Shown here: piece after piece, positions 1 through 64,000 of the stretch
Layout of the letters: every line of letters begins with the position of its first letter
How positions within the stretch are numbered: position 1 is the first letter of the stretch
Source of the DNA: Octopus vulgaris
Taxonomy: Eukaryota
Reading direction: 5' to 3'
Assembly (NCBI GenBank): GCA_951406725.2
Contig: OX597828.1
Span: 49,786,001-49,850,000, forward strand
Length of the DNA stretch: 64,000 nt
Notes under the pieces: generated by a model
Told to the model about the DNA's origin: nothing
The model's input: the letters and a program-made list of their open reading frames with translations, nothing else
Database searches by the model: none
Translations under genes and position numbers: made by a program

Positions 1-1269
1 TTTATAATTGTACTTATGTCTAATGAGTCCTCATTACCCCCAAGAATTTCATTTTTACTCCACTTGGGGTAATTTACCCCTGTTCACCAACCCCTGCTCT
101 ATGGATTCTCACAGAGATAGCTGTTAGTTCAGTGGTATCATGAGCAAGAGAACTATAACAACATGCCACATCACTTCCTGTAGGGATTCAAAATCAAAGC
201 CCCTACCTATATTGATGCACAACTGGGCATGGTAGTTAAGCCCTGGGTCATGTTCCAACAAGACTCTACTCCCCACATGGCCCCTGCAACCCAGGAATAA
301 ATTAGCTGAGAATTTTCACTTGTTTTACTCCCAACTCTTGTCTGGACCATTATATCTGGGGTACAATCGTTGAGAGGGAGACAAACCACAATATAAGGAC
401 TGCTGAAGGCTGCCATTGTAGACACAATGGGCAACAGGGATTAGAATCCCTATTCTGGCACAGAGCCACTTCCATGGTCACATCAAGATTGAGGATGGTT
501 TTACTGAATAACTTTTGTTTTTTAGATACCAAGGGGAATGTGTACTTTTCTTCAGTCTTTTTTTCCCTAATTACTTGTTGTACACACACACACACTCAAT
601 AGTGTGAAATGCAGTTAAACAAAAGAAACTATTAAATACTGATAGGTAGATTGATTATCATAGATATACACACATACACATACATCATGCCCTCTCATCT
701 CTCTGACACTCTCTCTCTCCTGTAGAACTCAATTACTTGTGCAATTAATCTCTTGGTTACACTGTCCTTAATGAGCTGAGATAACATAGTCAAGACTCTC
801 TAGATTTGTGGGACACAAAGCAACGACTTGTGTTGATGGCATGATAAAATGCATGTGGTAAACTCTAAGTGATTGGCAAATGGATTGAGGAAATACAGAG
901 TCAAGTGGACCCCTTTAGTTTGGCTAAGAACATAATATAAGTAATGTCTCTAGTGCTGGTGCCATACAAAAATAAGTATACTCTGTAAAGAGGCAGATAT
1001 TCAGAAAAGTATCCAGGTATATAGAAACCATGCTAAAAAGGGGATGCGTTGAGGTGTGCCACCTAAGAAAGTACTAACATGAAATAAGAACTGGCTTGGA
1101 TCAAGGACAACCAATCCAGCCCAAGGGGTCAGCAGGGGAAGTGGTTGTTGTATCACACATCCAGCAGATCTTAGCTTACTTTTCTTGAACCTCTCAGAGT
1201 TACCCACATGAGACTGATATATAATCTCATTATTCAGGCATTGTGAATAATGAGACCATAACCTGTGGC

Positions 1270-1845
1270 CTATGCCAGGAGCGTAACCAGCCCGCTTATG
1301 CGTACCTTTTCCTTCTTTGGTCACTAAACTCTGCTTGCAAAGACCTGTTGAGGCAAGTGAAATCAAAATCATTTCAATGACTGGCATTCGTGCTAGTGGG
1401 GTGCAAAGAGTACCATACAAATGTGATCGTTGACAGAGCGGCTATTCGAGTATGATCGTTACCAGCGTCGAATTACTGGCACTCATGCCTGTGCTAGTAG
1501 GGTACCAAGAGCACCATCCGAGTGTGATCGTTGCCAGAGCAGCCAACTGGCTTCCGTACCCATGGCACCATTCGAGTGTGATCGTTACCAACATCGCTCC
1601 ACTGGCACGTGTAAAAAGATTCAAGCGAGGTCATTGCCAGTACCACCTGACTGGCCCCTGTGCCAGCGGCACGTAAAATGCACCCACTATACTCTCGGAG
1701 TGGTTGGCGTTAGGAAGGGCATCCAGCTGTAGAAACTCTGCCAGATCAAGGTTGGAGTCTGGTGCAGCCATCTGGTTCGCCAGCCCACAGTCAAAAATCG
1801 TCCAACCCATGCTAGCATGGAAAGTGGACGTTAAACGATGATGAT
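1270..1845 (+). mobile_element. (ATG)n-tailed retroposon 3' end, family C, with internal tandem modules
   Basis: GTTGGCGTTAGGAAGGGCATCCAGCTGTAGAAAC core and CCATGCTAGCATGGAAA...GATGATGATG tail. Confidence 0.8.
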
Positions 1846-3835
1846 GTGATAGGAGAGAGGCACTAATAGCAACTATTTCTCATAGGTTATGAAATCATGT
1901 AGAAACCTCCCCGTTGGCTTGATGATAATTGGTAGTGAGACCCAAGTTGTTCAATGCTGACATTCAAAGACCTGTGCCTTAAGCATGAAACGAACATTAC
2001 ATATTCAGTAAATCACATCCATTTCTCTCTCATCTCAACAGATCTTCCACATCCAATACTCCATGTTCAAGCAAATCATACTCACCCCATTCACCCACAG
2101 ATCTTCCACATTGAATGACTCGTGTCTCACTACCATGTAGCATCAAGCTAACAAGGAAGTTTCTACATGATCTCTTAACCTACAGGAAATAGCAGCCATA
2201 TCTCCCTCAAATCACACCACATTTGGATAATGTAGTTGTACTTGCTCTCCCTCTCTCTTCTTCACCTGCAATTACTGCCTATCTCCCATCACAATGCCTG
2301 AATGATGAGGGATTACATCAGAACTCTTTATATCCAATGCATTTCACCGTTTACCCGACTCAGCTGCTTGCCACCACATCCTCTCTCACCCAAATTACTC
2401 TTTTACTGACATTCACCACTTTTACCATTGCCAATTCAACTTTCTATCACTTGCACACACACACACTCTCTCTCTCTCTCTCTCTCTTACTACTAATCAT
2501 GTAGTTGCCATTAGTGTGTCTCTTCCATAACCTTCTGCCATTACACACCTCATCATTCCTCTAGCACTATCTCTCCCATTTCTCCATTCCACCTTAAATC
2601 ATCTTTTGCAACTGCCCTATTTTTTCTATCCATTCTCTTGGTCATGTTGAAGACAACATTAAGCAGCAAAGATACTTTTGTCAGACAAAGCAACCTCATG
2701 TGCTGGTGCCACATTAATATGCACCCAGTAACTCTGTGCAGTGGTTGGTTACAACAGATACCAATGGACGATTGAGAAGCCTTTAGTCTTACAGAGGACA
2801 TGATATCCCTCTAATGCTGGTGCCACATAAAAATGCACTCGGTACACTCTGCAAAATGGTTGATGTTAGAAAGAGTATCATCCAGAAGCCATCATAATTT
2901 TAATGTCCACTTTTCCATGCTTGTTTGCGTTAAAATTTAAGACAGATTTTCTACAGTCAGATGCCCTTCTAGTCACGAACCTCAACCGGTTTCTAAGCAT
3001 TGGAAATGAATGACACTGCTTCTATGACAGACACATTTACAACCAACACACGATGTCATGACAAGGAGGCATACACATGGAAGCCTTTTTTCAGTTTCCA
3101 TCCACCAAATCTACTGCAAGGCTTTGATAGACCTCGGACTGTAGTAGAAGACACTTCCCCCAATGTGCCATGCAGTGGGATTGAACCCAAAACCATATGG
3201 TTGAGAAACAATCCTCTTAACCACACAGCCATGTCTGCACCTAAACTATCCCAAAATAAAATGTACAAAACAAGACGTCATCCCTCGACCACACCTAAAA
3301 GGAGAACAAGATTGAAAAAGAACTTTTAACAGATCACGATATCCAGCTGAATCAATGGAAAGCAGATGTAAGCTAACAATTATGATGATGGCCATGGGAG
3401 GAAGGTCTTTGATCCAAGTTAACCTAAGTTTACTTCATATGGTCAACCTCTTACAGAGAACACACTTTAAGGTCAAAACAAATAAGTCCTGAAACTTCAA
3501 TCCTTTCCTTACTCTCCCTACTATAGCATCATTACAATCACCCCCCAACATCAATAACAATGCCAGTGATTTATTCTCTAAAATACACTAATATTTCATA
3601 CCCACTCCTATACAATATTGCACTCCAGTCAATGATTTTTAATCACTACTTTAATAAGTAAAGTTAAGTGTATGCTTCACTGAAGAGATCTAACAAGACC
3701 AGAACATGTTCAGAGTGGTCTACTACACTTGTCAAAATTCAAATAGTGTTTATCATGGAATTAAAACTGTCATTTCCTTATGACTTTATCACAACATGAT
3801 TTATTTCTGATCACTTTTTTGAATAAGTTAACACA

Positions 3836-4220
3836 GGCGCAGGAGTGGCTGTGTGGTAAGTAGCTTGTTTACCAACCACATGGTTCTGGGTTCAGTCCCA
3901 CTGCGTGGCACCTTGGGCAAGTGTCTTCTACTAGGGCCTCAGGCCGACCAAAGCCTTGTGAGTGGATTTGGTAGATGGAAACTGAAACAAGCCTGTCATA
4001 TATATGTATGTATGTGTGTGTGTGTGTTTGTGTTTGTCCCCCTAGCATTGCTTGACAACTGATGGTGGTGTGTTTATGTCCCTGTCACTTAGCGGTTCGG
4101 CAAAAGAGACCGATAGAAAAAGTACTGGGCTTACAAAGAATAAGTCCCGGGGTCGAGTTGCTCGATTAAAGGCGCTGCTCCAGCATGGCTGCAGTCAAAT
4201 GACTGAAACAAGTAAAAAAA
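3836..4220 (+). mobile_element. tRNA-derived SINE, family A
   Basis: Head GGCGCAGGAGTGGCTGTGTGGTAAG (A box) and GGTTCAGTCCC (B box), internal (TA/TG)n, tail GACTGAAACAAGTAAAA; multiple copies in the window. Confidence 0.85.
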
Positions 4221-5409
4221 ATTTGGCAGAGTTGAGAAGGACATCCCATCCATAGAAACCATGCTAAAACAAAGAATGGACCCTGGTGCAGCTCTCCACC
4301 TTGGCCGCTCCAGTCAAACTGTCCAATCCATGCCAGCATAGAAAATGGACATTAAATGATGATGATGATGCTACAATGAGTTCAAATCAGATGAGAACAA
4401 CTTTGCCTTTCAGTACCAATCCAAGACAGGAGAATGAAGGAACTGTAAGGATGTCGGACCATATATCTTGTAGCATTTGTTTTGAGTTCAAATTTCACTT
4501 TGGCCTAGATCGGAACATATTAAACTCACCACCTGGTTTAACACCACCACGAGGAAATGTACAAGTTATAAGCACTATGTTGTTACTCATTGCAATGCTG
4601 CAGGTAAAAATAGTTGTTAATCATGAACATGCCTTCATAAATTGCTCAAAGTAAAAGTCTTTTTTCTTTATTAAAGTCTGTGTTGCTTGTCTATATGTTG
4701 AAAAACATACAGAAACATATATACACACAAACAATAAAAAAAATACTATATATATTTATATACTCATAATGTTGCATTGTGTTGACAGACTTGCACTTAC
4801 AATTCCTACATTTTTAATCAAAACCTGTTAGTTACTAAGGTGACAACACTACCTATTCATCTATCTCTCAACAATAACCTTTTCCCCTCTCTACATAGAT
4901 GTTGTTATGGAGAGGGAGAGTTCAGCTTGTCTTTTATAATACAAGATTTGGGGTCAGTCTTGCAGCCCCTATTAAAGAATCATGGGCACTATTTCCTCTC
5001 ACCCCAAAAGGAAAAAAAAAAACAGTGGTACCCAAAGTTTTATAACCCAGTTTCTCTGAAACTGAGAATGGTACGGTTCCTCATGAACCTTTGCAGGAAG
5101 AACATAGGCATTTAGGAAATTCCAAATATTCTTGGAAGAATTTGGTATAGTGGTTAGCATAGGGCTTTGGATGTGCACACACGTTAAGTGATAAGTAACT
5201 TCAGAACACCTGAATGGTCATGGCTGGAGAGCAGCCAGCTCTGAGTAAAAGGGCAGTGATGCTAGATGAAGACATAAGGGTTTCTACACATACTAAAACT
5301 TAGACACCATATGTAATTGGAAGGATTGCTGCCGTGTTTTTTTGATGCCATAAAAATTTCATGCCTTCCATTACTAAAACTCCAATGGAATGTAACTTGC
5401 TCAGACTGG

Positions 5410-5655
5410 ACTGCATAAACTTTTAAATAAGAACCTAAACTGCAGCAGGTTCATATTTAAACTGGCCAAAATATTCTACCTGTTTTGCGTTCAAATCAGC
5501 AAGACCTGGTCTCTCACGGCTACTCTATAATGTCATTCTAAAAATAAGCCATCTCATCACTGAGATCTCATAGCTACGAGATAATGCATGATTAATTCAA
5601 AACAATGTGAATAAATAAGCATTACATTTGACAGAATAATCTGAATTCTAAAAGG
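5410..5655. mobile_element. piggyBac-like MITE, inverted and degenerate
   Basis: Reverse-complement similarity to 38288-38508; ends ctaaaagg|ttaa. Confidence 0.6.
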
Positions 5656-6143
5656 TTAAAAGGTTTGGGTTGTACAACCCCCAAAATGATTACAAAACAT
5701 TCCCTGTAACTATCTACGTATAGGTCTCCCAAACATTCCAGATTTGTCATTTGCCAAGGGATACAAAAGCAAAACAACTTCCAACAGTTTGCTGGTTCCC
5801 AAACTACAAATGCCAATCATTGTCATTCAACATCCATTGTCCATGTTGGCAAGATGGAGAGCTGCACTGGACTCCAGACTGATTTGGCATGGTTTCTACA
5901 ACTGGATGCCCTTCCTAACACCAACCACTTTACAGAATGTACTGGGTGATTTGTTCAATGGACCCTAATCCCTGCATTGCAAATTTTAATTATGTACCAT
6001 AGATGCCCCTCCATTTACCAACCAACACTTTTTAGAAATAGCACAAATACCCCACACTATACTGTATTATATTGTATTTGTTTCATTAGTAAGACACTGA
6101 AGTCTCACTGACTCAGCCTACTTCCTTATAAATAGATATCATA

Positions 6144-6982
6144 TGAGATGATATCAAAAAGTTCCTGGACTAGTCATGTTTAATAAAAAAAATAACTTAT
6201 TTACCTCAGATTTAACACTATCTCCTTCAAAATAGTCACCTTGTGCAGTGATACATCGGTTCCAGCATTCCTGCCACTTTTGGAATCTGGTCTGGAAAGC
6301 ATTTTCCACAAGCAAATCAAAGACCTTCGGCAATTCGCTCTGGAACTTGACAACCATTGAGCTGCCTTTTCATTTTGGGAAAGAGGTGGAAGTCTGCAGG
6401 TGCTAAATCTGGCGAATGGGCTCGGTGCGGAAGTGATACCATGCTGGTTTTGGCGAGAAACCCATGAGTGAGGAGAGCTCAATGAAAGGGTCCATTGTCA
6501 TTGCAAAGAATACAACACTCAATTGGCGATCTGGCCGGGGTGGGTGTGGAAAATTCTCAATGGACTGTGGACGTCGAAAAAAAAAGACGAGCAGGCTCTT
6601 GATTGAGCTGCGGCCCTGTCATGCCTTCTTCGGTTGTGGAGATGAAGGCCTCTTACATTGCAATGACTGCTGCTTCATTTCATGGTCACACCCGTAGATC
6701 CAACTCTCATCACCGGTAATAATCCTTGGCATGAAGGACGGGTCATCAGCAGCACACCGACAAGAGATCTTGATAGACTTTAATGGGATGTCCATGACAA
6801 AATCTCAGACTACAGCATACACATGATTGCAAAGACACAAATTTCACAACTTGCAAAGAAAACACAGCGATGTCACTTGGCACACTTCCTCATGAACATC
6901 ACTGCTACTGTGCATGCAACCATGTGCTGTCACCTGTTGGTGTGCTACTGAATTAGTTCAGAAACTTTTCAATACCATCTCG
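6144..6982 (-). mobile_element. Degenerate, internally deleted mariner transposon
   Basis: About 29-bp imperfect TIRs (tgagatgatatcaaaaagttcctggacta / tagttcagaaacttttcaataccatctcg); transposase remnants SPDLAPADFHLFPKM and FQKWQECWNRCITAQGDYFEGD. Confidence 0.88.
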
Positions 6983-7029
6983 TTTATATAGCTTATTGTT
7001 GTGGCAGCAGAAAGGAGTGCTACCAGAAG

Positions 7030-8270
7030 GATGAAAGTCAGCAATGAATATAACATTGAAGGTAGGAGTTCACCAGGGCTTGGCTCTTAGTCCCCTTTTA
7101 TTTACCATAGTTCTCCAACCCATGACAGGGGAGTTTAAGAAGGGTTGCCTGTGGGAGCTCCTCTATACTGATGACCTTGTTCTTATAGATGAATCTATAG
7201 AACTAGAAAAGCACTTGGAGAGTGCAGACCTCCACAAAGCAGCTCATTTCCACCAGTTTACATGCATGCTGAGAATCGCCCAATTTCCCAAACCAAAGCC
7301 AGCAAAAACATAACCTCCTTGGCGGGGGGTAAAAAAAAAGCCCCTTTAAAAACAGGAATCATCTGAAGCAGTTCACAACCACCACCGTCATCAGCAACAT
7401 CGTCATTGCTTCCACTTCAACCACATACACCGCCATCAATGTTATCACAACGGTTACCTTGACAGTCACTTTTACCACCACAACCAGTATAACCACTGCA
7501 ATGCCATCATCACACAACTAACACTATCATCAACACCACAAGACCACCATCATACTGCTCCTGTCGCCATTATAACCACTGATGCTATTTTATCCTCCTC
7601 CCATACTTATCTCAACCATCATCATCATCAACACTGCCTCTAAACAGCAACGCCACCATAGGTTATGTGGAAACGATGAACATGTTTTCAAGGGAGATAA
7701 TCAAAGAATGTAACATAGTAAATACAGCAAGTGAAAAATCCTTCAAGAATCCATAAAAATTCCCAGATCACTACCAAATTTTCATCATCTGTTCCTTGTG
7801 TCACTACCAACTTTTCCTGCAAGTTTTATCAAATACCATTCACAAATTTTTGAGTTATTTTGTACAAAGATGGACAAACCAAGGCCAATGAAAATATAAC
7901 CGCCTTCCTTGGCGGAGGTAATTAGAGAAGAAATTCAAGGAGTGGAAGTAAAGCCTAGAATCAATGAGCTTTGTGAGCAACAAAAGGCTTCTTCTCACAG
8001 TGAAATACAGATTGTATGATGGCTATACACAGACAGCTACACTACAAGGCAGCGAAACAAGCTTCAAAGAAATGAAGCTAGCATGTTCCCCCTGGATGTA
8101 CAATGTCAGTGTGCACTTTTAACAACAAAGTGTGAGTTGAGAGAAAAACAGGGTATGAGAGGCATCAGATGTAGTGTGCAAGAAAGAAGACTGTGCTTGT
8201 ATGGTCATGTAAATAATGCATAACGATGACAACAGCTGCATAACAAAGCAATGATTGCAAGTGGTGAAAA
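7030..8270 (+). mobile_element. Degenerate RTE LINE fragment split by an insertion (about 7201-7923)
   Basis: VGVHQGLALSPLLF...LLYTDDLVL...ELEK, resuming at 7922 as LEKKFKEWK*SLES. Confidence 0.75.
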
Positions 8271-9194
8271 ATGACCCCTAAATTTTGAGCCTCACAGAGG
8301 AGATGACGAAGGACTGAGACACAATTGGGATTTGTGATGCTAGAGAAAACCCATCCAAGTAAAATCGAGGCCCTAAAGGTATGCCTGTGCACCTGTACAC
8401 AACCTATCCCCAACAAATCATCTTCCTAACACCCGCTTATTCCACCCATGTTCACCATTCACTGCATTCCCCTCTCCCTCCCCTTAACTTACCTGCACAT
8501 AATCCATCCCTGAAAAGTCTCTTCCACTCCCACAATGTATGTTCCTAACACCCCTTCCCACCACATGTGTTTACTCTCTGCATACCCCCCCCCCCCCACT
8601 TTCCTTTCTCTCGCTCACCTTATCCAATCGCTTAAACCACTTCACTTTTATACACCTCCCTGCAACTTGAGGGCAGACTCCTACAACAAGACACCTGCTT
8701 CTGTTCCTCTATCATACTCACCACTGCACAAAGTCACCTCCTCCAATACTAGAACCCTTACTTAGCTAAGGAGTCATGTCTTGCAAATTACTTGGCCTCA
8801 CTGGTGCTACATGAAAATGCACCCAGTACACTCTGTAGAATGGTTAGCATTAGGGAGCGCATCCAGCCACAGAAACCATGCCAAAACAGACAGTAGAGCA
8901 CTACACAGTCTACTGGCTTGCGAGCTCTCATCAAACTGTCCAATCCATGCCAGCATGGAAGGAGAACATTGAATGATTCAATTAGCATTCAATGCAGGGA
9001 TTTATTCAGTCAATAGGTCCCCTCTTTTGTTATATTACTGAGAAAGACCAAATCTTGGGTGGGACTTCAACAGATTCCTGGTACCCCCAATACATACTAC
9101 TGGCTCATTAAGAAAATTGATAATTATAAAAACAAACAAGATCACATTAAATAGAAACAAAATTTTCCCAGTGTTTTAAGAGAGAATTTGTCAT

Positions 9195-9200
9195 TTTATT
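9195..9200 (-). terminator. Candidate distal poly(A) signal of the U1A/SNF gene (a proximal AATAAA lies at 9465-9470)
   Basis: AATAAA on minus followed by U/GU-rich sequence at about 9165-9125. Confidence 0.5.
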
Positions 9201-9382
9201 GTCATTCTCTTATTTATATTTCAATATAAAAGAAAAATAAACAAATATCTCAGTTGGAAAAAAACGAACAAACAAAAACTATGAAACTGAAAGGAAGAAA
9301 TCTGTCAATGAGTTTTGGTAAGAATATTGTGAATTAGCTTCACCCCCACCACCCACCAAAATGAAGAATGTAAAATGAGAAT

Positions 9383-9410
9383 CCACCGTCGGATGGTGCA
9401 ATGACGATGG
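9383..9410 (-). promoter_or_regulatory. U1 snRNA stem-loop II-like hairpin (U1A/SNF binding site) in the U1A/SNF 3' UTR
   Basis: mRNA sense CCAUCGUC-AUUGCACCAUCC-GACGGUGG: 8-bp stem closed by C-G, loop begins with the U1A heptamer AUUGCAC. Confidence 0.75.
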
Positions 9411-9534
9411 CATTAATGCTGCTTACCATTCCATCTGGTAGCAAAGTTGTGCCGAATTTGATGGTTTATTTTGTAAGTTTTACCGAAATGCACCAAATCA
9501 CTTTCATCATATTTTTACTGTCTCCTTCCTTGTC

Positions 9535-9694
9535 TTACTTCTTAGCAAATGTGATTTTCATTGCATTGTTTGGTGTAATCTTGAAGCCTTGAAGTGCATC
9601 CTTTGCAGCACCAGCTTGCATTTCATTTTCAAATTCAACAAATGCAATATCATGTCGACCAGGCACCAAACGAACCTCTTTGAAACCAGGAAAT
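9535..9694 (-). CDS. SNRPA: U1A/SNF coding exon 6 (end of RRM2, stop)
   Basis: [55 protein letters not shown]. Confidence 0.96.
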
Positions 9695-12600
9695 CTAAAA
9701 GAAGAAAGGAAAAAAACCCATTAAAAAATCACTAGATAACATAGCTAGATAGCATAGCATATTTTGATAGATTACCCTCAGTAAAAAAAATAATTTTTTT
9801 TTAAAAGCATGGTTTTGTAAGCCACAAAACACTTGCTAATTTCACAATGATGCCACAGTGGTAGCTACTTACAGCAACATAGACTGAGCTGCCAACAGTT
9901 AAGTGTCTTGGTCATACATACAGTGCAGTGAGCTACACCACACTGTGGTAGCTATCGACAGCTAGGTGGACTCTGGACAGTGCACCTAGCTGTATCAATC
10001 TTGGTCATTGACACAGTATAGTAAAGTATACCATACTGTGGTACTTACTGTAAGGCTCATTGGGTTGACGACATTAGTCATAAACACAGTACAGAGTTAC
10101 ACTGCACTGGTACCCGCCTACAGCCAAGTGGACTGGACTGTTGACAGCTAAATGCCATTTCCACAGAAATAACAGAACCTGAGCAACTAATCTAGTCATC
10201 CATCTATTATCCAATCCAATGACCTTCACCTACCTCTTGTCATAAACATAGTACACAGAGCTACAACTAAGTGGACTGGATTGTTGACAGTTAAGTGCCA
10301 TTTCCACAGCAATAACAGGACACGAACAACCAATTAACTGCCTGTCCCATTATCCAATCTGGTGACCTCTTGTCATAAGTGCACAAGTCAAATGCTTCCA
10401 ATGTGAAACTAAGACTTACTGATTGAACAACATTGACAACATCATTTCTGTGGTTTCCTCAGGAAGGTTGGTTAAGAACAGAATTTGGTTAGGAGGCTGT
10501 TCTGGAATGGTATTTGGTGCTGCCAGATTTGTAGAATCTGCAATAGAAAACGGGGTGAATTAGTTACTAAACACAGCTACATGGAAATTTTTAGGCAGCG
10601 AGCTGGCAGAAATGCTTAGCGGTATTTCGTCTACCGCTATGTTCTGAGTTCAAATTCTGTCAAGGTCGACTTTGCCTTTCATCCTTTCGAGGTCGATAAA
10701 TTAAGTACCAGTTACGCACTGGGGTCGATGTAATTAACTTAATCCATTTGCCTGTCCTTGTTTGTCCCCTCTGCGTTTAGCCCTTTGTAGGTAGTAAAGA
10801 AATAGGTATTTCGTTTACTGCTACGTTCTGAGTTCAAATTCTGCCAAGGTCGACTTTGCCTTTCATCCTTTCAGGGTCGATTAAATAAGTACCAGTTACG
10901 CACTGGGGCCGATATAATCGACTTAATCCGTTTGTCCCCTCTGTGTGTAGCCCCTTGTAGGCAGTAAAGAAATACATTGGAATTTTTAAGAGATAAAGAT
11001 AAATACAGTGACAATGCCCAGCAAACAATAACGGGGTGGGGGGTGTTCCTTGTAGAAACTACTGAAATATTCTATTTACTTCCATCAGACATGATCAAAG
11101 ATGCTCTAGCCATGACCATTTACCAGATTTCTGCTGAAATATATTGGGTAGTCCACACTACTCTCTAAGGAGCATAGGGACAATTCCCTGGATTTTCTGG
11201 CGTCTACATTCCTCTCTGGACAGGATGCCGGTCTATCACAGGACTACTTGATTTTACCAGCTGCGTGGAATGGAGCAACAAAGAATGAAGTGTTTTGCCC
11301 CTAAACACAACACAATGCCCAGTCCAGGAACTGAAACCACAATCTTACAATCAGGAGTCCAACACCCTAATCACTAAGCCATTGCCTTCACATTGTTTAA
11401 ATCAATTTTTCTATTTGCTTAAGTCACAAATAAATAATGGATCAACCGATTAGGAACTGTCTTACTGATTCATGATCTCCTTTTTTTTTTTTAAACTACT
11501 TTTGAGACACTTCCAATGGTGATGGGCCTCCTGTATCAGACTGGAGTAATATCTTAAGTCATACCAATGTAAAAAAAACAAGTGGAGCCTGTACTGAAGC
11601 TCAATAAACTGTTGAGATCAATCAGTGCAGGGGGAACCCCATCCTATCTTAGATGTTAGAAGCAAAATCTCATTGGAAATATTATGTAACCCTTCCATCT
11701 ACTTTGTCATGTTTGCATGGGTTAGGGTGAATTCATTGAGGCAGTTTTTTAATGGCCAGGTGCTCTTCTTGTTACCAACACTCACTGGTTTTCATGCAAG
11801 GTAATATTTCCCCATGACCAGACATGCTTTACATGGAAGACTGGAAGCAAACGACATCACTTGTATGATGGTGATACGCATTTACAACCATCACAGGGTG
11901 TTGAGACATGAATACAAACACACACAACAGGCTTCTTTCAGTTTCTACCTACCAATCCACAAAGCTCCTCGGGTCTAGTTGAAGACATTTGCCTAAGGTG
12001 TTACGAAATGAGACTGAGTCCAAAACCAAATGGTTAGGAAGCAAGCTTCTTAACCACAAAGTGATGTCTACTCCTGCCAGTATTGGTTAACAGCCATTAC
12101 TCGGCCGATGGTACATTTATTGTGTTTTAATTGAAAGTTCCAAACAAGGCAAGGAGCCACTCAGAGTAAGGGAATATGAAGGAGAAATTAAGACGAAAGG
12201 AATGAATTTACTTTAGACTTGAAAGAGTTTAGGTCATAAAAATGGGGGAAAATAACGAAATGGAAGTTTGAGAAAAAAATAAAAGCTATGACCACAGGAA
12301 CACTTCCTTATTCAAGGAAAAACAACAACATTTGGATGAAGAAACTGAGTTTCAAGTATTGATAATGATGATGATGATGATTATACAGCATGAATGACAA
12401 ACAATCACTTACTTTGAACAACTGGCTGCTGTAATTGTTGTAGTACAGGTTGTTGAGGAACCGGTTGACCAGCCATTGCTGAAATAGGTTGGATGGGAGG
12501 TGGTACAACACCAGCTGCCTGGGCCCTGGAACAGAAACATAATTTACAATATCAGATCAATTAAAAAATAAAAAGGACATAAAAAGCTGTTTTTATCAAA

Positions 12601-15600
12601 ACATTTTTGTCAATTTTACTTCAATTTTTGTTCAGCCCCAAGTCAATCTTAACTCAGCAGGCGCTTTTAATCAAAGGCGTTCCACCCATGACCTTTTTCT
12701 TTAAAACTGCAAGGTGTGATTAGAAGCAGAATTGATTGCTACTTTTAGTAGATCAAGGAACTATTAAGAGGTTCCTTTGTTGTGTTATTACTTGGTCTAT
12801 ACTGTGAGCTATAACAGCAGTAAAAACAACAAACTGCACAATGGAATTGTACGAGGAACCATGTGGTTGTAGAGCAAAATTCTTAACCACACAACTATTG
12901 CTTAGAGCTGAAGTATTTGTTATCCCTGGAGAGAGAGGGGCGAGCCATCTTTGACGCTGTAAGATAAGATATAATATGAAGTGTAACAGGAGTGGCTACG
13001 TGGTTGTAGCTTGCTTACCAACCACATGGTCCTGAGTTCAGTCCCATTGCGTGGCACCTTGGGCAAGTGTCTTCTACTATAGCCTCAGGCCGACCAAAGC
13101 CTTGTGAGTGGATTTGGTAGACAGAAACTGGAAGAAGCCCGTCATATATAAACATATATATATATGAATATGTGTGCATATGTTTGTCTCCCCAATATCG
13201 CTTGACAACTGATGCTGGTGTGTTTACGCCCTCGTTACTTAGCGGTTCGGCAAAAGAGACCGATAGAATAAGTACTAGGCTTACAAAGAATAAGTCCTAG
13301 GGTTGATTTGTTCAACTAAAAGCGGTGCTCCAGCATGGCCACAGTGAAATGACTGAAACAAGTAAAAGAGCATATATAAACCCTGACTCACTTAGCAGCA
13401 GCGGCAACAGCCTGTTGGGAAGCTCCCTTCTTGCGTTTCTTATTTTCTGGCTCATCATCCTTTTTCTTTTTTGGTCTTTCCATATAGGTACCTTTCATCT
13501 TAGCAATGATATCAGAATCTTTCTTGGAATATTGTATTCTCTGGAAAAACAAATGTAAAAAAAAAAAAACATTAGCCATTTATTATTATTTTTCAAATCA
13601 TCATCACTTAACATCCGCTTTCCTTGCTAGCATGGGTTGGATGATTTGACTGAGGTTTGGTGAACCAGATGGTTGCACCAGACTCCAATCTAATCTGGCA
13701 GAGTTTCTACAGCTGGATGCCCTTCCTAACACCAACCAGTGTGTAGTAAAAATACAAAATCAAGGATACATTCCACTTTGAAAGGACAAGACTAAAGCTA
13801 CATAATAGGATCCTTAGCCTCTTTATTTCAATTAATTTAGAAAAGAGAATTTAGTGAAATGACTTTATCATTCTTAAGTTGGTAGTTGGAAAATAAATGA
13901 TCATAGAATTTTGATGGAATGGTTTTAATTCAGATCCTTTTAAATAGGAAGATTTTTTTTTTATCTCAGAAGTCGGGGTATCATCAGGTTCTTTTGGTAT
14001 CAAAAGAGGACAAATCCTGTATATCAATGATTTCATAAAGAAGGGCAAAACAAAAATTTTGACCAGAGTGTAATTCTATATGTGTATATTGATTTCAAAA
14101 TTTGGCACAGGGCCAGAAATTTCAGGGGAGGGGCATAAGCTGATTATATCAGCCTCTAAAGGGCAAAAGGCAAAGTTGACATTGGTGGAAATTGAACTCA
14201 GAACATAGAGATGAATGAAATGCTGCTGAGTATTTCGTCTGACAGGTTAACAATTCTGCTAGCTCACTGCCTTGTTTATATGTATATGGTGAAGGTACAG
14301 ACATGGCTGTGTGGTTGAAAAGATTGTTTCCCAAACATAGGTGGTCATGGGTTTAGTCCTATTGCATGGTACCTTAGATGTCTTCCAAAGAGTCCCAGGC
14401 TGACCAAAGCCTTGTTGTATAGATTTGGCAGATAGTAACTGAAAGAAGCTGTCGTGTGTGTGTGTACCCCTTGGGTTGACATCCTATGATGATTGCAAAT
14501 GAGTATCACTGTCATATGAGCCATGTCGTTCATATACTGTCCTCCATGGTGATATATTACTTTGCTTAGAAACAGGTGAGGATTGGTACAGGAAGGGCAT
14601 CTGGCTGCATAAAATTTACCTCAGCAAATTCTGCCTGACCCATGCAAGCTTAAAGAACCAGGCACTAATGACGATTAAGAATTGATAAAATCTAGCCACA
14701 TGTAGGAAATACACAAACACACATTAAGGAAACATGAAATGTTGATCTTACCATTGGTTTGTCATAGAACGGGAAACCTTGCATTGACCGGAGAGCATTT
14801 GTGGCACTGTTGATGTCTTTAAAAATTACAAAAGCTTGCCCTCGACATTTCAAAGTTTTTAAGGCAACAATGTCAAGAATTTGGCCGAATTGTGAGAAAA
14901 TTGCATATAAAGATTTCTTTAGTTCTAGAAAAAAAGAAACAGAGTATAATCACAGAGAATTATAGAAATATACATCATCATCATCATCATCGTCGTTTAG
15001 CGTCCGTTTTCCATGCTAGCATGGGAGGATTAAAATATATTGGAGAATAGAAAAGATTGGATGTAGGTCAAAAGCTGACCAGAAGAGAATTAATGCATTC
15101 GAGCTTTGGTGTTGGAGAAGACTTTTACGGATTCCATGGACAGGAGGCTCACCAATGGAGAAGTTCTTAACCAGATCAAGCAGAAATTGTTGCTAGAAGC
15201 TAGGATCACCAAGCACAGATTGACATATTTTGGTCATATTGTGCGGAGAAAAATCCCTGGAGAAGGACATCATGCACGGAATGGTCAGTGGTAAGAGAGG
15301 AAGAGACCAACCAAGAACCCGTTGGCTTGACACCATCAAGAGTGACACGGGAATGGCCATAGCCAATCTGAGAGAAGCGACCCGGGATAGAACTGGCTGG
15401 AGAACACTGATCCACCGAGTAACCGAGAGTCAACTTCGACTGAATGGATAGATAGATAGGTCAAGAGTTAGCAGAAGTAAATTAAGGTTAACAAACATGA
15501 CCAATGCTTAGCACGACAATAAAAGAAATGTTAAAGCAACACAATGTAGAATCATTATTATCCAATGTCTCCCCTTCCATGCTGGCATGGGTTGGGCAGT

Positions 15601-16213
15601 GAGACAGGAGTAGACAAGTGAGAAAACTTGCACCAATCTCTACTGCCTGTTTTAGCATACTTTCTACAGTTGGACGTTCTTAATAATGCCAACCACTTTA
15701 CAGTGTATTGAATGCATTTTGCATGGCACCAGTAGCAGTGACATCACCAAGTAACTTGCAAAACTCCTTGATTATGGGGTAGCAGTATTGAAGGAGATGG
15801 CTTTGTGCCAGGCGATGAGGTTAATAGTATGAAGATGGCCAGAAATAAAAGTCTTGCAGTAGAGGAGATATGTGGCTACTCAGTTGGAGTGAATAAAAGA
15901 GAGAAAGTGAAGATGTGATGGGGCTCCAAATGAATTTATGAAACCAAAAATTCCAGGTTATTACATTAAATACACTTCAAGAGTTGTAGCAATCCATATT
16001 CTGGAATGTTATTACATAATGGGAACTTCTAATCACCAGCCAAATTATTGGACCTGTAAAAGAAATCTAGTTTGTCTTTAGGTCCTTGTTAATCTGTTAC
16101 CATCTGAATGATACTTCACTAAATTCCAAAGCACAGCTAGTCAACTTACCATCTTTCTTAATGCTTTCATTCAAATTGTTAATATAAATTGTGTGGTTTG
16201 GTCTGATGTCCAT
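9535..16213 (-). CDS. SNRPA: U1 snRNP A / U2B'' / SNF family protein, two RRMs, 258 aa; join of 16150-16213, 14752-14924, 13392-13540, 12413-12525, 10420-10537, 9535-9694
   Basis: Spliced translation [56 protein letters not shown]...[47 protein letters not shown]...MKITFAKK*. All introns are GT-AG, phases are consistent, total 777 nt. [10 protein letters not shown] matches the single-copy SNF-type protein. Confidence 0.96.
10420..10537 (-). CDS. SNRPA: U1A/SNF coding exon 5 (start of RRM2)
   Basis: [28 protein letters not shown]; tgcag acceptor, gtaagt donor. Confidence 0.95.
10593..10973 (+). mobile_element. SINE family B (GGTCGACTTTGCCTTTCATCCTTTCGGGGTCGATAAA core, Meta-domain-like) with internal tandem duplication
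   Basis: Core repeated twice; flanks acatggaaattttta and acattggaattttta are TSD-like. Confidence 0.82.
12413..12525 (-). CDS. SNRPA: U1A/SNF coding exon 4 (P/Q-rich linker)
   Basis: [37 protein letters not shown]; phase-2 in, phase-1 out, matching its neighbours. Confidence 0.88.
12985..13370 (+). mobile_element. tRNA-derived SINE, family A
   Basis: High similarity to 3836-4220; ends about 20 nt from the U1A exon 3 donor. Confidence 0.85.
13392..13540 (-). CDS. SNRPA: U1A/SNF coding exon 3 (helix C and basic linker)
   Basis: [29 protein letters not shown]...; ttccag acceptor, gtgagt donor. Confidence 0.95.
14752..14924 (-). CDS. SNRPA: U1A/SNF coding exon 2 (RRM1 core)
   Basis: [57 protein letters not shown]; ttctag acceptor, gtaag donor. 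Confidence 0.96.
15070..15458 (+). mobile_element. RTE (BovB-like) LINE 3' end
   Basis: [19 protein letters not shown]...LTYFGHIVR...[26 protein letters not shown]; short GATA tail. Confidence 0.88.
16150..16213 (-). CDS. SNRPA: U1A/SNF coding exon 1 (exon starts at 16228 with 15 nt of 5' UTR)
   Basis: ATG at 16213; [21 protein letters not shown]; donor G|GTAAG; acceptor ttttccag upstream. Confidence 0.95.
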
Positions 16214-16800
16214 AGTGGTTGAAAATGACTGGAAAAGAAATTTAAGTAATATTAGTAGAATTACTAGAGAATTTCAAGAAGTAGGGATTGTTGTTGTTGA
16301 CTGTAGAATATATAATATTGATTTCAAATTTTGGTACAAGGCCAGCAATTCTAAGGGGCGGGGGAAGCTAATTACATCAACCACAGTGCTCAACCATTAC
16401 TTATTTTATTGAGCTCGAAAGGAATGGCAAAGTTGACCTTGGCAGAATTTGAACTCAGAACATAAAGATGGACAAAATGCCACTAAGCATTTTGCTTGGC
16501 ATGCTAACGGTACAGCCAGCTTGCTGCTTTTGTTGAATATATATTAAGAGAAAAGTAAATGACTGAAAAATTTATAAGTTGTCTGTCTTGTTTGCATATA
16601 TAAAAAATATATAATAATAACAATAACTGTAGGATGGAATGTATAAATATTTAATACATCGCTATGCGTGTTTCCACAAATCAGATGATTTTAACATCAG
16701 AGTCGGTATCCTTGGGATTAGTACAGTATAGTTCATATTAACTGCAGACATCCAACTGATCATCATTGATTCATCCCTTCTTACTAGTATGAAAGCTAAT

Positions 16801-17130
16801 ATCATCATCGTTTAACGTCCGCTTTCCATGCTAGCATGGGTTGGACGGTTAGACTGGGGTCTGGGAAGCCAGGAGGCTGCACCAGGCCCAGTCTGATCTG
16901 GCAGTGTTTCTACAGCTGGATGCCCTTCCTAACGCCAAACACGGGTGCTTTTTACGTGCCAAGCAAGGCTGCCAACAGCCACGATCGGTTGGTGCTTTTT
17001 ACATGCCACCGGCATGGAGGCCAGTCGGGGTGGCGCTGGCAACGGCCACGTTCAGATGGTTCTTTTACGTGCCACCGGCACTGGTATCACAACTACAATT
17101 TCCATTGATTTTTGAGCGATTTCGATTTTG
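16801..17130 (-). mobile_element. Family C retroposon (minus strand)
   Basis: catcatcgtttaacgtccgctttccatgctagcatgg start. Confidence 0.8.
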
Positions 17131-20100
17131 AATCTAGCTATAAAAAATATATTAAACACATGACAAAACTTTTCGCTTAATAAATCCATTACCATATTTC
17201 TGTTGAAATATATTGCCTTAGTTTCAGCTAATTTTGTACCAATGAAGAATTTGGTAAAATAATTTTGTCATTACTGAGCTGGTGTTGAGAACATAATTTA
17301 CCACGAAAATTTTATGGCAGGCTTTAATTGAAATAATTTTAAGCCTCAATAGCACTCTCCAGTGGGTTGGAATCAAAAAGGTTAGCAGCAGATTTTGAAA
17401 ACCCAAGATCCATACACGATTCATGATGTGAATAGATTTAGATCTTGGTATAAGCTCATGAGTAAGATCTCTTTTTTTTTTCCATATGTTTCACCCAAAT
17501 ACACGAAGGAAACCACTTTAACAATGAAGACACAGCTACAACTTGACCCCGCCTCCCACCAATTCAATATAGGTTTTTCTTCGACTGCATATGTCCTAAA
17601 ATATCTTGTTCAAGCAAGATCTGACTTCAAGTAGCTCAGATCATGTTCGAGATGTCTTGGAAAGGAAGAACAAGGTGTAAACACCATGCAGGAAAGTGCA
17701 AAATGGCATGAAAATTTTTTGAATCTCTAACCTCTCTTAACTTGAGAGTATCATCATAGCAGTAACCAAGGCAATCGTCCCTTATGGGTGTGAAACCTGA
17801 ATACTCACTGGATCCATAAACAAGTCTCTGAATGACTGCTCCTGATGGCCTTCAATATCAGATGAATACAGATAGTAATCAATAGACAACTCTATGACAG
17901 CTTTCTCCTGTCAACCAACATTATCAGTGACAACCAGTGCTACTCACCAGTCATGGCATCATCTGGAAACTGACCCATGAGAGGGTAAACTGCTAACTGT
18001 TCCTCTAGAACCAAAGCCAAGACCGTGATAGCAGGTATGATAAACTTAGGATAATGATAGAAAGGGGTGTATCATACATCCGTCATATTTATATACAGCC
18101 ACCTTCCCAAAGTACACCTGTCTTTATCCAATAATTTAGTGGATATCTAAGACCACCAATTTTTTGTAATATCATGTAAAAAGCACCATTCGTGTGTGGT
18201 CGATGCCAGTGCCACCTGACTGGCCCCCATGCCGGTGGTACGTAAAAAAGCACCCACTACACTCTCGGAGTGGTTGACATTAGGAAGGGTATCCAGCTGT
18301 AGAAACCTCTGCCAGATCAGATTGGAGCAGGGTCCAGCCTCCTGGCTTGACAGTCCTCAGTCAAACCATCAAACCTATACCAGCATGGAAAGCGAACATT
18401 AAATGATGATAACGATACCAACAAAGTAGATGCATTACTGTAATTCTATATATTAAGTGTCTTTAGACACACATACAAGTATAGGAAATCAAATGTGTAT
18501 CAGATACTTTTTATTAAAATTCTCTATGTGTTGAATGGGTCTTTTATCACACAATATCTTAACATTTGCTGCATTCCTTTGTCATTGCCATTGTGAAGTT
18601 CAACAAATTTGAACTGACACCAATTCTGTCCATTTCTTGGTTTTATTTTGTTTCTCCCCCAGTTTCCTTCAACTCAGATCTCCCAACACTTTTTACCCAT
18701 CTGTTGTCTATAGGCATTATATTTCCATACAAACACAGTTGTATCTTCCTTGCATGCTACAGCTGATTCCTCTATTACCAATTTTCCCCTCTCAGCTAGG
18801 TTCATTTCTCTCCAATCTTCAACCCTCCTTAGTATTAGTATGCCAGCATCTCACTGCTATGTAGTAACATAGTTTATAGACAAGTAATGTACAATCTACC
18901 CTTTGCTCAAAGAGAGAATTCCCTTGCTGTTAACAGAGCTAAAAATCTCCCTAAACTTTCTTCACCCAATTCTTAATCCAGTTACTATGATTTCAGAAAA
19001 ACCTCCACTGTTTGATTAGGTTGCCTGGGTAACACAAGCTACTAAACTACTCCTATGGAGTTTTTTGAACATAGCAAGGAATTTATTTTATTAGGGTTCT
19101 GATTGCCAGACTCCATCTATTCATCTGCCACAACTTAAGTATTTATTCACTGCCAGTCCGGTTTTGATTCCCTAACCTCTTTACATCCACAGATTGCATT
19201 GAGAATATATGGAATTTCTACAGACTTCTTTTTTTTAAACTGAGCATGCTATTTTCATGATGGCAGTAGAGGTCTCTCTTCTTTCCTACTTTTTAAAGCT
19301 AAATCTTTGCCAAGTTTATTCAGAGGAATCTCAATTTTAGGTTCTGTTTCCACGCCTGGAATTTCTTCTCTAAGTCTTCCAGATTATTCTAAAACGACTA
19401 AGTCATTTCAGTTTCCATAAACAATCTTAAACTCTTCTATCAAAACTTGGAGAACTATAAACTAAAGAGCAATAACTATGAAAATGGATGAGTGGACTAT
19501 TCAATATTGGGTCTGGAGTTCAAATCCTTTAGACACCAATCTTAAAAGTCAAACAAAAGAGCAATAACAATGAAGATGGCTGAGTAAACTACTTAATTTG
19601 GGGTCTGGAGTTCAATGTTTGTTGGAACAGTATTTTCCCAGAAAGAGAATGTTACAGGTTTGAAATTATAAAAACCTAATTATCTCACCTGAGTTTCAAC
19701 ACAACTTTATTGTATTGAAACTCTGTGCGATGCTTGACCCGCCAAAAGTGTGTATCTACACACACATATATATCGCGATCTTTTTGCTTTAAAGTGCCAA
19801 TCAAGTACTAAAATCGATTTAATCAAGTTACCTCCACTTCATCCGAAATTACTAGGCTTGTCCCTAAATTAAAACAATACTTTAGTATTAGTAATGAAAA
19901 AAATCATTCTGACTTTATAAACTTTACTTCTATTGCCGAATAAATACGCCACTTTCACTTTGTAATCCTAAAGCGAGATAGTTGACGGGAACTTTACAAA
20001 TTTTGATTCAACTTTCAGTAAAGAAACATCGAAAGAATGCCTAATTATCTCATTAGTAAATGTTCCGTTGTTAACTTAAAATTTCCCTGAAAAAAACTTA

Positions 20101-20941
20101 TCCAAACGTACACGTATATGTGCTTATGTGTCAACTGTCTCAATGCGGGGTCCCAGGGTTGACTAAAATTTCATAAGAATATCGGTGTTTCCCCTTGTAT
20201 TACACGTATTACAATCGAGGATGTGAACAGACCCGTTTTATTTATTTAGAGATTTACCGATTTCTTCTCCCGCCACCCACTATTTTACCACTTCTGTTTA
20301 GTGGGACACAAGGATGCCAACAGCATCCTCTGTGAATTCTTGAATCGAAAGAATACCAAAATAATTATAAAACAATAGACTGTTTAAGGCAGACGCTAAT
20401 ACCAATTCGCCTTTTTTCTTTTTAATTTTTAGCCTGAACCCCTTGTATCGTTAAGTCAATATTTCGGGACCCTCGTATCCTGCTATTAAGTTGCACTTTT
20501 TCGAAGAATACCGAAATAATGGCTGTTTCAGACTTTGATTATGTAAAACAATGAAATTATAGACGAGATATACGCAGATCTCTGGACAAAATTTAGAATA
20601 TACATGCACATACACACACACGTTGCACATCATATAAACCTTTTATATATATATATATATATATATGTGTATATATATAAATATATATAAAGAGAAATCG
20701 ACGCCATATCCCGGTAAATTCGGTTAATAGTTCAAAATTGCTGAATAAAATCTAATTAAATGAATTAATTACTCACCTTTTAACAGAATATATGATGAAC
20801 AACTGTACTTAAGATATTCAAGTGTATATCAGTAACACTATGTGCTAAAAATATATGTATATATATGCGTGTATATATATATTGTTATAGACACATCTAC
20901 GCAGAGAAGAGGAAATATACAAACAGCGGCTTTTCTCTTAC

Positions 20942-20975
20942 CTCGTGGGTCATTCGTTCACTTCCTGTTTGGTTA
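20942..20975 (-). other. SNRPA: Probable non-coding first exon of the U1A/SNF gene (5' end approximate)
   Basis: Strong minus-strand donor CGAG|GTAAGA at 20942/20941 in the CpG-richer promoter zone; the ATG exon begins with an acceptor, so an upstream exon is required. Confidence 0.6.
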
Positions 20976-21191
20976 AAGTTTATCGATTTCTGATGATTTA
21001 TTTAATTACTACTATATTTTTAGAATTCTTCGTTTAAATGAAAGAAATATATTTAGAATTCGATTAAAAATATAACGAGTTTGACAATCGAAAATTTGAA
21101 GGTGGCGGACGATGAAGTCTCGTTACCGCGTGAGTTTAGATCAGCCATTTTGAGCAAGGTTTGATGGACAAACTCGACTTCTGGTCGCAAA
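20955..21191. promoter_or_regulatory. Bidirectional promoter between U1A/SNF and VPS26
   Basis: First exons diverge within about 250 bp; ETS-like CACTTCCTG at about 20959, DRE-like TATCGAT at 20981, YY1-like GCCATTTTG at 21144; CpG retained locally. Confidence 0.7.
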
Positions 21192-49224
<28,033 letters not shown>

Positions 49225-49339
49225 TGTTTTCTTCTTTTTGCAGTGATTGCATGTGGAGACCGGTAGCTCTGTCCGATGACAAACCCTGAAACAGTATATA
49301 GTGACTGATGATGATGCAAAAATTATGCTATCAAAGGAG

Positions 49340-49372
<33 letters not shown>

Positions 49373-49775
49373 TATATATATATATATGTATGTATATGTT
49401 TAGGCAGTGTCTTAACATTGCTTCTGTTCTATTACAAAGAAATATCCAAACTCTCTGTTGACCAAAAACTCTTATCTAATCAAACCAAAACAAAACAAAA
49501 AACAACACTTTTCTTTTGTCTTTTCTGTTTAATCCCTCTGCTCTTTTTTTTTTTTTTTAATTGATTTATTTGTAATTCTATATCAACTGAAATTATCATG
49601 GACATTTCAACATTTTTGAGGGTCTTTTTTTTTCTTCTTCTTTTGTCTTTGTTTTTTCAAACATTGTTGTTATTCATTTTCCTCTGTTAATTTTCCCCCA
49701 GGAAATGTCCTCGTCCACCATACTGCTAAAAGTTAACGAATAGTAATTACACATTCTCTTTCGATCCCATTCTTT

Positions 49776-49816
<41 letters not shown>

Positions 49817-50694
49817 TTCCGTATTATATACAGTGTAAAAAAAAAAACACGAATAGCTGTTTTGAACTTGCTATTTCTTATGTTAATATGATATACATCA
49901 ATTTACATTATTTTATGAAAAATAAATATTTGAAAAACACATTTCAAGCAGAAATCAATTATTTTGGAATAATGTGTAAAATGTGTGTGCGTGTGTATGT
50001 ATATATATATATAGATATATATATAGGTATATACACACACATGCACAACTTTTACTGTTATATCTATCTAAACAAGTTATCCCCAAACAAACAAAAATCT
50101 GAGGTTAATTTGTACATATTTTTACAAGTTTAATTTGAGACTAATTTGTACATATTTATTGAAAAGAATCTGGTCAAACAAAGATTATAGTTTTTTTTCT
50201 TTCTTTTGTTTTTTTTTATTCTTTACTTTTTAAGAAAAATTGACTTTCAAAGCATTTAGATGAAAGTCTTTTCAAGTTTCTTCAAAGAGGTGCGAACCAT
50301 TAAACCTCTGCCTCAGGAAGCCTTTCGTTAGATGATGCTTTCACCAGGTTATTTCTTGTACTGCTACCTAAATCTTACCTGATGTTACAGCTTCTTTTGG
50401 ATGAACACAAATATTAACAACACTAATAATTGTTATCTTTACTCCTTGTTCAGACTACAACAGAGTAAATATCTTAAAATTCTCCTGTTGACACTGGTAT
50501 ATTTGTGTGTGTGTGCGTGTGTATGTATGTTTGTGTGTATGCACAACATTTTAATGAATGGTTTTTATGGAGCTGTGCTGATCCCTCAAGTTTGTGCGTA
50601 TGTGTGGAGTTAGCTGAGTGCTTTACTTCGACTTTCTTCATTCCCACCCCTACAACCCTTAAATAATTTTGAAGATTAGAAAACTTAAGAAGAA

Positions 50695-50700
50695 AATAAA
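50695..50700 (+). terminator. Candidate VPS26 poly(A) signal (another AATAAA at 49921)
   Basis: AATAAA followed by GT/T-rich sequence (ttgtatttgtgtt). Confidence 0.4.
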
Positions 50701-50894
50701 TTTTATAAAATTGTATTTGTGTTTAGCTGTAATTTATTTTCCTCAAAACAAAAAAGCTCCACCACAAAGAATGGTGGCAGGTGTTTAGCTATTTATTATG
50801 TTTCTTCTTTACAACTTTTAGAGTGGCAGAAACAGCAAGCATTAACCTTCGGAGTTCAAATGTAGTTTAGGGTTTATTCTAATTTGGGGATCAG

Positions 50895-51308
50895 GGATCT
50901 TTTCGGTTTCAACAGCAGTTTTTTCTAGCGGTGACATAAGAAATTGTCACCCATAATTATGACCCTAGTATCGATCTATTGCATTTCAATCTGTTTTAGG
51001 GTTAGGGGTGGGGGGGAAGGGTATCTTTTTTTCTTCAGAAACATAAATAAACCCAATCTATTTCTTAAACGAGGGACATATTCATATGGCACAGAATGTT
51101 TTTTACCTCAATAGATGTCACTGATTAGTTGAAATTGCAGAAATTGAAGAAAAAAAAAACAACAAATATCTTACAAACTATAGAATTTTCTCAATAAAGC
51201 CAAGAGAAAAAGATGTTTTATAAACACATTCTACCAGTATACGAAGTTTAAAAGTGTTTAGTTACATGGAAATTATGTTAAAAACTGCCGTTCAAACTGA
51301 AAAGATCC
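50895..51308. mobile_element. MITE with GG-starting TIRs and 8-bp TSD (Merlin-like)
   Basis: ggatcttttcggtttcaacagcagttttt / aaaaactgccgttcaaactgaaaagatcc; flanks gggatcag and aggatcag. Confidence 0.8.
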
Positions 51309-52090
51309 AGGATCAGTTCTATTGATCATTCCATGCAAGCATGAAAAAACAACAAAATAAAGGAATTAAAAAAAAAAAGACGTAATATATTGGGGGTGGT
51401 TGAGCTGTATATTATCTACAATTGGGTTCCACTTTTTAGATTAATCTCTTTACAACCAATCAACTGTGTTCTACTTTCTCTCTCCTATCATCACCTTCTG
51501 TCTCTCATTAACATCCATCACCCTCTTCCTTTACAATAGTCCACTGTCTTTATTCTCCATCTCTCTATCTATTTCTTGCTCCCTTCCATTTCTCCCTTTC
51601 CTCTCATACCCTCCCTCTCTCTCTCTCTCTCCACTATCACTTCCCTCTTCATGTTGTCTTAAATTTTGGGTCACACTCAAACATTTGCTAAGATGTTTAG
51701 TATTCACATTCAAATCTCCTTTGCTGTTTCTATACAATCTTTTTATAGACAACCATCCTCCTCTTTCTCTCTCTTCTATTAAATTTCCTTACTTGTAGCT
51801 GCTGTCATTCTCTTTCTCCAGTAATCTCTGGCTCTCTTCCCACCTGGCCATAAGGTGAAGAAAAGATCAAAGACAACTCAGGCAAGAGGGGACACTCTTC
51901 AATCTTGCTGGGATTAAGACAACCTCATTCATGAACAAAGCAATTTCCAAAGTGATGGTACTACAAGCAAAAGCATCCAGTACTCTTTCTATCACAGTAT
52001 ATATGATAGGAAGAGTATCTAGCTATGAAAATCATACCAAACAAATCTAAGATATGGTCCCCAGCCTGTCTACGAAGGCAGTAAATTAAA

Positions 52091-52292
52091 CCCTTTAGCA
52101 TTCAGTTTACTCTATCAAACGTAATGCTTATTTGTTCACTTCCTTTTGAATTAATCGCGTAGCTTCGAGATTTTGATGTGATTGTTTATTTTCGAATGAC
52201 ATTAAAGGGTAGGTGTGAGAGGCTGGATCTGACCAGTTTGAACATAAGACAGAATATTTTGACCAGATATGGCCAGTTTATTTGCTAAAGGG
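52091..52292. mobile_element. piggyBac-like MITE
   Basis: CCCTTTAGCA...TGCTAAAGGG|TTAA, homologous to 38288-38508. Confidence 0.75.
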
Positions 52293-52671
52293 TTAAATAA
52301 AATCTCACTCAAACTATTATTACCCATGCCAACAAAAGCAACTGAAATTATGATTTCACCAACACCTTTTCAGATTATTAATCACTGCTGTCTCTTCTGT
52401 ACCAGTTCTTCATTATATCCACCTTTTACCTGTTCCCCATCTCTAATCACCTTTCATTCAGCCTTACACTTTTGCAACATCTACCCACCTATGCTCCATG
52501 TTCTCTAGCCCTCACTCACTTCCACTCTGATACCTCATCGTCACTTTTTTTTCTATCTCTTTCCAGCTCAACCACAGTTACTCCTACCCTCTCTTCTATA
52601 ATGTGAGTAGCCATGTAGCTCCTCTACACTAAGAAATCTGTTCTCTTCTGGCCCCTTCTCATATACCTTAA

Positions 52672-52891
52672 CTCTTTCGTTACTGTATTTATTTTGAGAT
52701 ACTCTGTGTTTCTTTCAATTACTTTAAATATAACAAAGAATTTAGTAAAATAACTTAGTTACCATTCAGCTAGTGTTAGGAACATAAATTGTGACTAAGG
52801 TTTGGTGGAAGATTTTAATTCAAAACTTATGAAAACAAGATATTTGTACTCAGAACCAGAGGCAATTTCAGCTGGGTTGGTAATGAAAGGG
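52672..52891. mobile_element. Second piggyBac-like MITE family
   Basis: TTAA|CTCTTTCGTTAC...GTAATGAAAGGG|TTAA. Confidence 0.7.
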
Positions 52892-53779
52892 TTAATCCAT
52901 CAACTTCTAGCATAAAGGTGCTTTCCTTTCTATTGTAGCACCACTCTGTGAGAGGGAATCCTTAGTCTTGCAAGCTGTATGGCAATCTCAATGGCAGGGG
53001 TACCACAACAAAAAACCCCACTATATTTTGTAAAGTTATTAGCATTAGGAAGGCCAGCCAGCCATAGAAACTGTCAAAGCAAACACTGGATCACAATGCA
53101 GTTCTGAGAGCTGTTGGATCCTGTCAAACTGTTCAGCTCATGCCAGCATGAAGCATGGGCATTAAATGATAAGCCTGCTGGCTATTTGCAAGATCAGTGC
53201 TTGAAAAGTCACTGTAATTCTATATATTATTGGTGGTGATGTTTGGTTGGTATACAGTGAGCAGACAGCTGTCACTGAAGAGATGCACTATGTTGAAATC
53301 ACATGATTTGGCAGCTCCAGCACCCATTGCAGATGGATCTCATCTGCCAATGATATTAATGCACCATGCATCCATACGAGAGTTGACTGCATATGCTTTA
53401 GATGCACTTTTGACAAGTTGTGGTGCACCAGAGCACTATACAATAATTTCATTATTATTATTATTTGTATTCAGCTTTCTAACAAAGCATGCATTTTAAG
53501 CTGGATTTAATTATTACCTTTTGCTACTAATACACTTTCTATTGCTTAATATTATATATATATATATATATAAGGCAGAATGATTAGCATGCTGAGCAAA
53601 ATACTTAGCAGCATTTAACCATCTTTACATTCTGAGTTGAAATTGTTATGGTCAACATTGTATTTCACTCTTTCAGGGTTGATAAAATAAGTACCAGTTG
53701 AGAACTTGAGTCAATGTAAGTGACTTACCCCTCCTCCAAATTGCTGGCCTTGTGCCAAAATTTGAAACCAATGAATAGC

Positions 53780-54095
53780 ATCATCATCATCATTTAACAT
53801 CTGCTTTCCATGCTAGCATGGGTTGGACGATTTGACTGAGGTATGGCGAACCAAACTCCAATCTGATATGGCAGAGTCTCTACAGCTGGATGTCCTTCCT
53901 AATGCCAACCACTCTGAGAGTGTAGTGGGTGCTTTTACGTGCCACCGGTACAAGGGCCAGTATGGTGGAACTGGCAATGGCCATGCCCAAATGGTGCTTT
54001 TTATGTGCCACCAGCGATGACTTCGCTCAAATATTTCACATGCCATCAGCACAAGTGCTAGTAAGGTGACACAGTAACGATCACGCTAGACGGTA
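53780..54095 (-). mobile_element. Family C retroposon (minus strand)
   Basis: Reverse-complement core and tail. Confidence 0.75.
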
Positions 54096-54096
54096 A

Positions 54097-54135
<39 letters not shown>

Positions 54136-54848
54136 GTTAATCCAAACATGAACAAAGAGAAAACACAACGTGAGGACGTGGAATATGTATAGTGTTATTG
54201 GACGCTCAGTGAAAGGAAAGAAAGGAGAAGGATTTCACATTTCGAGCAGAGCTCTTCGTCAGAAATATAGAAAAAAGGAAAAGTCCAAAGAAGGGAAGAC
54301 TGAGAAAGAAAATCGCCAATGCTACACACGTGGTCACGTATCGAAAAATATAACAGAATCACTAATGTAGTGATGAGAATGTTTTACTTCTTCGAAAAGT
54401 CTGTTGTGTACAACCAGAAATACTGAAATATTGATTGTGTCTGGACTTGCCTCAGCAAAAATATTGAAAGTAAACAAAAGGTAAATCAATGCGCAAGTCA
54501 AGAATATGTCCTGACAATTCGAGTATTGTGCTGCATCACCACCTTCCAGCTTCACAAATTTTCACAGATCTCCATCATTTGACAAGAACACCAATTATTC
54601 AACTGAGTTATCTGCTCCTGAATTTTTGTGCAAGTGGCTAAAGCACCCACAGACATGTGCACCCTTAAAGGTAATTCTAAGTATGAGACAATGTGACAAA
54701 GTCGTACCTTTTGAATTGTTGGGACAATCCACTTAGTGAATTTTCAGATTTTTCTATATGCTAGGCCACTGGTCTTAAATTGATGTTAATTAAATTAATA
54801 TTCAATTTATCACTCTCATTATTTAAATTACATATATATATATGTGTG

Positions 54849-55136
54849 TGGAGGCGCAATGGCCTAGTGGTTAGGGCAGCGGACTCGCGGTCGCAGGATC
54901 GCGGTTTCGATTCCCAGACCGGGCGTTGTGAGTGTTTATTGAGCGAAAACACCTAAAAGCTCCACGAGGCTCCGGCAGGGGATGGTGGTGATCCCTGCTG
55001 TACTCTTTCACCACTCTTTCTTCTGTTGGCCTGCTCGCTTAGCCAGCGGGGTGGCGTCATTCGAAGGCTAAAACAATGCGAACGCATTGTGACCAGCGAT
55101 GTGTAACTACATCTGATGGTCTGGGTGATCACGTGA
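54849..55136 (+). mobile_element. Young tRNA-derived SINE
   Basis: TGGCCTAGTGG and GTTTCGATTCCC boxes, CpG-rich body, inserted in a (TA)n tract. Confidence 0.82.
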
Positions 55137-55844
55137 TATATGATATAACAACAAAAAACTGAGACCTCAGTATTAGAAAAATAGAGGATTATATCATCAT
55201 CATCATCGTTTAACGTCTGTTCTCCATGCTAGCAAACAAACAGTGAAAGGTTATCATTATAGTACTTGGAGTTTCAAATGTCAGAGCAGTTTCCATTCAC
55301 AAGGTATTGTTCAAGCGAAGGCCATAGAAAATTACATTTGACCAAGATGCCATACTTTGGAATGGAACCCACATCCTTGTAGTTGCAAAGCAAACTTTTT
55401 AGCCATTCTGCTATGCTGCACTTAGAAATTTTTATGCCTTGAGAAAGCAAAACAGCTATTCTTTATCTTTTTAGATTACTTTACTATGTGTAAATTTAGC
55501 AATCATGTAATGGATTTTTCTTTATCACCATGAAATTAAATAATGCCTGAACAAACAGTGGAGACATACGAAATGGTGAAAGGATTAATACAAATGAATT
55601 GTATAAATATTTAAAAAATCTTTACTTACAACAGATCACCAGATCATTTATTAAAACTTGAAAAAAATGCATGGGAAATTTGATTTTCAATGGAGTGATA
55701 TTTTGTCATTTCCAGTTTGTAAATATTTCTTAAACAGAATTCAGAATTTAAACGGTTTGGCAAAAAAACCAAAAAAACTCTGCCTCTTAAATAATTCATT
55801 GGGTGTATACTCCAAACTGAGTATTCATATAATAATGTAGCTTC

Positions 55845-56183
55845 TCTTTCTTTTATTTTGTTTCAGTCATTTGACTGTAGCCATGCTGGAGCACCTTTAG
55901 TTGAGCAAATCAACCCCAGGACTTATTCTTTGTAAGCCTAGTACTTATTCTAGGTGACAGGGACGTAAACACACCAGCATCGGTTGTCAGCCGATGTTGC
56001 AGGGACAAACACAGACACACACACATATATATATACGACGGGCTTCTTTCAGTTTCTGTCTATCAAATCCACTCACAAGTCTTTTGTCGGCCCGAGGCTA
56101 TAGTACAAGACACTTGGCCAAGGTGCCATGCAGTGAGACTGAACCCAGAACCATGTGGTTGGGAAGCAAGCTACTTACCACAC
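55845..56183 (-). mobile_element. tRNA-derived SINE, family A head (minus strand)
   Basis: cttaccacacagccactcctg is the reverse complement of the family A head. Confidence 0.8.
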
Positions 56184-56513
56184 AGCCACTCCTGTGCTAT
56201 TCATTCTTATTATGCTATCATAGATTTAAACTCAATCCAGGTTTCAGTCTGATACAGCTTTGTTTCTACAGCTTGATCCCCTTCCCAATGCCAACCACTC
56301 CATATGGCACAGATGCCATTTGCAGGACACCAACAACAGCCACAACTATGATTTCACTTGATGAACCCTCTCAAGCACAACATATCGCCAAAGGTCCCAG
56401 TCACTTGTCATCGCCTCCATGTGGCCCAACATTTGAAGATCATGCTTCACCACCTCATCTCATATCTTCCTGGGTCTACTTCATCCACAGGTTCCTTCCA
56501 TATGATATATACA

Positions 56514-56544
<31 letters not shown>

Positions 56545-56606
56545 AAACATGTAACAACAAAAGACTGAGACCTCTCTCTCTATATATATATATATATTAT
56601 ATATAT

Positions 56607-57133
56607 ATTTAAATAATGAGGGTGATAAATTGAATATTAATTTAATTAACATCAATTTAAAACCAGTGGCCTAGCATATAGAAAAATCTGAAAATTCAGA
56701 AAAATTGTATTACATGCGTATAAGAAGGGATGACCACAAAGTGGACATCCAATATACTAGAAATAGATCACCTACGATCTAACCACAGGTGATCCATTTC
56801 TAGCACATATTGGATGTCCACTTAGTGGTCATCCCTTCTTCTACGCATGTATGTATATATATATATTGATCATATATATATATATACATACATGCGTAGA
56901 AGAAGGGATGACCACTAAGTGGACATCCAATATGTGCTAGAAATGGATCACCTGTGGTTAGATCGTAGGTGATCTATTTCTAGTATATTGGATGTCCACT
57001 TTGTGGTCATCCCTTCTTATACGCATGTAATACAATTTTTCTGAATTTTCAGATTTTTCTATATGCTAGGCCACTGGTTTTAAATTGATGTTAATTAAAT
57101 TAATATTCAATTTATCACCCTCATTATTTAAAT
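56607..57133. repeat. About 527-bp essentially perfect palindrome with a nested hairpin in each arm
   Basis: Arms of about 260 bp centred on TGATCA (56867-56872). Confidence 0.92.
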
Positions 57134-57167
<34 letters not shown>

Positions 57168-57466
57168 CAACAAAAGACTGAGACCTCAGTATTAGAAAAT
57201 ATAGGATGCTTGGAGTTTCAAATGTCAGAGCAAAGAGTTATACATTCTCGTCAGCTATTAATGGTAACAGATGCTATGAAAAAATAAGCCCGTTAAACAA
57301 AAGGGAAGTAACTCTAATAGATGGAAAAATAAAAAATATATGCTTTCATATTCTCTCAATACATAGACATAAACCTCCTGCATTCATGTCGACATACTTA
57401 CACACTCGCACAAACGTGTATGCACATGTACACACACAAACATATGTATGTACATACATGCATGCT

Positions 57467-57516
<50 letters not shown>

Positions 57517-57554
57517 CAACCTCATCCTCATATACACATAGTTGCTTACATGCA

Positions 57555-58656
57555 TACAGATATCTTCATTTATTCAAAGATATAAAGAATCGGGAACTGT
57601 TGAAAACAGAATAAGATCCAGTGCATCACACAAAATTTCCCCTAGATCTTTAATAAAAAATGAAGCGAAGAATTGAAAAAAACGGAATGATCACCAGAAA
57701 GGAGTTGCAAGAAGATTTGCTAGCTTCAGGGACTAGTGTTACACTACGAACAATCAGCAATGAACTGAAGTCACACTCTCCTAGAAAAACTCCACTGTTG
57801 ACTAAAAGGCATAGAGATGCCCATTTAAAATTTGTTTATGAACATAAAGATAAATCTGATACATTCTGGGAAAATGTTCTATGGACAGACGAGTTGAAAA
57901 TTGAATTGTTTGGACGAAATTCACGTAACTATGTTTGGAGGAAAAATACAATTCCTGCCGTAAAGTTTGGCGGTGGCAACATCATGGTGTGGGGGTGTTT
58001 CTCTGCAAATGGTACTGGCAATTTACATGTGATAGATGGTAGAATGAATGCAGTGATGTACCAAAATATTTTGAACAATAATTTATGGGACTCTGTAGAA
58101 AAGCTCTAGCTTTGTGAAGGGTGAGTTTTACAACAGGGTAACGACCCGAAGCACATGGCGAAGTCTACGAAAAAATGGATTGTCGATCACAATATAAAAT
58201 TATTAGTTTGGCCAAGCCAGTCACCTGACTTGAACCCCATTGAAAATTTGTTGCATTATTTGAAAATTAACATTCATTCAAGAGCCCCAACATGCATTGC
58301 AAATTTGAAGAAAATTTGTCAAGAAGAATGGGAAAAAATTCCTAAAGAAACATGCAAGTCATTGATTAAGAACTACAAGAAGAGATTGGTTGAAGTGGAA
58401 CTGAATAATGGTTATGCTACAAAGTATTAAATCAGAATTATCAGTTATTTATGTTCTGTACGAATACTTTTTTCACCCTTAAATATTTATAATTGAATAT
58501 AAATTCCTTAGTTACTATGATTTATTAGTTTCTTTTGCATATTCTTAGTTTATGCATGTGTATGCAAATATAGTATTGGTATATCCCATTTATGTTCATT
58601 AGAAATTAAATAAATAAAGAATTTTGACATATACGAATATTTATTTCCCCCCACTG
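57555..58656 (+). mobile_element. 5'-truncated Tc1-family transposon, transposase pseudogene
   Basis: [60 protein letters not shown]; stops near 58107 and 58122; right end ...CCCCACTG|TA; TACGAATA motif repeated at about 58459 and 58632 (IR/DR-like). Confidence 0.92.
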
Positions 58657-58817
58657 TATATATACACACACATATATATATATATACACACACACATATA
58701 TATATATATACATATATACATATAATTTAAAAATAGGATAAAATCTTTTTTATAAGAATTTATCAAGTAGTCAGCACGAAAAACCTCCTAAGGGAAAAAT
58801 TATAATTATTGCCTTTA

Positions 58818-59200
58818 AATATATTTATTTATATGAAGGGCATTACTAGACAAAAATACCTCACGCTATGAGGGACTCAAAGTCAAAATTACCATTATAA
58901 TTAGTGTACCGAACACGAGGGAATGCAACTCTTGACACGAGCTCCTTAAAAACAGATTCAGCCGCAGATCATATGATTTCATAATTAGTGCACAAAATGC
59001 ACTGAGAATTAAGAAGTGCATTTTGTGCACTAATTATGAAATCATATGATCTGCGGCTGAATCTGTTTTTAAGGAGCTCGTGTCAAGAGTTGCATTCCCT
59101 CGTGTTCGGTACACTAATTATAATGGTAATTTTGACTTTGAGTCCCTCATAGCGTGAGGCATTTATGTGTAGTAATGCCCTTCATATAAATAAATATATA
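58818..59200. repeat. Fold-back element with about 185-bp arms and an 11-nt loop
   Basis: ...gtgcacaaaatgcact-gagaattaaga-agtgcattttgtgcac...; few mismatches; flanked by (TA)n. Confidence 0.9.
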
Positions 59201-59814
59201 TATATATATATACATACACACACACACATATCAAATTAGCCTTGTTTTAAAATATAACAAATAGGTACAAGCATTGCATTTTGCAGCATATAAAAATACA
59301 TTCACTGATGCAGTGAATTACAAAAAAAAAGCACCTGAAGTTTTCCTACTCTTCTGGAATTTGCTGACTCACTGCAAAAACTTGTGATACACCTGCCTAC
59401 CAGGCATTGCAAAGTGGTCGAAAACATCTGGATTAGAGGGAAAAAAAAAAGCCTTTACTTAATTAGTTATCTCCCTTCATCTTCTAAGCTTAAATCCTCC
59501 CTTCTGTGATCGCCTCTGTCATATATACTTCCTTCAGGCTTTGAATGTTAAATTACTAGTCATAAGTGGTTTGGAGTGTTGTTGCTGCTACACTTGCACC
59601 ATTCCCTCTTTGCAATCCATAAAGAATGACATGATGAATATGTTCTTTGCTTGGAGGACAATACAACTTTCAATGATGATAAAATTGGCAAAATCTGAAA
59701 GAAAATTAAATATTAATGATTTTATCATATTTCAAATAGAACTGAGAAGTTAAATACCTTTAAATCTAGCTAAATATTTGCTTAGAAAAAACCGAACAGA
59801 ACTTTCATTACAAC

Positions 59815-59850
<36 letters not shown>

Positions 59851-59853
<3 letters not shown>

Positions 59854-60220
59854 TCATCGTTTAATGTCCATTTTCCATGCAAGCATGGGTTGGACGGTTT
59901 GACTGGGGCCTGGGAAGCCAGGAGGCTGCGCCAGGGTCGTCTGATCTTGCAGTGTTTCTACAGCTGGATGCCCTTCCTAACGCCAACCACTCCATGAGTG
60001 TAGTGCTTTTTACGTGCCACTGGCACAGGGGCCAGAGGAGGCTGGCAAACAACCACATTCAGATAGTGCTTTTTACGTGCCACCAGCACACGTATCTTAA
60101 CTGCAATTTCCATTTGATTTTTATTTTGATGTTGGTGTTGACGTACTTGACTCAATAGGTCTCCTCAAGAACAGCAGGTCACTCTACGATCCAAAGTTAG
60201 CACAGCAGGCCATCCTGCAA
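59851..60220 (-). mobile_element. Family C retroposon (minus strand) inserted in (TA)n
   Basis: Reverse-complement core and tail. Confidence 0.78.
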
Positions 60221-61517
60221 GCCTATATATATATATATATATATAGGAAGAGAGGTTATAGGCCACTGACCATTAGGGTCTGAAGAAACGGTGTAAAGCT
60301 AAGCGCTTTGTGAATGTGAAACCCAGCGTAATCCCATAGACCAGATTTTATCTAACTATTCTACTGCTCTAGAAGTTTCAGTGTACTTCTCTTTCGGATT
60401 ATGATTTACTGATGATTTATATATATATATATATATATATTCTGTTGTGTCTGGGGAGAGTCATTCTCTTTTAGTACCTTATTATTTAACACACTAAAAG
60501 AGAATGACTCTCCCCAGACACAACAGAATATGCTTCAACACACGAACTCATATAAACAATCTTGCAAACCAAATCCAAAAACGAAATATATATATATATA
60601 TATATATACACATACATACATTTTATATATATATATATATAACTGGTGAAGACCTGTCTAAAGGTTACCCTGGGTTTCTTGCCATAAAGATATTCTACTT
60701 CTTAGAGTGTGTCTCTCTTCTGTTTTTATGTGTTTTTTTATAAAAAAAAAAAAAAAGCGATATATATACTCAAACTGACTCAGACTCCAACTGTTTGTCT
60801 ATTGGCTTGGCCAACTGATTGAGTAGCAGTGACATTTTTAATGTTCTGCAACTTAGTAGACCAATACACAAATACCACTGGTATAAGTACCTTTCTTTGA
60901 AGCGAGAAGGGCTTGGCATCAGGGGAGAACATATGACCAAAAAATTCTGGAAGTTTAATAATGACAACAGGGCTATCTGAGCATGCACACTGTTAGACTT
61001 TCGGATGAAGGTTCCTTGCTAATATCTCCTCATTGGCATTGCTTTAAGAAGGCACCACTAGCAGTGCTATCTTAAAGCATGTGCACTTTGGGCAGTTGTC
61101 TGAGCCCCGCCACCAACCTCACTCCCTCAAGTCTGGTACATGGAAACTTTGCAGAAGCCTGTTATAAAATACGTGAGTGTGTGTCTGTGTGCATTTATAT
61201 GTATGTGTGTATATGTGCATCTTTATGTTGGTTTCTCAACTCTTGATAAATAAGTGTTGGTTTATTTACATCCCCTCAACTTATCGCAGTTTAGTGAAAA
61301 GAGACCAATAGAATGAGCATCAGACTTAAAAGTATACACTGGTCTTGATTTAATCTAGTAAAGCCATCAAGGGAATACTCCAGCATGGCCACAGTCCATC
61401 GATTGAAAAGCATTCAAAATACTTTTTACATCTTTTACTTGTTTCAGTCATTAGACTGTGGCCATGCTGCAGCACTGCCTTGAAGAATTTTTGTCAAACT
61501 CATCGCTCCTATTACTT

Positions 61518-61527
61518 ATTGTGTGTG

Positions 61528-61585
<58 letters not shown>

Positions 61586-61592
61586 CTCATAC

Positions 61593-61626
<34 letters not shown>

Positions 61627-61980
61627 TCATACATATACATATATGTGTATATATATATATATATACCTATATGTATATATATACATATATGTATATATAT
61701 ACACACATATGTATATTCATATATATATATATATACACACATATATATATATCATATATATATATATATACACACACACATCTATATATTCATATATATA
61801 TATATATACACACATACATACATGTCCATATATATTTAAACGTACACATATCTAAATATATAAACCTATATATCCGCATAAGCACGTACACACACACACA
61901 TACACAAAGATTGATAGATATATGCAGATATGTACGTATGTATGAATGTATGTATGTACGTATGTATACACACATACATT
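61518..61980. repeat. (TA/CA)n compound microsatellite
   Basis: Direct reading. Confidence 0.95.
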
Positions 61981-62542
61981 TATTCATGCATAACACATTA
62001 GCTGTGAGTGTATATGTGCATTGGCACCTTATGTTGTTACTCTTGTAGGTCCTCATTTAACAAAAAAAAAAAAAAAAAGAGAAAAGAAAACATACTCTAT
62101 TGTATGCACTGAGTGCTACTCCTCTCGTTCGTAAAACTAAAGTAACGTATATGCCTATCTACAAACATTACATGCTCCATTTGTAGGTGACTCCATCTCA
62201 CCAATCTGCGACCATATATTATTGTATGAATGTCTAACTATAACTTATTATTATAAACATCCTAGTAAGTCGATTACATAAATAACTCCAATAGAGCGCC
62301 GACAATACTTCATGTCGCTATATACATTACTTTAGTACACTTCCCCTCAATTGACTCTCTCCCTCTCTTCGCAAATAGTTTTACTTTATTATGGACTCTA
62401 TTAGCAGATGTTAAGCCGAGTTGATCTGTGCGACATTTATCATGTAACGTTATCATCCTTAGGTAAAATATTCACCATGTTATTTTACGTAATCGAGCGG
62501 CAACAGTTACCATGGTGCAGAGCTAATTTTAAATCGGCCCTC

Positions 62543-62573
<31 letters not shown>

Positions 62574-62637
62574 AATGCATACATTTTATATACACACACA
62601 TATATATATACGTACATGTATATCTATCTATACTCAT

Positions 62638-62672
<35 letters not shown>

Positions 62673-62864
62673 ATATACACACACACACATACATATATAT
62701 AAATATATATATATATATATTGCTAGATTGACTAAGAATATAGATAGATAGATAGATGGATGGATGGATAAAAGATAGAGATGTATCTAGTGTAAATAGT
62801 GTGGTTGGACGCCGTATAAAAAAATGTTTTTTTTAGTCAAAATTGCTAAATGCGGACGCCCCCA

Positions 62865-62915
<51 letters not shown>

Positions 62916-63370
62916 TTCTCTATCTGTCTGTCTGTCTGTCTGTCTGTACATACGCGCGCGTGCGCGAAAATACTGAAGCTGGTGTGAAAAAGATAAGTAA
63001 AAAGACTATATATAAATGTCTAAAACTGAAATGAAATATTTTGCAGGCACCAGTAATATATATATCGAGTTTCGTGTCACTAAACTTATATTTTCCAAGT
63101 CATGGAGATGGCCTTGTGTCTACCAGAGAAATCCCACACGTTCACACCTATCCACACATCGACACTCTGCCGTTTCCATTGATAATTTCTATCGTAGCTT
63201 TGACACAACAACAGGTTTCCATTGATTTCCGATGATTAACATAAAAGTGGGCGCGTCCAAAGAATTCAGGAAATAATACTTGTAACTTCCGGTCCGGTTA
63301 CGTACGTTTACTTCCGGATACTAAGTTAACTCTGAGTTTCATTCAATTATTTCCTTTCCATCTTCACCTC

Positions 63371-63374
<4 letters not shown>

Positions 63375-63411
<37 letters not shown>

Positions 63412-63430
63412 ATAATAATTATTATTATTA

Positions 63431-63470
<40 letters not shown>

Positions 63471-63484
63471 CATTATTATTATTA

Positions 63485-63543
<59 letters not shown>

Positions 63544-63610
63544 TATTATTGTTATTATTATTATTATTATTTATAACAAATGAATGAAAGAAGATTCGTT
63601 GAAGCTACTA

Positions 63611-63672
<62 letters not shown>

Positions 63673-63701
63673 TAATAATAATATGAACTGCTCTCTCACT
63701 C

Positions 63702-63733
<32 letters not shown>

Positions 63734-63816
63734 TAATTATTATTGCTAGTTGAAAATTATTATTATTATTATTATTTAGTAGCTTCAACGAATCTTCTTT
63801 CATTCATTTGTTATAA
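63375..63816. repeat. (ATT)n/(AAT)n microsatellites with an inverted unique 40-bp block
   Basis: ttataacaaatgaatgaaagaagattcgttgaagctactaaa at 63571 and its reverse complement ending at 63816. Confidence 0.9.
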
Positions 63817-64000
63817 TTAACAGTGGTTTGAAATAATATTTTACGAAAATGAAAACATCCCACATAGGAAAAAATAAAATTTTTTTAATGATAAATTATG
63901 TTTTCTTTGATAATGTTTCTGAAACGATTTCAATGAAAAATTGAAACCAGATGTCAGTAGTCCATCATTTTACTCCATTCGTAACAAACATTTAACAGAA

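What the first reader, a model, noticed from the sequence alone, without database searches (positions are those of the whole stretch)
9379..9414. U1 snRNA stem-loop II mimic in the 3' UTR of the U1A/SNF gene: candidate invertebrate autoregulatory element
Seen: 125 nt after the stop codon the mRNA reads CCAUCGUC-AUUGCACCAUCC-GACGGUGG. This is an 8-bp stem (one U-G), extendable by AAU/AUU past a bulged G, closed by C-G, with AUUGCAC as the first 7 loop bases. Known: this is the geometry RRM1 of U1A/SNF binds in U1 SLII (C-AUUGCACUCC-G), and vertebrate U1A represses its own polyadenylation through the PIE element. PIE uses two internal loops, not one hairpin. Inference: the protein binds its own mRNA here through a structurally different, possibly independently evolved feedback element. 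I know of no description of this in molluscs but cannot search.
Basis: partly seen in the sequence, partly recalled or inferred. Interest (0 to 1): 0.9.

Follow-up and report, generated by a model that had tools for sequence, protein, structure and literature searches.

The report
Octopus SNF gene's self-binding splice switch
The octopus gene for the splicing protein SNF (U1A) carries a predicted copy of that protein's RNA docking hairpin just inside a hidden intron in its 3' tail, inferred from an old processed gene copy; similar hairpins crowd the tails of this gene in many other invertebrates, so surplus SNF likely uses them to turn down its own production.

Summary
Confirmed, on the minus strand, and larger than reported. 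The 8-bp hairpin with AUUGCAC and a C-G closing pair starts 125 nt after the stop of the genome's only intact U1A/U2B''/SNF gene found. (1) A splice donor sits 17 nt upstream (G at 9426). A processed pseudogene joins exon 6 at that point to an exon 11.6 kb downstream, so the hairpin lies inside a 3'UTR intron; RNA contigs from three runs show the unspliced form ending near AATAAA 9200. (2) The element is widespread: in 62 clusters of animal orthologues AUUGCAC is the commonest 7-mer after the stop (64 hits vs 4.7 shuffled); 20 of 62 clusters have hairpins (33 vs 0.24), up to five per tail. Likely mechanism: free SNF binds and shifts the transcript from polyadenylation to unproductive 3'UTR splicing. 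Binding, direction and decay are untested, and donor-hairpin spacing is not enriched across animals (P=0.13). Not a PIE. Not found in ten literature searches; this scan noted analogous hairpins in fungal U1A introns before.

The parts
9383..9410 (-). U1 stem-loop II mimic: 8-bp stem (9410-9403 with 9390-9383), C-G closing pair, 12-nt loop; intron positions +17 to +44
   Evidence: own U1 loop for comparison
9396..9402 (-). AUUGCAC, the U1A/SNF RRM1 recognition heptamer, first 7 loop bases
   Evidence: recognition rule from PMC2203988 passages
9421..9429 (-). 3'UTR splice donor; first intron base G at 9426, 108 nt after the stop codon; as complementary to this genome's U1 5' end as the gene's coding donors
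   Evidence: donor comparison; pseudogene homology ends at 9427; an RNA-type contig of run X14 starts at 9427
9419..9444 (-). Weak predicted stem that pairs the donor with upstream exon sequence (z -1.72, 14 of 200 shuffles as good); prediction only
1..9426 (-). 3'UTR intron, 11,566 nt; runs past the window's start to an acceptor (pyrimidine tract + CAG) before G000:C15:49783860, about 2.1 kb outside the window
9195..9200 (-). AATAAA inside the intron, the likely main poly(A) signal of the unspliced, productive mRNA
   Evidence: spliced RNA-type contigs end at 9174, 9147 and 9181 (contigs give only a weak hint of ends)
9465..9470 (-). AATAAA upstream of the donor, 65 nt after the stop; use not shown; kept in the pseudogene
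9341..9357 (-). G-rich tract predicted to compete with the hairpin for its 5' arm and loop
   Evidence: (141-nt fold)
9535..9694 (-). Coding part of exon 6 (end of RRM2, stop codon at 9537-9535); the exon continues to the donor at 9427 or to the poly(A) site
10420..10537 (-). Coding exon 5
   Evidence: joint 9694-10420 in three runs
12413..12525 (-). Coding exon 4
   Evidence: loose ends at 10537 continue into it
13392..13540 (-). Coding exon 3 (end of RRM1, basic linker)
14752..14924 (-). Coding exon 2 (RRM1 core)
16150..16213 (-). First coding exon (start codon at 16213)
   Evidence: model protein identical to P0001

Best explanation
The hairpin is likely a docking site for surplus SNF protein on its own pre-mRNA, and it sits just inside a 3'UTR intron inferred from a processed pseudogene, where bound SNF would tip the transcript from productive polyadenylation towards splicing to a distant non-coding exon predicted to trigger decay. 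Shown: the gene model, the hairpin sequence, the donor and acceptor, a pseudogene that records their joining, the unspliced hairpin-bearing RNA, and strong enrichment of such hairpins in orthologue tails. Inferred: (a) SNF RRM1 binds the 12-nt loop; (b) exon 6 is a composite last exon in which the donor at 9426 competes with the poly(A) signal at 9200; (c) SNF bound 17-44 nt into the intron favours the donor, by helping U1 snRNP on or by slowing 3'-end formation; (d) the spliced RNA, with a junction 108 nt after the stop and no A[A/T]TAAA for 1,529 nt after the acceptor, is degraded or poorly translated. This would keep free SNF matched to U1 and U2 snRNA. In other invertebrates the same hairpins, often in arrays, need not act through splicing.
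For: Protein: RRM1 keeps Y13, N15, N16, E19, L49, R52, Q54 and F56 of human U1A (alignment; N15, N16, E19 and R52 named as contacts in PMC2203988 passages; the other four recalled). U1A needs a stem and a loop of at least 10 nt, and the 3' loop bases make no contacts (PMC4114683 passages). Site type: the own U1 loop begins AUUGCAC and is closed by C-G in 10 of 10 copies read; the own U2 loop has AUUGCAG in 4 of 4. Intron: pseudogene L002 has exons 4|5|6 joined, matches exon 6 at 81% up to exactly 9427, then matches G000:C15:49783851-49783765 at 73% over 100 nt (E 3.3e-9 genome-wide), 9 nt behind a pyrimidine tract + CAG; a spliced model scores 236 against it, an unspliced one 146. In run X14 a contig of depth 26.8 starts at 9427 while the contig continuing into the intron has depth 16.9, the pattern a branch at the donor would give. 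Orthologues: AUUGCAC 64 hits in 31 of 62 clusters vs 3 antisense and 4.66 shuffled (max 13 in 200); hairpins 33 in 20 of 62 vs 0 and 0.235; 58 of 64 preceded by C. 2.14 hits/kb in the first 500 nt after the stop vs 0.03/kb upstream in the same loci. Over all 64 hits, unselected, pairs 2-6 of the 10-nt-loop register are paired 0.60 vs 0.43 with swapped partners (max 0.52 in 500). Two gastropod-like tails (L023, L024) share one alignable block of 219 nt, holding three heptamers and a donor 22 nt before the last one, against 24 nt in octopus. Precedent: SRSF1 and SRSF2 appear to autoregulate by splicing 3'UTR introns into NMD targets (PMC6884704 passage).
Against: No binding, knockdown or decay data. 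The spliced RNA was not seen directly: the acceptor lay outside the stretch laid, none of the 15 loose-end rows shown (7 more not shown) is at 9427, and contigs of X6 and X8 run through the donor unbroken. The pseudogene is about 20% diverged and its first 6-9 nt after the junction do not match exon 7, so it shows that the splice happened long ago, not how often it happens now; that it was retroposed at all suggests the isoform was not efficiently destroyed. A strict donor 15-45 nt before the heptamer occurs in 3 of 28 clusters (null mean 1.28, P=0.13; without the window 2 of 27, P=0.33), so the coupling is not general. The 12-nt loop is the rare class (25 loops of 10, 6 of 11, 2 of 12). Octopus RRM1 differs from human at K20 (S) and M51 (C). 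The hairpin is only 30-70% populated in longer folds. The direction of the effect is assumed from homeostatic logic. Whether molluscs use junction-dependent NMD was not checked.
Confidence: 0.55

Rival explanations
1. Vertebrate-style nuclear block: SNF on the hairpin and U1 snRNP on the donor-like site together inhibit poly(A) addition at 9200 and the RNA is destroyed in the nucleus; splicing to exon 7 is a rare by-product of read-through.
For: Human U1A has a U1 site that synergises with PIE (Guan 2007, title seen in reference lists; content recalled). The octopus donor is predicted to be paired with upstream sequence, as recalled for the human site. 15 of 37 clusters in the main group carry two or more heptamers, which would supply the two proteins that poly(A) polymerase inhibition needs. 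Spliced RNA was not seen directly.
Against: Octopus has one site, about 180 nt from the signal; one U1A is not enough in vertebrates (PMC5071671 section 8). The human 103-119 inhibitory motif is only loosely matched. A canonical acceptor 11.6 kb away is intact and was used.
Confidence: 0.22
2. Cytoplasmic control: SNF binds the hairpin in the mature unspliced mRNA and lowers its translation or stability; the 3'UTR intron is independent, or even an escape route because splicing removes the hairpin.
For: The hairpin is in the main mature RNA. In orthologues hairpins lie at varied distances from poly(A) signals and mostly without a nearby donor, which suits a position-independent mechanism. Free U1A shuttles to the cytoplasm (PMC5071671 section 8).
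Against: Does not explain the hairpin's position 17 nt inside the intron, nor the conserved donor within the gastropod-like block.
Confidence: 0.13
3. SNF on the hairpin blocks the neighbouring donor, protecting the productive form (buffering or positive feedback).
For: A protein bound from intron +17 could hinder assembly at the donor; the unspliced form dominates in the contigs.
Against: Positive feedback fits poorly with a stoichiometric snRNP subunit; the known U1A loop is negative.
Confidence: 0.07
4. Chance hairpin with no function.
For: Local fold z only about -2; the heptamer is common; 42 of 62 orthologue clusters lack a hairpin by the strict rule.
Against: 64 vs 4.7 heptamers and 33 vs 0.24 hairpins in orthologue tails, strand- and position-specific; no substitution in 9360-9450 in a related organism against 23 in 497 nt of intron 5.
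Confidence: 0.03

Closest known systems
Vertebrate U1A polyadenylation inhibition element (PIE; Rfam U1A_PIE, name recalled)
   Same: AUUGCAC-type U1A site in the 3' tail of the protein's own gene; presumed negative feedback by free protein.
   Different: One terminal-loop hairpin rather than a bipartite two-protein element; about 180 nt from the poly(A) signal rather than just upstream; lies inside a spliced 3'UTR intron; no Rfam match even at E 10; the protein is the single U1A/U2B'' orthologue.
U1 snRNA stem-loop II
   Same: First seven loop bases and C-G closing pair identical to this genome's U1.
   Different: Loop 12 nt instead of 10; stem sequence unrelated; part of a pre-mRNA.
SRSF1 / SRSF2 autoregulation by 3'UTR intron splicing and NMD
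   Same: Intron downstream of the normal stop codon whose removal would create an NMD target (PMC6884704 passage).
   Different: Sensor is an snRNA-mimic hairpin read by a core snRNP protein, not an SR-protein enhancer; competes with an intronic poly(A) signal.
Human U1A 3'UTR 'U1 site' (Guan et al. [quoted passage not shown] 2006)
   Same: A donor-like sequence beside U1A sites; for IgM, a donor competing with an intronic poly(A) site under U1A control (both recalled; titles only seen).
   Different: The human U1 site is recalled as unspliced, whereas the octopus donor has a partner acceptor; IgM switching changes the protein and is not feedback.

Membership tests
U1A/U2B''/SNF protein family | Two RRMs with family-specific RRM1 | tested here: met
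   258-aa model identical to P0001; E 1.5e-98 to human U1A and 7.5e-95 to U2B''
U1A/U2B''/SNF protein family | Single-copy (SNF-type) gene | tested here: met
   Exon 2 finds 1 match and exon 6 finds 2 (gene and pseudogene) in G000; counts are lower bounds
U1 stem-loop II-type U1A site | AUUGCAC at the 5' side of a loop | tested here: met
   9402-9396
U1 stem-loop II-type U1A site | C-G closing pair on a stem, loop of at least 10 nt | tested here: met
   8-bp predicted stem, 12-nt loop; rule from PMC4114683 and PMC2203988 passages; population 0.3-1.0 by context
U1 stem-loop II-type U1A site | Binds RRM1 with high affinity | not testable with these tools
   Needs EMSA/ITC
Vertebrate PIE | Two U1A sites binding two proteins | tested here: not met
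   One AUUG[C/U]AC in the 1.29 kb after the stop; the next is at 8104 without a stem
Vertebrate PIE | Located just upstream of the poly(A) signal | tested here: not met
   Hairpin ends 9383; next AATAAA at 9200
Vertebrate PIE | Match to the Rfam model | tested here: not met
   No PIE match at gathering score or E up to 10
Vertebrate PIE | Poly(A) polymerase inhibitory motif (U1A 103-119) and inhibition of tail addition | tested here: inconclusive
   Octopus has a basic/acidic stretch there, poorly aligned; activity not testable
3'UTR-intron AS-NMD autoregulation | Spliced intron more than 50-55 nt after the stop codon (threshold recalled) | tested here: met
   Donor 108 nt after the stop; junction recorded in pseudogene L002; present-day junction reads not seen
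3'UTR-intron AS-NMD autoregulation | Spliced isoform is an NMD substrate | not testable with these tools
   Needs UPF1 knockdown or translation block
3'UTR-intron AS-NMD autoregulation | The gene's own protein raises the spliced fraction | not testable with these tools
   Needs overexpression or knockdown

The most novel reading that the evidence does not exclude
U1A/SNF self-regulation is far older and more varied than the vertebrate PIE: many invertebrate lineages keep one to five U1 stem-loop II mimics in the SNF tail, and in octopus (perhaps molluscs) the mimic is wired to a 3'UTR intron so that free SNF flips its own message from polyadenylation to splice-and-decay, an snRNA-mimic sensor driving an unproductive splicing switch.
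Probability: 0.45. Interest if true: 0.85.

Novelty: new variant of a known kind. Interest (0 to 1): 0.76.

Why it matters
U1A autoregulation is a textbook circuit described, in the reviews read here, for vertebrates only, through a two-protein element that blocks poly(A) polymerase. This shows that the same protein's binding site is strongly enriched in the tails of its own gene across several invertebrate lineages in a different RNA shape, and that in octopus it sits in a hidden 3'UTR intron. It makes directly testable how a single SNF protein is kept in balance with both U1 and U2 snRNPs, whether PIE is a derived form of an older hairpin array, and how one sensor gets rewired between polyadenylation and splicing outputs.

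Tried and rejected
Plus-strand reading: no stable fold. Wrong-frame translation of exon 6, corrected. Rfam: nothing at gathering score in the window; only two chance matches at E 2.4 and 9.7 in 9000-9600. A 12-nt match between the pseudogene's tail and window 9091-9102 first suggested a short intron; rejected, because the true continuation lies 11.6 kb away. Viral contigs: no relative. Prokaryote genome contigs: 5 loci, 1 used (L100), 4 weak matches dropped. General donor-hairpin spacing across animals: not significant. Exon 7 as part of a neighbouring coding gene: all three frames close within 45 codons and no long frame nearby looked like a host gene by eye (frames not scanned against families). 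No second retrocopy that keeps the hairpin. The tree is a quick one without bootstrap; a 13-row clade with many hairpins has no named member, so no taxon is claimed for it. Literature search matched on taxon words without U1A and was uninformative. Guan 2007, Ma 2006 and Cline 1999 are not held, so what they say about invertebrates or fly snf dosage is unchecked. No complex or structure prediction was run: the question is protein-RNA.

Full report
Observation. The element lies on the minus strand. Stem 9410-9403 pairs with 9390-9383 (8 pairs, one U-G, C-G closing); the 12-nt loop starts with AUUGCAC. It begins 125 nt after the stop codon, which ends at 9535. Folded alone it is modestly better than shuffles (z -1.95 and -2.47); in longer contexts its probability ranges from 0.3 to 1.0 because a G-rich tract at about 9357-9341 competes. 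The heptamer alone is not enriched in the window (6 vs 12.3). No Rfam family matches.

The gene. Six GT-AG coding exons (16213 to 9535) give a 258-aa protein identical to P0001, named U1A of Octopus sinensis by its source, with two RRMs and near-equal similarity to human U1A and U2B''. Searches of the own genome with exons 2 and 6 find only this gene and one decayed copy, so it is the single SNF-type gene as far as these searches reach. RRM1 keeps the residues aligned to human Y13, N15, N16, E19, L49, R52, Q54 and F56, and differs at K20 (S) and M51 (C). The genome's U1 genes carry AUUGCAC in a 10-nt loop closed by C-G (10 of 10 copies read, of 42 matches); its U2 genes carry AUUGCAG (4 of 4 read, of 48). 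The element is thus U1-type. U1A contacts the heptamer and closing pair (PMC2203988, passages) and needs a stem and a loop of at least 10 nt, the last loop bases being contact-free (PMC4114683, passages). Fly SNF binds U1 stem-loop II (PMC5992148, search listing and passages).

A hidden 3'UTR intron. The decayed copy L002 (contig C1) is a 5'-truncated processed pseudogene with exons 4, 5 and 6 joined. Its match to exon 6 (213 of 264 identities) stops at 9427. The next base in the gene starts a GT donor as complementary to this genome's U1 5' end as the coding donors. The pseudogene's continuation has one other match in the 2.8-Gb genome: G000:C15:49783851-49783765, same strand, downstream of the gene (73% over 100 nt, E 3.3e-9), 9 nt behind a pyrimidine tract and CAG. 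A spliced model aligns to the pseudogene with score 236, an unspliced one with 146; the first 6-9 nt after the junction align poorly. So an 11,566-nt intron starts 108 nt after the stop, and the hairpin occupies intron positions +17 to +44. Exon 7 has stops in all frames within 45 codons, an interspersed repeat that the pseudogene lacks at that point and no A[A/T]TAAA until 1,529 nt after the acceptor.

RNA. Four of 24 listed runs were laid on 8950-10560. X6, X8 and X14 carry the exon 5-6 joint and so come from spliced RNA whatever their labels; they cover donor and hairpin and end at 9174, 9147 and 9181, just past AATAAA 9200 (contigs give only a weak hint of ends). The hairpin is therefore in the main mature message. 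In X14 one contig (depth 26.8) starts at 9427 and the contig going on into the intron has depth 16.9; no partner contig is shown. That is what a branch at the donor would give, but it is indirect. X6 and X8 pass the donor unbroken, and the acceptor lay outside the stretch. Run X17 (organism D) has 0 listed substitutions in 9360-9450, 2 in the 360-nt tail and 23 in 497 nt of intron 5; this shows constraint on the whole tail, not on the hairpin specifically. Squid, cuttlefish and nautilus were not examined.

Orthologues. The last exon found 303 relatives in metagenome contigs, of which the best 80 were returned; with L100 and the window they form 62 clusters at 90% nucleotide identity, one representative each, chosen by flank length. 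In up to 1 kb after the stop (42,989 nt) AUUGCAC is the top 7-mer by count (64) and by clusters (31 of 62); antisense 3, shuffles 4.66 (max 13 of 200). Hairpins of 5 or more pairs: 33 in 20 of 62 clusters; antisense 0, shuffles 0.235 (max 2). 58 of 64 hits follow a C. These counts include the window's own copy. Density is 2.14/kb in the first 500 nt, 0.39 in the next 500, 0.11 beyond and 0.03 upstream. Without selecting for structure, only the 10-nt-loop register pairs above swapped-partner controls (0.60 vs 0.43, max 0.52 in 500), with many different pair types. Some tails hold 3-5 copies with different stems (L022, L025, L041, L084). A quick tree places hairpin carriers with gastropods (L024) and a bryozoan (L082) and in clades without a named member; L074 (gastropods) and L030 (decapods) have heptamers without a 5-pair stem. 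Distribution is patchy: grouped afterwards by last-exon signature, 28 of 37 'other' clusters have the heptamer (22 of 24 with at least 400 nt of flank), against 0 of 5 with PNRHD, 1 of 13 with NP.KI, 1 of 4 with KESQ-like and 0 of 2 vertebrate-like (one has only 284 nt).

Is the donor part of the element? L023 and L024 have otherwise unalignable tails but share 219 nt at 85%, with three heptamers and a donor 22 nt before the last, whose loop can also be drawn as 12 nt; L045 has a donor 29 nt before one. Across all clusters this spacing is not enriched (3 of 28, P=0.13; 2 of 27 without the window, P=0.33). The coupling to splicing may be limited to some molluscs, or to octopus.

Mechanism. Best reading (0.55): exon 6 is a composite last exon. 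Cleavage after 9200 gives the short productive message; use of the donor gives a message with a junction 108 nt after the stop and a long tail. Free SNF bound just inside the intron would favour the second path and lower its own output. Binding, direction and decay are inferred. Rivals: nuclear block of polyadenylation with U1 on the donor (0.22), cytoplasmic repression (0.13), protection of the productive form (0.07), chance (0.03).

Comparison. It works like vertebrate U1A feedback but is not a PIE: that element binds two proteins just upstream of the poly(A) signal and one protein is not enough (PMC5071671, section 8 read whole; PMC6884704 and PMC9977717, passages). The output resembles SRSF1/SRSF2 3'UTR-intron splicing (PMC6884704 passage). 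The human U1 site (Guan 2007), IgM regulation (Ma 2006) and fly snf dosage (Cline 1999) were seen as titles only; what I say of them is recalled. PMC2731243 (passages) concerns Sxl, not snf self-regulation.

Novelty. Ten full-text searches of open PMC and bioRxiv (listings and abstract starts seen) showed no description of U1 stem-loop II mimics in invertebrate SNF tails or of a 3'UTR intron in this gene; subscription journals are not covered. This scan's notes record analogous mimics at splice sites in fungal U1A introns and a foraminifer case (unchecked, seen after my reading was formed) and nothing for this protein or for animal tails. Verdict: new variant of a known kind, interest 0.76.

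Noticed in passing
L035, L038, L042, L044, L050, L061, L070, L071, L081 (110-450 nt after the stop): The NP.KI group of orthologues nearly lacks AUUGCAC but shares a different conserved tail block with complementary ends about 100 nt apart and a variant purine-rich heptamer; possibly a diverged regulatory structure.
   Followed up: partly
L036, L052, L085 tails: Three or four heptamers each, predicted in asymmetric internal loops between two stems rather than terminal loops, closer to PIE geometry.
   Followed up: partly
L023:1389-1524, L024:1786-1921: With the heptamers held open, two of them can face each other across one large internal loop that encloses the donor, a possible two-protein platform.
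   Followed up: partly
L082 and L094, about 65 nt after the stop: Hairpins with the U2-type heptamer AUUGCAG on C-G-closed 10-nt loops, alongside U1-type ones; one-mismatch hairpins number 8 sense vs 0 antisense.
   Followed up: no
window 14752-14924, codon 48: Octopus and Argonauta SNF have Cys where human U1A and the other proteins printed have Met51, next to the RNA-contacting Arg.
   Followed up: no
window about 6150-6990, minus strand: Looks by eye like a decayed mariner-type transposase inside the 3'UTR intron (motif recalled); a 34-aa piece gave no Pfam match.
   Followed up: partly
L087 (vertebrate-like U1A), 140 and 222 nt after the stop: Two donor-like 8-of-9 matches in the tail, possibly the described vertebrate U1 site; the contig ends at 284 nt.
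   Followed up: no
G000 C18 48.97-49.21 Mb; C3 20.78-20.84 Mb; C23 43.31-43.32 Mb: Tandem clusters of U1 (C18) and U2 (C3, C23) snRNA genes.
   Followed up: no

Follow-up and report, generated by a model that had tools for sequence, protein, structure and literature searches.

A used 5' splice site beside a U1 stem-loop-II-like hairpin in the 3' UTR of the Octopus vulgaris SNF gene

What does a 5' splice-site-like sequence do behind the stop codon of a U1A/U2B''/SNF gene, next to a hairpin that mimics stem-loop II (SLII) of U1 snRNA? The autoregulation of U1A is a textbook case in vertebrates, where it works via poly(A) polymerase, and the vertebrate PIE (Rfam RF00460) lies about 20 nt from the poly(A) signal. 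In mammals, repression of the poly(A) signal is aided by U1 snRNP, which binds a 5' splice-site-like sequence located upstream of the PIE (excerpt of PMC3157836). In the 64,000 nucleotides of Octopus vulgaris DNA analysed here (hereafter, the window), the original prediction placed the sequence AUG|GUAAGC 108 nt past the stop and 10 nt upstream of an SLII mimic, and these coordinates were confirmed on the minus strand.

The U1A/U2B''/SNF gene lies on the minus strand, and its six exons together encode 258 amino acids (Table 1), identical in 258 of 258 residues to an Octopus sinensis protein named U1A. The last five exons, from 14924-14752 to 9694 onward, are linked by contigs of public runs. 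RRM1 of the octopus protein matches fly SNF, human U1A and human U2B''. Behind RRM1, where the PAP-inhibiting motif of human U1A is located, the octopus stretch is basic, with a linker that resembles the one of fly SNF and is unlike the ERDRKREKRK of human U1A. Searching the octopus genome with the last exon retrieved two matches (a lower bound), namely the gene itself and, on contig C1, a copy that is no longer intact, which suggests that a single SNF probably serves both the U1 and the U2 snRNPs. In the literature searched, no description was found of how the balance of one SNF shared by U1 and U2 snRNPs is kept in animals.

Table 1. Features of the SNF gene and its 3' UTR, in window positions.
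Feature	Position	Strand	Details
U1A/U2B''/SNF coding region	9535..16213	-	exons 16213-16150, 14924-14752, 13540-13392, 12525-12413, 10537-10420, 9694-9535
Exon 6, main unspliced terminal form	9167..9694	-	ends of run contigs
Exon 6, spliced internal form	9427..9694	-	end of RRM2, stop 9537-9535, 108 nt of UTR; X14 record (depth 160.7) ends at 9427
3' UTR 5' splice site ATG|GTAAGC	9421..9429	-	exon ends at 9427, intron starts at 9426; U1 pairing, X14 contig, retrocopy break
Proximal AATAAA	9465..9470	-	39 nt upstream of the donor; intact in the retrocopy
Weak predicted stem partly pairing the donor	9419..9444	-	folding
U1 stem-loop-II-like hairpin	9383..9410	-	8-bp stem, C-G closing pair, intron +17 to +44; predicted SNF site
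Main AATAAA	9195..9200	-	182 nt past the hairpin; most contigs end behind it (contigs cannot prove an end)
Alternative 3' UTR intron, window part	1..9426	-	total 11,566 nt; ends outside the window at G000:C15:49783861

Position +1 of the donor is the 109th base past the TAA, and the hairpin follows +6 after a spacer of 10 bases (9420-9411). The U1 snRNA of this genome has the usual 5' end, with which the site pairs at -1 to +5 and at +7 (six contiguous pairs plus +7), giving a duplex of -8.0 kcal/mol. For the coding donors of the gene the corresponding values are -8.0, -5.7, -6.4 and -5.6 kcal/mol (four of five, the exon 1 donor being unscored), and the 3' UTR donor is as strong as these four constitutive ones. 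The U1 snRNA genes include a tandem cluster at G000:C18:48.97-49.21 Mb, with 42 matches scored genome-wide. With an approximate scoring matrix, the donor scores 4.84 and is the top-scoring GT of the 368-nt UTR. An equal donor appeared anywhere in the UTR in 8.55% of 2000 dinucleotide shuffles and at 12-40 nt from the loop, a distance window picked post hoc, in 0.55%, while equal-scoring sites occur at 0.42 per kb on the minus strand of the window. The bare motif is only modestly above chance; the donor is raised above it because a spliced contig and a retrocopy both break at 9427|9426.

The junction that was to be sought at 9427/9426 according to the original prediction is present, at the exact base named, in a contig of run X14. 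The X14 record that ends at 9427 has two continuations, one unspliced (depth 66.9) and one spliced (161 nt; depth 10.9). The spliced contig consists of 30 nt corresponding to 9456-9427 followed by 131 letters, and 29 of the 30 letters compared match a noncoding exon that starts at G000:C15:49783860, on the same strand and 2.1 kb beyond the start of the window. The acceptor in front of it displays a long polypyrimidine tract and CAG. ATG|GTAAGC works as a U2-type 5' splice site whose partner is an acceptor ending in AG, and the spliced share in X14 is about 14% by contig depth, which is a rough measure of isoform share. In X5, the contig of one allele stops at 9427 and the depth declines from 26.8 to 16.9, which is an indirect hint of a branch. 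The contigs of X1, X6, X13 and X15 pass 9427 without a branch. Six of the 24 listed runs were therefore covered, with the junction in one, a hint in one and no branch in four, from contigs that drop rare forms. The runs are unlabelled and none of those listed is recorded as RNA; the contigs of the six covered are spliced. The unspliced contigs reach 9174 (X13, X14, X15), 9181 (X5), 9249 (X6) and 9147 (X1).

No downstream exon was found inside the window. A 140-nt mini-intron ending at an acceptor-like TTTCAG (~9287) was also considered and gave no joint in four of four runs, contigs being unable to exclude it. An assignment of the downstream exon to a neighbouring coding gene was set aside, as no evident frame was seen by eye among 27 ORFs of at least 70 amino acids in the region (L087). 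The first AATAAA of the downstream exon lies 1,530 nt in, and one nearby ATTGCAC is found at offset 973. A repeat is inserted about 95 nt into this exon (G000:C15:49783765-49783528, L004), and the X14 junction contig ends within it. Separately, an X15 contig continues past 9174 with 192 letters that depart from the window sequence close to the main 3' end, with no GT at that point, perhaps owing to a chimera or a difference between organisms.

A second record of the same splice is preserved in genomic DNA. The broken copy is a 5'-truncated processed pseudogene at G000:C1:175143545-175144087 (L002, L089), which contains in-frame stops and in which exons 5 and 6 are directly joined, their intron missing, at 78-81% identity to the gene. 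When the genome was searched with the UTR, the match in this copy stopped exactly at 9427, and the copy continues in the downstream exon: the letters past this point match G000:C15:49783851-49783765 with a score of 101 in 29,426 nt, where 40 shuffles reached no more than 35. The retrocopy aligns to the parent on either side of the repeat in the downstream exon, and the repeat itself is absent from it. At about 80% identity and lacking this repeat, the retrocopy indicates that the splice is old and predates the repeat insertion. Use of the donor is therefore supported by two independent kinds of record, the X14 contig and the retrocopy DNA. An origin of the X14 junction contig from the retrocopy was ruled out, because 29 of 30 letters equal the parent exon and the retrocopy has substitutions and a gap. 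The retrocopy lies antisense, adjoining an exon-like stretch of another gene, and no poly(A) tail was seen; its 3' end carries a repeat that shows a 17-bp duplication resembling a target site.

Splicing at this donor keeps the reading frame and the protein, and it removes the main AATAAA together with the hairpin, the only one of the UTR with AUUGCAC. NMD can be elicited when a junction follows the stop by 50 nt or more, and a role of the EJC in fly NMD was first denied and later shown (excerpts of PMC6173133); for molluscs, no literature on EJC-dependent NMD was found. With an exon junction 108 nt behind the stop, above the 50-nt threshold, the spliced RNA is predicted to be a target of NMD or of nuclear retention. 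Nevertheless, the sole retrocopy found stems from the spliced form, which was therefore present in the germ line and open to reverse transcription, contrary to what one would expect of efficient decay. This speaks mildly for a different function, in which SNF would block the donor and, at low SNF or in the germ line, splicing would shed the only AUUGCAC hairpin while keeping the full reading frame, so that the message becomes immune to repression. We consider such an escape very unlikely, given the junction beyond the 50-nt threshold (excerpts of PMC6173133), the 1,530 nt to the first AATAAA of the new exon, and a donor that lies 8 nt clear of the stem, counted from +8, and is not buried.

The stem of the hairpin (9410-9403/9390-9383) carries a 12-nt loop, AUUGCACCAUCC (9402-9391). 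The hairpin is of the SLII type, with AUUGCAC at the 5' side of the loop and C-G closure; the loop of the genome's own U1 SLII is AUUGCACUCC in three of the four loci printed and has 10 nt, versus 12 nt in the UTR. SNF prefers SLII-type loops with a C-G closing pair (excerpt of PMC5992148), and on this preference free SNF probably binds the UTR hairpin. The probability of the hairpin was 0.85, 0.10 and 0.52 across three folding windows, and the 81-nt region has a folding z-score of -1.75. Since U1 snRNP covers the donor to +8 and the stem starts at +17, both could bind side by side. Folding gave no strong switch by which the hairpin would control access to the donor, and this idea was rejected: opening the donor from -1 to +6 costs 2.3-5.1 kcal/mol, forcing the SLII hairpin lowers this cost by just 0.15-1.1 kcal/mol, and the effect is small and depends on the folding window.

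Ten AATAAA lie on the way to the acceptor, the main one first. Because the acceptor is reached only past an uncleaved main poly(A) site, use of the donor competes with 3' end formation. Cleavage at the proximal AATAAA would lose both donor and hairpin. The need for read-through also means that blocking of polyadenylation and use of the donor are compatible, and the former may contribute alongside splicing. That the U1 site and hairpin chiefly block 3' end formation, as in human U1A, with the far splicing being a leak of stalled RNA, is suggested by the order of the parts, a 5' splice-site-like sequence upstream of a U1A-binding element as in mammals (excerpt of PMC3157836), by the unspliced state of most contigs and by an acceptor 11.6 kb away, which can be used only if the poly(A) site is bypassed. 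It would also resemble U11/U12-65K, where cleavage is suppressed through a U1 site in the 3' UTR and some 9% of the long transcripts are joined to an intergenic exon (excerpt of PMC5473595). However, the PIE is bipartite and stands at a conserved distance from the poly(A) site, and PAP is inhibited when two U1A molecules occupy it together (excerpts of PMC6884704), whereas the octopus UTR has a single site at 182 nt from the AATAAA, and the protein has the fly-like linker. The octopus UTR contains one ATTGCAC and no ATTGTAC, it has no match to U1A_PIE at E up to 10, and the short PIE-like distance to the poly(A) signal is absent from it. The octopus element falls outside the PIE class, although part of its action may resemble that of a PIE, and we regard blocking as the chief function as rather unlikely. 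Of the two possibilities raised in the original prediction, the real 3' UTR donor with a junction more than 50 nt past the stop is borne out, its control by SNF and the decay of its product being putative, and the block by a U1 site plus PIE-like hairpin founders on PIE geometry (one site, 182 nt, no Rfam match).

We tentatively favour, at close to but below an even chance, a negative feedback in which splicing competes with polyadenylation, similar to TDP-43 or 65K, and surplus SNF diverts its own message. Free SNF would bind the AUUGCAC loop with its C-G closure, as expected from the specificity of SNF; bound SNF would then stabilize U1 snRNP on the adjoining donor or slow cleavage, giving more read-through and splicing; and the spliced RNA would be lost by NMD, through the junction rule or a 3' UTR of more than 1.5 kb, or kept in the nucleus. 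The narrower form of this feedback, in which SNF on the snRNA-mimic hairpin recruits U1 snRNP to the donor and so produces a decay isoform, would represent a splicing-based autoregulation of U1A/SNF in an animal, and appears possible, if on the unlikely side.

Several known systems resemble parts of this feedback. One is human U1A (SNRPA), a gene of the same protein family with a 5' splice-site-like sequence upstream of the element bound by its own product in the 3' UTR. The octopus gene differs from it in that a single hairpin of the SLII type takes the place of the two-site PIE, and in that its site is a used donor with a mapped acceptor, while the human site is described, in the excerpts of the papers cited above, as a U1-binding repressor only. 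In TDP-43, the normally silent 3' UTR intron 7 competes with the choice of poly(A) site, and the spliced form gives less protein (excerpt of PMC3950720); its trigger is demonstrated and its outcome is nuclear retention, whereas in octopus the corresponding trigger, a snRNA-mimic hairpin beside an 11.6-kb intron, and the outcome are both putative. 65K is also a gene for a snRNP protein with a 3' UTR donor before the poly(A) signal, from which a minority of transcripts splice to a noncoding exon. Its sensor, however, is the U11 snRNP on the USSE, and its donor is suboptimal and conserved across tetrapods, according to the same excerpt, while the candidate sensor in octopus is a protein on a hairpin. 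Finally, the splicing-factor genes SRSF1 and SRSF2 have an intron behind the normal stop that makes an NMD target (excerpt of PMC6884704), but SR proteins act through short enhancers, whereas the octopus gene encodes a core protein of the snRNP and has a structured element that mimics the snRNA site of that protein.

When metagenome contigs were scanned with the last exon, 303 relatives were obtained; the best 80 of them (L005-L084) were considered and fall into 61 clusters besides the window. SLII-like hairpins are present in the 3' UTRs of 20 of these 61 SNF loci of other animals, against 0.57 in shuffles (maximum 3; n=200) and 1 on the opposite strand. Among the 20 hairpin loci, nine have 2-5 copies, 29 of the 37 loops are of 10 nt, and the start of the loop is fixed while the stems are lineage-specific. 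Numbers so far above the shuffles, together with stems that vary around a fixed loop, argue that the hairpin is selected. The joint conservation of donor and spacing that the original prediction envisaged was not found in any of these 20 distant loci: donors scoring at least 3 at 10-100 nt upstream of the first hairpin were absent from all 20 (null 1.61), and thresholds of 3, 4 and 4.8 each gave 0 of 20 in every upstream window tried. Pairing of donor and hairpin is thus not general, and, in the loci sampled, the hairpin appears widespread and the adjoining donor so far seen in octopus alone. Donors at least 50 nt past the stop, at any place, occur in 7 of 20 hairpin loci versus 3.26 expected at a threshold of 4.8 (P 0.04), a count that is not significant at thresholds of 3 and 4 (P 0.21 and 0.13), is one of several tests and is given no weight here. 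In a tree built from 11 named proteins and the 26 loci whose proteins are long, no locus groups with Octopus and Argonauta; the other 35 loci were too short to be placed. By the record of the retrocopy, the putatively regulated splice site is old within the octopus lineage.

That all 20 of the other hairpin loci lack a donor ahead of the hairpin also speaks for an incidental cryptic donor in octopus, a chance GT used by a far acceptor in read-through RNA independently of SNF, with the hairpin acting alone. The chance frequencies of the motif in the UTR and on the strand, the junction in just one of six runs and the repeat taken up by the downstream exon all fit such an accident, although an exon that triggers decay needs no sequence constraint. 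Nevertheless, the same donor and acceptor were used about 20% divergence ago, as recorded in the retrocopy, and are used today; a share of 14%, imprecise as a figure from depth must be, is more than noise would be expected to give; and the proximity to the loop would be rare by chance, post hoc as this window is. We therefore rate an accident as rather unlikely.

In the literature searched, which takes in few subscription journals, no report was found of self-binding hairpins in invertebrate SNF genes or of a regulated 3' UTR intron in them, and the terms autoregulation, UTR and PIE do not occur in a paper on the evolution of the family (PMC4114683). The octopus locus offers a mapped acceptor as well as a mapped donor and a candidate sensor that lie no more than 45 nt apart, and it bears on whether the mammalian U1 site ahead of the PIE originated as a used donor. 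If SNF indeed recruits U1 to the donor, self-binding would be ancestral, with hairpins in one third of the sampled invertebrate SNF 3' UTRs, and the vertebrate PIE and its U1 site would be one of several outputs wired to self-binding.

The other loci present further differences from octopus and likenesses to it. Splicing of the 3' UTR in other species was sought in 35 near-identical locus pairs, which displayed no divergence at any donor, and a 99-nt gap between L005 and L006 proved to be an indel without GT-AG. L005, L006 and L010, from two sister lineages, have a weak GTRAG about 24 nt past the stop (UTR nt 24-25), upstream of the hairpin; in L010 it stands 25 nt before the loop, versus 24 in octopus, and is too near the stop for the junction rule. 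In RRM1 (exons 16213-16150 and 14924-14752), octopus has NLNESIKK where most other loci have NLNEK(I/V)KK, and a second segment departs from the KMRGQAF found at most other loci. Both changes are close to RNA-binding loops, and they might fit the 12-nt loop of the hairpin.
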